This document shows, one piece after another, positions 1 to 64,000 of a stretch of DNA of 64,000 nucleotides. The position numbers were made by a program, and so were the translations under genes. The DNA lies in the IMG/VR virus record IMGVR_UViG_2825118518_000002, positions 32,001-96,000 of that record. One strand, written 5' to 3'. Within the stretch, counting starts at the first letter, position 1; the number at the start of each line of letters is the position of its first letter. The notes under the pieces were generated by a model, which did no database searches, was not told the DNA's origin, and saw only the letters and a program-made list of their open reading frames with translations. The stretch is from a virus. Taxonomy: Duplodnaviria > Caudoviricetes.

Positions 1-386
1 GGGATCACCCCAAGGGCGGCCGCTCACATGAGGAGTGGGACACCTTCATCTATTGCTACGCGGCCCTGCAGGGGTTGAAGCATTCTTATCTTCGTTGGCG
101 CGACTTGAATCTTGCAGCGGACAAGATGGGAATTGTGGATGTGCCGCACGATCCCGAGACGGGAGAGATTTTCGACGAGGCCTACAAGGGCCCAGATCTT
201 TCAGTCCTTGCATCGGCGGCCACCGAGTCTGCCGACGTCGCCGCAGCGGTTCCATCCGGGATCGCGCAACGCGCTATCGCTAGCAGACCTGCGGCGCAAC
301 GATCGGTGCCAATGGCGGCACCAGTGGTCGTGGGCGTGAAACCGATGGTGAGGAAAAGGCGGTCAGGCGGCGTGATTTCGTTCTGA
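1..386 (+). CDS. Terminase large subunit, lambda gpA family, C-terminal part (5' truncated by window)
   Basis: Frame open from position 3: RSHEEWDTFIYCYAAL matches the gpA RNEALDCxVYAxAA nuclease motif; lies upstream of gpW/portal. Confidence 0.85.
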   Translation, partial: DHPKGGRSHEEWDTFIYCYAALQGLKHSYLRWRDLNLAADKMGIVDVPHDPETGEIFDEAYKGPDLSVLASAATESADVAAAVPSGIAQRAIASRPAAQRSVPMAAPVVVGVKPMVRKRRSGGVISF

Positions 387-404
387 TCGTGTTGGTGAGG
401 ACGG

Positions 405-650
405 ATGGATACAACATATTTTCAGGACTGGTCATCGACCGAGCTGCGTGCCGAGCGAAAGGCTATCGAATCCCAGCTCCTTATCGGCGCACAGCAGGTC
501 TCATATTCCGGAGGCGGCAGCGCGAACTTCCTCAACCTCGCCGACGCCAAAGCCCTGATCCGTCTCATTTCCAATCGTATTGCCGAGATCGAAGGCCGCC
601 CGGTGAAACGACCCGGCCTGCGCTTCATCACTCTGATTTCGGGAGAGTGA
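405..650 (+). CDS. Head-to-tail joining protein, gpW-like
   Basis: 81 aa between terminase and portal, helix-GAQQVSY-helix pattern. Confidence 0.75.
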   Translation: MDTTYFQDWSSTELRAERKAIESQLLIGAQQVSYSGGGSANFLNLADAKALIRLISNRIAEIEGRPVKRPGLRFITLISGE

Positions 651-651
651 A

Positions 652-2205
652 ATGAGCGACATCGAGATCCGCGGTTCTGTCCCTTCCACCTCTCCTAAGT
701 CTCGTACTCTACGTCCGGGCGGCATTCGATCCGCAGCAGCCGACCTGTTTTCATCGGCAGCCGGCATCGTGAAGACGTTCTACAAATCCGCCAGCCGTCT
801 CCATAAGGCAGCCTCCAAGGATCCCGGCCCGAACGGCGCCAATGGTGAGATCGAGATTATTCGCCAGGTCTCTCGTTTCCAACGAGCCAACAACGGCTAC
901 TACCGCAATGGTATGCGGCAGGTCGCGAATAACGTGGTCAGCTATGGCATCACACCTGTGATCCCATATTCCGACCTGAAGGCACTGTTCAGGGTATGGA
1001 CGCCGGAAGCCGACGCTCGCGGCCGCTATGATTTCTATGGACTGCAATGGCATGCCGTCGAAACGGTTGCCACGGATGGCGAAGTTCTGTTCAGGCTCCG
1101 TGATCGGCTTGAGGGTGATATGCTGTCGGGTGTCCCGCTTCAGATCCAAATGCTCCAGGCAGACCATCTTCCTCTTGGTTGGACTCAGCAGTCACCGTCG
1201 GGCAACTGGATCGTTGACGGCGTCGAACGCAATGCCATCGACCGCGTCGTCGCCTACTGGCTATACCAGTGGCACCCGAAGGACTGGCGCGGAAAAACCG
1301 GGGACATGATGCCGAAGCCGGTCCCCGCAGTAGACGTCCTGCACATGTTCATTCCGGACACGCCGAGTTCTGAGCGCGGCTCGCCTTGGGCAGCGCCCGT
1401 GCTGGACATCATGGATATCCTGCAGGAATACCGCCATAACGAAGTCGGTCGCAAGCGGCATCAGAGCAAGTTCACGGTGTTCTATAAGAAGCCGCTGGCC
1501 GCAGATGACGAATCCGCGTTCGGAGACGACGAGCCGCCGAAGTTCCAGACAGTTCCTGCTGGCGGCGCCGTTGAAGTGCCCGAGGGATACGATGTCTCCT
1601 TCCCGGATCAACCCGGTACTGACAACAACTTCGAAGCCTTCAACCGCGTCAATCTATCGGAAGTCGCAGTTTGTATTGGCCTGTGCGTCGAGCAGCTCAC
1701 TCTCGACTTCAAGGATGTGAACGATAGGGTTTACAGAGCGATGATGCTCGAGGTCGGTCGCTTCATCCTGTCTATCCAGCACCACATGGTCATCCAGCAG
1801 TTCTGCGCTCCCGTTTGGCGCCGCTGGGTATCGGCCGCAATCCTCGCTGGCAAGTGGACACCTCCTGCAGATGCGAAGCCCGAGGACTACATGCGTGTGG
1901 AGTGGATGCCTCCGGCACGTGGCCATATCCACCCGATTCAAGAAGTGACCGCCTTCATGCTCGCCGTACAAAATGGTTTCACGTCTCGCCAACAGGTAGC
2001 CTCCGAATTCGGCTACGACATCGAGGAGATCGACCTGCAGAATGCTAAGGACTCCGCGAGAGCGGGAGAACTTCGCCTTCCTTATCCTGTTTATGAGGGT
2101 GCTGGTGCCATGCCGCAGACGCAAGCTGCCGGCGCCGTGCAGGCGCTGGCTCAGAAGGCCGTGATGGATGCGCTGTTCAAAATGGCTGAGGAAGAGGCCG
2201 CCTGA
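652..2205 (+). CDS. Portal protein, lambda family
   Basis: 517 aa; DFYGLQ...DGE, LQIQMLQADHL, RGSPW, IHPIQEV motifs. Confidence 0.93.
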   Translation: MSDIEIRGSVPSTSPKSRTLRPGGIRSAAADLFSSAAGIVKTFYKSASRLHKAASKDPGPNGANGEIEIIRQVSRFQRANNGYYRNGMRQVANNVVSYGITPVIPYSDLKALFRVWTPEADARGRYDFYGLQWHAVETVATDGEVLFRLRDRLEGDMLSGVPLQIQMLQADHLPLGWTQQSPSGNWIVDGVERNAIDRVVAYWLYQWHPKDWRGKTGDMMPKPVPAVDVLHMFIPDTPSSERGSPWAAPVLDIMDILQEYRHNEVGRKRHQSKFTVFYKKPLAADDESAFGDDEPPKFQTVPAGGAVEVPEGYDVSFPDQPGTDNNFEAFNRVNLSEVAVCIGLCVEQLTLDFKDVNDRVYRAMMLEVGRFILSIQHHMVIQQFCAPVWRRWVSAAILAGKWTPPADAKPEDYMRVEWMPPARGHIHPIQEVTAFMLAVQNGFTSRQQVASEFGYDIEEIDLQNAKDSARAGELRLPYPVYEGAGAMPQTQAAGAVQALAQKAVMDALFKMAEEEAA

Positions 2206-2222
2206 TATAACGGACAATTCCG

Positions 2223-2255
2223 TTGACATTGTGAGTGAATCCACTGAAAAATAAT
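2223..2255 (+). promoter_or_regulatory. Putative sigma70 promoter of two-gene moron
   Basis: TTGACA at 2223 followed by an AT-rich -10 region in an intergenic gap. Confidence 0.5.
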
Positions 2256-2340
2256 CATATTTTCCGGACTTTCTCTCTTGCCACGAGGTTTAAGACCCGG
2301 TTTTGTGCGGTCCTTCGAAAACGAGCCAACAGGAGGTCAA

Positions 2341-2520
2341 ATGTTTTTCGTAGACTTCGCGGTCAGCGGCGACGATCGCTACCTGATCGTCATCGACACT
2401 ATGGCGCCGGAACGGAACCGGATCGAAAAGGTCAGCGACCAGCGGTTCATGGAGTTCATCCAGAAGGTTCTGGACATCAATATCCCGCTCTCTGAGATCG
2501 AACAGGAGATGGCAGTATGA
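2341..2520 (+). CDS. Hypothetical 59 aa moron protein
   Basis: Strong RBS AGGAGG before ATG 2341; ATGA overlap with next gene. Confidence 0.7.
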   Translation: MFFVDFAVSGDDRYLIVIDTMAPERNRIEKVSDQRFMEFIQKVLDINIPLSEIEQEMAV

Positions 2521-2915
2521 CCGAGCGCAAGCCCATGCCTTTGGCCTTTCTCGACGAGCCGTTTCCGAACTTCGAAAGCGTCGCTCAGCACCTGGAGAGT
2601 CTGACGAAGCGCATCGTCAATTACCTAGCAATGGAGCCGTATGTGGTGGTCGAGCATCCTTACGAACAGCTCGACGTCGCACTGTGGCTCCAGTCGGTAC
2701 CGAACGGTTACATTGCTCACATGCTCATTGCTGACCCCGAGCATATCGCAAGCCAGTGCCCTGATGACGCCCTCTTCTTCGACATCGGAGACGCCATCAA
2801 GAAGGAGCAGGTGCGCATTCGTGACGTGCACGAATACCTTCGGTCGGACGCATGGGTACAGGTAATCCATACTGATCGCCACCTGCGTTGGCTCACCGAC
2901 TTCCCAGTCGCCTAG
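2517..2915 (+). CDS. Hypothetical 132 aa moron protein
   Basis: RBS AGGAG, translational coupling, followed by terminator. Confidence 0.75.
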   Translation: MTERKPMPLAFLDEPFPNFESVAQHLESLTKRIVNYLAMEPYVVVEHPYEQLDVALWLQSVPNGYIAHMLIADPEHIASQCPDDALFFDIGDAIKKEQVRIRDVHEYLRSDAWVQVIHTDRHLRWLTDFPVA

Positions 2916-2931
2916 TCGACAACGACACTTG

Positions 2932-2962
2932 AAGCCCCCGAGATCCGGGGGCTTTCATTTTT
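2932..2962 (+). terminator. Rho-independent terminator
   Basis: AAGCCCCCG-AGATC-CGGGGGCTT then T-rich tail. Confidence 0.8.
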
Positions 2963-3033
2963 ATTCGCCATCGCGCTCGAATCTTGCAGGAACCCAGGCA
3001 ACGCTCGTCTCACATTGGAAATGAGACGACGGA

Positions 3034-4128
3034 ATGCCGACACCTATCCGCAAATCCACGACACCTGACCAGCGCTCCGAGCGCCCCTTCAGCATGCGCG
3101 CGTTTGCCGGACAGCCCACCTCCGTTGATGTTGCGACCAGATCTTTCGACGCCGTTGTCACCACGGAAACGCCTGTTACTCAATGGATCGAGGATCCACG
3201 GGTGGTTCCGCTTCCAGGCAAGTGCCCTCCGATCATCGCAGTTGGCGAAATCCTCCTCACCGACGGAATCGATCTCTCCCGCGCCCGAGGCATGCCATTC
3301 GTCGACTGTCACCAGACCCACGGCGGGATCAACGCCATCCTGGGAAAGGTCACTGATATTCGGGCTGAGGGACAGTCCATCGTCAGCAGGATCACCTTAG
3401 CCACCCGCCACTCGGATCTCATCGGCGACATCGCCGAAGGGTTCTATTCCCAGATCAGTGCTGGCTACTACTACGACCTTGCCGATGCGGAGTTTGTGGA
3501 GCAGTCGGACGGCGCCATGCCGATCCTCCTCGTCAAAAAATGGGTTCTCACTGAAGTGAGCAACGTAGCCGTTGCCGCCGATCCCAACGCCTTCATCCGT
3601 AGCTTTCAAAACTCCGCTGTGCCGGGAGCCATCCGGCTGCGCAGCGCTGCCCCCCAAGATCAGGAGACCACCATGGATATCGAAGAAGTCGTCGCAGCCG
3701 CAGAAGCTGCTGTCACCGCAGCCGAGGAAGCCATTTCGGCCGCAGAGGATGCAGTTCCTGAGGAACTTGTCGAACGCATCAAGGCATTGCGTGCAGTTCG
3801 CGCCGACGAGACCACGGATGCCGAAAAGATCGACGGCAGTGGGTCCGCAGATGATGCCGCCGCGGCCGACGCCGAGAAGAAGGATGCAGAGGCTGTTCGC
3901 TCCATCGCCAAGACCTACGGCCTGACCAAGCTCATCGATGACATGCGGTCTCTTGGGGCTAAGCCTGCCGAGCTGAAGGAAGCCCTGAAGCGCTCGATCG
4001 CTCAGCGTGGCACGGCCTCGGAAAAGGAGGTCGCCGTCGAGCCGTCCAAGCGGTCTGCACCTGTCGTGGAGAAGACCGACTTCCAGCGCGCTCGTAGCGC
4101 CTACGACAAGCTGAACGGCAAGAAGTAA
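3034..4128 (+). CDS. Prohead protease fused to scaffold domain
   Basis: MPFVDCH, ISAGY, EVSNVAVAADPNA protease motifs; acidic Ala-rich C-terminal half. Confidence 0.85.
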   Translation: MPTPIRKSTTPDQRSERPFSMRAFAGQPTSVDVATRSFDAVVTTETPVTQWIEDPRVVPLPGKCPPIIAVGEILLTDGIDLSRARGMPFVDCHQTHGGINAILGKVTDIRAEGQSIVSRITLATRHSDLIGDIAEGFYSQISAGYYYDLADAEFVEQSDGAMPILLVKKWVLTEVSNVAVAADPNAFIRSFQNSAVPGAIRLRSAAPQDQETTMDIEEVVAAAEAAVTAAEEAISAAEDAVPEELVERIKALRAVRADETTDAEKIDGSGSADDAAAADAEKKDAEAVRSIAKTYGLTKLIDDMRSLGAKPAELKEALKRSIAQRGTASEKEVAVEPSKRSAPVVEKTDFQRARSAYDKLNGKK

Positions 4129-4151
4129 CCCCCAGTTTTCAGGAGAACCCC

Positions 4152-4547
4152 ATGACCAGAGTTAATCAGAACAAGCCGGATCAGCTTCACATCCGCTCGA
4201 AGGCCAACGGCGACCGCACCATCGACGTAATCACGCTGAAGCAGTCCGCAACCGTCTACAAGGCCGGAACGGTCGTCGTCGCCGAATACACAGGAGCATC
4301 CGGCAGCCAGGTTGCGACTGGCCTGTACATTGACCCCGCCTCCGCTGTCGATGTCACGACATACGACAAGATCAAGGTCGCCGTCCTCAATGACCGCGTC
4401 GATGCCACTGCGGGCAGCCATGCCGCTGTCGCCATCACCCGCGCTGCCGAGGTCTACGGCCAGTGGATCAGCCTCAAGGATCTCGCAACTGGCGAAAAAG
4501 CCGTCGTCGCAGCCGCGCTCGACGCCGCCGGCATCGTCGTCCGCTAA
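4152..4547 (+). CDS. Head decoration protein, gpD-like
   Basis: 131 aa immediately before capsid; AVAITRAAEV...LDAAGIVVR C-terminus. Confidence 0.8.
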   Translation: MTRVNQNKPDQLHIRSKANGDRTIDVITLKQSATVYKAGTVVVAEYTGASGSQVATGLYIDPASAVDVTTYDKIKVAVLNDRVDATAGSHAAVAITRAAEVYGQWISLKDLATGEKAVVAAALDAAGIVVR

Positions 4548-4597
4548 CCCATCGCGCTTTGTCAAAGAACAAAACGCGAACCAATTGGAGAAAAAGA

Positions 4598-5605
4598 ATG
4601 TCTTTCAATTTCGTCGACGTCTTCAAGGACGACATCTTCACCGTCCGCAGCATGATGGACTACATCGACTCGAAGCCGTACGTGCCGGAAGAGATCTCGA
4701 AGTGGCTGCCTTGGAATTCCGCAGGCGAGCTTAATCACCTTACGGCTATCGAGTTTCGTGATGGTGTCATCGACATCGTTCCCGATGCCGAACGCGGTTC
4801 CGCTGGCTTCACTGGCCGCGTGGCTGACCGTTCAGCGATCCCGGTCTACATCCCGCACTATCCGCAGCAGCGCACGCTCCTCGCGGAATCCGTCCGTGGC
4901 GTTCGCGCCTTCGGATCCGAGCTGGTCGAGACGTTCGAGCAGAAGCGCAACGAGATCCTCGATGCCTTCAACGTCAACAACCGCCTGACATGGGAGCGCA
5001 CGCGCGCCGCCGCGATCACCGGCATCATGTACAAGGCCGACATGACGACCCCGCTGATCAACTGGTTCGACACGTTCGGTATTGCTCAGAGCACCCACGA
5101 GATCGATTTCGGCAATTCTAATACGGAGGTCGTCGAAGAACTGACGGATGCCAAGATCAAGTCGGAGGAGGCCCTCGGCGACCTGTACGCCAACGGCTAC
5201 TACCTGATCGCTGGTCGCAATATCCAGAAGAAGATCAAGACGCATCCGACCGTGAAGACTGGATACGAGCGTTGGAATGCTGGCGGCCTGTTCCGTGACG
5301 ATGTCCGCGACGGCTTCCCGATCTCCACCGACATCAATGTCGTTACCTACACGCGCGGCAAGATCGGCAACCACTATCTCATCGATCCGGACACGGCATA
5401 CCTCTGCCCGATCGTTCAGGGCATGTACCAGACGCGCTTCGCACCTGGTACCGGAATCCAGACGCTCGGCGCCATGGGCGTGCCGGAATACATCTCGCCG
5501 AAGCTGCTCGACCACGACGAGGGTGTCGAGCTGAAGGGCCAGACCAACCCGCTCAGCTACGTCCAGAGGCTCGGCGCCGTCATCAAGATCACGGACGCAG
5601 ACTAA
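4598..5605 (+). CDS. Major capsid protein, lambda gpE family
   Basis: RBS GGAG before ATG 4598; IPHYPQQRTLLAESVRGVRAFG, QTNPL motifs. Confidence 0.92.
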   Translation: MSFNFVDVFKDDIFTVRSMMDYIDSKPYVPEEISKWLPWNSAGELNHLTAIEFRDGVIDIVPDAERGSAGFTGRVADRSAIPVYIPHYPQQRTLLAESVRGVRAFGSELVETFEQKRNEILDAFNVNNRLTWERTRAAAITGIMYKADMTTPLINWFDTFGIAQSTHEIDFGNSNTEVVEELTDAKIKSEEALGDLYANGYYLIAGRNIQKKIKTHPTVKTGYERWNAGGLFRDDVRDGFPISTDINVVTYTRGKIGNHYLIDPDTAYLCPIVQGMYQTRFAPGTGIQTLGAMGVPEYISPKLLDHDEGVELKGQTNPLSYVQRLGAVIKITDAD

Positions 5606-5618
5606 TCGCTACCGTGTA

Positions 5619-5670
5619 GCGCAGCCGGGGTTTCCTCCTTTGACCCGGCTGCGCACTTCCTTTCCTTTCA
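5619..5670 (+). terminator. Hairpin/terminator after capsid gene
   Basis: GCGCAGCCGGG...CCCGGCTGCGC 11-bp stem followed by pyrimidine tract. Confidence 0.6.
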
Positions 5671-5686
5671 TTCCCGGAGCGCCCTG

Positions 5687-6013
5687 ATGGCAAACACAAT
5701 CGAATCCCCGGTCAGCTCTCTCGGCGAATCCTTCGATGTCGCTCTGCTCGATTCCGCTCGCGTCTTCGCGGTCGATGTCGCCGCCGACACCACTGTAAAA
5801 CACACCCTTGGCAGCACGACCACGCTCATCACGATTGCTGTCGGTCTCGACGCGTCCGCAGCTGCTCTGACCGTCGTCCGTGGCTCCTCATACGATGCCG
5901 CCAAGGCGTGGCCCCTGATGCCGGGATATTTCCCGTTCGGTGTGCCGGGTGGCAGCCGTGACATTCATTTCAACGCCGCGGCCGACACGGTCGTCTACGT
6001 CATGGAGAACTGA
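5687..6013 (+). CDS. Small beta-rich virion protein, possible head-spike base
   Basis: 108 aa, beta-strand pattern, directly precedes two fibre genes within head module. Confidence 0.5.
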   Translation: MANTIESPVSSLGESFDVALLDSARVFAVDVAADTTVKHTLGSTTTLITIAVGLDASAAALTVVRGSSYDAAKAWPLMPGYFPFGVPGGSRDIHFNAAADTVVYVMEN

Positions 6014-6018
6014 TCTAC

Positions 6019-7188
6019 ATGATGGTTCCGAACGTCATTGGCTTTGGAGGGAGCGGTCACGAATTCACCGCCGACGATCTGCTGAACCTCGAAGTCGAGG
6101 CGCTGGAGACAGCTGCCGGCTCCGAGGACGTGATTGTGCGCATCACCGACGGCCTGCGACTTCTGACGACGCGACAGATCCTTGCTCAAACGCTCTCGGC
6201 TGCCGGCACCCTGACAGGAACGGAGAAAGTCGTCCTCAGAACCGCTTCCGGTCTCGTCGAGACGTCGCTCGCACTCATTCGATCATTCGTATCGCTTGAT
6301 CCCACCAAGATCCGCATCAAGAAGCGGCTTCTTACACGCCTGTCGGATGGCGGCGATCACTGGATGTGGACGGCCTCGGGCACAGCGAACCGTCAGATCA
6401 TCCTCGATATCGTCAAGGCGAACTTCCTGACGGCTGCAGAGCAGTCCCTTGCGATCGCCGAGCACATCGATTGCAAGCTGTGGGTCTGCTCGGGTGGCGG
6501 TGGTGGGGGTTATAACCATGCTCAAGCATTCGGCGGACATCCAGGCAACCTGACGATCCGCGAGTTCAAGCTTTCGGACGTGCCGACGGCTTCATGGTCA
6601 TTTCAGGTCGGCGCAGGCGGATCCGGCGGCAACGTGGGCGGAGCCAGCTATTTTGGTCCTAATGGATCTGTCTGTCACGCATTCTCGCAGGGCGGCTGGC
6701 CGGGCGGCCAAGGCACGGCCAATCAGGGCCTTTTCTACGAGCTGATGAAGTCTTACGGGGCTGATCGCGTCCTCGCGACGCATCTTGGAGACACGGCCAA
6801 CGACTGGACGTCGAACGCACCTCATGGATGGGTCGGCCCCGGTGGTGGTGGCTCTCAGATCTGGGCGCTTCGCCGCGGCGGAAACGGTTCGATGGGATCC
6901 AAAGTCAACTTCCGGCAGGGATCTGTCGAATCCTCGACGGTTTCCACCTCACGGACGTACGACGCACCAAAAGGTCAGGACCACAATCCTCTCTACGCAG
7001 ATTCATGGGGCGCAGGCGGCGGAGTTGGCGTTGGAGCCACCGTCGGACCTAACGGCCCAGGAGCTGGTGGCTTTCCGGGCGGTGGCGGTGGCGGATCAAA
7101 CACCACCAACCAAGCGCAGATTGCCTGGGGGGCGGCTGGCGCCATCAAGATTCAATTCTGGCTGACAACGATTGAGGTGACCGCATGA
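6019..7188 (+). CDS. Glycine-rich fibre protein
   Basis: 389 aa, repeated GGGGGG, FQVGAGGSGG, GGFPGGGGGG motifs. Confidence 0.75.
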   Translation: MMVPNVIGFGGSGHEFTADDLLNLEVEALETAAGSEDVIVRITDGLRLLTTRQILAQTLSAAGTLTGTEKVVLRTASGLVETSLALIRSFVSLDPTKIRIKKRLLTRLSDGGDHWMWTASGTANRQIILDIVKANFLTAAEQSLAIAEHIDCKLWVCSGGGGGGYNHAQAFGGHPGNLTIREFKLSDVPTASWSFQVGAGGSGGNVGGASYFGPNGSVCHAFSQGGWPGGQGTANQGLFYELMKSYGADRVLATHLGDTANDWTSNAPHGWVGPGGGGSQIWALRRGGNGSMGSKVNFRQGSVESSTVSTSRTYDAPKGQDHNPLYADSWGAGGGVGVGATVGPNGPGAGGFPGGGGGGSNTTNQAQIAWGAAGAIKIQFWLTTIEVTA

Positions 7189-7430
7189 GCGATCCTTTCG
7201 AAAACCGATTCCTGGTCGTCGGCGAAGACGCCACAGTGATCAATGTCGTCGTTGGATATGTCGACGTACCCAAGGCAGGAATGATCGCACAGACTGCTGA
7301 GACGGGTATCGTCGGCATTGGATGGGTCTTTAACGCCGACGAGACCTTCACTTCACCGGGCGGCCCCGTTGCCGCGCCGATGCCCGATTACCTGAACTCT
7401 GCCCCTGCAGAAGAAGCTGCGGAGGCCTGA
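7185..7430 (+). CDS. Small fibre-associated protein
   Basis: 81 aa coupled to Gly-rich fibre; GIGWVFNADETFTSP pattern typical of such partners. Confidence 0.6.
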   Translation: MSDPFENRFLVVGEDATVINVVVGYVDVPKAGMIAQTAETGIVGIGWVFNADETFTSPGGPVAAPMPDYLNSAPAEEAAEA

Positions 7431-7431
7431 C

Positions 7432-9525
7432 ATGATGGTTCCTAACATCACATCCACCGGAACTGGCGGTGGCATTCCCGGACAACGAGGCAAAAGCGCT
7501 TACGAAGTCGCCGTCGACAACGGTTTCGATGGCTCCGTGGTCGAATGGCTCGCTTCCCTTGAAGGTCATGACGGCGCGAGCGCCTATGCGGTTGCCGTCG
7601 CAGAAGGCTTCGATGGCTCGCAGGCCGAGTGGATTGAATCCCTGAAGGGTGAAGCCGGGGTTGGGCTCACCAATCGCGGCGCCTTCGTACTGGGATCCTC
7701 CTATTCGCCGTCGGACTATGTATTCGCCCCCGGCAATTCCTCTCCGACGTCCATGTTCATTTGTCAGGCATCGGGGCCATTCGTGGCCTCCGTCGCGCCG
7801 GCTGCCGATCCCGATCGATGGGTCGAATTCTCTGCTCCCGCGGGTGCCGACGGTTCGGACGGAAAATCCGTGGAACTGCGTAAGACCTCGACCGCGATTC
7901 AATGGCGCCAGGTGCCCGACGGCAACTGGGCCGACCTTGTACTCCTCGCCGATCTCGAAGGAACCGACGGCAAGTCCGTTGAACTGCAGAAGACATCGAC
8001 CGCCATTCAGTGGCGGCAGACTGGGGGCGTATTCGCCGACCTCGTGACGCTCGCCGACATCACCGGAACGAGCGGCCGCGATGGAATCGACGGTGCCCAG
8101 TATGTCGTCAGCACCATGTCGACCGTCACGCTACCATCAGCTGTTACTGCGATCCGTGCAGGCGGTTATTACACTCCGGGTGACGGCGGGGCGGCCCTTT
8201 ATAAGGTCGTTGCAAGCCAGCCTGCGCATGGTGGCAAGTTCCAAACCGCGGATTCTCGGTGGTGGGAGCTGCAGGCATCGGGCGAGGTCTGGGCACAGCA
8301 ATTCGGTGCGAAACCGGAGGCTGGTTTCAACAACTCGCCCGCGATCAACGCCGCTACCGATTTCCTTGTCTCTAAGGGTGGTGGCTACATCAAGTACGGC
8401 CCTGGCGTCTATGAGCTCGGTGCCGAGGTCACCCTGAAGTCTCGCGTCGTTCATAGCGGCGTGGGTCGGCGTGTGACGTGGCTGCGGCGGAAAGACGGAT
8501 ATCTTGGCGACCTTTTGAAGACGCAGGACTTTGACACTCTCTGGACAGGCGACAGCGCCAACGGCCCGAACCGTTTCGGCATCGAACACATGACGATCCA
8601 CGGGCGGAAGGACCAGAACCCGACGTCCACCGGGTGGAACATCAGGATCTACGGCCGCGCATATCATATCCGCGACGTTGACTCCGAATACTGTTGCAAC
8701 GGCGGCTACTACAGCCGCTGGGGTTCGGTTGCTGCGGCGTGGGACAACGACACGACAGATAGCGCTGGTGAGTGCTTCATCGACGAATTCTTCGTGCAGT
8801 TCTCGCGTCAATGGCCCATTTTCGACGGCCCCCACGATAGCCAGATCGGCCGTATGCTGGTGTCCATGTCGCGGCACTTCATGGATGCGCTTCAAGGATC
8901 AAGCACGTTCGAGATCGGACCTCGCGCTTCCGGCTCGCAGTTTGCTCAGTTGCATTGTTGGGGCGACAGTCCGGAATGGTGCCTGACACAGTACGCGCAG
9001 GCGATCTCCATCAGTGATCTCATCCTCGATGATGCTCGTGCGGGCACGGGTCTCACGGGCGGCGGATTGCTGAAGATGCTCGGCTCAGACTGCTTCATTC
9101 AGGGCCGCGGCGTCCAGTGGGGAAACGACAACATTAAGGGTATCCAGCTCGGTCAGCCGGGCACGGCGACAGCGCAACGGAACCGCATCACGATGCTCCT
9201 GACATCGGTACCAGCGGTGGCCATCGACTTCTCTGACGACGGCGGCAATGACATTGACCTCACGGTGACAGCATATTCGTCGACACTGAACTGGACCGGA
9301 ACGCGTCACGCGACGACGACGTTCAAATACACGGAGCGCGGAGGTGGTGCTGGCACGAACGATATTTTCAGCAAATTCGGCGCTCTGCAGATTACCCGTC
9401 AGTCGATCAAGCTCGACCCGCGCAGCAGCACCCCGACGGACCCGTGGGAAGATGGCCTGATCTACTACGACAGCTCGTTGCATAAAGTGCGCGTGTATTC
9501 GAACGGCGCCTGGGTGAACCTCTGA
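7432..9525 (+). CDS. Fibre/spike with GKSAYE repeats and pectate-lyase-like beta-helix (depolymerase)
   Basis: GKSAYEVAVDNGF repeat x2, GKSVELxKTSTAIQWRQ x2, GYYTPGDGG, QFGAKP...NNSPAINAA beta-helix start. Confidence 0.82.
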   Translation: MMVPNITSTGTGGGIPGQRGKSAYEVAVDNGFDGSVVEWLASLEGHDGASAYAVAVAEGFDGSQAEWIESLKGEAGVGLTNRGAFVLGSSYSPSDYVFAPGNSSPTSMFICQASGPFVASVAPAADPDRWVEFSAPAGADGSDGKSVELRKTSTAIQWRQVPDGNWADLVLLADLEGTDGKSVELQKTSTAIQWRQTGGVFADLVTLADITGTSGRDGIDGAQYVVSTMSTVTLPSAVTAIRAGGYYTPGDGGAALYKVVASQPAHGGKFQTADSRWWELQASGEVWAQQFGAKPEAGFNNSPAINAATDFLVSKGGGYIKYGPGVYELGAEVTLKSRVVHSGVGRRVTWLRRKDGYLGDLLKTQDFDTLWTGDSANGPNRFGIEHMTIHGRKDQNPTSTGWNIRIYGRAYHIRDVDSEYCCNGGYYSRWGSVAAAWDNDTTDSAGECFIDEFFVQFSRQWPIFDGPHDSQIGRMLVSMSRHFMDALQGSSTFEIGPRASGSQFAQLHCWGDSPEWCLTQYAQAISISDLILDDARAGTGLTGGGLLKMLGSDCFIQGRGVQWGNDNIKGIQLGQPGTATAQRNRITMLLTSVPAVAIDFSDDGGNDIDLTVTAYSSTLNWTGTRHATTTFKYTERGGGAGTNDIFSKFGALQITRQSIKLDPRSSTPTDPWEDGLIYYDSSLHKVRVYSNGAWVNL

Positions 9526-9890
9526 TGGTAGCCCGCATCTTCGCCCCACTCCCTCGGATCTTCATGCGCACCTTCTCGGAGCCGGCACCCGCCACGTGGG
9601 TACGGCATCGAGAGGATGGCAGCACTGCATCCGACAATCTGCAGGTCATCTTCAATGCGTCCTCGACGATCGCTGACGCTGACGGGATTTCCATGCTGAC
9701 CGGAGTACCAACGGCTCGGTGCGCTGTCGCTGACGCCCTGAGGCTTGAGCCGACCAGATCTGATGGCAAGCAGGAGAACATTTTCCGGAACGAAGGTCGC
9801 GATGAGCTGGTCATCGGAGGCCGGGCGTACGATGTCGAATCTTGCAGCGGGGATGGGTACGGTATGCTGACCATCGTCCTTAAGGGATAG
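9525..9890 (+). CDS. Head-tail joining protein, gpFII-like
   Basis: 121 aa, position before tail terminator, GDGYGMLTIVL C-terminus. Confidence 0.65.
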   Translation: MVARIFAPLPRIFMRTFSEPAPATWVRHREDGSTASDNLQVIFNASSTIADADGISMLTGVPTARCAVADALRLEPTRSDGKQENIFRNEGRDELVIGGRAYDVESCSGDGYGMLTIVLKG

Positions 9891-9899
9891 CGAGATCGC

Positions 9900-10358
9900 A
9901 TGCCGCATGTCCGTACGCAGCTCAGGAACGCCGTTAAAACCCGGCTCTCTACCGTGCCCTCAATCAAGAGCGCGCAGAACGCCAGCCGTTTCCTTCGCAA
10001 GTTTCAGGACGACAACCTTCCCATCGCTCTTGTCGGCGTTTCGGAAACCGTCACGCAGGCTGCCGGCAGCATGATCGGCCAGCAGCCGCAGACCAGGTCA
10101 TACACTATCCATGTCAGGCTCGGCGTACACGGAGACGATGATGTCGAAGATCGTCTCGAACAGATCGCGGTCGATGTCGAGAAAGCGCTTCTGTTTCCGG
10201 TGACCGGGATCGGAAAGATCTCGAACTGGAAATATGCGGGAGCCGAAGACCTCGCCCCTGCCGAGATCGAGTGCGGCATCCTGTGCTCGCAGCTGCTCAC
10301 CTACACCGCGGACATCTGGACGCTCGACGCCGAGCCCGACCGCAATCTTCACGCCTAA
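9900..10358 (+). CDS. Tail terminator protein, gpU-like
   Basis: MPHVRTQLRNAV N-terminus, 152 aa, precedes tail tube. Confidence 0.7.
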   Translation: MPHVRTQLRNAVKTRLSTVPSIKSAQNASRFLRKFQDDNLPIALVGVSETVTQAAGSMIGQQPQTRSYTIHVRLGVHGDDDVEDRLEQIAVDVEKALLFPVTGIGKISNWKYAGAEDLAPAEIECGILCSQLLTYTADIWTLDAEPDRNLHA

Positions 10359-10375
10359 TTCTTTGGGAGAACAAA

Positions 10376-11170
10376 ATGGCAACTTACCCCATCAGACAAC
10401 TTACCTCTATGCAGCGCCTCATGGGTGGTGCCGGACTTGTTCGCGCGCATGGCGACCAGAAGTGGACGAAAACAGGTCCGATCGAGACTGTAAACCTCAC
10501 TCCGAATATCACCGTGCAGCCTGTCTACAGCAACGAATGGGGCGACAGGCGCCTCCTGCGGAACATGACCACCACAAAGGAAGCCACACTTGAGCTGACC
10601 GGAATCCAGATGTGGACGGAATGGCTGTACGAGGCGTTGTTCATGTCGAACCACAAGTACAAGACACAGGCCGCTGTCGTGACGGCTACGCTGGAAGTCG
10701 AGGATGTCGCGGCCGGGACTGTTGTTACGTTGCCTGGAATCAACGGCACGATCACTGCGATCGACGATGGTGCTTCCGGCGATCCGGTTGAATACACCGA
10801 AAACGTCGACTTTATCTTCCATCCATCAACGGGAACGATCGAATTCCTAAAGGTCCCCGCGGGCGCAGCCGCTGATGCCACAGTTCGTTATTCGCTGCCG
10901 GCCGTCACCGAAACTGCAGGACTCCTTGATCTCGAGATCATGGAGAACAGCGGATGGCGCGGTGAGTTCATCTACATCGGCGTGACAAAGGACGGAAACG
11001 GCACGGAAGTCAAAATGCACCTCCCGGATGTCGAGTTCCGCCCCAACGGCGCCATTGCAACTGGTGACACTGCGAACCCGAACGTCGGTGGTCTGACGGG
11101 ATCGGTCTATTCCACGCCCGACCACGGCTACGGCACCATCCAAGGCCTCGCTAAGATCGTGAACGCCTAA
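10376..11170 (+). CDS. Major tail tube protein
   Basis: RBS GGAG, 264 aa, position before tail chaperones and TMP. Confidence 0.75.
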   Translation: MATYPIRQLTSMQRLMGGAGLVRAHGDQKWTKTGPIETVNLTPNITVQPVYSNEWGDRRLLRNMTTTKEATLELTGIQMWTEWLYEALFMSNHKYKTQAAVVTATLEVEDVAAGTVVTLPGINGTITAIDDGASGDPVEYTENVDFIFHPSTGTIEFLKVPAGAAADATVRYSLPAVTETAGLLDLEIMENSGWRGEFIYIGVTKDGNGTEVKMHLPDVEFRPNGAIATGDTANPNVGGLTGSVYSTPDHGYGTIQGLAKIVNA

Positions 11171-11177
11171 TCCTTCG

Positions 11178-11199
11178 GGAGCCGGAGATCTCCGGCTCC
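11178..11199. terminator. Perfect palindromic hairpin after tail tube gene
   Basis: GGAGCCGGAGATCTCCGGCTCC is its own reverse complement. Confidence 0.55.
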
Positions 11200-11230
11200 T
11201 TCCCCCACGCATGCAATCAAGGAGGAACGC

Positions 11231-11794
11231 ATGTCCAATCCCGAATTTTCAGTCCGCGATCTGCTCGCGTCCGTTCAGCATCGTTATGAGGCCGTCGAAA
11301 TCGTTCCCGGCGCGTCTGCAGAGCTCCGTGCCCCGACGATTTCCGAAATCTGCGCCATTGTGGCCGATCACGAAGATCTGCTCCGTCTGTTTGACGGTCT
11401 GCCTCCGGCGGAAAGCCAAGATCGCGCCGTTCGCGACCAGCATATTGTCGTCAATCTCTTCCGCCGCACGCCGCTCGCTCTTGCAGCCCTCGGTGCCTGC
11501 TCGTTGGGCAAGCCCAACGACCGCGAAACGATCGACGGCATCCTCGGCGCTCCGGATGACTTCCAATTGAACCTCGCCGTCCTCGCATATTCGATGATGA
11601 TCAGGGAATACGAGGGCGTTCAGGGCCTTTTTACTCGGGTCCTGGCGCGAATGGGCGAGCTGGGACTGAAATCGCTGCAGACGCTTATCTTAACGATCTT
11701 GGACTCGACATTGCCGACGGCCCCGTCGATCAGCCTGCCCCTGTCGAAGCCGAAAAGCCAGAAGACGAAGGCATCTGGACGGAAAGCGGCCTGA
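11231..11794 (+). CDS. Tail assembly chaperone gpG
   Basis: RBS AGGAGG; between tail tube and TMP. Confidence 0.75.
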   Translation: MSNPEFSVRDLLASVQHRYEAVEIVPGASAELRAPTISEICAIVADHEDLLRLFDGLPPAESQDRAVRDQHIVVNLFRRTPLALAALGACSLGKPNDRETIDGILGAPDDFQLNLAVLAYSMMIREYEGVQGLFTRVLARMGELGLKSLQTLILTILDSTLPTAPSISLPLSKPKSQKTKASGRKAA

Positions 11795-12009
11795 GACTGG
11801 ACGGAGTTTTCGTCCATATCCTGAAGCTGGCGCTCGAATACGAGATCCGCACCGGGCGTAGCGGTCTCGATTTCACCGTCGGCCAGCTTCTCGCCCGTGT
11901 CGGCACGATGAAGGAGATGGATAAGGCGAAAACCATCGACACCGCGCGATCAGTGGCCGTGGGGATGTCCGGAGAAGAGAAGGCGTGGAAGACGCTGACA
12001 GATAAGTGA
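11629..12009 (+). CDS. gpT part of gpGT, reached by -1 frameshift
   Basis: -1 frame open 11560-12009 with no early ATG, encodes ...LDFTVGQLLARVG...TDK*; not in ORF track. Confidence 0.7.
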   Translation, partial: FYSGPGANGRAGTEIAADAYLNDLGLDIADGPVDQPAPVEAEKPEDEGIWTESGLRLDGVFVHILKLALEYEIRTGRSGLDFTVGQLLARVGTMKEMDKAKTIDTARSVAVGMSGEEKAWKTLTDK

Positions 12010-12012
12010 GTA

Positions 12013-14622
12013 GTGATGACCACAACGCCGGAAATCAAAACGAAATTCACACTCGAGGGGCTTGAGAACGCCACCGCGAGATTGCGTTCGTTCGGTCGAT
12101 CTTTCGGTCTTGTGATGCTTGGCGTCCACAAGGATACGACAGCGTTTAAGAACCCGTTCAAAGGTCTCGACCTGTCCTTGCGGAATATTGAGAACCACGC
12201 ACGGGCGAAAGAGGTCGCGAAGGTTGGAGCAAAGGCGGCTTTCACTGGTATCAAAATCGGAGCACTCGGCGCGGCGGTCTCGGTCGGCGCTCTAGCACTG
12301 AAGTTCGCGGCCCTTTCCAAGGTAGCCGTAGACTCAGCAAAGGAGACGGCTGCCAGCCTCAAGCAAATTGGCCTTGATGCGGACAAGATTGGCGCATCCC
12401 CGCAGGATGTGAACGTCCTCGGTTTCGCAGGCGAGCGCAGCGGCGTCGATCGCGACGAGATTATCAACCAAATCTCCACGATCTCCAACGAATTCTTGAC
12501 CGTTCGTGACAACATCGGGAAGGCTAACTCTGCCTACCAGAGTTTCCTTGGCATGCAAGCCAAGCAGGCCGCACTCGGCGCTCGTGTCGGCGGCGCGGCT
12601 GGATTTGGATCTGTACTTTCGGGTTTCTCGGAAGCCGACCTCCAGGCTCGAACGCAGTCGATCACGGCAATCGAGGCTCGCCTTCAGCAGATCGACGAAT
12701 ACCAAAACCGCATCTCGGTCGAGCGCCCTCACTACGGCGGGATCGACCCAGACACGCTCTCTCAAGCCGGAAATCTGGCACTCGATAGAGAGCGCCAGCA
12801 GCTCCTTGCCGCCCAGTCCCAGTACAAGCAAGGGCTTTCGCCTCAGGGTCAGGCGCTTACCGAACTCCAAGGCTTCGGGATCGATTTCGACCGCGCGTCC
12901 AAGGGTGGCGTGGACGGTCTTGTTGCGATTAGTGAGGCTTTCCAAAGGATTCAGGATCCCGCGCAGAAAGCCCGAGTTGCTATGCGTCTCTTCGGCGAAG
13001 ATGCCGGAACGAAAATGATCCCGCTGTTGAACGGCGGCAAGAAAGCGATCGACGAATACCGTGAGACGTTGAAGCGGCTCGGCGGAGAAGTCACGGCCGA
13101 AGACGTTGAGAAAGCAAAGGCCTATGAGAACGCTGTGCAAGATATGCAGACGGCGATTGGTGGGATTCGACTCGAAATCGCTCGGAATCTTCTGCCATAC
13201 CTCACAGAAACCTCGGTACAGCTCACGAACTGGTTTGTGAAAAGTCGTGTAGCGATTGCGAAATACGCTACTGGGGCGTTTCTTGATCTTAGGCAGTTCA
13301 CGACAGACATCATCAGCATCATTGGCGGCGACACGGACGATATCAAAACGAAATGGCTCGATTCCCTCGTCAAAAAGTCTGCCGAGCTGGTGCCGTTGTG
13401 GAACGCGATTAAGGCGACCTGGTCTGATGCCATCAAGCAGGTCTCATTGCTGTGGAACGGCAAGGATGCCGACTACGCTTGGCTCAATACGCTTCGAGAC
13501 GGCGCCATCAGCGTTAAGAACGTCATTATGGACGTATGGGCGCAGATCGTACACCTCGTGAAAGGCGAAAACACCGACTATGCGTGGCTCAACAAACTGC
13601 GTGACGGAGTGGTGTGGTTCTCTTCGCACCTCGCCGACGCCTTCGCGCTCTTTCGGAAGACGATGTCCACAATCGCAGACGTCGTGAATCCGATTCTGAA
13701 GATCTTCCACACAGATTTAACCACGACGCTGCTGTTCGTCGGAATGCTCCGGTTCTCTGGACTTCTCGGGAAAGTGGCCCTCTCGCTCGTTGGCTTAAAA
13801 AGATGGGCTCTCGGTTCGTCGGTAGCAACTGAAACCACCGCGGCATCCGTGGCAGGCGGTGCCGCCGCCGAGGCTGCTACTGTCCAGTCATCCGCCGCTA
13901 TTGCTGCGGCAGCTACGGAAGCGAAAGTGGCATCCAGGGCGGCGACCGAAGGCGTCAAGGGTATTGGCACCGCTGCGACCGGAGCAGTCCCGAAGATCCG
14001 GTCGCTTGGCTCCTCCTTCGCCGCAGTTGGCAAGACTGCGGCTGGATCCCTCGCGAATGCTGCTAAGGCCGTTCTCGGATCCGTCGGCGGAATCAAGCTC
14101 GGCGTCGACGGCATCCTCAACGCCCTGCTCCTCCTGCCTGTCGTAGCAACGACGACATATACCCTCGGCCAGCAGTTCGCGGCTTGGATGCTGAAAGACG
14201 TTGAAGCCGCGACGGACAAGGTGATCTCGGCGCAGGCAAGGCTTATGGCTGTGCAGGGGAACAATGCACTGTATGAGCGTCTTGGCATGCGCGACGACAG
14301 CGTCAGGACCAAGGGAGCACAAAAGCTCGTTTATGGCGACCAGATGGGCATTCAGGCTCCCGATCCGACGTATTACATGACCGCGGCTCAAAAGGCTCAG
14401 TATTCCAAGGAACTCATGAATGGGTTCATGGGCTGGGACAAGAACTACGACGGGGGCGACCTCGGTGCGCTCGCACGCGAGTCCGAGGCTCGTCGTGGTG
14501 CTGTCTCGAAGCGCGTTGCCGTCGATATCAACGTCAACGGTCGCCCGACGACGCTCTACGGAGACGATGTGTCTTCGACGCAGCTCACACGCGACCTAGA
14601 GTACGCAAATAGGAGCTACTGA
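12013..14622 (+). CDS. Tape measure protein
   Basis: 869 aa, Ala-rich helical, KARVAMRLFGEDAG...MIPLLNGG motif, W-spaced repeats. Confidence 0.9.
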   Translation: MMTTTPEIKTKFTLEGLENATARLRSFGRSFGLVMLGVHKDTTAFKNPFKGLDLSLRNIENHARAKEVAKVGAKAAFTGIKIGALGAAVSVGALALKFAALSKVAVDSAKETAASLKQIGLDADKIGASPQDVNVLGFAGERSGVDRDEIINQISTISNEFLTVRDNIGKANSAYQSFLGMQAKQAALGARVGGAAGFGSVLSGFSEADLQARTQSITAIEARLQQIDEYQNRISVERPHYGGIDPDTLSQAGNLALDRERQQLLAAQSQYKQGLSPQGQALTELQGFGIDFDRASKGGVDGLVAISEAFQRIQDPAQKARVAMRLFGEDAGTKMIPLLNGGKKAIDEYRETLKRLGGEVTAEDVEKAKAYENAVQDMQTAIGGIRLEIARNLLPYLTETSVQLTNWFVKSRVAIAKYATGAFLDLRQFTTDIISIIGGDTDDIKTKWLDSLVKKSAELVPLWNAIKATWSDAIKQVSLLWNGKDADYAWLNTLRDGAISVKNVIMDVWAQIVHLVKGENTDYAWLNKLRDGVVWFSSHLADAFALFRKTMSTIADVVNPILKIFHTDLTTTLLFVGMLRFSGLLGKVALSLVGLKRWALGSSVATETTAASVAGGAAAEAATVQSSAAIAAAATEAKVASRAATEGVKGIGTAATGAVPKIRSLGSSFAAVGKTAAGSLANAAKAVLGSVGGIKLGVDGILNALLLLPVVATTTYTLGQQFAAWMLKDVEAATDKVISAQARLMAVQGNNALYERLGMRDDSVRTKGAQKLVYGDQMGIQAPDPTYYMTAAQKAQYSKELMNGFMGWDKNYDGGDLGALARESEARRGAVSKRVAVDINVNGRPTTLYGDDVSSTQLTRDLEYANRSY

Positions 14623-15158
14623 TGGCTGAGTTCGAAGGACACACCAAACTTCTCTGCCCGGCGCTCGGGATCGGATGGCAGACGGCGTTCAATCTCAGCG
14701 TCGAGATGCAGCCGATTTCCGGATCCGCGATCATGACCCGAGATTGGAACGGTAAGATGGTCAACCTCGCCGATCCGATGTTCCGTCTCTACGCCATCCG
14801 GATCTCATCTGGTGCCGACGACCTTCGTCCGCCAGCGCTGGCTGGGATGTGGCCGGGGGAGGTTTTCACCGTGGTCCCTCCTTCCGAACTCTGCGTCGTC
14901 ATCCCGGTCGGTAGCTCGACAGCCATTTTCCCGAGGCAGATTCATACCGCCCGCGCCATCACTCTCGGGTTCGACCATGTAGCGATGACGTTCGCCGACA
15001 AGACGGCTACGCTCTCGGCTCCGGCGACAGAGGTCGTGCGCGTCTATGCCACGATGGAGCACGAAGTCATGGTCATCGAGCCTTGGCAACAGACCTTCCG
15101 TGAAGCGGAAGCCCAGTATTCGTGGCAGATCTCCACCGAAGAAGTCGGAGGATTCTGA
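14622..15158 (+). CDS. Distal tail protein (Dit-like)
   Basis: 178 aa directly after TMP. Confidence 0.6.
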   Translation: MAEFEGHTKLLCPALGIGWQTAFNLSVEMQPISGSAIMTRDWNGKMVNLADPMFRLYAIRISSGADDLRPPALAGMWPGEVFTVVPPSELCVVIPVGSSTAIFPRQIHTARAITLGFDHVAMTFADKTATLSAPATEVVRVYATMEHEVMVIEPWQQTFREAEAQYSWQISTEEVGGF

Positions 15159-17023
15159 TGCTCCGACTCCAATTCATCGAGAGCTACAGCGCTCCGTTCG
15201 CACCGTCTGGAGCAGACGGTGATGCTTTCGTCGTGCTGTCGGGGTCGATCCTTGAGCAGCGAAACGGCCGCAAAGTGGAGCCTATCTTCCGCGTCACAAT
15301 TCAGAATCCTGGAATTGTCGGCTGGATGCCGGCAGCTCTGAGATACGCGATCTTGTGGGAGCAGCGCACCGAAGACGTGGCGCCCGTTCTCCTTGCTCGC
15401 GGGAGGCTCGTGCCCCTGCCGACAGGCATGGCCGGAGCCACGATCGAACTAACATTCCGCTGCCTGCCGCCGTCCAGCGACGATGTCGTCAAGTCCGCCG
15501 CCAATCTACTGCGGATTTCCGAGGCCTTTGACTACGATCCCGACGCCGAACTCGTCGATCGACTTGACGCCGAATATTACGATCCGCTTTTCTTCGGTGC
15601 TGCCGCCGATGACGACTACGAAGGCGTCCTTGTTGCCCGGCCGGAAATCTGGCGCTGGGATCGCCAGACGCTTGAAGTCAGCCGTACGCATATCGTCGAC
15701 AGCGATGTCATTCACGACATCGGTTTTAACGGCGTCGGCGATCCTCCTGCCCTGAGCGTCACGAACCCGCCGAAGCCGATTTCTCGCATCCGCCTGTCGG
15801 CTGCATGGACACAGACAGCTAAAGGCCGCCAGACAGTTTCAGAAAATAGCAGTGTGACCACGTTTACGTGGGAAGACTTCCAGAACACGTTCCCGCAGCC
15901 GGGCACATCCATCGGATCCAACACCGGATGGACTGTCGGCGAGTCCGAGATCGTCGACGTATCGGATTCGACTCCCGTGTCACTGACGATTTCCGGCTCG
16001 AAGTTCGGATCGGCATCGGGCGGCACGGTCAAGCTGCTTCCGAAATACATTGAATTCCGTATCGCCGCCGCGTTCGACTATCAGCAGCAACGCGAGGAGA
16101 TGCTGGAGATCCTCATGCCTTCCGGACTCCAGGAGCTTCCAGAAGAAGATGATCAAACGGAAACCATGGAGCAGCCAACCCTGCAGGCGCTCAATGTCGA
16201 TCCCTCGACGCCGGAGTGGCAGTATGAGGATCCCGATACGCTCGAGCGTATGCATTATGATGTCGGTTATGAAGTCCTCGCGAACGGATCGGCATGGTCG
16301 TGCGTGACCGAGCACGATGCCACCGAAGATTTCACAGTCCGCGAGATCGATGATGGCCCGGTTCTATGGGAACGCCGCGAGAAGCGCGCACCGATGAAGG
16401 ACTCAAAGTCAGCCAGATATTTCGACCTACCTCGCGGCGTTCGTTCCGTTCGCCACGCAGTCCTGCGCCTTTATCGATCCGTACTCGAACGCAGCCAATG
16501 TGCCGAGACGACATTCGAAGTGCCGTGGATGGTCGGCCGCTCTATCACGACCGCGGACTCCTGTCGGATCGCGCACCGTCGTCTCCCGGGTGGGGAGGTG
16601 ACAGGCAAGGTCACCAGTGTCGAGCTGGTCATGGAACAGGGCGGCAGACGGTCGGCTAAGATCTCCATCGTCAGCGTACCCGGGACCGGTACGATTGTAC
16701 CCGCGCCCGGCGAGGGCCAATTCCAGACCGGAGATGTGGTCTACTCGACTAGCTACCGAGGCGTCACTGAACCAGTGAACGCCGCAGCTCTCGCCGCGCA
16801 GTCGCCGAGGATCTTCGAATTCGAGAACATCTGGTCCGAGCAGGCGTCCGCGGCTAACGGCTCCTCGGATCCTGTTGCTGTAATCGGAGCGAACCCGACA
16901 CGGTTGCGGATTGCCTTCAACCCACTGCGCGAAGAAGACACCCTGCGTCGTCGGATGACGGTTACATGCCTTCCGCCGTCGCTGCCGAAGCAGCTAAATC
17001 TGCGTCCGGACATAGGAGCCTGA
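15158..17023 (+). CDS. Tail tip/hub protein
   Basis: ~621 aa beta-rich, TGATG-coupled to Dit-like gene. Confidence 0.65.
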   Translation: MLRLQFIESYSAPFAPSGADGDAFVVLSGSILEQRNGRKVEPIFRVTIQNPGIVGWMPAALRYAILWEQRTEDVAPVLLARGRLVPLPTGMAGATIELTFRCLPPSSDDVVKSAANLLRISEAFDYDPDAELVDRLDAEYYDPLFFGAAADDDYEGVLVARPEIWRWDRQTLEVSRTHIVDSDVIHDIGFNGVGDPPALSVTNPPKPISRIRLSAAWTQTAKGRQTVSENSSVTTFTWEDFQNTFPQPGTSIGSNTGWTVGESEIVDVSDSTPVSLTISGSKFGSASGGTVKLLPKYIEFRIAAAFDYQQQREEMLEILMPSGLQELPEEDDQTETMEQPTLQALNVDPSTPEWQYEDPDTLERMHYDVGYEVLANGSAWSCVTEHDATEDFTVREIDDGPVLWERREKRAPMKDSKSARYFDLPRGVRSVRHAVLRLYRSVLERSQCAETTFEVPWMVGRSITTADSCRIAHRRLPGGEVTGKVTSVELVMEQGGRRSAKISIVSVPGTGTIVPAPGEGQFQTGDVVYSTSYRGVTEPVNAAALAAQSPRIFEFENIWSEQASAANGSSDPVAVIGANPTRLRIAFNPLREEDTLRRRMTVTCLPPSLPKQLNLRPDIGA

Positions 17024-17024
17024 C

Positions 17025-17234
17025 ATGTCCCAAAGAACGAACCTCGCGATGAGTGCCTTTGTCGTCAGACGCATCCGTTCCGAAGTCGATGGTCGGCCGA
17101 AGACTGTGACCTATGATGTCATGCCACGATGGGATGTGACCAGCGAGACAGGACTTGTCATCGGTAGTGAGGGTGCGGTGGACGCCTCGTCGTGTATGAT
17201 CTCAACCAGCATCCCGTTCACGCCGCCTACGTGA
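17025..17234 (+). CDS. Small tail-associated hypothetical protein
   Basis: RBS AGGAG, 69 aa, last co-oriented tail gene. Confidence 0.55.
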   Translation: MSQRTNLAMSAFVVRRIRSEVDGRPKTVTYDVMPRWDVTSETGLVIGSEGAVDASSCMISTSIPFTPPT

Positions 17235-17982
17235 TGCGCCTGATTTCCTCGCGGTGATCGCCCCACTTCCAATCTGGCAACTCCCATCGAGGAACATCGA
17301 GCATTACACCCGCCAGCGCTTCTTCCATCTCCATGGCCTTGTGAAACTGCGCTCGTCCAAAGTGCAGCGGCAGCCGTTCCTCTGGATATTCATCCTTCGA
17401 GTCTAGGATAATTCGGAAGGGCATGATCTCCTGAAGATCAGCTAGGAAACGGCCATGCTCCTTGTAGTAACCCGTGTTCGCACTCGCGATCGCCTTAGTC
17501 AGCCTTCCAGACACAGGTTCGTATGAGATGATCCAGCAAACCTTCACGCCGGACCGAACGTAACGATCACTTCTGCTGAGGAAGTCCCGTAGATGCTGGC
17601 TCGATAATTGGATTTCGAATGCGACGCGCCGTCCATCGTGAGTCTCCGTCAGGACATCCGCGACCCATTCCTCGCCGTCTGGCGAAACTCCGGGGACCTC
17701 GATGTTCGCTTTAAAGCCCATAGATCGCAGCGACTTGACGACGTCGATCTTCAGGCGGGTGTGCGCGTAGCTCTCCGGCTTTGGAAGAGCGCCAGTGTAT
17801 CCTGGATAGTGTGCGAAAAACCTCAACCCCTTGATCGAGGTCTTCGCAGTCGCAGGCCACTTCGTCCGGGGCATCGTTATGCTGCCTTTGGGCAGTTGGC
17901 AGAGCGCATCCCAGACGGAATCCGTTACCGAAAAAGCCTCAAGCTCTTCTCCGGTTGCGGTTAGGTATGCGATCTGCCCCAT
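17227..17982 (-). CDS. CoiA-like PD-(D/E)XK nuclease
   Basis: FFAH, ESYAHTRLK, WVADV, AFEIQLS motifs. Confidence 0.8.
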   Translation of the reverse strand: MGQIAYLTATGEELEAFSVTDSVWDALCQLPKGSITMPRTKWPATAKTSIKGLRFFAHYPGYTGALPKPESYAHTRLKIDVVKSLRSMGFKANIEVPGVSPDGEEWVADVLTETHDGRRVAFEIQLSSQHLRDFLSRSDRYVRSGVKVCWIISYEPVSGRLTKAIASANTGYYKEHGRFLADLQEIMPFRIILDSKDEYPEERLPLHFGRAQFHKAMEMEEALAGVMLDVPRWELPDWKWGDHREEIRRIT

Positions 17983-17991
17983 TCGTGATCC

Positions 17992-18306
17992 TTAGATTGT
18001 GATCTCTGCTTCATACTGCCCGCTCGGCAGCTTTCGATATACTACCCGGCCGCCCTTATTGCCTATCTTGACCAGCTCTCGCCCCCATACGTCTCCGTAG
18101 CGGAGAGCCAGTGCGATATCCCGAGGGTTCGTCGGAGGGGTTAGTGGCAGCTCGAATCCGGTCGTCAGATTGGGGGCGATGTCCGGCCATTGCTCGGTTT
18201 CCGAGGTCATCTGAATGTCCGAGGCATCGATGACCAAAGTATATGTGCCGCCATTGGCCAGGATGTTGTCGATTCCTGCTCGATCAGCAGCGGTGAGAGC
18301 CACCAT
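17992..18306 (-). CDS. Hypothetical 104 aa protein
   Basis: RBS GAGGA, operon with CoiA-like gene. Confidence 0.7.
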   Translation of the reverse strand: MVALTAADRAGIDNILANGGTYTLVIDASDIQMTSETEQWPDIAPNLTTGFELPLTPPTNPRDIALALRYGDVWGRELVKIGNKGGRVVYRKLPSGQYEAEITI

Positions 18307-18388
18307 TTTTCATCGTCCTCCTCGAATCTTGCACGGTAGTCGGTTCCACTCACTGGAGATCACATTCCAGAACCGAGTACAACCGACA

Positions 18389-18673
18389 ATGAGCGATACA
18401 CTTCCGTCCGGTGAGATCCTTGAGTTGATCAAGGGACAGGCCCGGCTCGAGACCAAACTCGACCAGTTTTTCTCGAGCCAGACGGCCATGAAGAGCGAGA
18501 TCGACACCCTGAAGGTCGATATCGGCGCCGTGAAAGCCGATATCGCCGAGATCAAAGTCCAGCGCCGGATCACCAAGGGCTATATTTCGTTCATTGTCGC
18601 CGGCGTCTCGCTGGTTGCGGGTGTCGTCGGCCAGTTTATCGATCCCCTCATGAAAAAATTGTTCGGCGTATAA
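18389..18673 (+). CDS. Coiled-coil protein with C-terminal TM helix (lysis-associated type)
   Basis: Heptad repeat then hydrophobic YISFIVAGVSLVAGVV. Confidence 0.7.
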   Translation: MSDTLPSGEILELIKGQARLETKLDQFFSSQTAMKSEIDTLKVDIGAVKADIAEIKVQRRITKGYISFIVAGVSLVAGVVGQFIDPLMKKLFGV

Positions 18674-18814
18674 TCGTTGGGCGGCCCAATGTCGTCAACC
18701 GGATTGCCGATACGCTCGCAAAAACAAAGCGTTGACGACTTGCGGCGGAGTCCGCCGACGCAAACCATCTTTTCAGACCTGCTCAAAGAAGCGGGCTATT
18801 GAAAGGATACCGAA

Positions 18815-20710
18815 ATGCAGAATTCAAGCAGGTCCGCAGTCCGTCCGCTCATAGAAGACGTTCCCGCCGTCCGGCAAATGCTTGCCGATGGCACTCGTTA
18901 CACTGACATCTGGAAATCTCTCGGCATCACAAAACAACGGCTGGATCGCATCAAGAAATTAATCGCCGAAATCGACACCGCCGAACCAGCCGCCGTTGAG
19001 CCGCCTGCTCCGGCACCTAAATCCCCCAAGATCAAGCCGAAGACCGAAAATGATCTTCGGGAACGGATTGCCACCGATGAACTCACGGTGCCGTTTTCGA
19101 ACTGGCTCGGGAACGGCTGGTACCGTGAATCCGGAGATCCGCAGGAAATCTTCGAAACCGACGAGAATGGCGAGCAGCAGCTCGTAGGCATGAAGATCGA
19201 CCCCGGTGTTCTCTGGCCGGACGAATGGAATGGACCGAAGTCGCTCGACGATATCTGGATCAGCCCGAACGTGCCTGCTCCTCGTCGATCGAGGAAAGCG
19301 GGTATCATCGTCTCGATGCACCAAGCACAGACTCCGACCCACGGGCCGTTTGCGGTGAACCTGCATGCTCTCGCGGTCGCACTGGGCGGATACGACATCC
19401 TTCTTGGTGGTGCGACCTACGGGAAGAGCCTGTTCACGAAGAAGCGGAAGCGTGACATCCTCGAAGTCGCGCCGTGGTCGTCGATGGTCTCCCATCTGGT
19501 CACCCGCAGTCGGCAGCATCTCGCTCCTGGTGTGCAGTTCTGCGCCGAGATGAACATGCGTCCAACGAAATCGAATCCGCTCACAGGCCTCAACGGATAT
19601 ATCCGCGGAACGACGTCGATCTTCGCTCATCCTAAACGCGCCATCGTCTCCGTGCCGCGGCCGCAATTCTCCGATCCGGTGACGATGTGGACGACAGGCG
19701 CATGCAGCGTGCCAAACTACGTCGAGCAAGAAGCCGGGTTGAAGGGGCTTCAGCGTCATACCATCGGCGCCGTCATCGTTGAGATCGACAACGAGGATCG
19801 CATCTTCGTCCGCAATATCGATGCCGATCCCGAAACCGGAAATTTCTTCGATCTGGATCTCTTCGTCTCAGGCGGGAACGTCTACACGATCGACGAAGCG
19901 ATTGAGGAATCTCAGGGACAGCTCGAGCGCCCATTCCTCGGCATCCCGTGCACGCATCGCGCCGGGATCCACCCACCCTATGCTCGCGCGATGTGGGGAT
20001 ATGGTGGCAACCCGGAGGGTGACCGTCCTCTGATCGATCTTGTCCGTGCTCGTGGCCAAGCTTTCAATGACCTCTTCGACGGTCAGGCGATCAATCACCA
20101 CGAAGATCGGAATCCGCTGGCGCTCTATCGCCGACACGCGGACAAGAAGCAGTTCGTTGAGCCTGAGATCGATCAGGCAGCGCGCTTCTTGTCGGAGACT
20201 GCAAGGCCCTGGTGCAAGAGCTACATCGTCTATTCCAACCACGACGACTTCCTAAAGCGGTGGCTTGAGCGGCCTTCTACTGAGGTATCCGTCGAGAACT
20301 CGAAGCTGTGGCACCTCGCCAACTATGAATGCCGCGCTGCCATCGATCGTGGCGATGCTTTCGACGTCTTCGAGTGGGTCATTCGCCGTTCGAATCCGTC
20401 AGCCGAGTTCGAACTGGTGAACGCAGACAAGCCACTCCACGTGTACGGCACCTACTACAATTTCCACGGAGATGTCGGCGCGAACGGCGCCCGAGGATCC
20501 ACCGCAGGGCTGGCGAAGCTCGGGCTGAAGATCTCGAAGGCCCACGACCACGGCCTCGGCTGGATCGACGACTGCATCTCCATGGGCAACCTGATCCACC
20601 GTGCTGACTATGCTAAGGGGCCGACGGGATGGGTCGGCGCTTGGCATCTCGGACACTCAGACGGAAACAGACAAGTTGGTCTTCTCGTCGGCGACAAGTA
20701 TCGAGCCTAG
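18815..20710 (+). CDS. T5 A1-like metallophosphoesterase/DNase with N-terminal HTH
   Basis: AEMNMRPT, TTGACSVPNYVEQEAGLKG, NHH, SNHD, HGDVGANGARGS blocks colinear with my recollection of phage T5 A1. Confidence 0.82.
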   Translation: MQNSSRSAVRPLIEDVPAVRQMLADGTRYTDIWKSLGITKQRLDRIKKLIAEIDTAEPAAVEPPAPAPKSPKIKPKTENDLRERIATDELTVPFSNWLGNGWYRESGDPQEIFETDENGEQQLVGMKIDPGVLWPDEWNGPKSLDDIWISPNVPAPRRSRKAGIIVSMHQAQTPTHGPFAVNLHALAVALGGYDILLGGATYGKSLFTKKRKRDILEVAPWSSMVSHLVTRSRQHLAPGVQFCAEMNMRPTKSNPLTGLNGYIRGTTSIFAHPKRAIVSVPRPQFSDPVTMWTTGACSVPNYVEQEAGLKGLQRHTIGAVIVEIDNEDRIFVRNIDADPETGNFFDLDLFVSGGNVYTIDEAIEESQGQLERPFLGIPCTHRAGIHPPYARAMWGYGGNPEGDRPLIDLVRARGQAFNDLFDGQAINHHEDRNPLALYRRHADKKQFVEPEIDQAARFLSETARPWCKSYIVYSNHDDFLKRWLERPSTEVSVENSKLWHLANYECRAAIDRGDAFDVFEWVIRRSNPSAEFELVNADKPLHVYGTYYNFHGDVGANGARGSTAGLAKLGLKISKAHDHGLGWIDDCISMGNLIHRADYAKGPTGWVGAWHLGHSDGNRQVGLLVGDKYRA

Positions 20711-21069
20711 TCTTCGGCTTCCTCTTCCTGAAGTCCAAGCTCCGTGTATAGCGCGTCTTGGTCAATTGATCCCGTCGTGCGGAAAGCCCGCATCTCCGCC
20801 GAGACCAACTGACCAGCCCGTAACGGGGTCGCGCCCTCGAGCGTCGTTGCTTTGAGTAGGCCATAACCACCGCGTTGCTCGAGTGGATACATCAGGAGTC
20901 CGAACTCAGCCGCCCATTCGACAACACTAGTCCTAAACGCCGCCTTCAGCGTGGTGCGTCTGGAAACTGTTTTCAGCGTCTGATCGCTGATGCGAGCGCG
21001 AGTGCGTTCAGATCTGTGCAGCATCGTGGCGAGCAGTAGGGCAGTATCAGCAGACGACATGTAGGCCAT
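20707..21069 (-). CDS. Hypothetical 120 aa protein, acidic tail
   Basis: RBS AGGAGG; converges on and overlaps A1-like stop. Confidence 0.75.
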   Translation of the reverse strand: MAYMSSADTALLLATMLHRSERTRARISDQTLKTVSRRTTLKAAFRTSVVEWAAEFGLLMYPLEQRGGYGLLKATTLEGATPLRAGQLVSAEMRAFRTTGSIDQDALYTELGLQEEEAED

Positions 21070-21207
21070 GGTTGACGATCCTCCTTCAGGATTTGTGTGA
21101 TCCTAAATAAGGATTTTTTGGATCTCGTCAATCGAGTTTTGCTGCCGGCGATTTCCTTGTGTTTTGTAATGTTAGAACATAACATGAGTATCACTCTGGA
21201 GACTATC

Positions 21208-21459
21208 ATGGCTGCCACATACCTACCCACCCCTTTCAAATGCGCAACGGCAGTGGAGATCGAGGCCAAGCTCTCCGCGGAAGTCATTCAGCACATTGAT
21301 GCTCGGCGACTGTCCTCGGCCGAAATCAGCCGCCGATATCCGACAATCCGTCTCGAACATCTCCAGAAACTTCGCCGCGGGGAGCCTCTAAATTTCAGGG
21401 TCCTGTCGGCGCTCATCGAAGCTACGGGCGCGCCCGTCAACATCCGGGTGAACTCATGA
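21208..21459 (+). CDS. XRE-like HTH protein
   Basis: RRLSSAEISRR...LQKLRRGE...LIEATG; RBS GGAG; ATGA overlap with endolysin. Confidence 0.65.
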   Translation: MAATYLPTPFKCATAVEIEAKLSAEVIQHIDARRLSSAEISRRYPTIRLEHLQKLRRGEPLNFRVLSALIEATGAPVNIRVNS

Positions 21460-22277
21460 AATTCACGTACCCCCGCGCCATGAAGCAGATCCGCATCTTC
21501 GAAGGCGGCTGGTCGAACCACCCGAAAGATCCGGGCGGCGCCACCATGTACGGCATCATCCAGCGGGAATACGATGCTTACCGGACACTCAAGGATCGCT
21601 CGAAGCAGTCGGTCCGGTTGATCACCGAAGACGAGGTCGCCGAGATCTATCGCAGTCAGTATGCGGACAAGGTTCGCTACGACGACCTGCCTGCAGGTGT
21701 CGATTTCGCGACTCTCGACGGCGCCATCAATTCGGGTGTATCGCGCGGATCCAAATGGCTTCAAGGTGCCCTCGGTATTGCCGCCGACGGAGTGGTCGGC
21801 GCGCAGACGGTTGCTGCGGCTGCCAAGGCCGATGCCCTGAAGACCATCAAGGCCATCTACAGCAAGCGCACTGGGTTCCTCCGCGGGCTGACGACATTCA
21901 GCACATTCGGCAAAGGGTGGATCTCCAGGTGCACGACTGGCGAGGCGTTCTCGATGAAGCTCCAACTCGATCAGCGTGCCACATCCCCGGCATCACAACA
22001 GATCGTCCTTCTGTCGGAATCCACGACAGCATCTAAGAATTCGAAGACTGCAGGTGCAGGCGTTGCGGGATCTGCGGCTTCTTCAGCGACATCCAGCACG
22101 CAGATCGACACGTCGAATCTTGCAGGACTGGAGAGCATTCTGGTGATCGGAGCGGTCATCGGTCTCGCCGTGCTGACCGTCTACCTTATCCACCGTTATC
22201 GCGTCCAGAAGGCCAGATCCGAGGCCTACGCCGCTGTAGCGGCAACCGCCACTGAAGCTTCAGGAGCTGCCGCATGA
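21456..22277 (+). CDS. Endolysin, GH108 with PG-binding domain and C-terminal TM
   Basis: EGGWSNHPKDPGGATMYGI, ADGVVGAQT, FGKGW. Confidence 0.93.
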   Translation: MKFTYPRAMKQIRIFEGGWSNHPKDPGGATMYGIIQREYDAYRTLKDRSKQSVRLITEDEVAEIYRSQYADKVRYDDLPAGVDFATLDGAINSGVSRGSKWLQGALGIAADGVVGAQTVAAAAKADALKTIKAIYSKRTGFLRGLTTFSTFGKGWISRCTTGEAFSMKLQLDQRATSPASQQIVLLSESTTASKNSKTAGAGVAGSAASSATSSTQIDTSNLAGLESILVIGAVIGLAVLTVYLIHRYRVQKARSEAYAAVAATATEASGAAA

Positions 22278-22516
22278 ATCCGAGAATGCTCGATCTCGTC
22301 CGAACCCTTGTCACGATCGTCGCGACCGTGCTCCTTGCGGACAGCAAGCTGTCCCCGGATGACATCAATACCCTTGCAGCCGGCGCCACAATTGCTCTGA
22401 CGCTTGGCTACGGCATCTATGAACGCAAGCACGAAGGTTGGAAATTCGGCCGGAAGCGCTTCGAGCCGGGCGCCGAGATCAAGGACGGCGGCCAGACATG
22501 GGTCTGTAAAGAGTGA
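22274..22516 (+). CDS. Putative holin
   Basis: Two hydrophobic segments and charged C-terminus inside lysis cassette. Confidence 0.6.
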   Translation: MNPRMLDLVRTLVTIVATVLLADSKLSPDDINTLAAGATIALTLGYGIYERKHEGWKFGRKRFEPGAEIKDGGQTWVCKE

Positions 22517-22776
22517 TGATGATGTTGACGGCACTGTTCGCATGGATGACCTCGTCGTGCGGTAAGGTCGTGGCCAAATGGGGCGCCATCGCCGCCGCCG
22601 TCGGACTGGCCTACTGGCGAATCCGAGAATCCGGTCGCGCTGCCGAACGAGCTGATCGGGCGTGCGAGACCACCAAGGCAGCCGCCAACCGAGAGAAGAT
22701 CCATGACCAGGTTTCGAAACTGCCTGACGCTGATGTTCGTGATGAGCTGTCTGGCTGGGTGCGCGACGACATCTGA
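22513..22776 (+). CDS. i-spanin (Rz-like)
   Basis: N-terminal TM plus helical periplasmic part. Confidence 0.7.
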   Translation: MMMMLTALFAWMTSSCGKVVAKWGAIAAAVGLAYWRIRESGRAAERADRACETTKAAANREKIHDQVSKLPDADVRDELSGWVRDDI

Positions 22777-22903
22777 CTGGTGCGCGTCCAACCGTCCGAT
22801 CCGTCCGACCACCGAGGATGTCGCAACGATGTCATCGGGAACGGCTCGACAGATCCTAGAGCATAATCGAAGCGGTCAAGATCTGTGCGGATGGAAGCCT
22901 TGA
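22703..22903 (+). CDS. o-spanin (Rz1-like lipoprotein)
   Basis: Lipobox LAGC, overlaps i-spanin, QILEHN...CGW end. Confidence 0.8.
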   Translation: MTRFRNCLTLMFVMSCLAGCATTSDWCASNRPIRPTTEDVATMSSGTARQILEHNRSGQDLCGWKP

Positions 22904-23128
22904 TCACGCCGTGAAGCCGGAGATGACCAGTAGCACGACAACGAAAGCCGCCAGCGCCGAGTAAAGCTTCAGCTTGCTCTTGTCGATCCGGAGAACGATG
23001 ATCTCGCGCTCAAGTGGCGCACCGAGTGACTGAGGCTCGAGTACGGTCTCGCGGTAGCTCTCGACGAAAGGCACCCGACCGCGTTCGAGCCGATCTCTCC
23101 GCTCATCCATTCTTCTTCTCGGATCCAT
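22904..23128 (-). CDS. Small membrane-anchored hypothetical protein
   Basis: 74 aa, C-terminal TM. Confidence 0.45.
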   Translation of the reverse strand: MDPRRRMDERRDRLERGRVPFVESYRETVLEPQSLGAPLEREIIVLRIDKSKLKLYSALAAFVVVLLVISGFTA

Positions 23129-23146
23129 CTTCGCCCCATTATGCGC

Positions 23147-23228
23147 CTTAAGTCGCGAACAGCGACAATTTCCGTTCTTAAGTCGCGTTTATCGACAGAT
23201 ACAGCCCTATCCGCCGTCTTAAGTCGTG
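23147..23228. repeat. Three direct repeats CTTAAGTCG(C/T)G
   Basis: Copies at 23147, 23177, 23218 in an intergenic region. Confidence 0.8.
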
Positions 23229-23247
23229 AATATCTTACAGCTTAAAC

Positions 23248-23769
23248 CTATACATTCTTCGAGCGCTTCACTCGCACCCAGCGACCCCACTTCTCTTGCG
23301 GGTAGGCAATCTGCGTGATCTCGCGATTGCGCTGGAGTGCCTCATGCTGCCGAGCATGCCGCTCTGCGACCTTCCAACGATAGTAGACGGTTCCGGCAAG
23401 CGCGATGATGCACAGCGCGACGACCAGCCATGCGGCGGCCCAAATGATCCAGACGATGCCCACGAGGAGATAGTCATCTCCGTTCTTGAAATTCGACGCG
23501 AAGATCAGTTCGATCAGTCCGTCTTTTATGATGATGATCGGCGCCGCCAACATAAGAAAGAAGATGGCGAGGTATGGCAGCGCCCCCATCATCAGACGCT
23601 CCCAGCGGATCTGCCAGAGGTCTTCGTGGTAAAACCCTTGCGCCTGGTGGCCGATCCTTCCGGTGTAGTATCCAGCCATGCATAGAAAGAAAATTGCCAA
23701 AACTGCGTAGCCACCAGCAAGCGCATAGAACATTCGCGGAATTCCCCCAGGCAGCCGCAACTTCTGCAT
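23248..23769 (-). CDS. Membrane protein, 3 predicted TM
   Basis: 173 aa with three hydrophobic stretches. Confidence 0.7.
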   Translation of the reverse strand: MQKLRLPGGIPRMFYALAGGYAVLAIFFLCMAGYYTGRIGHQAQGFYHEDLWQIRWERLMMGALPYLAIFFLMLAAPIIIIKDGLIELIFASNFKNGDDYLLVGIVWIIWAAAWLVVALCIIALAGTVYYRWKVAERHARQHEALQRNREITQIAYPQEKWGRWVRVKRSKNV

Positions 23770-23923
23770 TTATAATCCCGCGAAGATATCGCGTCGAGGG
23801 GGCAGATCCTCGCTTCCAGGATAGCAATCCATGCTTCCTGGGACGAATCCGCCGGCGCTTTCGGTTGTTTGTGGGTTTCGGCCGACGGCAGGATCCTGGT
23901 CTCGTCAGACAAGGAGAACATAC

Positions 23924-24475
23924 ATGCTGAAGAAAGCCCTGAACCCGATCTGGTACCTGAACGGCCTGACGGCCATCCTGCACGATCTGTTCGGACGAAT
24001 GCTGCGGTGGCTGGGCCTAATGAAATCGCAGCCGCCCATCGCCCACGACAACACGCAGGTTGATGATGTTCTAGCCGCGGCTGAGCAGGCAGCCGAGGAT
24101 GCGGCGGCAATGGAAGAGCTGGGTAAGCAGATGACCCCGGCCGAAGTCGTGCGCAAATATGCGAAAGCGAATGAAGAAGATCGTCCGAGCATCGATCTGT
24201 CAGCTCTGACTGCGCAGCAGCAAGACTGGCTTCTGAGCCGATCTGATGTAGATCTGGTTTTCCTCGCGAACGAGACCGATACCGGACTCGAGCGCTCGTT
24301 GGAAGCTCTGCAAGTGTTTCGATGGAAACCGCGTCGTCCAGAACAAGAGCCAGCCCCAGTTCTGTCGACGACGCCGATGTCAGATGAAGAAAAAGCGCTT
24401 TTCATTCGCGCCCGCGTCTCGGAACTCTGGCTACCGAACGGAAGCGCCAATCCGGAACCGAAGTACCGAGGGTGA
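23924..24475 (+). CDS. Hypothetical protein
   Basis: RBS AAGGAG before ATG 23924. Confidence 0.7.
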   Translation: MLKKALNPIWYLNGLTAILHDLFGRMLRWLGLMKSQPPIAHDNTQVDDVLAAAEQAAEDAAAMEELGKQMTPAEVVRKYAKANEEDRPSIDLSALTAQQQDWLLSRSDVDLVFLANETDTGLERSLEALQVFRWKPRRPEQEPAPVLSTTPMSDEEKALFIRARVSELWLPNGSANPEPKYRG

Positions 24476-24640
24476 GCGGTCAACTGTCACCCTGTCGCAT
24501 CTCATTCCGAAACCGCCCGAGGTCACGGCCGGGCGGTTCTCGACTTCAAAGCGTTTCAGCGCCTCGAAAAGTTCCGGGATCTCGAACAAAATGTCGCCGA
24601 ACTGCGCGACGAGGCCTTCGTCGGAGAGATCAGGGATCAT
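24431..24640 (-). CDS. Hypothetical protein
   Basis: ATGA-coupled to upstream gene. Confidence 0.5.
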   Translation of the reverse strand: MIPDLSDEGLVAQFGDILFEIPELFEALKRFEVENRPAVTSGGFGMRCDRVTVDRSPSVLRFRIGASVR

Positions 24641-24957
24641 GCTGCACTCCGTGCGCGGTTGCGGTCGATGAATGCCTGACGCTGTGCCAGCACCGTCTTG
24701 AGCTGGCGAACTTCCGCTTCGAGAGCGGCGATGCGCCGTGCACCAGCGATAGCAAGACGGCCGAGTTCGTCCGCGCGACTAAGGGCTTCGGCGAGGTCGC
24801 GTGCCTCCCGACGGCGCATGTCCGCTTCACGAACACGATCTGCATGGCGGATCCCATTCATGAGACCGCCGGAAAGCGCCTGGGCGACGCCGTAGGACAG
24901 GACTCCAACCTGGAGCGCTGCGCTGACCGCGGGATCGGGAGCAATGTGTCGGTGCAT
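24637..24957 (-). CDS. Coiled-coil hypothetical protein
   Basis: RBS AAGGAGG, heptad pattern. Confidence 0.65.
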   Translation of the reverse strand: MHRHIAPDPAVSAALQVGVLSYGVAQALSGGLMNGIRHADRVREADMRRREARDLAEALSRADELGRLAIAGARRIAALEAEVRQLKTVLAQRQAFIDRNRARSAA

Positions 24958-25079
24958 GCGAACCTCCTTCAATCAAGAGAGGCCGACGCTATACGGACCC
25001 GGAACATTTGAGAGCCCCGCTGAGCGAAAATTCTGCTGCCAGTGTAAACAGAGTACGATCGGGAACACTGACTGGTCCG

Positions 25080-25648
25080 TTATCGCTTCATGCGACCGAG
25101 CTTCATTCGATTGCCAATCCTATTGTTGCATTTCGTACATCGAAGTCTCGGAAACAATGTCACGATAGGAGTCCGCTTGCCGTATCGCCGCGACAGCTCC
25201 CAGCGGTCGAGCCAGCCAGTGTGACTGCACATCGCACAACACCCCGCGAGCAGGTACCATTGTTCGAGTTGCTCGAAAGTGAGGTCGTCATCCTTGGACT
25301 GCTTGAACGGCGCGGCCGCATCCGCCGCATGGGCGGCCGCTGGAACTCCGGGGGCGGAGGATCCGGCGCCTTCTCGCATGACATCCTGTGACGACCATTG
25401 AGGTGAACAAGAACTTTACCAGGCCGGGCACGTAGCGACGCCCTGTAAGCTGCCATCGAGACTGAGAAATCGGTGGCGCGCGATATCGTCTCCAAAATCT
25501 CGCCGCCGGATTCGGGCTCATCGCTCCAGACTTCAACGCGATAGGTATGCTCCGTCGAGTCCGATCCAGATCGACGACTGCCTTCGCCAACTGTGTAACC
25601 GACGTCGGAAACTGTCCGTACGAGATCGATACCCTTGCGATGCTTCAT
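25080..25648 (-). pseudogene. Zn-ribbon protein split over two frames
   Basis: MKHRKGIDL... frame loses protein-like character near 25310 while the -1 frame carries CAMC...RLRCTKC. Confidence 0.5.
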
Positions 25649-25878
25649 CAGACGCGCTCGTACTGAGGCTTCCAACCGCGGCCTATCCCCTTCGACATCA
25701 GGCTGCTGGCGATGAAAAGCTGGTCGCGCAGGAAATCAGCGTCTTCAAGAAGAGATCGGATTGCAGCGACTGCATCACCATCGTGGGCCTGTAGGACAGA
25801 CACGGCGAGATCGATTTCTGAAGCGGACTGGGTGACAGTTTCTTCGACAGCAATATCGAGAGCGAGCTGTTGGGTCAT
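25648..25878 (-). CDS. Small rhizobial hypothetical protein (HDGDAVAAIRSLL type)
   Basis: RBS AAGGAG, LexA box upstream. Confidence 0.8.
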   Translation of the reverse strand: MTQQLALDIAVEETVTQSASEIDLAVSVLQAHDGDAVAAIRSLLEDADFLRDQLFIASSLMSKGIGRGWKPQYERV

Positions 25879-25918
25879 GAGATCTCCTTAGGAATAGCTT
25901 CCGTCGTCAACGGAATTT

Positions 25919-25933
25919 GTTCCTATTTTGTTC
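25919..25933. promoter_or_regulatory. Alphaproteobacterial LexA (SOS) box
   Basis: GTTC-CTATTTT-GTTC = GTTC-N7-GTTC, ~40 bp upstream of 25878 start. Confidence 0.85.
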
Positions 25934-25948
25934 TCATTGGCTCCGGAG

Positions 25949-26287
25949 TCAAGCGGGGTCTTTGCAGACTGTCGCGACGACGCGCTTGTTCTTGAGGATA
26001 AGGTCACCGAGGTCGGCATCGCCGCTGAGGACGGATAGGAGCTGGTCGAGATCTGGGCGATAGAGATCGTAGGCATAGACTTCTGATGTCGGGACTTCGT
26101 AGCCGTCTTCCAGTTCGATTTCGGCGCGCACCTCGCGAAGCTCTTTCGCGACCTCTTCAATGGAGTTGCCGAATCCGGTGACCGTGCTTGCGGCCGGATC
26201 GACTGCGTATGCGTAGACTGTGATGCCCATGACGATCTCCACTGTTGGTCGAGGAGAGATATCCCGGATCACACGATCGATGTCCAC
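25949..26287 (-). CDS. Hypothetical acidic protein
   Basis: ORF 112 aa; true start may be ATG 26230. Confidence 0.6.
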   Translation of the reverse strand: MDIDRVIRDISPRPTVEIVMGITVYAYAVDPAASTVTGFGNSIEEVAKELREVRAEIELEDGYEVPTSEVYAYDLYRPDLDQLLSVLSGDADLGDLILKNKRVVATVCKDPA

Positions 26288-26316
26288 TGTAGGATTCTAC
26301 AGTGGACCATTACCGA

Positions 26317-26952
26317 TCAGGATGTCGCCGTCTCTGTTTCGGGTTCAACCACAGACGTTCGCCTCCTAGCTGAAGGGCCTGCACGCTTCAGGAGATCGAA
26401 CAGATAATAGATGTGTTCATCGGTCAATGCTATGCCAGCATACCAATCGCGATGGCCTTGAGCTTTGAACAAGGCGCCACTGACCTCTGGCCAGACACGG
26501 TGCAGGGCATTCAAACTTCCGTGGTTGTTGTGTTTCAGAGCATTGGCAAGACGGTGGACTCTAGCGAAGTCTGCCGGGATCTCGATATTCATTTCCCTGG
26601 CAGCTGCTTCCAATTCTGCGTGCTTGCCGTCCGAGAGCTTGCAGAATACCCGGATCTTTCGTTCCCAGTAGTGATAGATGGCCATAGCGAAAGCCTTCCT
26701 GAGTTCTCCATAGGCCTCCCCAAGCGTCTCCATCTTATAGTTATAGACATCGGCGGGATCGAAGAGCGTAGAGCCATCTTCGGCGAACTCTAGCTGGTTT
26801 TGGTACTCCCCGGATTGCAAGAGCGCTTCCCACGCTTCGGTTTCCTCTCGGCTTTTAGCCTGTATTCCTTTCGCTGCAGCGGTGAAGCTATCGCGGAGAC
26901 AATCGATGCCCGATTCATACATCCATCCGTGCACGCTGAAATTAAGCTTCAC
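26317..26952 (-). CDS. HEPN-like all-helical protein
   Basis: GTG start with GGGAGG RBS; AIYHYWE and RLANALKH motifs. Confidence 0.55.
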   Translation of the reverse strand: MKLNFSVHGWMYESGIDCLRDSFTAAAKGIQAKSREETEAWEALLQSGEYQNQLEFAEDGSTLFDPADVYNYKMETLGEAYGELRKAFAMAIYHYWERKIRVFCKLSDGKHAELEAAAREMNIEIPADFARVHRLANALKHNNHGSLNALHRVWPEVSGALFKAQGHRDWYAGIALTDEHIYYLFDLLKRAGPSARRRTSVVEPETETATS

Positions 26953-27082
26953 GCAAACCCTCCCCGTATCTTCAGATCGTCGGCACCGAGCCGCGTCATC
27001 TGAAGAACACGACATTTCGCAAGTCAATAAGCGAGGATCTCGAATCTTGCAGGGGCCTGGGCGACGATCACCCAGCTCATCC

Positions 27083-27222
27083 TTGCTGAAGCTATCAGCC
27101 GCTCAGTTCAAAACTGAGGGGCTACGGCTCCCCGCTGCGGCCGAACATCTCGGCGACGGATGCGGATTAGGCTTGAGATTGCGTTCCAGTGTTTTGAACT
27201 TAGAGGCTCATAGCTTCAGCAA
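27083..27222 (+). ncRNA. Candidate structured ncRNA closed by 32-bp inverted repeat
   Basis: 27083-27114 vs 27191-27222 complementary at 29/32; internal cTACGg hairpin. Confidence 0.55.
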
Positions 27223-27273
27223 AACACAGTTGAGAATCTTGCTCACCGACGGTTTCCGACGGGTTGGAAAATC

Positions 27274-27297
27274 CAATCTGTCGGTCAATCTGTCGGT
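27274..27297. repeat. Tandem CAATCTGTCGGT x2, probable integrase arm sites of prophage 1
   Basis: Exact 12-bp tandem 60 bp from att core. Confidence 0.7.
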
Positions 27298-27326
27298 GGC
27301 GATTTCGGGCGTCCATTAGCGGAAAT

Positions 27327-27353
27327 GAAAAAGCCCTGCATTGCAGGGCTTTC
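27327..27353 (-). terminator. Terminator after tRNA 3' end
   Basis: AAAGCCCTGCA-T-TGCAGGGCTTT, T-run on minus strand. Confidence 0.85.
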
Positions 27354-27356
27354 AGC

Positions 27357-27403
27357 TGGTCGGAGTGGAGTGATTCGAACACTCGACCCCCACGTCCCGA
27401 ACG
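27357..27403 (-). other. att core: 3' half of tRNA-Pro(CGG)
   Basis: Minus strand CGTTCGGGACGTGGGGGTCGAGTGTTCGAATCACTCCACTCCGACCA: anticodon loop, T arm, CCA; 5' half absent. Confidence 0.9.
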
Positions 27404-27482
27404 GAGAAGGCTTCGCGAAAACCCAGCATTTCTGGGACAGGCGGTTTCTATTTGTTCTCGCCTGTTCCTATTCTGTCCAGCG

Positions 27483-27503
27483 AAACGGTCCGCAAACGGT
27501 CCG
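27483..27503. repeat. Direct repeat AAACGGTCCG x2, probable arm sites of prophage 2
   Basis: Exact 10-bp repeats 80 bp from att core. Confidence 0.6.
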
Positions 27504-27515
27504 GGAAGGATGATT

Positions 27516-27704
27516 ATGAACGATCTCATCGAACGCATGGAAGCCCAAGCCGACATGCAAGGCCCGGAAGCTGAACTGCTGCGGGAGGGAGTTTTGAAGA
27601 TCACGTACCTTCGCGAGGCATTGGCAACGTGGAGGCTTCTTGCACTGGTAATCGGCTCATATGGGGCCGGCTATATCGCTTACGATATCTGGAAGAGTCT
27701 TTGA
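27516..27704 (+). CDS. Small membrane protein
   Basis: RBS AAGGA, C-terminal TM. Confidence 0.55.
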   Translation: MNDLIERMEAQADMQGPEAELLREGVLKITYLREALATWRLLALVIGSYGAGYIAYDIWKSL

Positions 27705-27785
27705 AAAAGGCGAGGAATGGCAAGACTTAATTCTTGCACAACATGCCCAATGTGATATCATGGGCCATTAGCACATGGAGCACAT

Positions 27786-28016
27786 ATGGAAAAGGAACTA
27801 AAAGACCAACGCGTCCCGGTCATGTTCTCTAAATCGGAACTGGAACTGATCGACGATTGGCGCTTCGCACATAGAGTTGGATCGAGAGCCGAAGCCATCC
27901 GGCGGCTCTGCCGGAAGCAACTCATCAAGGACCGCCGCCTGCTTGAGGATGGACGGATCAACAAGTTGATGGATGAGGCAGCTACCCACAACGTGGAAGA
28001 GGACAGCGGTCAATGA
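27786..28016 (+). CDS. Ribbon-helix-helix regulator
   Basis: QRVPVMFSKSELELIDDWRF...SRAEAIRRL. Confidence 0.8.
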   Translation: MEKELKDQRVPVMFSKSELELIDDWRFAHRVGSRAEAIRRLCRKQLIKDRRLLEDGRINKLMDEAATHNVEEDSGQ

Positions 28017-28393
28017 CAGATCCGCGGACGATAAAATTCCAGTTGATGCTGGCTCAGTCTGACGCGGATCACATCGATGACTGGATGTTTGCTCGCCGCA
28101 TTCGATCCAGAGCAGAAGCAATCCGTCAGCTATGCAGGGTCGCTACAAGCCTGCTTGATGAACGAGACATCATCGTTCGCCTTACAGATGAGCTCTGGCC
28201 CGCAATTCAAAACGAAGCCGATCGGCATGGCCGTTCCATGAGTGCTGAGATTGCCACATTACTGGAGCAGAAGAAATCTTCGCCTCGTGAGCGGAAGAAC
28301 CGGGAGAAGGCGTTCGTAGACGGCGTGCGCGTCCTTATGGAGAGGTATCTAGAGCCCGAAAATGATAGCGGATATAAAATTGAAGACGTTTAA
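28013..28393 (+). CDS. Double RHH/Arc-like regulator
   Basis: IDDWMF...SRAEAIRQL plus Arc-like IIVRL...GRSMSAEIATLLE. Confidence 0.78.
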   Translation: MTDPRTIKFQLMLAQSDADHIDDWMFARRIRSRAEAIRQLCRVATSLLDERDIIVRLTDELWPAIQNEADRHGRSMSAEIATLLEQKKSSPRERKNREKAFVDGVRVLMERYLEPENDSGYKIEDV

Positions 28394-28453
28394 GGAAACG
28401 TCGCTATTCATGAGCAATCGCGCCGCCCTCAAGGAGCATGAAGGATCGGGACT

Positions 28454-28696
28454 ATGAGCGACGAAACAAATTTCCGCAAAGAGCGCGTTGAAAAACTGCT
28501 TTATGAACTGCAATACGAAGTGACGCGCGGCATAATGGAAGGAGACCTCGACGAGCACATGGGGTTTCTCTTCATGATAGGCGTGTCGAAGCAGATCAGT
28601 GATGGTGTTGTCGCGTGCGAGTTCAGAACGCGGCCAGTTCCCAGATATCATGTTTCGCCTGATGACCTTCAGCCGCGGCTTCGGGTTATCAAGTAA
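28454..28696 (+). CDS. Hypothetical 80 aa protein
   Basis: Clean ORF with upstream purine tract. Confidence 0.65.
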   Translation: MSDETNFRKERVEKLLYELQYEVTRGIMEGDLDEHMGFLFMIGVSKQISDGVVACEFRTRPVPRYHVSPDDLQPRLRVIK

Positions 28697-28787
28697 TGCT
28701 GAACAGCCGCCGTCTCCACCTCCAAGCCTTTATCTTCGCCCTGATGTTTATCGGCTGGCTGGGGTATGAGGGGTGGAAGGCGATCGG

Positions 28788-29246
28788 CTAAGGCCGCACG
28801 ACTGGCGTTCGCCATAGTGTCTTGTTCGCCCGCGTCTGCGCATCATCGAGCTTGCTGCTCAAGACCTCGACGCGGGTGGCAACCTTATTGATGCTCTCGA
28901 TAGCGGTATCCAGTTTGCCACCGAGGGCTTCAACAACCCGATCGATCCTGGCGTTGGATGCCTCGATACCCTTCTTATTCTCCGCAACGCCTTCTAGAGC
29001 GCGCGTTGTTTGAAATGTGAGAGGCGCGATGTCGGCCACGGCCTTGTTCAAATCGATGTCGGCCTTGATACCTCTGTCGGTTTCCGACTTGAGCTTATCC
29101 TGAATGTCCTGGATATCCCGCTTCGTGTCGTTCCATGCGATAGAAGCCACTGCGACGTTTGCCAGGGTGGCGAAGGATATCCCGCCGATGACAACCAGCG
29201 TATTGAAGTTCCATTCGAACCTCTTGCTGCGTTCCGGTAGTTGCAT
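28788..29246 (-). CDS. TM plus coiled-coil protein (lysis-region type)
   Basis: FEWNFNTLVV TM segment then heptads; RBS GGAG. Confidence 0.75.
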   Translation of the reverse strand: MQLPERSKRFEWNFNTLVVIGGISFATLANVAVASIAWNDTKRDIQDIQDKLKSETDRGIKADIDLNKAVADIAPLTFQTTRALEGVAENKKGIEASNARIDRVVEALGGKLDTAIESINKVATRVEVLSSKLDDAQTRANKTLWRTPVVRP

Positions 29247-29409
29247 GTTAGCTCCGTTCATTCCCCGCGCCCTGTCCGTCTATGCCCTGCGAATTAATGA
29301 AATAGGAATGTCTGGCTGCCACTCTGCACTCAGCCGTCGCGATCCCGGTGATCGTGTGGTCAGACCGCCGCTCCTGTTACGAGCAGGTGTGGCGGTCGCT
29401 TGGTCAAAG

Positions 29410-29430
29410 AAAAACCGCCCGAAGGCGGCC
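29410..29430 (-). terminator. Rho-independent terminator
   Basis: Minus strand CCGCC-TTCG-GGCGG-TTTTT. Confidence 0.85.
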
Positions 29431-29456
29431 TATGGATGTCTGCGATGTGATTGCGC

Positions 29457-29672
29457 TCAGTCGTTCTTTGCCAGATACGCGGTTATAACCGGATAGCGTT
29501 CGTTAAGACTTTTGCGGATCGCGTCTTCGTCGCCCGCCATGAGCTTAGCCTCACGCCGGATTGCTTCGATGTCTTCGCGCCTCCGCAGCATGTTGCTGAC
29601 ATCTTTGGCGTCGATGCGCTTGCCCCAGAAACCGCCGCCGTTCTTTGCTCCGGAGTGTTCGGTCTTGATTGC
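29457..29672 (-). CDS. 71-codon reading frame without start codon (AIKTEHSGAKNGGGFWGKR...)
   Basis: Translated by hand; protein-like, followed by terminator; in-frame TGA four codons upstream; absent from ORF track. Confidence 0.55.
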   Translation of the reverse strand, partial: AIKTEHSGAKNGGGFWGKRIDAKDVSNMLRRREDIEAIRREAKLMAGDEDAIRKSLNERYPVITAYLAKND

Positions 29673-29694
29673 CGGATATCCTCATGGAATTAAA

Positions 29695-29825
29695 CGGGGG
29701 CGCTCTACCAGACTGAGCCACCTCGAAAGGAAGGGATTCGAACCCCTGACCTCCCCCGCCGCGTTGCGCTACCAGACTGCGCCACCATCCTGAGACAGGC
29801 CGGATTCGAACCGGCGACCACCGCG
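29695..29825 (-). ncRNA. Tandem circularly permuted tRNA-like elements
   Basis: Two units, each: anticodon-stem 3' strand, variable loop, TTCGAAT T-arm, loop-capped acceptor stem, AGTCTGGTA D-arm, anticodon-stem 5' strand. Confidence 0.88.
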
Positions 29826-29844
29826 TCAATTTGATGATAGTCGA

Positions 29845-32370
29845 TCAAGCTACCTGCGGCAAGATCGGATGGTTCGTATCCCGAGCCAATAGCTTGGTGC
29901 GCAGCGTCGTATAATCGACCGTCTGAACGCTTACAGCGCCGTCGATCGCCATCGAGGCGATAACGCCCGCCGCCTCGCCCTTGAGGCCGCCGGTGGGCTC
30001 CAGACGCCCCATGTACCAGCAGAGGATCGTGCACGAGGATGCCCAAGGAACAATGACATTGGTCTTCGTTGCGGCGTCTGGAACGATCTCCTCAAGAGGG
30101 ACAGGGGCAATCTTGTCGGCGCCAGCCACAAGCGAGCCTGGAACGCTGCCCTGCGTATAGAGCAGGCCACCAGATGCGACCTTCCACGGCGGGTGCTTGT
30201 CGCAATCATATGAGGTGACAGCCACCGTCTTGTCGGAGCGGAGGGCCGAACCGTCCGTCTTGCAGTAGTCCTGCGCGGTCGAGACATAGCCCGTATTCTT
30301 GAGCCGCCAGATCGGGTCGCGCTGATACGGGCGGTTAGGCCAGAAGAGCAGCCCACCGGGGCCGGGGTCAAGGAAGGTTCCAGCATCAAGACCAAAGCCT
30401 TGGAACTGCGTTACCAGTGTCCCAGGAATGCGGCTGTCACCGGAATTTGCGTGCCACCAGAACCACCCGAGCTGATAATCCCTCAGATCGTCGATGACGG
30501 CAAGCTGCGCTGCCCGGTTCGCTGCGGTCGCATAGCGATAGCCGCTGCCTGGCAAGTCGGTCGACAGGCCACCGGAACCGTTGTTCACGTCCATCTTGTT
30601 CGTCGAGCCGCCGACCGCGAACTGCAGGATGGTCGTGGTAACGGCCGGATTGCCGATCGTGACGCTGGGGTTGAGGACATAGGCGCGGGCCGCTGTCTCG
30701 TAGCGCAGGGAATTATAATTCCGATGTGGGTCCATTGTGGTGACAGGAACCAAGCGCGCCGGGTCGGTCGTCATCGCAAGGCGGTAGTTCATGCTTTCGA
30801 TCGATGGATCAACACCATCGACGGTAAGGCCGGGAAGCGGCATTTCGCCTTGGATGTCAGGCAGCAGGCCAGATGCCTGAACGCCATCCGTGATGTAGGG
30901 GCTGATATCCGAGCCATAGGGCTTGCTGAGAGCGCTTGATCCCTTGTAGCCGTTGTTGGCTTCCGAGCCGGCGCCGGCCGCCTCGCTGCCCGTGAATGTC
31001 GGAATACCGGACGATTTGTGGATGTATTCCCCGTCATAGTCCGCGGCGATGAACTGCCGAGCCGTGAAGGTCCGCCCGTCGTTGGTCTTCAGCGCAGTGT
31101 CCGTGGTGCCGACAGAGGTGATGGACTGGATGCCGGTGGAGAAGTAGACCGGGATATCCTGCCCGAGAATAAGCGTGCCGTTCGTCCGGGTCGGGTCGAG
31201 CATCCGGCGCACACCCTGGACGAACTGCCAGCTTTCAACAGAGTTGCCGGTCTGTGTGTTCGTGTCGGCGCGGTTGATGATGGTGCTGTTGACCCACGAT
31301 GTGAGGTCTCGATAGAGTCCCTTGAGCGCCGTGAAGTTGTAGCAGTCCACGTAGGCCAGGCCCGACGCCGGCATGCCGCCGATATCCCAATCGGTCTTTG
31401 CCAGATCGTCGAGAACGAGGGCAACGGTCTTGCCTTCCTGTTTGGCGGCATAGGCAGCACAAACAGCCGTCCAGCTCGCGCCGTAAACGAGAACGTCATA
31501 ATCGGCCGTCGTCGGGGCATAGCCCGCAGCATAGGTGTCCACATACCCAAAGCGGATTTTGTAGTAATAATCCAGCAGCGCCGCGCTGATTTCCCGGCAT
31601 TGCGCATCGTTCAGGGTCACGTCGAAGATGGCGAAGAGGCCGCAGTCCTTGGTTGAAAGTGCGCCGCCATTGATGCCGCCGAGGTGAATTGTCGGGTTGG
31701 TCGCGGGAGAGACATAGGTGGGTGACGGGGCTTCGCGGGTGATGCCGAAGGTATCAAGGCTATTCGGGCGGATGCTGTGCATGCCTTGGCCTGGGGTGAT
31801 CGTCGTCGAGGTCGAGACGTAGTTCGTAGCCTGCAGGCGCGCGTTGAACTTGCTGGACGCGTCTTTTGTGTTTGCCCCAATACCATCACCGCCGGCCGTC
31901 TGTGCGCCGAATTCACCACTGCTGCCGCCTGTCGAGGTCCGCGAATAGTAGAATATGGTGAACTGCCCCTGAGAGAAGCTCTGAAGCCCAATGCCGGTGT
32001 TGTATTTTGCAGTAGAAGTCCACCCGCTCCAACGGTCGTTTGCCGTATAGGTCGGCACGCCTGCACCGGTCAGCGTGAGGTCGTTCGTGCCTGGGTGGAA
32101 CTTGTTCAGTCTGCTATTGATCTCAGTCGGCGTATCCGGGGTGTAGAGGGCTTTGGCATTCGTCATGCTTATGCCAGCGCCCTTGATGCGCGTGATCAGG
32201 CGATCGTAGGCCAGCTTCTCCGAGCGGCGCATGGTGATGCCCTGCGCTGCCTTGGCCGTCTCCAGCGTTGTCGTTTCAGATTGGAACGTGAAAGCAGGAA
32301 GCGATGCACTGCCACCACCTCCGCCCAACTGGTTGGTGATGCCGAGGCTGAGTGCTAACGTCGTGCTCAT
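29845..32370 (-). CDS. Probable virion fibre: lectin-like domain fused to FAD-dependent oxidoreductase fold
   Basis: LALSLGI-G5 N-terminus; YDVLVYGA..AVCAAYAA, GGMPASGL, DYDGE, RLEP...GEAAG motifs. Confidence 0.75.
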   Translation of the reverse strand: MSTTLALSLGITNQLGGGGGSASLPAFTFQSETTTLETAKAAQGITMRRSEKLAYDRLITRIKGAGISMTNAKALYTPDTPTEINSRLNKFHPGTNDLTLTGAGVPTYTANDRWSGWTSTAKYNTGIGLQSFSQGQFTIFYYSRTSTGGSSGEFGAQTAGGDGIGANTKDASSKFNARLQATNYVSTSTTITPGQGMHSIRPNSLDTFGITREAPSPTYVSPATNPTIHLGGINGGALSTKDCGLFAIFDVTLNDAQCREISAALLDYYYKIRFGYVDTYAAGYAPTTADYDVLVYGASWTAVCAAYAAKQEGKTVALVLDDLAKTDWDIGGMPASGLAYVDCYNFTALKGLYRDLTSWVNSTIINRADTNTQTGNSVESWQFVQGVRRMLDPTRTNGTLILGQDIPVYFSTGIQSITSVGTTDTALKTNDGRTFTARQFIAADYDGEYIHKSSGIPTFTGSEAAGAGSEANNGYKGSSALSKPYGSDISPYITDGVQASGLLPDIQGEMPLPGLTVDGVDPSIESMNYRLAMTTDPARLVPVTTMDPHRNYNSLRYETAARAYVLNPSVTIGNPAVTTTILQFAVGGSTNKMDVNNGSGGLSTDLPGSGYRYATAANRAAQLAVIDDLRDYQLGWFWWHANSGDSRIPGTLVTQFQGFGLDAGTFLDPGPGGLLFWPNRPYQRDPIWRLKNTGYVSTAQDYCKTDGSALRSDKTVAVTSYDCDKHPPWKVASGGLLYTQGSVPGSLVAGADKIAPVPLEEIVPDAATKTNVIVPWASSCTILCWYMGRLEPTGGLKGEAAGVIASMAIDGAVSVQTVDYTTLRTKLLARDTNHPILPQVA

Positions 32371-32376
32371 GGGCGC

Positions 32377-32595
32377 TTACTTTCGGCAGGCCGGCAGCGT
32401 GTCGCACGTCTGGTTATGTGCGACGATCTGCTTGGCGAAGGGGATATCGTGGGCGATGATGTATTGCCGTGTGCCGGCCGATGGGGTTAGGCGCTCGAAC
32501 CCGGCGCCGTCATTCGCAGAGGTTGTCGCTTGGCACCCAGACACCGCCAAGCCGGCGGCAAATATCAGCGGGAGAGAGCTTGCCGATCTCAGCAT
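32377..32595 (-). CDS. o-spanin lipoprotein
   Basis: Lipobox VSGC, overlaps i-spanin, QIVAHN. Confidence 0.8.
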   Translation of the reverse strand: MLRSASSLPLIFAAGLAVSGCQATTSANDGAGFERLTPSAGTRQYIIAHDIPFAKQIVAHNQTCDTLPACRK

Positions 32596-32788
32596 TGGTC
32601 TTACCTCGTTCTTTGATGAGTTCCATGGACTTCTGAAGGGCGGCAGTGCGCTCGGCATCCCTGCCCTCATTGCGGGCCGCAGGAAGCCACCAGACAGCGT
32701 TGATGACGATAAGGATGGATGCGGCGGCCAAAGCCCCGGCAAGCGCTGCAGCGGGCAGCTTGAGGGAGTCAGGGATGAACGACAGCAT
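32510..32788 (-). CDS. i-spanin
   Basis: N-terminal TM, after endolysin. Confidence 0.75.
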   Translation of the reverse strand: MLSFIPDSLKLPAAALAGALAAASILIVINAVWWLPAARNEGRDAERTAALQKSMELIKERGKTNAEIGKLSPADICRRLGGVWVPSDNLCE

Positions 32789-33756
32789 CAGCTTTCAACC
32801 GCCTCGCGAATGTCCTTGATCGCCGCAATGATGTAGTGTCGCAAGACAAGGCCGCTGATTGCGACAATCAGGATGGCCCCGATGATGATCGCGAGCGCAC
32901 GCCAATCGAACCCGGTTAGTGCCGCGACACCGAGACCGCCGCCGCCGCCGAATGCGCTGCCGGCCCAGCCGAGAAGGCTGAATTTCTTCTTGACCTGTCG
33001 TTCAACCGCCGTTGGCACGACGGGCTTTTCTTCGACGACAGGAGCCGCCATGAATGCTGCCTGCTTTGTCGATGAGCCGGATATAGCGAGAAGAGCTTTG
33101 TGCAGCTCTGCGCGAGTCTTCGGACCTACGTCCCCGTCTGCGGCAATGCCTGCCTTCGTTTGGAACTGCTCGACGGCTTCTGGTGCGAACCCGAGGACGA
33201 CCAGCGCCAGTCGTGCATAGTGATCGATACGGTCTGCGAGCCCGTTGATGCCACCGTTGATCTTCTTAGTGATCGTCTCGATGTCGCCCTGATCGGCCCA
33301 TCGGTTCAAATGGCGCGTATCCCAGTACCAGAGAGGAGCCAGTCCTTCCCATGGGTCAGTATTGACGAGATCGGGGCTGGCAACAAAATCCGGCGGGTTC
33401 AGGTTGTTTCCGTCGCACCATTCGTAGAATTCCCGATAGTTCGCCTTCCCGGTGATCTGGACGGCTGTCCGGCCGGCATAGAGCTTGCCGTCCCCATCGG
33501 TCGCAGGTGTATTGCCGAGGTCGGCCCGCGTATCGTAGCGCTTCTGTGCGGCTGTCGGGCCCCAGATTTCACGGTCAAAGCGAAAGTCACCGCTCTCGTG
33601 CATGATCTGGGCATAGTACTGGACAGCGCGATGAGGCAGATCCAGACCGAAAATAGATCCGTATTGGTCCATCGCTTGAAGCACGGAATTGAGATTGGCA
33701 ACATTTACCGGCCCGTTTGCGGCCGCACGAAGTTGCTGAGCGGTGATGCTGCTCAT
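32788..33756 (-). CDS. Endolysin, GH19 with PG-binding and C-terminal TMs
   Basis: AQIMHESG, GRTAVQITGKANY, ITKKINGG, DGDVGPKT. Confidence 0.92.
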   Translation of the reverse strand: MSSITAQQLRAAANGPVNVANLNSVLQAMDQYGSIFGLDLPHRAVQYYAQIMHESGDFRFDREIWGPTAAQKRYDTRADLGNTPATDGDGKLYAGRTAVQITGKANYREFYEWCDGNNLNPPDFVASPDLVNTDPWEGLAPLWYWDTRHLNRWADQGDIETITKKINGGINGLADRIDHYARLALVVLGFAPEAVEQFQTKAGIAADGDVGPKTRAELHKALLAISGSSTKQAAFMAAPVVEEKPVVPTAVERQVKKKFSLLGWAGSAFGGGGGLGVAALTGFDWRALAIIIGAILIVAISGLVLRHYIIAAIKDIREAVES

Positions 33757-33836
33757 GGAAGGCTCCAGATTGTGGATATGGCAAAAGGCCCGCTGCCAAG
33801 GGCAACGAGCTAGGTGGCTTCGATGATGTGGAATGC

Positions 33837-34694
33837 TTAGAGGTTCAGCGCTGCCTTGAGGGCGGCAACTGCCAGGGTGGCGCGCTGCTCGGCGCCAGCT
33901 TCATTCAGGTGGGTGTTATCGTACCGGCCGGATGGGCCGATCAGCTCGACGTTCTCGCCGGCAAACACAGTGCTGTTGTTCACGACGCTCGCCTGAGCAG
34001 CAAGGATGCCGGCATTCGTGTTGCCGTAGTAGTAGGCTTCCTGGGCGACGAGGACAGGGCAGCCAGGAATGGCGCGGTTGAATTCGGCAATCACCTTCTG
34101 CAGGCTTGCGGCATAGGAAGCTTGCGAGGTGTTGGCGGCGGTGTCGCTCTCGCCCTGCCCCCACATGATTGCGGTGCATGGGAGGCCGGCGTCTCGGATG
34201 CGAAGCCCAACCGTGTTGATGATGTTGAACAGGTATGGAGCTTGCGAGGGATCGGCCCATTGCCCGACGCGGGTATTTCCAACCGCCATAGGAACGAGGA
34301 TGACGCGATCATAATGTCCATCGGAAATGAGTTTATCGGCCATCCGCATCATCCACGTGCCGCGCTGGTCCGTCACCGTGCCGCCGCTGACGTTGATGCC
34401 GAGCAGCGGGTCTTTGGCCTTGTAGAGCTTGCCGTCATGGATATTGATCTGGTCGATATTCGTGTTGACCGGGACATATGGCGTCGGCACTTCGTTGACG
34501 CTCAAGGACTGCCCGATAACGACGATGACGGCGGTATTGCTGAGATCGCCCTTCGGAACCTCAATGCGGCCTGTCAGGTCAAGGACAGGATCAGCCCCGG
34601 TAATGACTGAGCCGGGGGGATAGATGTAATACGCCTTCTCGCTAGTATAGCGATTGTAGGCCAGACCTGAGCCCCCGAAGAGCATGGCAGCCAT
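33837..34694 (-). CDS. SGNH/SASA family O-acetylesterase (start uncertain, 34694-34760)
   Basis: GQS, WGQGESD, DNTH catalytic blocks. Confidence 0.85.
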   Translation of the reverse strand: MAAMLFGGSGLAYNRYTSEKAYYIYPPGSVITGADPVLDLTGRIEVPKGDLSNTAVIVVIGQSLSVNEVPTPYVPVNTNIDQINIHDGKLYKAKDPLLGINVSGGTVTDQRGTWMMRMADKLISDGHYDRVILVPMAVGNTRVGQWADPSQAPYLFNIINTVGLRIRDAGLPCTAIMWGQGESDTAANTSQASYAASLQKVIAEFNRAIPGCPVLVAQEAYYYGNTNAGILAAQASVVNNSTVFAGENVELIGPSGRYDNTHLNEAGAEQRATLAVAALKAALNL

Positions 34695-35455
34695 CAAAGC
34701 ACCACCGAGCCGATAATGCCGGTTTGGTAGCCGCAAGGTTGCCCTCCATCGCCGAACCAAGTCTGTGTGCCTCCATTGCCGCGTTCAAGCCACCGCAATT
34801 CATGGTAGCCGATCCCGACGTATCCAGCATATCTTGCCCACGCTGGCAAGACGGGAAACGCGCTACCGGCAGCGGCTGGGTTTTTCACCTGGGAAATATC
34901 GGAAGCCGAGGTATCCAAGCCGATCCCGACGAAGCCCGCAACCGCCGATGCAGCGCCGTTGATCATATAGGCTGAGGCCGTCACATCCACCATTCGCCCA
35001 GAGACGCCACAGAAGACTTCGATCTGGTTCAGCGGGTTGTTGTTGGCCTGCCGCCATTGCGCTGCAGAATAAACCCAAGAGTCCGCGGTATCGACACGGC
35101 AGACCGGCACGAGGGTCGCGTCTTCAAGACTCCAGACCAGCCGTGATTGTTTGGTGCTGCGCGTCTGTCCCGCAGCGTGGCAATGAAACCCGCCGACAAG
35201 ATGGGCGTCTCCGGTCGCAATCCCGGCGAACGCGGAGGCATTGACGATATCATCGCCGCTCCGAACCACCTGCAGATCCCGGGTCGTGCTGTTCGTCCAA
35301 GCCGGGCCGATGACCAGCCCACCTGAGGTCAGGAAGACGTCGTAGTTCTTGCCCAACACAGCCGATGACAGGTCAAGTGTTTGACTGCCGTAGAACAGTG
35401 TGCCGGTGGTGACATCTGTTTCTGGAAATTCTTCAATCGAAACGGAAAGTCTCAT
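34694..35455 (-). CDS. Fibre-related protein
   Basis: GPAWTNSTTR, YVGIGYHELRWLE motifs typical of rhizobiophage fibre tips. Confidence 0.6.
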   Translation of the reverse strand: MRLSVSIEEFPETDVTTGTLFYGSQTLDLSSAVLGKNYDVFLTSGGLVIGPAWTNSTTRDLQVVRSGDDIVNASAFAGIATGDAHLVGGFHCHAAGQTRSTKQSRLVWSLEDATLVPVCRVDTADSWVYSAAQWRQANNNPLNQIEVFCGVSGRMVDVTASAYMINGAASAVAGFVGIGLDTSASDISQVKNPAAAGSAFPVLPAWARYAGYVGIGYHELRWLERGNGGTQTWFGDGGQPCGYQTGIIGSVVL

Positions 35456-36657
35456 CGGAATACCTCAACTCCTACAGCGGTTGGATCGAAGGCTCCGGTT
35501 CCGGAGCGGACTGCGATTATTCGGACTGAGCCAGTTGCCTGACCACCTGTCGCGTTCACGTTGATCGTGTCGACGTTGGCTGCAGTGGTGCCTTCCGCCC
35601 CACATCTGGTCACATAATTCGCATCCGGCATCGCTGTGGTGAAATTGATCGTATAATCCCCGGCGCCGTTCCTTGTGACGCTGGTGACGTTCCCGGAGCC
35701 GAGGATTGCGCCCGTGGCTCCGGTAAATCGAACCCACGCCCGGCAAGCGTAGACCGGCGCGCTGCCTGTCGCGTTCAAGGCATCCCGGAGCTTCAGCGGT
35801 GTCAGAACGGTTGCGTCATCAGTGCCGGCCGCAGCTTGCGCCGTCGAGGCTTTGGTGACGGTGATGACCTGGTTCGAAGAGAGCGCGCCGCCGCCCGTTG
35901 CCAGGCCACCGCCGGAAACCGTGGTGGTCTTGTCCACCTTCAGCGCAGCGGATGTTGCCACCGCGCCATCCGCATAAGCCGTTGTCGCCAGCCGGGTCGA
36001 ATTGTTGCCGGCGGATTGCGTCGGCGCCGTCGGGTTGCCGGTGAAGGCCGGAGACGCGAGCAAAGCATACCCGGAGATCAAAGCCCCTGTCGGGATGGTG
36101 ACGATGCCGGTGAACGTCGGGCTATTGAGCGGAGCGCCGCCAATGTTCGACAGAGAGGTGGATGCGCTCAAGACATCGGAAAGATTATTCGCCGCCAGCA
36201 GTGCGCCGGTCACCAGTGTGCCGCTGATCGTCGCGGGGTCCATCAGAATGAAATCGGTGCCGTCATACCAGAACGAATGATCCTTGCCGGCCACCAGATC
36301 TCCGACAACAACCGCGACCTTTCCCGCCGGCGTGATCCGCTTTATGGTCCGCGCGTTCGCGCCGCCATACTTCAGGGTCGGCGCCGTGGTCGTGTTGGCT
36401 CGGTCGATCCGGACGCGGATGATCTCGTAGATGTTGATGAACTGCGGGTTCGAGGAAGGGGTGACGATATAGGCGTCTGCAGAGCCGGTCGTCGGATAGA
36501 ACGGGTTGAACCGTCGCCATGAGCGCTTGATTGCGCCCATCATCATCCGGCCGATCAACTCGATGGCGGCCGGCACGCCTGGAGGCCACCCGTAGGGCGC
36601 AACTTCGGCGTTCTGGTCGTCGCGTTCGGACCAGTTGTCGTCTGCAATATCTGGCAT
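35452..36657 (-). CDS. Tail fibre protein
   Basis: LASPAFTGNPTAPT, RLATTAY, CRAWVRF, GDYTINFTTAMPDANY. Confidence 0.85.
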   Translation of the reverse strand: MPDIADDNWSERDDQNAEVAPYGWPPGVPAAIELIGRMMMGAIKRSWRRFNPFYPTTGSADAYIVTPSSNPQFINIYEIIRVRIDRANTTTAPTLKYGGANARTIKRITPAGKVAVVVGDLVAGKDHSFWYDGTDFILMDPATISGTLVTGALLAANNLSDVLSASTSLSNIGGAPLNSPTFTGIVTIPTGALISGYALLASPAFTGNPTAPTQSAGNNSTRLATTAYADGAVATSAALKVDKTTTVSGGGLATGGGALSSNQVITVTKASTAQAAAGTDDATVLTPLKLRDALNATGSAPVYACRAWVRFTGATGAILGSGNVTSVTRNGAGDYTINFTTAMPDANYVTRCGAEGTTAANVDTINVNATGGQATGSVRIIAVRSGTGAFDPTAVGVEVFR

Positions 36658-36664
36658 GGAGACC

Positions 36665-37987
36665 TCAGTTCACCCGGCCGCGGCTATCGAAGTAGCCGAG
36701 CGTTTCGAGATTATAGGCTGTCAGCGTTCCGGCGGTTTGCGAGTTGTAGATCTGCCCTGAGCTGTTCGTTCTGACGTCCAGAACCAAAGACATCGCCTGG
36801 GCAAACGCCGCAGTATTGGCAAACATCTGCAAGACGCCGGTTCGAGCAGAAGGCAGAGATGCGCCTAAGGACGGGTCCCAATGGTTCGCATTCGGCATGA
36901 CACCTGCGCCGTTGTTGATCTGCACGCCGATCCTCGCCATGACAGAGAAAGCGGTAGGAACCTTGATCGTGCGAAGCGTCGGAGTGGTCAGGATAGCGGT
37001 TATGTCTGCGGTGGGGGCCTTGTATTCAAAGAAATCTCCATCCTGGATGAAGGCGATGAACGACCCGGCCGTCCGGTAGAGCGCGCCAATTCGCCGCTTC
37101 CTGTCATAGCTCCCGGGCATCGTGGGAGCCGTGGCGCTCAGCGAGAGCAGCGAATCCACAACGCCGGTATCCGATCGGGCGATGATGTAGGGATAATACC
37201 AGCCGTCGGCGATCGCCCCTGTATCAAGCCACCCATTGCCGGTGCCGACCGCCCATGAGACGTTTGCCACCTTCGTCAAGCCGCTCGCAAGACTCATGAG
37301 CGCCGGGGTAGCTCCATCGCTCGCTGTGGCACCCGAGGTGATGTCGATCGAGTTGGTGGGATCGCCGGCATTGTTGGAAAGCGTGAGGCCCCAGAGATAG
37401 CCACGAAGGAATGGACCGGTCGGCGTCGAGGGCGCGACGGACAGCAGAAGCTGGAAGGCCGAAAGCTGCGCCGAATACTGGATGAAATACGAGTTGCCGG
37501 CGACGAGATCGCCCGTGGCGAGCGCAACAGGGCCGCTCGCACCGTTCTTCAGCACCGCGATCGGAGCAGCGCCACCGACCGAAATCGTGGTTGCTCCCGT
37601 GTTCGATAGCCCCGCGACGAACGAGATGATCTGCCCATCTCCATAGGAGAACTGCGAAGCCGAAAGCGTCTGAGCGTTGGCGGTGCCCCCTGATGTTCCG
37701 CCGAACGACACGGCGCCGGAGTTAGGCTCGGCCGTCTCCTGATCCCAGACGAGATTTCCGAGCGAATCCTTGACGACCTGGCGATATGAGCCTGAGCCGT
37801 AGATGATCGCCCTGCCCGCGCTATCGAGCGTGACAGGGTTCGGGTTGAGGATCGTCTGGGCGCTGTTCTGCCAGGTGTCCTTCGGCGTCGTGGTGCCGGG
37901 GATATAGAATTCGACAGTTCCGGACGCCAGCGGAACGCCATTGGCATCAAGGAACGTCGTCTCGCCTGTCGGCAAAAGCGATGCCAT
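36665..37987 (-). CDS. Tail fibre/spike with head-binding N-terminus
   Basis: FLDANGVPLASG...NPNPVTLDSAGRA particle-binding domain; GLTLSNN. Confidence 0.85.
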   Translation of the reverse strand: MASLLPTGETTFLDANGVPLASGTVEFYIPGTTTPKDTWQNSAQTILNPNPVTLDSAGRAIIYGSGSYRQVVKDSLGNLVWDQETAEPNSGAVSFGGTSGGTANAQTLSASQFSYGDGQIISFVAGLSNTGATTISVGGAAPIAVLKNGASGPVALATGDLVAGNSYFIQYSAQLSAFQLLLSVAPSTPTGPFLRGYLWGLTLSNNAGDPTNSIDITSGATASDGATPALMSLASGLTKVANVSWAVGTGNGWLDTGAIADGWYYPYIIARSDTGVVDSLLSLSATAPTMPGSYDRKRRIGALYRTAGSFIAFIQDGDFFEYKAPTADITAILTTPTLRTIKVPTAFSVMARIGVQINNGAGVMPNANHWDPSLGASLPSARTGVLQMFANTAAFAQAMSLVLDVRTNSSGQIYNSQTAGTLTAYNLETLGYFDSRGRVN

Positions 37988-38048
37988 CTTAACCTCTTCG
38001 ATGTCGTGTGATAAAAAGGTGGCCTACTCCCCACCTTATGGAGACGTG

Positions 38049-38243
38049 ATGGCCGAGCGCCTTGGAGTTACTGTGTCGTGGATCGGCACGACCCTCACAG
38101 TGATCATGCTGTTGTTTTTCGGAAAACTTGCGCTCGACGGGATGATGACATGGGCTTTTTGGCCCACGACCATCACCGCCATCGTCTGCTTTCTCCCGCA
38201 CTTGTTCGGAAGAGCTGCCCGTTTCGTTCTATCCGGGTTCTGA
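38049..38243 (+). CDS. Small 2-TM membrane protein, antisense to late operon
   Basis: RBS GGAG, two hydrophobic helices. Confidence 0.65.
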   Translation: MAERLGVTVSWIGTTLTVIMLLFFGKLALDGMMTWAFWPTTITAIVCFLPHLFGRAARFVLSGF

Positions 38244-38246
38244 CCG

Positions 38247-41174
38247 CTATTTGCGGGGAGGCCGCAGCAGTTCGTTCGGAGCCTGCATCCCGATGCTGAG
38301 CGGCACCGCCCCGCTTGACCGCAGCAATGGCGCCTGAGCTCCACGGATGGGAGCAAGAAGCCTATTCGCTGTCCCGGCTGGCGCCACAGCCTCACGGAAG
38401 CGCGTTACGTCTCCGCTGAGGGCTTCGGCCATCAAACGGTTCCTCGCGATGTCACGGGCTCTCTGGGCCGCCTGCACGCCCATCTTGCCAAGCGATAGGC
38501 CGGCACCGGCAATAGCCCCCGGAATGCCCCCGACCTGATACCCCCCGCCGATGACGAAGGGAGCCGACAGGCTCAGGCTGGGCGTGACCTGTTTGACTTC
38601 CGTCAGCTTGTTGGCCGCCTGCCGCGGGGCCGTCTGAGAGCCGGCAAACAGTTTCGCGTTGGTCTGGGCGATCCGCTGCTCATCTTTCAGCGTCTGGACA
38701 AGCTTCTGCGTCTCGCTCTTGCCGAGTAGAGATTCAAGGCGAGCGACATTGAAATCGACATCGGCGATGGCCTCGCCCTTTGCCGCGGCGTTGCGGACGC
38801 TGCTGATCGTCTGATCGACGGCTACTCGCGTCCCAACCTTTGCCGCATCGAGCTCGGCCGGCGTGGCATCCTTCACCCATGCTTCCCAATATTCAGGCCG
38901 GTTCTCGATCGAGCCTTTGCCAGTGCCCCCTTTGAAAACCTCCAAGCCCTTGTCGAAAGCATCCTGGATCGCGTTGTCATCGGCGTATTGCTTCTGCGCC
39001 GGCCGATACTTTCCGCCGGTGGCGTTGTCGATCTGGTCGACGATCTTCTGACGGACATCCCGGAGCGCACCAGCTACGAGCTTATCTTGACCGGAAGCGC
39101 TCTTGGCTAGCGTGTCGGCTTCGGTGCGGAGGTTCGACTGGATCGTATGCAGGCGATCGGCGTCGGTCAGCATCTCGTTGCTGTTGGCGAGCTTGGCGCG
39201 GACGCGGGCAAGGGCCTGCTCTACCGGACCCTGCGGAAGATCGCTCACCTTCCCGACGACGCCATTGACGCCGGGTGCGATCACATTGTCGATGGATTCT
39301 AGGACCGGCGTGATGTCGACCGGCTGAGCACCTGTAAGGGCGTCTCCGAATGCCTGCTTTGCATTGGCGCGCGTTGTTGCCTTCAGGCCATCGAGATATG
39401 CCTTGACGTCTGGAACAGTGCCGGCGGCGGCATCATATGCGTCAGTAACGGCGCCTTTAGCGCCTGCCACACGGCTCTCCACCGCCGAATTGAGGACAGA
39501 CCGCGGGGCACCCCCTTGGGTGGCGAGGTTCATGCCGATCTGCTGCAGATTGGTATCCACATCCATCGGGTTCAGGCGTGGGTTGCGGGCCATCTCGAGC
39601 GAGATGTCGTCGACCGTCTTGCCGGACTCCGCCAGAGCTGCGGTAAGGTTGTTCGCCGCTGCGCCCCTTGGCGTCATCGTCAGGAGCTTGTTGCCGGCGG
39701 CTTCTGCGCCACGCAAAAGCCCCTCTGCAGCCACGGGTGCGAGAAGCGCCCCGCCAATGCGCGCATAAGGTTCGAACTTCGTGCCTTCAGTCGCCTGTCC
39801 CGCCATCTCACTCGCCACGCCGGGGACGACGCCGTATTTGACGGCATTGGTCAGAAGATTTCCGCCACCAAACGCAACGGCGCCAGGAATGAATTCACCG
39901 GCCGAATGGGCAACTTTCCCCCATTCCGTCTTGGGCGCATAAAGGTTCTCGTCCATGAAGCCACGAACGGCGTCCTGCGCCCGATCAAGCGGCCCGTTCT
40001 GCTCCGTCATTGCCTTCTTGAGCGATTCACGCTGCTCTTCGGTAGGCACAGGCGCGCCGACAAGGTCGTTGTGCTGAGTGAGAAAATCTACAAGCTTATA
40101 CGATAGCCAATCACTCAAACCTCCAGCCGCACGGGTGGTCGTGACGGGCAACATGGCCGTTTCGGCTGTGCCGCGAGCGAGACCAGACGCACCAGATGCG
40201 GCTACGTCACCAGCGACCGAAGGTGCTTGAGGCGTCTGCGGTTCTCCGGTGATCAACTTCTCAAACGGGGTATGTTCGCGCTTCTGACCAGCCGCCATCC
40301 CAGCAGCCGGGGCTTGCTCGTTCTGGTCGAGGCCCCATGCCTTGATGAGTTGTTCGTCAGGGGATGGCGTGGCGGCGGCAGGCGGTGGTGCTTCGCCGGT
40401 GTCCTGGATTCCCCATGCCCGCATCAGATCGTCACTGGAGGGGACAGAAGCCGCAGGCTGGGCCACAGGAGGCGCAGGAGTGGCGTTCTGCTGCTGGTCG
40501 GTCTCACGTGGCTGCAGATGCGGGATCGTCACCAGCGGGGTAAACTGAGGCGTTGCGTTGCTGCCGGGAGGCGGGACGTAATCCACGGTGTGGACGGGAT
40601 TGGCCTTGAGTGTGCCGCCGGCCATTGCATCGAGGGCAGCGGAAGCACCATTGCCCTTTTGCGCCGGAGCGAAGGCCAGCGCCGAGGTGTCACCGCCCTG
40701 AAGACCGGGCTTCATCCCCCAGATCGCAGCCTGATCTTTTGTCAGACCTCCATCCCACGAGCCGCCGGCCATGCCGAGCTTGTCGGAGCCGCCAAGGTCG
40801 AAATGCATGAGGTCCATCGCCCCATACTTGCCCTTGTCGCCTGAGAAATAGCCGCCCCACCGGAACTGCTTTTCAAGCTCGGGATGATCGCGCATCTGGA
40901 TAGCGCGCGCCGCCTGGGCGAGCGCCTCATAGGCGCTGAACGCCTCGGGCGACTGGTAATTAGGAACTTCCTTGCCATCCGGCCCGATGATGCGGATATC
41001 CGTGGCATGACCGGAACCGTGCTGGCGCTTGTCACCCGGGCGGAATCCCGAATAGGCCTGCACCGTCATGCCCGTGGCTTCGGCGGCCTTGTTCAGAATA
41101 TCGACAAGGCGCGGGTCCACATTGTTCGCCCCGCGAGCGACAAAGTTACCGACCTCTTCGAATTTGCCAGCCAT
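38247..41174 (-). CDS. Large ejection protein with N-terminal M15-like peptidase
   Basis: SGFR...QHGSGHATDI...MHFD; position as P22 gp16. Confidence 0.75.
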   Translation of the reverse strand: MAGKFEEVGNFVARGANNVDPRLVDILNKAAEATGMTVQAYSGFRPGDKRQHGSGHATDIRIIGPDGKEVPNYQSPEAFSAYEALAQAARAIQMRDHPELEKQFRWGGYFSGDKGKYGAMDLMHFDLGGSDKLGMAGGSWDGGLTKDQAAIWGMKPGLQGGDTSALAFAPAQKGNGASAALDAMAGGTLKANPVHTVDYVPPPGSNATPQFTPLVTIPHLQPRETDQQQNATPAPPVAQPAASVPSSDDLMRAWGIQDTGEAPPPAAATPSPDEQLIKAWGLDQNEQAPAAGMAAGQKREHTPFEKLITGEPQTPQAPSVAGDVAASGASGLARGTAETAMLPVTTTRAAGGLSDWLSYKLVDFLTQHNDLVGAPVPTEEQRESLKKAMTEQNGPLDRAQDAVRGFMDENLYAPKTEWGKVAHSAGEFIPGAVAFGGGNLLTNAVKYGVVPGVASEMAGQATEGTKFEPYARIGGALLAPVAAEGLLRGAEAAGNKLLTMTPRGAAANNLTAALAESGKTVDDISLEMARNPRLNPMDVDTNLQQIGMNLATQGGAPRSVLNSAVESRVAGAKGAVTDAYDAAAGTVPDVKAYLDGLKATTRANAKQAFGDALTGAQPVDITPVLESIDNVIAPGVNGVVGKVSDLPQGPVEQALARVRAKLANSNEMLTDADRLHTIQSNLRTEADTLAKSASGQDKLVAGALRDVRQKIVDQIDNATGGKYRPAQKQYADDNAIQDAFDKGLEVFKGGTGKGSIENRPEYWEAWVKDATPAELDAAKVGTRVAVDQTISSVRNAAAKGEAIADVDFNVARLESLLGKSETQKLVQTLKDEQRIAQTNAKLFAGSQTAPRQAANKLTEVKQVTPSLSLSAPFVIGGGYQVGGIPGAIAGAGLSLGKMGVQAAQRARDIARNRLMAEALSGDVTRFREAVAPAGTANRLLAPIRGAQAPLLRSSGAVPLSIGMQAPNELLRPPRK

Positions 41175-42614
41175 TTATTTCGCACCATCGTTGACGGAAG
41201 GAGGAGCCACGATCCCGAGGGCCGTTGCGGTCTGCAACGACTTCAGGAATTTCTGTTTGTCGTCCGCAGACAGACCCTTGAAGTATTTCGCGCGCTCTGG
41301 CCCCTTCATGAGATCGAAGCCATAGGCGACCGGATCGTTTTCGGCGTTCCACTGCGTCGACCATTTGCCATAGGCAGAGGGGCTTTGGCCGGTCGCCCCG
41401 AAGGCGCGAACCTGAGCATTCTGCATGCGGCGCAGCGAGAGCGCGGTCTTGACGACGTCGAGCGCCGCGGCATTGGAAATCCCAAGGCTCGGATTGCCGG
41501 CGAAGGCAGCGGCCAGCTTGTCGTTCGTCCCGGTATCGCCGGCGCCGCGCGCGTACTGGACGAGATATTTCCGCGCCTCGTCGTAGTTCTTCAGGTCGTC
41601 GGTCGGAGCGATGACGCCCATCGAGGTGAGGAAGGACTGGATTTCCTGGAGCTGCTCGGTGCCGGGACCGGTGCCCGTCGTGCCGAGGGCTTCAAGGGCC
41701 GGGAGTGCCTTCTGGAGGGGAACAACATCCTGCTGATAGGTCCGCTCCCTCGCGTTATCCTGGCTGAACTGGGTGGCGGATGCCTGAGCAGCTTGCGACT
41801 GGGCCTCGATCTCGCCAGCTGGAGGACTTGTGACGACGCCGACGGACGGCTGCGTCTGGGAGGTCTGAACTGGGGGAGGGGCGGCGGCCGGAGGCGCCCC
41901 AACCGGTGGAAGATCCTGTTGCTGGACAGGCATCGGAGGCGGAACGAGCTGGTTTGCCTGCCCCATCGGCGCAGTTTCTGGAACCGCGGTGAGCGCATTG
42001 ACGCCGGCCTGCTGGAGCAATTGCCCCTTGGGAACGAGTACCGTGCGGCCCTGAGCGTCAGTCGTCTGGACCAGATCTGCGCGTTCGGACGGGCTTGTCG
42101 TGACGGGAACAGGCGCGCCGATCGCGCGAACGCCGGTGATCGGAGAGACCGCCGCCGGGGTGATCGACGACCCATTGTTGACGAACTGCGGCGTTCCGTA
42201 GATTTGCCCGAACCGCTCCTGGCCGGCCAGAGCCTGCGTGTTCATCGTCTGCAGCCACTGCGGGATCTGCGCCGGATCCTGCGGCATGGTGGCCATCGCC
42301 TGATCGCGCATCTCGGGCGTGATGTAGCCGAGCTTCACGGCCTGGTTGGCGTAATTCTGGATGACAGCCGGCCCATCGGCGGTACCGACGCGCGGATCCT
42401 GCGCCACCGAACCGAGAAGCCCGACAAAGCCCTCGTACATCTTGTGCGCCTGGTCGATCTTCGACTGGTCGAGCTGAACCTGGCCTTGCTGCTGCTGAAG
42501 CTGCAGGAGCTTGTTGGTCTCCTGAGCGTTCTTGATGCCGGCAACAGTGCCGATCGTGTCGAGAAGGCTGTTCTGGTTGGCGCGAGGATAGAAATCCGTC
42601 TGAACTTCAGCCAT
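41175..42614 (-). CDS. Ejection protein, gp20-like
   Basis: Gln/Pro-rich, 479 aa, position. Confidence 0.65.
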   Translation of the reverse strand: MAEVQTDFYPRANQNSLLDTIGTVAGIKNAQETNKLLQLQQQQGQVQLDQSKIDQAHKMYEGFVGLLGSVAQDPRVGTADGPAVIQNYANQAVKLGYITPEMRDQAMATMPQDPAQIPQWLQTMNTQALAGQERFGQIYGTPQFVNNGSSITPAAVSPITGVRAIGAPVPVTTSPSERADLVQTTDAQGRTVLVPKGQLLQQAGVNALTAVPETAPMGQANQLVPPPMPVQQQDLPPVGAPPAAAPPPVQTSQTQPSVGVVTSPPAGEIEAQSQAAQASATQFSQDNARERTYQQDVVPLQKALPALEALGTTGTGPGTEQLQEIQSFLTSMGVIAPTDDLKNYDEARKYLVQYARGAGDTGTNDKLAAAFAGNPSLGISNAAALDVVKTALSLRRMQNAQVRAFGATGQSPSAYGKWSTQWNAENDPVAYGFDLMKGPERAKYFKGLSADDKQKFLKSLQTATALGIVAPPSVNDGAK

Positions 42615-42748
42615 TATTTGCCCCGATGCAGATCCAAATGAGCGACATTCGTTTGTTCCTCGATGCAACCTGCGTTATAAACGACGAGCGCCCCGGATGC
42701 TGGAAACATCACGAGGCGCTCTAACCGAAACGATCATGGAGCGATCGA

Positions 42749-43306
42749 ATGGCTAAGCCAACCTATGCGCAAGTGCGCGAAATTCTCAAGTACGATTCCG
42801 AAACCGGCAAGCTGTTCTGGAAAGAACGGCCTATATCCAGTTTCGTTGATGGCGAACGATCAGCATCGTGCCGGGCTGCTCGATGGAACGGTAAGTACGC
42901 TAACAAAGAAGCCTTTACGTGGTCCACGCACGCCGGGTATCGGATGGGCCGGATTGCCTATGAGGCATGCTACGCCCACCGTGTTGCATGGCTTTTGATG
43001 ACCGGCGCATGGCCGGTTGATGAGATCGACCACATCAATGGTGATCCCTCGGATAATCGATTCGTCAATCTTCGTGAGGCGACCAGCACCATAAACCGAA
43101 AGAACCAGAAGCGGCGATCCGACAACAAGAGCGGTGTAACCGGTGTCGTATTCTACAAAGCTTATTCGCAATGGACGGCATACATCCAGGCTGGCAGCAA
43201 GACAAAATGCCTTGGCTACTTTCAAACCAAAGCAGACGCTGTTAGAGCAAGGAAGGCCGCAGAACGCGAAAACGGCTACCACCAGAACCACGGGCGATCT
43301 AGCTAG
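42749..43306 (+). CDS. HNH endonuclease with AP2 domain
   Basis: AHRVAW, IDHINGDPSDNRFVNLR, NKSGVTGV. Confidence 0.92.
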   Translation: MAKPTYAQVREILKYDSETGKLFWKERPISSFVDGERSASCRAARWNGKYANKEAFTWSTHAGYRMGRIAYEACYAHRVAWLLMTGAWPVDEIDHINGDPSDNRFVNLREATSTINRKNQKRRSDNKSGVTGVVFYKAYSQWTAYIQAGSKTKCLGYFQTKADAVRARKAAERENGYHQNHGRSS

Positions 43307-43941
43307 CGGCCGTACATCCCCCCGCTCTTTAAGTAGTCATAGCTGGCGTACGAATTCACTCCATTCGTGAGGGCATTAGCCGCCCCATTTATACCAGCTG
43401 CCTGAGCGTTGCCCCCTTGTATTAAATTGTTGCCGATCGACTGCCCCGTCTGCGTGGCATAGGCTCCGGTCTGCGCGGCCGCACTTTCGCCGAGAGACGC
43501 AAGGCCTATCAGCCGGTTATAGGCGTTCGTCTGGTTGGTATTCGCGTTGTTGAACTGGTTCTGGTACGTCGAGTCCGCCAGCCCGGTCGCGAAGGTCGCA
43601 GCGCCCTTGAGAGCCGCCCCCGATGTGCCGAGCCCGCGCGCCGCCGCGCTGCTCTGCGTGGACTTCAGCCCCTGCGTGAGGTTGAACTGGTAACCCGGTG
43701 TTTTTTCAAGCGTTGCCTGATCCATGACGATCGGCGAAGTCAGTTCCGTGAGCCGGTTGGAAAGCATCTTCGTGGCGTCTTGGCCGGCCGTATTGTACGG
43801 CAGCAAATCCTCACGGGTCTGCTGGTACATACGCTCCTGAACATCGGATGCTTTCTGCGTCGACTTCGCCTGCATAGACGAGCCGGCAAGCGATGCCCCT
43901 GCCCCGACGACAGCGCTGCCCACGACTGCGGTTGCAACCAT
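43303..43941 (-). CDS. Ejection protein, gp7-like
   Basis: TPGYQFNL..G, SAAARG..SGAALK, GNAQAAG. Confidence 0.85.
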   Translation of the reverse strand: MVATAVVGSAVVGAGASLAGSSMQAKSTQKASDVQERMYQQTREDLLPYNTAGQDATKMLSNRLTELTSPIVMDQATLEKTPGYQFNLTQGLKSTQSSAAARGLGTSGAALKGAATFATGLADSTYQNQFNNANTNQTNAYNRLIGLASLGESAAAQTGAYATQTGQSIGNNLIQGGNAQAAGINGAANALTNGVNSYASYDYLKSGGMYGR

Positions 43942-43945
43942 CTCT

Positions 43946-44425
43946 TCAGTCCTTGTCCAGAAATTGCCAGAACGTGATTTCCGTCTCGAAGAAGCCGAGC
44001 TCTTCAAGGATCGGCCGAACGTATTTGGCGTGTCTCGATTTCATGCCGATCTGCGCCAGCCGGATTCCGCGGCGCTTGCATTCCTTCAGCCATGCCGAGA
44101 ACAGCGTCTTGCCGCCCTCAAGGCCGCGGCGGGTGGGATAGACGAAGAAGATATCCCCGGTCGCCGTGAGGCATGACTGATAGTGCATGCCGGGCGCCAC
44201 GAAGGAGACGAGATAGCCGATCAGTCGTCCCTCTTCCCGTAGCGTCACATAGAGCACCTGCCCTGCCGCCGCGCGGGCGAGATAGAGCCCGTACTGAGGA
44301 TCAAGCGGGATGCCGGCAAGCTTGTGCTCCGACAGTTCATCGTAGTGCGCCGGCAGCAGCGGCTTGGCCTCTTCCAGCGTTTCAGGCGTGAGTTCTTCGA
44401 CAGAAGCGACGATCATCATGCGCAC
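43946..44425 (-). CDS. GNAT-fold protein
   Basis: DIFFVYPTRRGLEGG acetyl-CoA motif. Confidence 0.75.
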   Translation of the reverse strand: MRMMIVASVEELTPETLEEAKPLLPAHYDELSEHKLAGIPLDPQYGLYLARAAAGQVLYVTLREEGRLIGYLVSFVAPGMHYQSCLTATGDIFFVYPTRRGLEGGKTLFSAWLKECKRRGIRLAQIGMKSRHAKYVRPILEELGFFETEITFWQFLDKD

Positions 44426-44958
44426 CTGATATCAACGATGCAGACTATGCGATCGTCTTTCGAGAAATTTTCGACAGAGTGCTCGGTGCGATTGTCGATC
44501 ATGTAGACATCGCCTGACCTGAAATTCACGGTCTCATCGCCGATATGGAAGAGCGCACCAGGCAGGCTCTGAAGCGCGATCTGGTAGCGGTGAAACCACT
44601 CGGCTGGCGCGCCCTGATCGACATGCGGCGTGATCGTCTTGCCCGGCGGCAGCTTGGTGATGATGACACGGCCGAGCTGGATGCCTTCCACGGTGCGCAT
44701 GAGATCGAAGATCATCGAGCGCAGCTGCGGAAGCTTCTCCCATGCCGGGAACGGGATCACTTCCTTGTCGTTGATGATCCCCTCGGCCATCTGGTCGAGC
44801 GAATTGAAGAATACCAGGATATCCGAAACCTCGGCATGTGCGGTGCCGGGATGCTGCGTCCTGATCGGGTTCGCGTCCCAGAGCTCCGGCTGGCGCTGCA
44901 GGGCGTTCATCAGCGGGGTGACGTTCACACCGGCTGCAAGCTGCTGGAAATATCTCAT
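44416..44958 (-). CDS. Asp/Asn beta-hydroxylase-like 2OG-Fe(II) oxygenase
   Basis: ITPHVD...DNRTEHSVEN...DDRI. Confidence 0.88.
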   Translation of the reverse strand: MRYFQQLAAGVNVTPLMNALQRQPELWDANPIRTQHPGTAHAEVSDILVFFNSLDQMAEGIINDKEVIPFPAWEKLPQLRSMIFDLMRTVEGIQLGRVIITKLPPGKTITPHVDQGAPAEWFHRYQIALQSLPGALFHIGDETVNFRSGDVYMIDNRTEHSVENFSKDDRIVCIVDIRCA

Positions 44959-44964
44959 AGGACC

Positions 44965-45291
44965 TCAAAGCGGGATGAAGTTGATGGTCGGAGCGACCGA
45001 ATAGGTAACCGTCACCACATCGCCATTGGCGACCGCGATAGTACGCGTGGTGCCGAGAGCGACGACTGTTCCGGCCCTCGTGAGGGTGACCGCCGTCAAT
45101 GTCCCGCCGGAAATCCCCACAGTGCCCCGCTGAGAGGCGGTGAAGCTCGTCGGGGATGCAGACACTGCAACGGCCGATATCGCTGCTGGTGAGCCCAGGA
45201 GAGCCCCAAAGAAGCGCTGCCATACCGGAGTGACGAAACCGCCTCCATCGACAAGCGGCTGGTTTGAGTTCGGGACGATCGGCGTGGTCAT
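44965..45291 (-). CDS. Small virion protein
   Basis: VTPVWQRFF motif, coupled to gp10-like gene. Confidence 0.65.
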   Translation of the reverse strand: MTTPIVPNSNQPLVDGGGFVTPVWQRFFGALLGSPAAISAVAVSASPTSFTASQRGTVGISGGTLTAVTLTRAGTVVALGTTRTIAVANGDVVTVTYSVAPTINFIPL

Positions 45292-46778
45292 GTGGCGAGC
45301 GCCGTGGTTTCGATCCACGCCCCGTTCAGGCTGGTTTTCACCGGCGCCGACCAGGAGAGTTCGAACACCCGATCTCGAGCGTTGCCAAGACTGCGCCATT
45401 GCGGCGATATCAGATGCTGGCCGCCGGAGCCCATGGACTGGATTACCGGATTGCCGAAGGAGGCGCCTCGGTTATCGCTCCACCGAAGGGAGAGCTTCCA
45501 TGGATCGCTGGTCATGTTGCCGCCGGTCTGCCCGACCTCGATATCGGCGACGAACTGGTTGTACTGGACGCGCTTGCCGTTGTTGACGACATGCGGGAAA
45601 GTCCGAATGCGCGGGATCGGAACAGTGCCGTCGAGATAGAAGGACTGATCGTAGACGTAGAGCGCGCCGTTCTGATAGTCGCCGACAAGCCCCTGATTAT
45701 AGGCGAAGGCGAAGCAGTTACCCCGATGCCGGGCGAGATTGCCGTTGCCGTCGATCGATGCCCGCTCATGCCATTGTCCGGTGGCGAGTTCATAGGCCCA
45801 TGTCCTATTGGCATCCGGGAAGGTCAGGACATAAAAGGCGTGGCCGTCGATCTGGTGGCAATAGCCGATCCCGTCCGAAATGACGTTGTAGCCCTGGATA
45901 TCGGCCTCGATCGCGTGGGTGGAGATGCGCTTGACGCCATAGCCATCGGAGCGAACCACGACCGCCTTTCCCTGCCGGTCCATCGCCAGCCAGAACAGAT
46001 AGATATCCTGCTGAGACAGGGAGTATGGAGCGGCACAGCCATGATCGCAGAACGCGCCCTGGATGCGGCCGAAGGTGAAATCCGCGGCTCCGGTGTTGGC
46101 CCAGATCTCCGACGTCAATTCACCGATCAGCCACAGCTCGCCATGGATCGCGGCCACCGCCACGACGTCATCGGCCGATCCGGTCTTGGCGGCGATGTCG
46201 AGCGCGTCAAACCCTGTCCCACCGATCAGCATGGCATAGGTGACGTTCGACACCGAGATATAGAATTGCGCCGTGCCGGGCCGGTTGAGGATGAAATAGG
46301 TGTCCAGATAGGTCACCCACGTCCCGCCGTAGAAGTTCGTCGCCGAGATCGTCCCGAAAGCCGACGACGACATGTCGATGGCATAGCTGGTCGCTGTCCC
46401 ATCGACGATGACGATTGCCAGGCCATTGTCGGCGAAGATCAGCGGGTTGAGGCCGATCGGAACCGTTCCGAGAGCGGTCCAACCGAAGGTATCGGAGATC
46501 GCATAGATGACCGTTCCCGATGGGCCGTTGACCGCGGCGTAGAGCTTGCCGTCGGTTGCTCGATAGGTCGCCCGCATCCGACCGATGGTCGGCGACTGCG
46601 AGACCTTGCGCAGCCCCGGCGTCGGGTAATGGGTGACCGGCACCGGCGGCGTTCCCTCGGGCGGATTCTGCTCCGGGTAGAGGTTGACGCACCGCTGGGC
46701 GGCCGCGATAAGGCTGCGGGACTGGTATGCCCCGCCGAGCAGCGGTAGCCGGGACGACCTGGTTGGCGAACTGGCCAT
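45288..46778 (-). CDS. Tail hub / DNA stabilisation protein, P22 gp10-like
   Basis: CVNLYPE, PTPGL, RISTHAIE, GHAFYVLTFP, WSDNRG. Confidence 0.9.
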   Translation of the reverse strand: MASSPTRSSRLPLLGGAYQSRSLIAAAQRCVNLYPEQNPPEGTPPVPVTHYPTPGLRKVSQSPTIGRMRATYRATDGKLYAAVNGPSGTVIYAISDTFGWTALGTVPIGLNPLIFADNGLAIVIVDGTATSYAIDMSSSAFGTISATNFYGGTWVTYLDTYFILNRPGTAQFYISVSNVTYAMLIGGTGFDALDIAAKTGSADDVVAVAAIHGELWLIGELTSEIWANTGAADFTFGRIQGAFCDHGCAAPYSLSQQDIYLFWLAMDRQGKAVVVRSDGYGVKRISTHAIEADIQGYNVISDGIGYCHQIDGHAFYVLTFPDANRTWAYELATGQWHERASIDGNGNLARHRGNCFAFAYNQGLVGDYQNGALYVYDQSFYLDGTVPIPRIRTFPHVVNNGKRVQYNQFVADIEVGQTGGNMTSDPWKLSLRWSDNRGASFGNPVIQSMGSGGQHLISPQWRSLGNARDRVFELSWSAPVKTSLNGAWIETTALAT

Positions 46779-47263
46779 TACGCGAAGTTCCGATGGCCAT
46801 ATTCGCCGTGAAGCGACAAGGAGGCGGCGTCATATGCGCGGGCCGCATCTTCCTCATGGTGGTAATACCCGAGATAGGTGCGTTTACCGTGGGCATTGAT
46901 GTATGCCACCCATAGATTGACGCGCTTGTTCAAGCAGACCCCTTTAAACCGCGAATGGTTTCCTTGCCTTGGAAGGACGTTGCATTGGTTCTGCTGCCTC
47001 GTCACGATGCGCAAATTGGTCTTTCGATTGTCGAGTGTGTCATGATTGATGTGGTCGACCACAAGCCCTTTCGGAGCGTGCATGATAACCCTATGCATCA
47101 TCAGAACCTGATGAGTGACGAGAGCTCGAGCTTGCGCATAATGGTTCTTCCCCTGCGGGCAAGCATGCCACGATCTGGCAGCGCCCATGACAATGGCGTA
47201 GTCTTCCGCATCGATGATGGCTTCGCGCCCCTTAGTGAGGGGAATTCTGATAAAATCGCTCAT
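46778..47263 (-). CDS. HNH endonuclease with AP2 domain
   Basis: MHRVIM, VDHINHDTLDNRKTNLR, AARAYD. Confidence 0.92.
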   Translation of the reverse strand: MSDFIRIPLTKGREAIIDAEDYAIVMGAARSWHACPQGKNHYAQARALVTHQVLMMHRVIMHAPKGLVVDHINHDTLDNRKTNLRIVTRQQNQCNVLPRQGNHSRFKGVCLNKRVNLWVAYINAHGKRTYLGYYHHEEDAARAYDAASLSLHGEYGHRNFA

Positions 47264-47982
47264 GGGTCGTACCGGTCGGCAAAAATATTATAGTTGCTGC
47301 CGCCCCTCACCAGATCGCGCGGCATCTGCAGCGACGGGATCTGCGCATTCGAGTTGCGGATGACGTTCAGCGCGCTCTTCGCCAGGCCGATAAGCTGCGG
47401 GTCCATCGGCATCTGGTATTTCACCTTCAGCCTGACAGCGAGGTTGACGCGCAGTGCCTCCTCATATTCCGGAGGAAGATTGACCTCGGAATTGAGGCTC
47501 GCGAATGCCGTGAGCGTGGCCTTGAGCGAGAGGTGGATCTCATACTGGTTCGAGGGCACCGGCCAGATGTAGACGTACCCCAAGGGATAGCCGGAGTCGT
47601 AGAACAGGCAGGCCGGGAAGGAATCCATGCTCTTGAGGGCGATCTGGTTGTAATCCTCGCGGGAATTGAGGATATCCAGCGGATAATCCACCTGATTGCC
47701 CGGCACGCCGACTACCTGCCGGAAGAACGCGGCTTCCACGCGATCCGGACGGGGATAGTTGAGATCGCCGCCCGATCCTATGGAATAGTTCAGCGACCCG
47801 TCTGCCTGGAAAGCCACGTCGATCAGGTGATAGACAAGCCAGCGCTGGCGCGACCATTGCGCCATCATCGCATTCAGCCGCTTCAGGCCGTCGTTGATGT
47901 CCTCGGCAAGCGCCGTCTGGCCCACGCCGATGGCGCCGGCATCCTTCAGCGCATCATTGATCAGATCGCGGGCCGTGGTCAT
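47260..47982 (-). CDS. Head-tail adaptor, P22 gp4-like
   Basis: TARDLINDAL, LNAMMAQW, NLAVRL. Confidence 0.85.
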   Translation of the reverse strand: MTTARDLINDALKDAGAIGVGQTALAEDINDGLKRLNAMMAQWSRQRWLVYHLIDVAFQADGSLNYSIGSGGDLNYPRPDRVEAAFFRQVVGVPGNQVDYPLDILNSREDYNQIALKSMDSFPACLFYDSGYPLGYVYIWPVPSNQYEIHLSLKATLTAFASLNSEVNLPPEYEEALRVNLAVRLKVKYQMPMDPQLIGLAKSALNVIRNSNAQIPSLQMPRDLVRGGSNYNIFADRYDP

Positions 47983-48215
47983 CAGTTAGCAGCCTTCGGC
48001 TTCGGGGCGCGGGTGGCTTTGGGCTTGGGAGCAGCCTTCGGCTTCGGGGCGCCCTCCCCTTCATTGTCGGCGCCGGAGCGCAGTTCCAGCTTCGGAGGCT
48101 CAGAGACGCCCCATGCCTCAAGCTGCTCACTTTCGCGATCGGCATCCCGCACGATCACCTGCTCGCCCGTCTTCGGGTGGTAGAGCATCTTCGGGTATTC
48201 CTGGAATTCTGTCAT
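47982..48215 (-). CDS. Small head-associated protein
   Basis: EYPKMLY motif, K/P/A-rich tail. Confidence 0.7.
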   Translation of the reverse strand: MTEFQEYPKMLYHPKTGEQVIVRDADRESEQLEAWGVSEPPKLELRSGADNEGEGAPKPKAAPKPKATRAPKPKAAN

Positions 48216-48409
48216 TGGTCGGTTGCCTTCGGATATCTGACGTCGGGCTGTGCCTCGCCCCAATCCGGGCCAAGAGCTTGCTCTTCCTCGATGGTATCAA
48301 CCGATCGAGAAACACCGGTCAGGCGGTTGTAGAGGAGCTTCGGGTATTCACGCGAAGGGCGGCCCGAAGACCGCCCCCCTTTGTTGAGCTTGAGGTAGAT
48401 CGTGGACAT
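48212..48409 (-). CDS. Small head-associated protein, paralog of neighbour
   Basis: EYPKLLY motif. Confidence 0.65.
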   Translation of the reverse strand: MSTIYLKLNKGGRSSGRPSREYPKLLYNRLTGVSRSVDTIEEEQALGPDWGEAQPDVRYPKATDQ

Positions 48410-49062
48410 TATCCGTCCCTTTTGCGTCTGACATAGACGCGGCTAGTCTTCCGAGGAGGACGAACCATTTTCCGTGGGTCGGTCCATCCGTAGCGGATGC
48501 GAGATCGAAGCGTGGGAATGGGAACCCCATACTTCTTCGAGGCTTCATCCACCTTCATCGGACCTGCTGGCGTGTCGATCAGCCGGCTGTCCCGCCGATT
48601 GTCGGCCTGTTCCTTCGCCGTTGCCCATGTGCAGTTTCCGGGCTCGTAGTTCCCGTTTACTTCCACACGTTCAATCGAGAGGCCGTCTTTCCACGTCGGG
48701 CCCATGTCTTCCCAGAACGCCTCGAAAGATCTCCAGCGTTCGCACACAGAGATGCCGCGGGCACCGTAAAGATAAAAGCTGTCGTTGTTCTCGTTCTCGC
48801 ACCGGGCATGCATGTAAACCCAACTACGATACGCGGGATGTCGGCTTAGACCGTGCGTCGTCTGCCTCTCTGTTTGGAGTGCCTTCGCTAAGCACCCGCA
48901 GCTTTTGGACATGCCTCTCTTGAGATCGGCCGCCCATACGCTCTTTTCAGTCCCACAATCGCAGCGGCAAAGCCAATAAGGCATCTTCCCTCTGCTCTCG
49001 TGGAAGCGGAGAACGCTCCAATTGCCGAAGCGTTCTCCAGTGATATCGACCTTGAAACCCAT
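48409..49062 (-). CDS. HNH-type homing endonuclease
   Basis: WLCRCDCG, SCGC, YGARGISVCERW, NGNYEPGNC. Confidence 0.9.
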   Translation of the reverse strand: MGFKVDITGERFGNWSVLRFHESRGKMPYWLCRCDCGTEKSVWAADLKRGMSKSCGCLAKALQTERQTTHGLSRHPAYRSWVYMHARCENENNDSFYLYGARGISVCERWRSFEAFWEDMGPTWKDGLSIERVEVNGNYEPGNCTWATAKEQADNRRDSRLIDTPAGPMKVDEASKKYGVPIPTLRSRIRYGWTDPRKMVRPPRKTSRVYVRRKRDG

Positions 49063-49122
49063 GACAAACCTCTCTATTTCTAGATCATTGTTTTATCATG
49101 GTTTTATAGCGAAAGTAAATCG

Positions 49123-50337
49123 CTATACGCGGTCAGCTACGACGACACCCCACTCACCACGCGGCCACGTCCATCCGTAGATGACGTCGAGGCGGGTGGC
49201 GAGCTGATCGGTGCCGACCACGTAGGCGGTGATCATGCGCATGGAGATGCCATCCTGCTGGCGACGTGCGGCCTCGTGGACGCCCTTCGGCAGGACGAGG
49301 TCGGCCGTGGCCATGGTGACGGCTTCCGGTGCGTAGGCGATGTTCTTGCGGTAGATCTCGCTCGGCTTGCTGGCGAGAGCGAGGGCTGCAGCGTTGGCCG
49401 GGGAATCCACCACGGTCTGGTACTGCACCGCCTGGCCGCCCGAGCTCGGCACGATGGCCGGGTAGATCGGGACAGAAGTCGCGCCGCTGGCGACGTCAGC
49501 TGTCACCACGAATTGGCGAAGCTTGCCGGTGGACTGCTTCGTCACGCGGTTGACGGCATAGACGCCGGCAATGGTGATGATGTCGCCCTTGGTCAGCGTG
49601 CCGGTGATGGCATTGACGGTCAGCGTGTTGCCGGACTGGCCGGCGCCGTTCACCGTGCCGGCCGTGAAGGTGCCGGAGGTGTGCTTGATGACGGTCTGGT
49701 CCATGTACCAATCGAACGACAGCGCGTTCTTCATGGAGCCGGTGCGGTACTGCTGGGAGACCTCCTGCGACGGATTGAAGAGACCGGAGAGCGTCGAGAC
49801 GACACGGGCTTCCGTGTATTCGTCCATGACGATCTTGCGGCCGGGCATCTGCGGCGCAGAGTTGGATTCCAGAGCGGACTTCGCCTGGAGAACCGTGTCG
49901 GCGGTGGGCGAGATGATGTTGCCCGAGCCGTCGGTGTTGGAGACGAAGTTGCAGACGTTGCCTTCGACGGACGACATGACGTTGAGAGCGACAGCGCCGG
50001 CGAGGTTGTTGATCATCGGCATCAGGACGCGCTCGGAATAGTCGTCCAATTTCATCGTGCGCTCGGCGGTGCTGAACGACACGTCAACGCCCTGCTGGGT
50101 GGAAAGCGGCAGGGAGGTGTATTTTTCGGAAGTGTCCTGCGCCTGGAGCGCCGTGCCGGTACGGACCGTGAAGTCGTTCGGCAGGCGGATGCGCAGGCTG
50201 TCGCCGATCTTGGCGCCGTCGACCGCGAACTGCGAATCGTACTGCGTGTCGATGTTCTGGATGAACATGTTGGAGTTTTTGAACAGCGACACCGCGGCGC
50301 GCGTGATCATGTCGATCGTGAGGATCGAATTTGCCAT
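49123..50337 (-). CDS. Major capsid protein, P22 coat family
   Basis: ANSILTIDMIT, KIGDSLRIRLP, RLDVIYGW. Confidence 0.93.
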   Translation of the reverse strand: MANSILTIDMITRAAVSLFKNSNMFIQNIDTQYDSQFAVDGAKIGDSLRIRLPNDFTVRTGTALQAQDTSEKYTSLPLSTQQGVDVSFSTAERTMKLDDYSERVLMPMINNLAGAVALNVMSSVEGNVCNFVSNTDGSGNIISPTADTVLQAKSALESNSAPQMPGRKIVMDEYTEARVVSTLSGLFNPSQEVSQQYRTGSMKNALSFDWYMDQTVIKHTSGTFTAGTVNGAGQSGNTLTVNAITGTLTKGDIITIAGVYAVNRVTKQSTGKLRQFVVTADVASGATSVPIYPAIVPSSGGQAVQYQTVVDSPANAAALALASKPSEIYRKNIAYAPEAVTMATADLVLPKGVHEAARRQQDGISMRMITAYVVGTDQLATRLDVIYGWTWPRGEWGVVVADRV

Positions 50338-50522
50338 GTTTCGGGTTCCTTGAAGCTATGGCCCTGTGGCCGTGCTGGGAGAGGGATCGCAGTCCTTTCG
50401 CTGCGATGTGCTTGCGGAGCCCGAGTGCCGCGTATTCCATGCTGGGCGATGCCTGGATATCGGACCAGTGACCGAAAGAGCCCCGGATTGCCTGCCGGGT
50501 CAGGTTCATGCGGTTGCGATGA

Positions 50523-51392
50523 TCAGCGCTTCAGTTTCTTCGCCATCATCGCGTGGTAGTCCCTGCTCCATGTTTCCTGATCAACGTCAGGATCATCGAT
50601 GGCAGTCGTGGTTTTCGCCGATCCTCCGACCGGCGTCACCGGCGGGGGAACCTTGGAAATTGGCTTCGGTGCGGGTGTGGCAGGCTTTGCGAGCTTGTCG
50701 CCCATTCGCGCGATCTCCAGCGCCATCTTCACCGGCGACAGAGACAGGATGCGCTCCGCCTCTGCCGGGTTGCGGCCGAGTTCGGCAAAGACCTGATGGC
50801 CGTTGTCGAGTTCGGTGATCGCATCGAGGAATTCCGGCTTGGTGTTGATCTCGTGCCCGAAGGCCGAGACCAGAGAGACGCGAGCATCGTCGAAGTCGGG
50901 GATATCGGCGACACCCTTTTCGAAGGTGGCGTTGCAGGCGGCGTTTCGCCTTGCGATCTCGGCGTTGACTGTTTCCTCGCGTCGGATGGCTTCCCGTTCC
51001 TGCCGGCGGATTTCTTCGATGGATGGCGGGGTGCCATCTGCCGGGGTTTCGGTTGGTGCTGCTCCGCCGCGAGCGCGAGCGAGTTCCGCCTCGAGTTCAC
51101 GAGCGCGCTGTTCGGCTTCCCGACGCTTGTTCGTCTCCTCGTGGATACGCTTCATTTCCCATGACAGCGGCTTTTTCTGCTGCGGCTTGGGAGTTTCGGG
51201 CTGCTGCTGTTCTTCGGCGCCGGCTGTGGCTTCGGAGCCTTGTCCTTCACCTTCGCCGCCTTCGGTGTTTTCACCTTGGCCGGCGTCTGTATTGAGTTCG
51301 TCATTGTTCAGCTCCGGTGCTGCTTCGTTACCCGGATTGGCCGCAGCTTCGCCTTCCGGCTGGCCCTGCGTGGCCGTCAGAGAGTTGTCCAT
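50523..51392 (-). CDS. Scaffolding protein
   Basis: Acidic N-terminus, coiled coil, ISKVPPPVTPVGG. Confidence 0.88.
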   Translation of the reverse strand: MDNSLTATQGQPEGEAAANPGNEAAPELNNDELNTDAGQGENTEGGEGEGQGSEATAGAEEQQQPETPKPQQKKPLSWEMKRIHEETNKRREAEQRARELEAELARARGGAAPTETPADGTPPSIEEIRRQEREAIRREETVNAEIARRNAACNATFEKGVADIPDFDDARVSLVSAFGHEINTKPEFLDAITELDNGHQVFAELGRNPAEAERILSLSPVKMALEIARMGDKLAKPATPAPKPISKVPPPVTPVGGSAKTTTAIDDPDVDQETWSRDYHAMMAKKLKR

Positions 51393-51442
51393 GTTTCACC
51401 ATGTCGAGAGCCCTGTGTGCCGCACAGGTACGGAGCCACAGA

Positions 51443-51607
51443 TTACCCGCTGTGTCGGGAACTGGTCTTGACGTCCATGCAGTGCGGCCAGCGCTCAGCG
51501 TCATAGGCGAGCTGCTGGACCTCTTCCATGCGATCGTCGATCGGCTGCGGTTGCCGCTTCTGGACGCCCATCGCGCGGGCTGTGTTGCCGATACCGGAGA
51601 AGGCCAT
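51443..51607 (-). CDS. Small hypothetical protein
   Basis: TGATG-coupled to upstream gene. Confidence 0.45.
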   Translation of the reverse strand: MAFSGIGNTARAMGVQKRQPQPIDDRMEEVQQLAYDAERWPHCMDVKTSSRHSG

Positions 51608-51927
51608 CAGCTTGCGTCCACCACGGCGCACTTCTGGCCAGGCTTTGCAGCCCAGTCGCGGGTAGCGCCCGCCGGGACGAGGTAGTGGGTTCCAGCGACC
51701 GCCGTTGGATTGGTTCCGAAAGCCACCCATACATTACCGAGCGCTGTGATGATCCAATAGTGCTGGCGGCCATCATCCGGGCAAGTGATCGAAGCCTGTG
51801 CTGACGCCGCGCTTGAAGCGACGGTCGTCGAAAGTGTCGGCTCTGCATCAGCGGACGGCATCACCGCATTGAGGCCAGAACTTGCTTTGTTGCTGACCGA
51901 TGTCAGCGCTACGCCTACGGTTGCCAT
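51607..51927 (-). CDS. Small beta-rich virion protein, possible spike base
   Basis: VWVAFGTNPTA...LVPAG motif, 106 aa. Confidence 0.55.
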   Translation of the reverse strand: MATVGVALTSVSNKASSGLNAVMPSADAEPTLSTTVASSAASAQASITCPDDGRQHYWIITALGNVWVAFGTNPTAVAGTHYLVPAGATRDWAAKPGQKCAVVDAS

Positions 51928-52206
51928 TTACTTCCCTGCCTTTCCGCAAAGGCCAGAGAGCTTCTGCGCCTGTTCCTTGGCCAATGCCTCGACGTCGCGC
52001 ATCAGGCCCCGGTCCTTCTTCAGTTCCTCGGCGCGCATCAGTGTGCGCATCGCGTCTTCGGTCTTCCACCGCTTGTCTTCGGCGGCATAGGACGGGCTGA
52101 CAGACAGGCCTTTCGAGCCAGACGACTTCGAAACCGTTTTCGCCGGAGCGGCCTTCGGAGATCCGCCGGCCTTGGCAACCGGCTTCATCGATGCTGGCTT
52201 TTTCAT
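51928..52206 (-). CDS. Basic hypothetical protein
   Basis: RBS GAGGA; WKTEDAMRTLMRAEE. Confidence 0.7.
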   Translation of the reverse strand: MKKPASMKPVAKAGGSPKAAPAKTVSKSSGSKGLSVSPSYAAEDKRWKTEDAMRTLMRAEELKKDRGLMRDVEALAKEQAQKLSGLCGKAGK

Positions 52207-52508
52207 TGAAGGGTCCTCATGGAAAGTGATGGTGTGCCGGCGCTCGACCGTTCCTGAAAGAGCGTCAGGGCATCGTAGATGGCTTCCTTCTCGTGCTCCG
52301 ACGTGCCCGGCAGCGCGAGGACGCCGGTCAGGCACTCGATCGCCACCGGGATGTGATCGGTCCAGTAGCGCCGGACGAACTGCCGCTGCGATCCGGCCTG
52401 AGCCCTGAACTGATCGGTGCGGTGCATGTCGTAGAACGCCCCGGCGATTTCCTGGGCCGTGTGCTTGATGAGCTTCGGCACTTCGCCGGCTCGGATCTGG
52501 AGAAGCAT
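52203..52508 (-). CDS. Hypothetical protein
   Basis: 101 aa after portal, coupled. Confidence 0.7.
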   Translation of the reverse strand: MLLQIRAGEVPKLIKHTAQEIAGAFYDMHRTDQFRAQAGSQRQFVRRYWTDHIPVAIECLTGVLALPGTSEHEKEAIYDALTLFQERSSAGTPSLSMRTLQ

Positions 52509-52535
52509 GGTATGGCTTGCCCTTTCTGCGCGTCG

Positions 52536-54632
52536 TCAGGCGGCGTTCGCCGGCGGCTGCATCTGCGGCGCCGGTTGCGGCTGTTGCTCGCTGGTGGGCT
52601 CCGGTGAACCGCCCTGCAGCATTTCCGCCATGAGTTGGATGAAGATCGGACGGACCTGATCTGGCGTGATCGCCGGCCCAGAATTGCCGATGGCCGAAAG
52701 CCGCTTGGTGTCGGCGTCGTATTCCTTGATCCGTATCTCGTCGGACTTGTCGTTCAGCTTCTCGTTCAAGGCCGCTATGGCGTTCTGCATCGCCTGCATC
52801 TGCTGCTGCATCTGCTGGACCTCGGGAGGAGGACCATCGCCCTTGATCGCTGCCGGGATGGTCTTTGCCCACCGCTCTGCAAGTTCATCAGCCATCGGGA
52901 AGTCGGCAGCCTTGAACATCAGGTCACCGGCCACGTTCATGAACTGCTGGTTCTGCGATGCGATCTGCGTCATCGCGTTGAACGCTTCCTGCCGACGGGT
53001 GGCATAGCCGGGGCCGACATCCGACTGGACTTCATAGCGCCCGACGGTCGGGTTGAAGATCACCGATGCCTTCTGCTCTTCCTGCTCGACCTTCTGATGG
53101 GCGTCGGGCTGGCTCGGATCGATCGTGACATCTGACTCCTCGCCATCCTTCGCCATGATCTTGATCACCCGCTTGGTATCGTAGATCTTCGGGATGAGAT
53201 CGATCAGGATCTTGCCGGTGAAGCGGATGGCGATCGCCAGGTTGTCGATGAAATGATACGTGGCCGTGTCGCCCTGGCGCTGGCGCTCATTGATCGCCTT
53301 GCCCGATGTGGCGTTCTCGTTTTGCCCGAACTGCGACTGATACTGCCCCGAGGACATCATCATCTGCTCTTGGGAGAGCTGCATGCCCTGGATATAGGCG
53401 GAGGCCATCTGTGGCGGCTGCTGGCGCTGCGGCGGGGGAATGGGCTGCCCCGTGTCTGTCAGCGCATTGTAGGGCAGCACGGCGGCGTTATCGACGTTGC
53501 TCTTTGCCCAGTAGGTCTCGAGCCCTTCAATGGCCTGCGCCGGCGCGATATACGGGCTCTTCGACTGAAGCGCGACCTGTGCGGTGCCTTCCGAAGCCCA
53601 GTAGTTATACATGCGCTGCGGGTCTTTCTGCGCCCGCGTATGGCCCTTGCGATCAAGCTTGCCCTCGATCACCGTCTCCTTGCCGATGACGCGGACGATC
53701 GGGACGTACTTCCCGAGCCATGGGCGGCTGTCGATAACCGTGCTGCCGGCGATCTTGTACCAGGTGATCTCGTCGGTCAGGATCTCGCGGCGCTGAGTAT
53801 CCTCGGCCTTCTCCACCAGTGCGAAGATGGCTTTCTGGTTATCGTCCATCTTGGACTTGCGGACGATGATCTGCTGGCCGGCTTCCTGGTAAGGCATCGG
53901 CACGATGAAGGCGAGGAGCTCGTCTTTCTTCTGCTCCTTGCGGTAATATTCGCAGATCTTGATCGTGTCTTCGGTGACCCAGGTATCGCCGGCATTCAAA
54001 GCGACGTCCGCGGCATCCTTGTGGTCTGGATACTCGGCCTCGAACTGCTTGCGCGGCACGTCCTCGAACACGAAGCCATAGCGGGCATCGGACCCATCGG
54101 CTTCGGAGATATCCTTGTCCAGATAGATCGACAGCGGGTTCTTCACCCGGCGGATGAAGATTTCCTGATCGAAGCTCTCTTCCGACACATAGTCGGTGAC
54201 GATGCGCCAGTAGCCGATGCCGCCTTCCACCTGATGCTCGGAAGCCGTGTCATAGGCCTGCTCGGCGTTGGACTGGTATTCGATGTGGCGGACAACCCCC
54301 TCGAAGACCTCGGCTGCTTCATAGGTCGCCCCATCCCCGACCGGCCGGATGTTAACACCGGGCTTGTTCTGCTTGGCGTCGTTGACGATCTGGAAGTTGT
54401 GCTGCTGCGTCTTGTTGATCGTGAGGCAGGGCTTGCCATCACGGGCGCTGACAACTGCGTCATCCCATTGCCAGCGGTTGTCGGAATCCCCATTGGCGAA
54501 CTTGGTGTCCTCGATGAACCGCTTGCGGGCGTCGGACTCCCATGTCGAGCACAACTCGGCGCGTTCCTTGGCCTCCTTGACGATCTTTTCGTCTTCGGAA
54601 AGCTTGTCGCGAGGGGCCATCACTTCATCCAT
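52536..54632 (-). CDS. Portal protein, P22-like
   Basis: PCLTINK, KDPQRMYNYW, SGKAINERQRQGD, GPGYATRRQEA. Confidence 0.94.
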   Translation of the reverse strand: MDEVMAPRDKLSEDEKIVKEAKERAELCSTWESDARKRFIEDTKFANGDSDNRWQWDDAVVSARDGKPCLTINKTQQHNFQIVNDAKQNKPGVNIRPVGDGATYEAAEVFEGVVRHIEYQSNAEQAYDTASEHQVEGGIGYWRIVTDYVSEESFDQEIFIRRVKNPLSIYLDKDISEADGSDARYGFVFEDVPRKQFEAEYPDHKDAADVALNAGDTWVTEDTIKICEYYRKEQKKDELLAFIVPMPYQEAGQQIIVRKSKMDDNQKAIFALVEKAEDTQRREILTDEITWYKIAGSTVIDSRPWLGKYVPIVRVIGKETVIEGKLDRKGHTRAQKDPQRMYNYWASEGTAQVALQSKSPYIAPAQAIEGLETYWAKSNVDNAAVLPYNALTDTGQPIPPPQRQQPPQMASAYIQGMQLSQEQMMMSSGQYQSQFGQNENATSGKAINERQRQGDTATYHFIDNLAIAIRFTGKILIDLIPKIYDTKRVIKIMAKDGEESDVTIDPSQPDAHQKVEQEEQKASVIFNPTVGRYEVQSDVGPGYATRRQEAFNAMTQIASQNQQFMNVAGDLMFKAADFPMADELAERWAKTIPAAIKGDGPPPEVQQMQQQMQAMQNAIAALNEKLNDKSDEIRIKEYDADTKRLSAIGNSGPAITPDQVRPIFIQLMAEMLQGGSPEPTSEQQPQPAPQMQPPANAA

Positions 54633-56188
54633 GATTGCGCCGCCGAAGCCGGCGGCAGTTTCAGGTTTGTCTTTGCGGGCAGGTTGACCTTGGGAGCGGC
54701 CGAGATGCTCAGCAGTCGCCCGAAGGCGCCGGAACTGGCGTCGACCTGGTCCTTCAGCGCTCCACCGGGGAACATGCAGAGCTCGTCGAGGTAGTCGTCA
54801 TTCCATGCGCCGCGGATCAGGTAGACGTTGCCGGCCTCGCATTGAGCGGCGTATGGCTCGGCTCGGATCACCTTGTCGCCACTTTCGGGCTCAGCTTTCA
54901 CCGTATAGCCTGCCAGCATCTTGACGTAGTCCTGAGCCTGCACCTTGCCCGCCTGACCAGGATCTTGCGGCAGGCTGATGTAGACGCCCTTCCCGTCGAT
55001 CTCAGCGGTGGTCGAGATCAACAGGCGAACTGCGTGGCCTTCGGCTCGATCCTTGGCGACATGAGCGACGACAAACGTTCCGTCTGGCTGCCTACCCATC
55101 TTCACGCCTGCGGTCCTTGCCGAGGTGCTGCGCGCGCTGGCGGCAAGGTCCCAATGACGAACCCAGACAGTTCCGGGCTGCGCCTGGTCAATCATGTTGT
55201 CGGCGAACCATTCGCGCTTGAACATGCCGCCATCACGAGGCGACGGGCGCTGCTGGTACTGGCCGGCCCAAGCATATGTGCCCTTGCTCTTCTTGAGCCG
55301 CTCGACCTCGTCGCGAGGGAAGCGCTCGGGAAAGAGCAGTTCGCCTTCGACCTTGCGAGGATCTTCAAAGAACAGCTTGCCATCGACATAGGTCCGGCAC
55401 GGGCCGCCGGTCTTCTTGCCCCCGACGATGCGCTCCGACTCGAACTCCATCGGCAGGTTGAGATGGATGAATCCAATATCAAGCTCAAGCGCCACGCCGG
55501 CTACGTCCTGCATGTGCAGGCGCTGCATGATGATGGCGATCGCCGATTTGGTCACATCGTTCAGGCGGTCCGAGATACCCTCTCGGAAGATACGAACGCC
55601 ATTGGCGCGCTCGGTATCGCTCTCGGCCGTCTCGGTCGAATGCGGGTCGTCTATCTTCACGCGGTCGCCACGACCGCCTGTCATGGAGCCGAAAGGGCGA
55701 GCTTCGCTGAAGCCGTTGCCGACGTTCTCGAATTTCCCCTTTGCGTTCTGGTCGTCCCGGAGCTTCAGTGGCCAGAGCGTCTGGAACTTCGCGCTCTCGA
55801 TGATCCGGCGAAGCTTGATGTTGTCGCGGAAGATGTTGAGCTGGCTGTAGGAGGTGGCCAACACCTGAATGTCGGGGCGCTCACATGGCCCCCACTCCCA
55901 CGCGGTCCAGAATACCAACAGCAGCGACTTCATCATGCCAGGAGGCACTGTGATCAGCAGAAACTGGATCTGCCCGGCTGTCACGGCCTCCAGATGCTTG
56001 CACATCGCCCGGAGAGCCCATCCGAACCGAAGCTCTCGCTTAGGCTCAAGGATAGGCCAGAACTCCTGTATGAAGCCTTCCAAGGTCTGGCATCGCGCAC
56101 GAATGATTTCCGCGTCCTGGGCAATCCTCTGCCGTTCAGCGGTAGCAGCCCGTCTAGCTCTCTCCTCCCGTATCGCCTTCATCATCAT
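54620..56188 (-). CDS. Terminase large subunit
   Basis: VPPGMMKS Walker A, IDDPH, AGQYQQRP, DQVDA. Confidence 0.93.
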   Translation of the reverse strand: MMMKAIREERARRAATAERQRIAQDAEIIRARCQTLEGFIQEFWPILEPKRELRFGWALRAMCKHLEAVTAGQIQFLLITVPPGMMKSLLLVFWTAWEWGPCERPDIQVLATSYSQLNIFRDNIKLRRIIESAKFQTLWPLKLRDDQNAKGKFENVGNGFSEARPFGSMTGGRGDRVKIDDPHSTETAESDTERANGVRIFREGISDRLNDVTKSAIAIIMQRLHMQDVAGVALELDIGFIHLNLPMEFESERIVGGKKTGGPCRTYVDGKLFFEDPRKVEGELLFPERFPRDEVERLKKSKGTYAWAGQYQQRPSPRDGGMFKREWFADNMIDQAQPGTVWVRHWDLAASARSTSARTAGVKMGRQPDGTFVVAHVAKDRAEGHAVRLLISTTAEIDGKGVYISLPQDPGQAGKVQAQDYVKMLAGYTVKAEPESGDKVIRAEPYAAQCEAGNVYLIRGAWNDDYLDELCMFPGGALKDQVDASSGAFGRLLSISAAPKVNLPAKTNLKLPPASAAQSWMK

Positions 56189-56639
56189 CGCCGGCGGTAC
56201 CGGCAATCGGACCGAGGATAGTTTCGAGGCGCGAGAGGTCATCTTCACTCAGGTGCGAGAGATCGACTGTCTGGATCGGGCCGCCATTGGCGCCGGTGTG
56301 CTGATGTTTCGATGGGGCATAGCTGCCCTGCATCTTGTTCGCCTCTGCAATGGCAGAGATGGCCGTACGGCGATCATCCTTGGCGGAGGCATCATAGATA
56401 GCCTTGAGAGCGATAAGCCTGTCAGCGGCGCTCCATTCGGCTTTGTCGGCCACTCTGGACTTGATCTCGGCAACTCGGGCTCGGATGCTATCTTTTGCGC
56501 TCAGCCTGGCGGCATTGCTGCGGTGGGGCGAGAAGCCGGCGGATGCATAAGCGTCGTCAGCGGTGCCACCCTTCGCAAGGGCTTGAGCAAACGCCTCATG
56601 CTTTGAGTTGCGAAGGACCGGCAATGGCTCAACCTTCAA
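56154..56639 (-). CDS. Terminase small subunit
   Basis: KHEAFAQ, AY..AGF, HTGANGGPI. Confidence 0.88.
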   Translation of the reverse strand: MKVEPLPVLRNSKHEAFAQALAKGGTADDAYASAGFSPHRSNAARLSAKDSIRARVAEIKSRVADKAEWSAADRLIALKAIYDASAKDDRRTAISAIAEANKMQGSYAPSKHQHTGANGGPIQTVDLSHLSEDDLSRLETILGPIAGTAGDDDEGDTGGES

Positions 56640-57429
56640 ACGTCATGTTGTTCTGGGCGCAGTAGCGACGGAATGCCGCCTCATGGAGTTCGCCCGGCTT
56701 CATGTCGATCGAATGGCCCATGGTGCCACCCTTCCATGAACCCTTGCGGCGCCCTGTCTCGCCCGAGAATTCGATATCGAGAGAGCGTCGGATCTTGGCG
56801 GGTCGGAAGAGCGAGAGCCATTTGAAGTAGCCCTCGCCGAACTTCCATTCCCGCTCTTCGATGCGCGTAACTGCCTTCAGGTCCTCGCCGTCGAAATCTT
56901 TGAAGGCGAATGTGCGCGCCGGGCATTCTTCCTTTGCTCGACGGGCCGGCTCGAAGTCGTATCGCTCGCCGGGCTTGCGCTGCTGCTCAGTCCAGAAGTG
57001 GCCGCCTGACAGGTCATAGAGGCTGTGACGAACGAAGCGCCACTGCGTCCACGGCAGGAAATAGCCCTTGCTGCGGTCTGTAGTGCTGTCGCCGGTCGAG
57101 CGTCCGAGCTTCAGCTGCAGAAAGCCTTCGCTATAGGAGAAGCCGAAGACGCGTTCGTCCGTCTGTGTGTAGCCCTGTCGACCGTCTGGACGGACATGCG
57201 CCCAATGCTGGCCGGTCAGATCCACCCACTCCGAATGGGGCTTGATTATCTGCGGCAGGCTGACAATCAGGGTGAAGCCGTAGCAGCTGAACCGGGCAAA
57301 GCATCCGCCCTCGTCATCGTCATCACCGCCGGAGCTGATGAGCAGCGCGAGGTGTTTGTATTTCCGATCGATGGCAAACAGGAATGGCCCGAGGTGGCGA
57401 TCATTGTCGCCCCAGCGTCTTGCGTACAT
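56629..57429 (-). CDS. Conserved phage hypothetical protein
   Basis: Aromatic-rich, KGSWKGGT; RBS AAGGA. Confidence 0.75.
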   Translation of the reverse strand: MYARRWGDNDRHLGPFLFAIDRKYKHLALLISSGGDDDDEGGCFARFSCYGFTLIVSLPQIIKPHSEWVDLTGQHWAHVRPDGRQGYTQTDERVFGFSYSEGFLQLKLGRSTGDSTTDRSKGYFLPWTQWRFVRHSLYDLSGGHFWTEQQRKPGERYDFEPARRAKEECPARTFAFKDFDGEDLKAVTRIEEREWKFGEGYFKWLSLFRPAKIRRSLDIEFSGETGRRKGSWKGGTMGHSIDMKPGELHEAAFRRYCAQNNMTFEG

Positions 57430-57529
57430 ATTGAGATCCTTTGTCGGAAGGATGGGGAGGAAGGCGGGGCCGACACCCCGCCAACCCGTTGCGCAACCTG
57501 TGTCGGCTATGTCGGCGCCGATTGATGGA

Positions 57530-58105
57530 TCAGTACAGCAGCGCGACCGGGCCGCGAGCAGCGGTGTAGGTCGTCGGCGGGGTGATTGCAGCGCCGGTGC
57601 CGAACGTACCGGTTGCCGAGCCGGTGAGCAGCGGCGTGGACGGCGCGTTGTACTGGGCAAAGCGGGCCGTGGTGCCGTTGAGCTGCAGGGCGATGAAGTA
57701 GGTGCCGGGCTGGGCATTGTAGGGCGCCGTGAAGGCGATGCGCTGATAGGTGCCGGCGGTGCCGACCAGAGTGCCGGCCGTTGCCGAGGTGGCGACCAGT
57801 GCGCCGGTGGAGTCGTGAAGCTCGACGATCGCATTGTCCGTGCCGCCGGTCGCGCCGATCAGGAACTGGACGCCGGTGATCTGCTGGGCAACGCCGATCG
57901 ATGTCGAGACATAATAGCGGGTGCCGGAGACCGGGGTGGCGCTGACGTTGTTGGCGAGCATGTTCATGACGGCAGCCAGATGCACCAGGGATGCCGCTGC
58001 AGTGATTGGCAGAGAGCCGGTGGCATTGGTCGTGTCGAGCAGGGTTTTTTCCGAGCCGTAGAGCGGGCCGATCGAGGGCACGCCATTGGTGAGAAGACCG
58101 GACAT
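57530..58105 (-). CDS. Thr/Gly/Ala-rich probable virion protein
   Basis: High GC3 like structural genes, beta-rich. Confidence 0.7.
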   Translation of the reverse strand: MSGLLTNGVPSIGPLYGSEKTLLDTTNATGSLPITAAASLVHLAAVMNMLANNVSATPVSGTRYYVSTSIGVAQQITGVQFLIGATGGTDNAIVELHDSTGALVATSATAGTLVGTAGTYQRIAFTAPYNAQPGTYFIALQLNGTTARFAQYNAPSTPLLTGSATGTFGTGAAITPPTTYTAARGPVALLY

Positions 58106-58131
58106 TGGTGATTTTCCTTTCGGTTGCAAAG

Positions 58132-58151
58132 AAAAAGGCGCTCAAGGCGCC
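58132..58151 (-). terminator. Rho-independent terminator
   Basis: GGCGC-CTTGA-GCGCC-TTTTT. Confidence 0.7.
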
Positions 58152-58388
58152 CGCGTCATCCGGTCTTGCCGGAATTGGAATTTAGCCCAGCTTGCCTGCT
58201 TGCACCGGTAATGAGCTTGCCCGCTACGGCGCCGGTGTTCCTCTTCGATACGAGCATGGCCTTGTCATCTGGTCGCTGGTTGGGCCCGGCAGGAGTACCG
58301 CCGCAGCGGTGTGGAATATTATTTCAGAGAGGCTTTATCCGGCCGGTGGGCCGGTGCCATTTCGCGGCTAATGAGCGATATGAATTTT

Positions 58389-58646
58389 CTACAAAAGCAC
58401 GCCGTGAGAAGGCACCAAAGGAACGTCCCCGCTGCTCGTGGTCTGGACATAGCCGCCCGCTTGCGCTGGATTCCATGTGAAATAGTCATCGAGAGCCGGA
58501 AGGATGACGCCGCCTGGGATAAGGCCAGTGGGCGCGACGTATTTGCGCGTAACCTTCCCGATCTTGCAATGGCGGATGACGGCGTTAAGCCGGTTTTCGA
58601 GCTGCTGGCCGCGGTAGTCTTCATCGATGATGACTGTGTGGCTCAT
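58389..58646 (-). CDS. Hypothetical protein
   Basis: RBS GAGGAG. Confidence 0.7.
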   Translation of the reverse strand: MSHTVIIDEDYRGQQLENRLNAVIRHCKIGKVTRKYVAPTGLIPGGVILPALDDYFTWNPAQAGGYVQTTSSGDVPLVPSHGVLL

Positions 58647-58756
58647 CTCGCTCTCCTCACCAAACGCAGGGATCTTCACAAACCAGCTTGGCGCCGATCT
58701 TCAGGCGGATCTTGCCTATGCGGCAGTGCCAGTATTGGGTGCGCAAGAGGTGCATG

Positions 58757-58972
58757 TCAGTCTCGCGGCGTGCCGTCAGGATGGCGGGTGACGGCGACGT
58801 TGGCCCACATGGCGTTGGAGCGATGGTTGCGGATGACGAACGTCTTATCTGGGCCGTCAGGCAGGATCTCAGCGAGAGCCATACCATAGACTGCGGCAGC
58901 TTCACGAAGCTTTGCCATTGCGGCCTTCTGCTCTTCGGTCGGCAGAAGGTATTCGTATGTCGAAGGATGCAT
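58757..58972 (-). CDS. Acb2/Tad1-like helical hairpin protein
   Basis: YEYLLPTEEQ...LPDGPDK...AMWANVAV pattern. Confidence 0.62.
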   Translation of the reverse strand: MHPSTYEYLLPTEEQKAAMAKLREAAAVYGMALAEILPDGPDKTFVIRNHRSNAMWANVAVTRHPDGTPRD

Positions 58973-58989
58973 TGTCACTCTCCAAATGG

Positions 58990-59015
58990 AAAACCCCGCC
59001 ATTGCTGACGGGGCT
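58990..59015 (-). terminator. Late-leader terminator (tR'-like)
   Basis: CCCCGTCA-GCAA-TGGCGGGG-TTTT upstream of the late operon. Confidence 0.75.
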
Positions 59016-59213
59016 GACGAGACGACTTCCACGTCTCTCCGGGTATAGCGCTCCCGGTGCTTCTGGACGCCGGGGAGGCCGAAGCCTCACGCGCAACGCG
59101 CTCCCGAACGATTAATGCAATTGGCACCGCCCACCAGATCCTACATCAATACCCCACGTAGAACGCAAGGCTTCGGTTATGGCAGGCGGTAGGCTACACC
59201 CGCGTGTAGCTGT

Positions 59214-59996
59214 CTATGCGGCCTGACGCCTGCGCTCCTCGCGCTCCCGCCGTGCCTGATTTCTTGCCTCAGACCAAGAAAAGTCTCTCGCTTCGAGAAC
59301 ACCGATCGGGCTGAAGGCTGTATCATCCATGATTGACCGCAGGCCTTCTTCGCTAACCGATCCGGCTCCGATCATGTCTGAAATATGCTCGAAAACCTCA
59401 CCAACAGGCAACACCCCGAAAGGGCTACTTACGTTATTGGGTGAGCTTCCCCGAACAAGATGCTGTTCTATAACAGCAATTGCCCGATCCTTTCGACGCG
59501 AACCAGTCATCTCGTGGATGCCTTCCGACTTGCACCATGCGGCGAAGGAGACATCCTTCCTCGTGCGCTTGTGGAACTTAAGCTTTTGCCGTCCGAGCTT
59601 CTTTGATCCGATGCGGATCTTGGTTTGCTGAGCATCGAGCTTGCCGATCTTTGCCCGAGCCCATGCCCATAGAGCGCGTCGGTTGCCTTCGTCGGAGACC
59701 AGAACGATCAGTTCGTTTGCTCGTTCCCATGTCGCAAGGTCGTCGGGTTTCAGCCGCTGGTTCTCCTCGTCCCACCACTTCTGCACCCAGTCTTCGAAGG
59801 GATTGTCGTCGGCGTGCAGCTGCTCGCGGAACTCCCCGAAGCTGACGCCGGTCTTGATCCGCGACTTCACGTCTTCCTCGGTGTGGACGAAGGGAACCCA
59901 TGAGCCTTTGAGCCGCTTCGGGCTGGCGTTGATAGGAAGCCGGCCGTCGATCCATGCCGCCTTGATGAAGAGGTCTGCGATCTCGGTCTTGTTCAC
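59214..59996 (-). CDS. Putative late transcription regulator (Q position)
   Basis: Last early gene before late leader; C-terminal HTH-like region. Confidence 0.5.
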   Translation of the reverse strand: MNKTEIADLFIKAAWIDGRLPINASPKRLKGSWVPFVHTEEDVKSRIKTGVSFGEFREQLHADDNPFEDWVQKWWDEENQRLKPDDLATWERANELIVLVSDEGNRRALWAWARAKIGKLDAQQTKIRIGSKKLGRQKLKFHKRTRKDVSFAAWCKSEGIHEMTGSRRKDRAIAVIEQHLVRGSSPNNVSSPFGVLPVGEVFEHISDMIGAGSVSEEGLRSIMDDTAFSPIGVLEARDFSWSEARNQARREREERRRQAA

Positions 59997-60427
59997 GATA
60001 CTCTCCTGTCGCTGAATAGGTCCGGTTGTGTCGCCCTTGGGCCGAAGGCTATGGCAATGCGCTCGGCCAGCATCCCGACGAGGGCGTAACGCTGATGCTT
60101 CAATGGTCTGGCAATATACTGCAGTTCGCCCACAGGAGCCGCGTCAAAGGCTTTGAGCCATTCGCTGGTATGTTCCTCCACCAGATGGTGATAGGTCTCC
60201 ACGAGGTCGCTACAGGCCCACCAGAGGAATTTATCGAGGTAGGCCGCATTGTTCTCGGTTTCCGCCAACGTGACGAGCACCATGCGGAAATGGCCTTCCC
60301 CCTTGGAGTTGAGAATCCGTTCCATCGTGGTGACAGCGCGCGTCTCCCGAATGCCAGGGTACGCCCGACCGTCAACGATGCGTATGCCGTATTCTTCGCA
60401 AAGGGAGGAGACGCGCGGATCGATCAT
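59993..60427 (-). CDS. Rhizobiophage hypothetical protein
   Basis: Coupled overlaps on both sides. Confidence 0.7.
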   Translation of the reverse strand: MIDPRVSSLCEEYGIRIVDGRAYPGIRETRAVTTMERILNSKGEGHFRMVLVTLAETENNAAYLDKFLWWACSDLVETYHHLVEEHTSEWLKAFDAAPVGELQYIARPLKHQRYALVGMLAERIAIAFGPRATQPDLFSDRRVS

Positions 60428-60636
60428 TTCACTAATCCATTCCGAAAAGCGAACGCCACGAGCGCGGTATCCTTGTAGACGTCGGCCTTCTCCTTCATCC
60501 TCGCCTGATAGGTCCGAACGGTATGCGTCGACAGGGAGAGGATCGCGCTCATCTCCTCCGCGGTCTTGCCTTCGCATAGAAGGTTGAGGACTTCCAATTC
60601 CCGGCGGGTCATATGAACGGTCTGCGGCTCCGTCAT
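60424..60636 (-). CDS. LuxR-type HTH protein
   Basis: TRRELEVLNLLCEGKT..EMSAILSLSTHTV. Confidence 0.88.
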   Translation of the reverse strand: MTEPQTVHMTRRELEVLNLLCEGKTAEEMSAILSLSTHTVRTYQARMKEKADVYKDTALVAFAFRNGLVK

Positions 60637-60959
60637 TGCGTAATCCCCCCCGTTGGAATCTGCAGGATGATCGGCGCCGGACCGTCTATGGTCGGAACGC
60701 GCGGCATTGTGACTTCAGCCCCTGATACCGTGATCCGCTTCACGCGATCAGGATGAAAGACTTTCGGAGGAACCTCATAAGCAACCGGCTCCCGATGTTT
60801 CTGCCTTTCAGGGAAACGTGGGCGGTTACGATGTGCCATGCTGATGACAGTGTTCTTCGTCGAACCCACCACCTCAGCAATGGCACGGGCCGTCAGGCCT
60901 TCACTCCAAAGCTGCTCTGCCTTGGCGATCCGCTCCTCTGTCCAGAACAGTTCGGTCAT
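60633..60959 (-). CDS. GcrA-like HTH protein
   Basis: WTEERI...LWSEGLTARAIA...TKNTVISMAHR. Confidence 0.85.
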   Translation of the reverse strand: MTELFWTEERIAKAEQLWSEGLTARAIAEVVGSTKNTVISMAHRNRPRFPERQKHREPVAYEVPPKVFHPDRVKRITVSGAEVTMPRVPTIDGPAPIILQIPTGGITQ

Positions 60960-61576
60960 GGCGCGCTCTTCCCCCTCCTCGGCCAATGCATGCGACGGGC
61001 AATGAAGCGGATAGAACGATCTGAAACGCGATAGGTGGCATTCATTTCGCTATAGAGCATGCCGCCACGATAGGCCCACTCCAATGAGCGCATGAACGTC
61101 ATTCCAGGTTCCAGAACGAGACGCATCGATGTCTGATCTTCCGTTGGCCTCTGGCCTTTGAATGTTTTGTAGACGCAACTGTGATCGCGCTTCAGAATGC
61201 GGCTGATCTGCAGTTCCTTGAGGCCGAATTTTTCCCGCAATTCCCAAGACAGCATCCGGCGAGCCATCGCAAAGGGGAATAAGTTGAAAGGTGCTACGAT
61301 CTCATCAGCCGTGAACCCAAGTTCCAAAGACCGGCGCCCTAAATATTCCCTCGGCGTCTTCGCGAAGGCCGATGAGACACGGTAGGCAGTGACGTGCGCA
61401 TCGAACCTGTCCGCATCGCTCCATACGAGCCTCACTGGCGGGCGTTCGGTGGGTTTGGGGGCCGGGATAGCCTTCTGCTTATCGATCGCATTCGGCGGGT
61501 TCAGGAGGCGCTGCCGGCGAGCCCATCCCTCGGATAGGTAGGTGGCGACGTCGAAGGATTGAGATTGGATGGTCAT
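60956..61576 (-). CDS. Protein with DnaA C-terminal-like HTH
   Basis: ARRML...LQISRILKRDHSCV. Confidence 0.7.
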   Translation of the reverse strand: MTIQSQSFDVATYLSEGWARRQRLLNPPNAIDKQKAIPAPKPTERPPVRLVWSDADRFDAHVTAYRVSSAFAKTPREYLGRRSLELGFTADEIVAPFNLFPFAMARRMLSWELREKFGLKELQISRILKRDHSCVYKTFKGQRPTEDQTSMRLVLEPGMTFMRSLEWAYRGGMLYSEMNATYRVSDRSIRFIARRMHWPRRGKSAP

Positions 61577-62184
61577 GCACCAATCTCCTTGGAGGCTTCG
61601 GACAGCCAAGCCCAATTTCTGCCTACATGGATATTCGCAATAGTCCCAATCGCCACGCCGAACCGCTTCGCTAGTTTGGTCTGCGTTTCTTTTCCCTTGA
61701 GGGCGATGATTTCGAGGACATCTACCTCTGTAAGCTTTGCCACCCCACTTCGTTCACCTCGGTTGTGCGTGCCGTGAAGCAGCCTGTCTGCATTGTTATC
61801 TGCCGGTGTCTTCCACGATAGGTGCCCAGGCGAAATACATCCTTGGCTGCCCTTGCCGCATGAGTGTGCGGCTTCGTGCTCGGGTGTTGGCGGAGCGCCG
61901 TGAACCAATTCGCAGACGTAGCGGGAGACGACAAAGGGCTTTCCTCCGTTCCAGACCTGTCCATAGCCGCTAGTATTCCTACCAAATGGCCATGTAAGAC
62001 AATCGTCGCCGACATGATGAAGGGCAACTTCGTGGATAAAGCGAAGCGGTTCGCCTTGGAATGTTCCGCCGCCGAGCGGGTCACCATACTTGCGCAATCG
62101 ATCGTAATGAGCACGACAGTAGCGGCTGCCGTGACGCCTCTTACCGCAGTCAGAAATCGAGCATATGCGTTCAATCCTTCTCAT
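61573..62184 (-). CDS. HNH endonuclease
   Basis: CLTWP, AAHSCG...CISPGHLSW, N..D...HGT. Confidence 0.88.
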   Translation of the reverse strand: MRRIERICSISDCGKRRHGSRYCRAHYDRLRKYGDPLGGGTFQGEPLRFIHEVALHHVGDDCLTWPFGRNTSGYGQVWNGGKPFVVSRYVCELVHGAPPTPEHEAAHSCGKGSQGCISPGHLSWKTPADNNADRLLHGTHNRGERSGVAKLTEVDVLEIIALKGKETQTKLAKRFGVAIGTIANIHVGRNWAWLSEASKEIGA

Positions 62185-62465
62185 GCTGATGCTCCCCGGC
62201 GTTCGATCTCGGTGACTTTTCCATTGCGAAAAATCCGCTCAGCTTGGCTCTTGGCCGCAAAGACTACCTCTCCGTCCCTCTTCATCACTCGTTGTTCCAA
62301 CGAATACAGCACGCGCCAGGCGGCGCATTCAGCCGCTTCAGGGGTTTTGAAATATGCCGGCCGGCCCTTTACCTGCACGGTGCGGAATTTCGCCGACCAG
62401 ACTGGCCGGTAATGGCCTTCCCAGCCGTTGATGGTGCCGATGGCGATCGCTGCGGACTGGTTCAT
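62181..62465 (-). CDS. Hypothetical protein
   Basis: RBS GGAGG, coupled. Confidence 0.65.
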   Translation of the reverse strand: MNQSAAIAIGTINGWEGHYRPVWSAKFRTVQVKGRPAYFKTPEAAECAAWRVLYSLEQRVMKRDGEVVFAAKSQAERIFRNGKVTEIERRGASA

Positions 62466-64000
62466 TCTGCTGCCTCCAGATATTCGGCTTCGGGCTTGGG
62501 TTTTTGCTTCGGAGCCGCGTCGGCCATGATCGCTCCGACGCACGCCTTCATCTTTGCCACCGAAACGGCATTGCCGATCTGCTTGATTTTCTCGGTCTTG
62601 GTGCCGGCGAACTCATAGGTCGCCTCTTCGGTATTGAAGCCCATGGCGGCGGCCAGTTCGTGCGGCTCGAGCATGCGGAAGAGGATGTCGTATTCCGGCC
62701 CGGCCTCAACGAAGTTGATATGGCCTGTTGCCGCGATCGTCGGGGTGGGTTGGTTGATATCGTGGACGCGCGGCGCTTGGCCTTCCCGCTCGCCGAACTG
62801 TGCCGCGATGAACGCGAACTCTCCGCCCTTTGCTGTGGTCATGGTGGGGACCGGGTCAACATCGATGTTTCGCGCCGTCGCTCCGCCGTTTGAATTGGTG
62901 ACCGGCACCACCATGCCGAAACGGCCTTTGCTGGTTATGGTCGGCAGCGCATCGTCGACATGATTGCAGGTCTCACCGGAGCCCGAGCCGTAGTAAGGCG
63001 AGATCAGCGCGTGCGCAGCGCCATTGCCCCCGGTCGTCTGGGTCGGGATGGGCTCGCTGACGCCGCGAGGTGAACCGCCTGACGCCTGCGACAGGACGAA
63101 CGGCTCTATTACCGCGTAGGAGCCGCCGTCGCCGTGGATGGCCCCAAGCGGCTGTTCGATGTCATGCGATCGGCGCCAGTTCGGATCGCGCTCACGTGCA
63201 TCGTTGCCGTGGGCCACCGTCACCAGCATGGGACGGGCACAGCCAGGCCTTTCCTCATTCGCCGCGCCGCCGGTCGTGATGGTCGGCAGCGGGTCATCCG
63301 TAGACCGGGGCGCGCCGCTGTTGTGCTGGGAAAGAACCATCGGCTCTGCCAGCCAGACGCCGCCCTTGGTGTCGAGCGTGGGTATGAGGCCTTCAGAAAC
63401 GCCTTCGGCCTTGTTGCCCTTGCGCCCGTTCATGATGATCGGCTCGGCAGCATAGAGGTGGCCGGCGTGGGACGTCTGGGTCGGGAGAGGTTCGCTCGAC
63501 GAGGTCGCCGTGGATTGGCCTTTCATGTTCACGATGACCGGCTCCGCCACGGCCATTTGGCTGCCGCCCGCAGTGATCGTGGGCAACGGCTGCTCTACAC
63601 CGCGGGGGCGCGGCCCGGCCCCTTCTTTGCCGTGTCTAGGAGAGACGATCACCGGCTCCGCGATGCCGATATGCGTGCCATTGGCGGCTATGGTCGGCAG
63701 GGGCTGGTCCATCCCCTGCGCGGACATGTGGTTGCGGAGGATGACGAGATAGGGTTCGGGCCACCCGAACTTCTGAGCGCCGGCATAGATGCGGGCCAGG
63801 GTCTTCGGCGCCAGCGGCTTCTTGCGGTTGAAGATCGACCGGCCCTTGATCTGCCAATCGATGATCTCGCGCGCCGGACGCCACGGCTTTGCGGCAGAGA
63901 ATAGATCGGCGTTGACCTCGTCGCGCTTTCGGTGGGTCGGCATTGGCCAATGGATCTTGCGGCCGTCGGATCTCCCCATGAGGATGAAGCGCTGACGCGT
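62462..64000 (-). CDS. C5 cytosine DNA methyltransferase (5' truncated by window)
   Basis: TRQRF motif VIII, repeated EPLPTIT variable region, RMLEPHELAAAMGF, KQIGNAV. Confidence 0.92.
   Translation of the reverse strand, partial: TRQRFILMGRSDGRKIHWPMPTHRKRDEVNADLFSAAKPWRPAREIIDWQIKGRSIFNRKKPLAPKTLARIYAGAQKFGWPEPYLVILRNHMSAQGMDQPLPTIAANGTHIGIAEPVIVSPRHGKEGAGPRPRGVEQPLPTITAGGSQMAVAEPVIVNMKGQSTATSSSEPLPTQTSHAGHLYAAEPIIMNGRKGNKAEGVSEGLIPTLDTKGGVWLAEPMVLSQHNSGAPRSTDDPLPTITTGGAANEERPGCARPMLVTVAHGNDARERDPNWRRSHDIEQPLGAIHGDGGSYAVIEPFVLSQASGGSPRGVSEPIPTQTTGGNGAAHALISPYYGSGSGETCNHVDDALPTITSKGRFGMVVPVTNSNGGATARNIDVDPVPTMTTAKGGEFAFIAAQFGEREGQAPRVHDINQPTPTIAATGHINFVEAGPEYDILFRMLEPHELAAAMGFNTEEATYEFAGTKTEKIKQIGNAVSVAKMKACVGAIMADAAPKQKPKPEAEYLEAAE

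Follow-up and report, generated by a model that had tools for sequence, protein, structure and literature searches.

A twin tRNA-elbow RNA in a Rhizobium prophage, apparently a phage form of bacterial Y RNA that has not been described before

The locus and the layout of the element

The window, by which we mean the whole 64,000-nucleotide stretch of DNA analysed here, is part of a 114-kb IMG/VR provirus record that CheckV rates as 100% complete. The host type is Rhizobium: the tail gene upstream of the element described below is 91% identical to a copy in Rhizobium sp. J15 (G001). This 841-aa gene is the last of a tail and lysis block that also contains a tail-fibre-like ORF (read from sequence, with no family match), a SASA esterase and a lysozyme-like protein, the latter two by weak family matches below cut-off. 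Its stop codon lies 19 nt before unit 1 of a minus-strand element (29695-29825) that, on a base-by-base reading, is composed of two abutting modules. Both units follow the same order, namely a T arm, an acceptor hairpin capped by a loop, and a D arm, and each is drawn together by a short closing stem. Anticodon loop, CCA end and Ro60-binding stem are all missing from the twin. The minus-strand letters of both units are the same as those transcribed in the earlier note (unit 1, 29825-29760; unit 2, 29758-29695). The features of the locus are listed here in the direction of the minus strand.

29845-32370, minus strand: upstream gene, 841 aa, with a FAD_oxidored-type domain (Pfam PF12831, 97.2 bits)
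29834-29862, minus strand: sigma-70-like match, TTGCCG and TATCAT separated by 17 nt (1 found vs 0.2 expected in shuffles)
29760-29825, minus strand: unit 1 (sequence; YrlA RF02553 positions 23-85, 36.9 bits; covariation in alignment A1)
29825-29821 and 29764-29760, minus strand: unit 1 closing strands, 4-bp closing stem
29820-29816, minus strand: unit 1 variable loop TGGTC, 5 nt
29815-29799, minus strand: unit 1 T arm, 5-bp stem, loop TTCGAAT
29798-29785, minus strand: unit 1 capped acceptor hairpin, 5 bp, loop TCAG
29784-29783, minus strand: unit 1 U8 and G9, from sequence
29782-29766, minus strand: unit 1 D arm, 4-bp D stem, loop AGTCTGGTA
29765, minus strand: unit 1 A26, from sequence
29759, minus strand: linker G between the two closing stems (0-4 nt in other twins, often A-rich)
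29695-29758, minus strand: unit 2 (sequence; YrlA RF02553 positions 23-85, 31.4 bits; covariation)
29758-29753 and 29700-29695, minus strand: unit 2 closing strands, 6-bp closing stem
29752-29748, minus strand: unit 2 variable loop AGGTC, 5 nt
29747-29731, minus strand: unit 2 T arm, 5-bp stem, loop TTCGAAT
29730-29721, minus strand: unit 2 capped acceptor hairpin, 3 bp, loop TTCG
29720-29719, minus strand: unit 2 U8 and G9, from sequence
29718-29702, minus strand: unit 2 D arm, 4-bp D stem, loop AGTCTGGTA
29701, minus strand: unit 2 G26, from sequence
29689-29694, minus strand: T-rich tail TTTAAT directly 3' of unit 2 (TTTAA in 4 of 4 family members, the sixth base in 3 of 4)
29457-29591, minus strand: small ORF, 44 aa, not conserved beside the twin in L071 and L421
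29431-29412, minus strand: terminator-like hairpin, not conserved beside the twin in L071 and L421
26317-27027, minus strand: HEPN-like ORF, 236 aa, 2.7 kb downstream of the twin (Atlas lead only)

The closing stems of 4 and 6 bp were read by eye; a script returned longest runs of 4 and 7 from segments that include the linker G and a flanking T. The distance from the end of the D stem of unit 1 to the start of the T stem of unit 2 is 18 nt. The window element thereby fits the class of twin RNAs that we propose, in which this distance is 16-19 nt and every module has a closing stem of 3-6 bp. In the window's own family, conservation begins at the closing stem and ends after TTTAA, past which the members differ in sequence, and the TTTAAT tail is possibly a 3' end or a terminator tract. 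The sigma-70-like match would start transcription at about the first base of unit 1. Its -35 part overlaps codons that are conserved in the tail gene, and L071 lacks the match, so it is probably there by chance. A 200-nt contig from a rhizosphere metatranscriptome (X10) covers 29690-29827 with 4 changes, both of its flanks being unlike the window. Two of these changes turn the loop TCAG into TTCG, one converts a T.G pair into T-A and one falls in the D loop, so that 3 of the 4 fit the fold. This contig is a weak hint of expression, as contigs from RNA libraries can stem from DNA and show neither strand nor ends.

The element sits in a variable accessory region near the prophage end. Beyond the small ORF and the hairpin come a coiled-coil ORF of 157 aa, two divergent Arc/RHH-type regulator genes and ORFs with no assignment, in DNA of lower G+C. 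The 236-aa ORF lies near Atlas clusters that were automatically named RiboL-PSP-HEPN (score 0.93, a lead only) and has no match in Pfam, PHROG or PADLOC. Among the neighbours of the twin, no PADLOC match was found below E = 0.009.

Recurrence of the twin and conservation of its fold

A pattern in which a T loop is followed at a short distance by a D arm gave 26 viral loci, and the converse pattern, with a T loop 14-22 nt after a D arm, gave further loci, their count being a lower bound. A first, strict pattern was rejected, as it matched 10 of 10 ordinary tRNA pairs. Twins were called by a script that requires two complete units with 5-24 nt between the end of one D stem and the start of the next T stem; this gap is 16-19 nt in twins vs 22-23 nt in ordinary tRNA arrays. 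The script returned at least 12 twin loci including the window, two of which (L167 and L185) are identical to L127 and one (L182) nearly identical to L175. At least nine distinct viral loci besides the window carry a twin: L071, L108, L127, L130, L175, L189, L254, L281 and L221, the last of these added by eye, with a unit 1 that scores 53.3 bits on the unit covariance model. This model (R1) cannot count twins alone, because junctions in tRNA arrays score as well. At least two twin contigs were found in the metagenome scan, L415 (with the sequence of L127) and L421. No third unit was found beside any pair among the twin loci listed. Short-spacer singles from the metagenomes proved to be a mix of canonical YrlAs and tightly packed tRNA genes; among the matches listed, a Ro motif lies upstream in 12 of 114 and downstream in 6. 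A comparison of how often twins occur in viral vs metagenome contigs was discarded as confounded. Small word shares in sequencing runs X2-X15 were rejected as evidence of habitat, and contigs from X2 and X4 show only other T-plus-D units, joined by 9-17 other letters.

The twins occur in varied gene neighbourhoods. Both L071 and L421, which are close relatives of the window element and were found by pattern, carry it 3' of the same tail gene. The L108 twin lies between Mu-like gpI and gpT head genes, that of L175 follows a portal gene and a weak prohead-protease match, that of L254 follows an SSB gene, and that of L281 follows a gene with a C-terminal acidic tail that we read as SSB-like (no Pfam match). 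The L189 twin lies on the opposite strand between Mu F-like and gpI genes. In 8 of 9 loci, the twin directly follows a gene whose strand it shares. The earlier note had placed the element in the late transcript; as a necessary tie this does not hold, because elsewhere the twin follows an SSB gene, sits inside a head module or runs antisense to one. The antisense placement in L189 shows that the element can exist as an independent gene and not merely as part of an mRNA. Five of the records (G153, G154, G156, G157 and G160) share head and terminase genes and thus come from related phages, so we count about five independent settings and not ten. The twin is found in at least five unrelated gene contexts, and no protein is common to the twin loci within 4 kb or to the whole records of different lineages.

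The element is sparsely distributed around its own host. Homologues of the 841-aa tail gene were found at 11 viral loci and in 1 Rhizobium genome, and in all 10 of these 12 loci that could be read (L021 and L025 are cut and were left out) the twin is absent downstream, the slot being filled by terminators or other inserts. BLAST against deposited phages gave 3 short tRNA-like matches and no homologue. Over 151 Rhizobiaceae genomes, RF02553 found rsr-linked YrlAs, false positives from tandem tRNAs and one divergent single, with no twin. A DNA search of 401 Rhizobiaceae species genomes (400 scored) gave only one marginal partial match, in G329 (E = 9.9e-6). On the strength of the 151-genome and 400-genome searches, the twin is rare in Rhizobiaceae.

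To compare the units, we aligned 16 of the 20, from 8 loci, with MAFFT, leaving out 4 that carry inserts of 50-57 nt or 29 nt in the acceptor hairpin. U8, A14, the GG of the D loop and TTC.A of the T loop do not vary in any of the 16, which bears out the claim of the earlier note that the elbow residues are kept. The T stem likewise has two invariant G-C pairs next to its loop, which are listed third and fourth and occupy columns 15-25 and 16-24. The structure that we named for scoring comprises the closing stem, the T stem, the four outer acceptor pairs and the D stem. Across the 16 units, 91.3% of its cells are paired, vs at most 50.4% when the partners are slid by 1-3 columns. Changes on both sides are seen in 12 of the 18 pairs, a number reached by none of 500 shuffles, and the covariation score is 0.528 vs 0.131 in shuffles (again 0 of 500 as high). 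The stems therefore covary in homologues, and the element is not decayed tRNA debris. By helix, pairing is 100% in the T stem, 100% in the D stem, 98.4% in the acceptor and 70% in the closing stem, the last figure reflecting register shifts among the units. RNAalifold independently predicts the T, acceptor and D helices. When the closing strands are compared free of register, the longest run averages 4.7 bp between cognate strands vs 3.28 between strands from other loci (Mann-Whitney p = 5e-7, for units that are not fully independent), and cognate strands form a run of at least 4 bp in 18 of 20 units.

Compensatory changes are also apparent in individual twins. The window's closing stem CGCGG/ACGCG is replaced by CACGG/ACGTG in L071 and by CACGG/CTGTG in L421, and the first D stem, GCGC/GCGC in the window, becomes GCTC/GAGC in L421. 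[quoted passage not shown] Acceptor hairpins range across the twins from 2-3 bp up to about 10 bp, mostly 2-5 bp, with 7-bp stems in L281 and in unit 2 of L254; many are capped by stable tetraloops such as TTCG, TCCG, TACG and GCAA. The two units are also consistently unlike one another: A occupies position 26 in 8 of the 10 first units, whereas 9 of the 10 second units have G there, and most first units have a mismatch or an extra base atop the closing stem. This asymmetry, read from the sequences, points to a single origin of the pair and to selection on both of its halves. Folding the window element as a single sequence does not recover the cloverleaf-like fold for unit 1, and folding energies are ordinary (z = 0.23, -0.10 and 1.08). 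Because single-sequence folding is unremarkable, the support for the fold is comparative and not thermodynamic.

Relation to tRNA, tmRNA and Y RNA families

ARAGORN finds no tRNA genes in the window. The sole Rfam hit at gathering thresholds is to tRNA (RF00005; 33.3 bits, 29791-29723), and we rejected a tRNA identity since this match is a chimera, in which unit 1 supplies the D arm and unit 2 the T arm. It offers 12 nt where the model has a 17-nt anticodon arm, and its "acceptor" contains 2 mismatches. The tRNA model implies a trans pairing, in which the 5' acceptor strand of unit 1 would join the 3' strand of unit 2; by eye, L130 and L127 do not keep it. The two-piece (permuted) tmRNA model RF04321 was also rejected, with 9.8 bits vs a threshold of 47. 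The element is not a tRNA, not a permuted tRNA gene and not a two-piece tmRNA. As the Rfam tRNA model passes its threshold on the chimeric alignment, annotation pipelines either overlook the element or miscall it as a tRNA.

With permissive thresholds in cmscan, each unit aligns to positions 23-85 of the 114 positions of the YrlA model RF02553, which are its tRNA-like part. The scores of 36.9 bits (unit 1) and 31.4 bits (unit 2) are below the RF02553 gathering threshold of 69. The matches have E = 9.8e-07 and 3.6e-05 on a 321-nt stretch, and 8.2e-8 and 3.0e-6 on the whole 114-kb record, and by these values the similarity of both units to YrlA goes beyond chance. Model positions 1-22 and 86-114, the Ro60-binding stem, are unaligned in both units. 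The proposal of a double tRNA-elbow RNA with the YrlA-type permutation (T arm, acceptor, D arm) is supported by the alignment of both units to the tRNA-like part of YrlA. For membership in YrlA itself, four features could be compared, of which the module order is shared and three are lacking: the Ro60 stem with its motif, linkage to rsr, and a score at the gathering threshold. Rfam 15 has no family for the twin design, and the full-text literature that we searched contains no description of it, in keeping with the earlier view of the element as undescribed; a stemless twin could stand in the supplementary YrlA list of Chen et al. 2014, which lay outside that search.

Neither a TROVE nor a vWA_Ro60 match is present in the 114-kb record. 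Together with the sub-threshold, partial YrlA matches, this upholds the view that the element is something other than a standard YrlA linked to Ro60. A vWA_Ro60 match is absent from all 10 records that carry a twin. Two of these records are 100% complete by CheckV and eight are 14-87% complete, so a Ro60 gene could lie off-contig in the latter, and host Ro60 would be available in addition. By comparison, of 5 phage records in which a YrlA-like RNA occurs singly and has a long outer stem, 3 have a vWA_Ro60 match, one above the cut-off and two just below it. Chen et al. 2014 (PMC4201824) list Rhizobium etli as one of the earliest YrlA hosts. Rhizobium sp. J15 (G001) encodes two full-length YrlAs (82.2 and 63.5 bits) with the 5'/3' stem and a GNCGAA-type motif; they are 13 nt apart and directly follow a Ro60 gene (vWA_Ro60, 73.3 bits), and an RtcB-like ORF, read from translation alone, comes after them. 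Set against these full-length RNAs, the prophage element resembles the effector half of a host-type Y RNA, minus the Ro60-binding half.

Possible function and likeness to known systems

We consider it very probable, from the comparison of sequences, that the element is a real, selected twin module RNA that is independent of Ro60. Each module would fold as the upper body of a tRNA, with the T and D arms meeting at the elbow, a capped acceptor-like hairpin, and a short stem where a tRNA has its anticodon stem. Selection would act on the elbow and on the D and T stems, as in YrlA, and leave the lengths of the acceptor and closing stems free. Such an RNA may present the effector-binding face of a Y RNA, or a tRNA body, twice over to a host protein that recognises the elbow. 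Being without an anticodon loop, CCA or Ro60 tether, it could presumably not be cut in the anticodon loop, charged or tethered to Ro60, and it would compete for an elbow-binding factor, for which a tRNA-directed nuclease, PNPase or the YrlA effector are candidates. We tentatively suggest that the twin works as a decoy. A printed precedent for a decoy comes from Hughes et al. 2020 (PMC7790460), who consider it possible that YrlA, through its tRNA-like domain, is a competitive inhibitor of an anticodon nuclease. Phage Y-like RNAs are reported to bind host PNPase in gel shifts (PMC12135203), and PNPase is reported to contact the effector module of Yrn1 (10.1101/312249). To the explanation as a whole, a self-standing phage non-coding RNA of two YrlA-type tRNA cores that has no Ro60 tether and may act as a decoy, we give an even chance.

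Of the other explanations, the least improbable is a cis-acting mRNA element, whose very stable tRNA-like fold would stop 3'-to-5' exonucleases where an operon ends, or would signal processing as tRNAs do when they punctuate a transcript. The preference for positions just 3' of a gene on the same strand (8 of 9 loci) speaks for this, as does the window twin itself, which lies 19 nt after the last tail gene and is followed by a T-rich tract. A tRNA fold has moreover been proposed to shield Y RNAs from nucleases (Chen et al. 2014, PMC4201824). However, the L189 twin is antisense to a head operon, a plain terminator hairpin occupies the slot in related prophages, and a block to nucleases needs neither a strict pair of non-equivalent units nor an invariant elbow. 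Acceptor hairpins of 2-5 bp are also poor substrates for RNase P: in Chen et al. 2014 (PMC4201824), cleavage was seen for a 7-bp stem alone. We regard a cis-acting role as unlikely.

A two-headed Y RNA that acts through host Ro60 (Rsr), with a divergent Ro60 site in the flanks or closing stems tethering the two heads, strikes us as rather improbable. Related Rhizobium hosts do encode Rsr together with YrlAs, and Rsr-linked YrlAs are often tandem. The outer, enclosing stem of 13 bp in L281 (z = -5.6) and the GNCGAAN0-1G motif GACGAAAG found 30 nt upstream in L071 make a Y-RNA-like stem possible in some twins. Against this, an enclosing stem is without significance in 8 of the 9 twins tested, L281 being the exception, and the motif occurs in only 1 of 9 upstream flanks; it was not found in the 50-nt upstream flank of the window. 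Nor is the suggestion that the flanks close both heads into one RNA supported: the flank duplex of the window has z = -0.11 vs shuffles, and the 5' flank is not kept in L071, L421 or the X10 contig. Conservation in the window's family spans only the closing stem to TTTAA, and the YrlA model aligns through positions 23-85 alone.

We think it very unlikely that the twin is a precursor cut in the acceptor loops and given CCA, its products being split tRNA-like molecules with free and perhaps chargeable ends. RNase P cleaves the YrlA of M. smegmatis, to which CCA is also added (PMC4201824), and the 7-bp acceptor stems of L281 and of L254 unit 2 would suit such processing; most acceptor hairpins, however, are of 2-5 bp with stable tetraloops, that of window unit 2 has 3 bp, and the length is not conserved. 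Tandem RNA repeats serve as antitoxins in type III toxin-antitoxin systems. An antitoxin-like RNA that inhibits a nuclease of the same phage, for instance the HEPN-like 236-aa ORF on the same strand with its RiboL-PSP-HEPN proximity (a lead only), is still harder to accept, given that no protein is shared by twin loci within 4 kb or across lineages, that this ORF has no family or defence-system match, and that the divergent Arc-like genes intervene. Finally, non-functional debris from decayed tRNA genes or attachment-site remnants would fit a variable region near the prophage end, the rarity in Rhizobiaceae and a unit 1 D arm equal to that of tRNAs read as tRNA-Pro in phage arrays, but we dismiss it almost entirely: it is contradicted by covariation, with compensatory changes in all variable helices, the two-unit design recurs across unrelated phages and positions, and simple truncation of a tRNA gene cannot yield loop-capped acceptor hairpins.

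If the decoy reading is correct, it would add an RNA-based counter-measure to the phage responses against tRNA-directed defences. To our knowledge, the responses recognised so far are replacement tRNAs and repair enzymes. In its broadest form, which we offer as a speculation more likely wrong than right, phages of several lineages would carry a "dominant-negative Y RNA", a two-headed decoy for the YrlA effector, a tRNA-directed defence nuclease or PNPase that would disable, in infection or in lysogeny, a host pathway of RNA surveillance or abortive infection, with non-permuted look-alikes as a second topology. The role of the tRNA-like domain of Y RNAs has been an open question since 2014, and a 2018 preprint describes the partner of this domain in YrlA as not yet known (Wang et al. 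2018, 10.1101/312249). A natural RNA that consists only of the tRNA-like domain, doubled and free of Ro60, would be a clean bait for that partner, and its existence suggests that the partner matters enough in the conflict between phage and host to be a phage target.

Set beside known systems, the twin appears to be a phage version of bacterial Y RNAs that has so far gone undescribed. In Cyanidioschyzon merolae, permuted tRNA genes likewise encode a 3' half before the 5' half, as does the two-piece tmRNA of alpha-proteobacteria. These molecules, however, contain an anticodon loop or else a tag reading frame, and processing turns them into working molecules with free acceptor ends. Ordinary tRNA genes and phage tRNA arrays (RF00005) have the same T loop, D loop, U8, variable loop AGGTC and Levitt-pair positions, and the junction of two tRNA genes mimics one unit, a false positive flagged by Chen et al. 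2014 (PMC4201824). Unlike tRNAs, the twin has no anticodon arm and no free acceptor ends, and its acceptor strands pair within a unit across a tetraloop. The non-permuted tRNA look-alikes on phage contigs are also phage-borne, without an anticodon arm and in genomes without Ro60, but they keep the normal order, have free acceptor ends and are single instead of paired.

The closest likeness is to YrlA (RF02553; Salmonella, Mycobacterium), which has the same permuted order of T arm, capped acceptor and D arm closed at the anticodon-stem side, the same conserved D stem GCTC/GAGC and the same T arm consensus, and which also occurs in phages. The pattern of conservation is shared as well, with a constant elbow and variable sizes of acceptor, anticodon stem and variable loop; in YrlA, the T and D stems are conserved and the other three vary in size (Wang et al. 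2018, 10.1101/312249). Wang et al. 2018 (10.1101/312249) expect the effector of YrlA to be a protein that binds tRNA and recognises the elbow with a degree of sequence specificity. YrlAs are described with a 5'/3'-end stem that carries the Ro60 site, a GNCGAAN0-1G motif and an rsr gene within about 4 kb (Chen et al. 2014, PMC4201824), whereas the window twin has no such stem, motif or linked Ro60 gene and scores below threshold. The twin also fuses two modules back to back through a linker of 0-4 nt, while YrlAs are separate genes with a long stem each. The tandem YrlA array of Rhizobium sp. J15 likewise places tRNA-like modules head to tail on one strand, but its members are full Y RNAs of 110-135 nt with a Ro60 stem, about 13 nt apart and beside rsr, in contrast to a stemless twin with no rsr. 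Overall, the twin is probably a relative of the YrlA tRNA-like module, from which it probably descends and like which it probably works.

Possible variant arrangements of permuted units

Two loci carry permuted units, in which the T arm precedes the D arm, in arrangements that differ from that of the twin, the pair of abutting permuted tRNA-core units of the window. At the viral locus L281 (positions 2675-2845) lies a twin of low G+C content whose acceptor stems are 7 bp long. Alone among the twins, it is surrounded by a perfect outer stem of 13 bp, and it may represent a three-way-junction form of the twin design. In the metagenome contig L358 (902-1018), one permuted unit continues into what appears to be the 5' portion of an ordinary tRNA, anticodon arm included, which may constitute a hybrid arrangement.

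Other tRNA-like elements in a related prophage and in phage contigs

In the related prophage L015, the slot after the homologous tail gene holds a different tRNA-like element (about 6540-6700), which has no Rfam match at the gathering threshold. Its T loop is canonical, its internal region is long and its terminal stem spans 13 bp. Non-permuted tRNA look-alikes of 62-66 nt occur in many phage contigs (IMG/VR loci L203, L213, L239, L259, L283 and L287). They combine a normal acceptor stem with a D arm and a T arm, score as tRNA in Rfam at 32-51 bits, and lack an anticodon arm, since the joint from D arm to T loop spans just 14-20 nt. At L239, a ROOL RNA (1462-2022, 390.8 bits) directly adjoins an anticodon-less look-alike and a tRNA.

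Further features of the window's prophage

Two other features lie in the window:
59125-59191, minus strand, DUF3800-VIII RNA (Rfam RF03075; 59.2 bits versus a threshold of 40.2)
26317-27027, minus strand, 236-aa ORF within the lower-G+C accessory region

One prophage carries both the DUF3800-VIII RNA and the twin RNA. The 236-aa ORF has no match in Pfam, PHROG or PADLOC. Among the ESM Atlas clusters closest to it is one with the automatic name RiboL-PSP-HEPN (score 0.93). An R-x6-H stretch is present in the ORF, which may encode a phage-borne HEPN-type RNase.

Y RNAs and Ro60 of Rhizobium sp. J15

A Pfam TROVE search of the whole Rhizobium sp. J15 genome missed the Ro60 of locus L027, which was recognized by vWA_Ro60 only. 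Within L027 (1501-1850), the Ro60 gene, rsr, is followed by two full YrlA RNAs, a third, partial Y-like repeat and an RtcB-like ORF.
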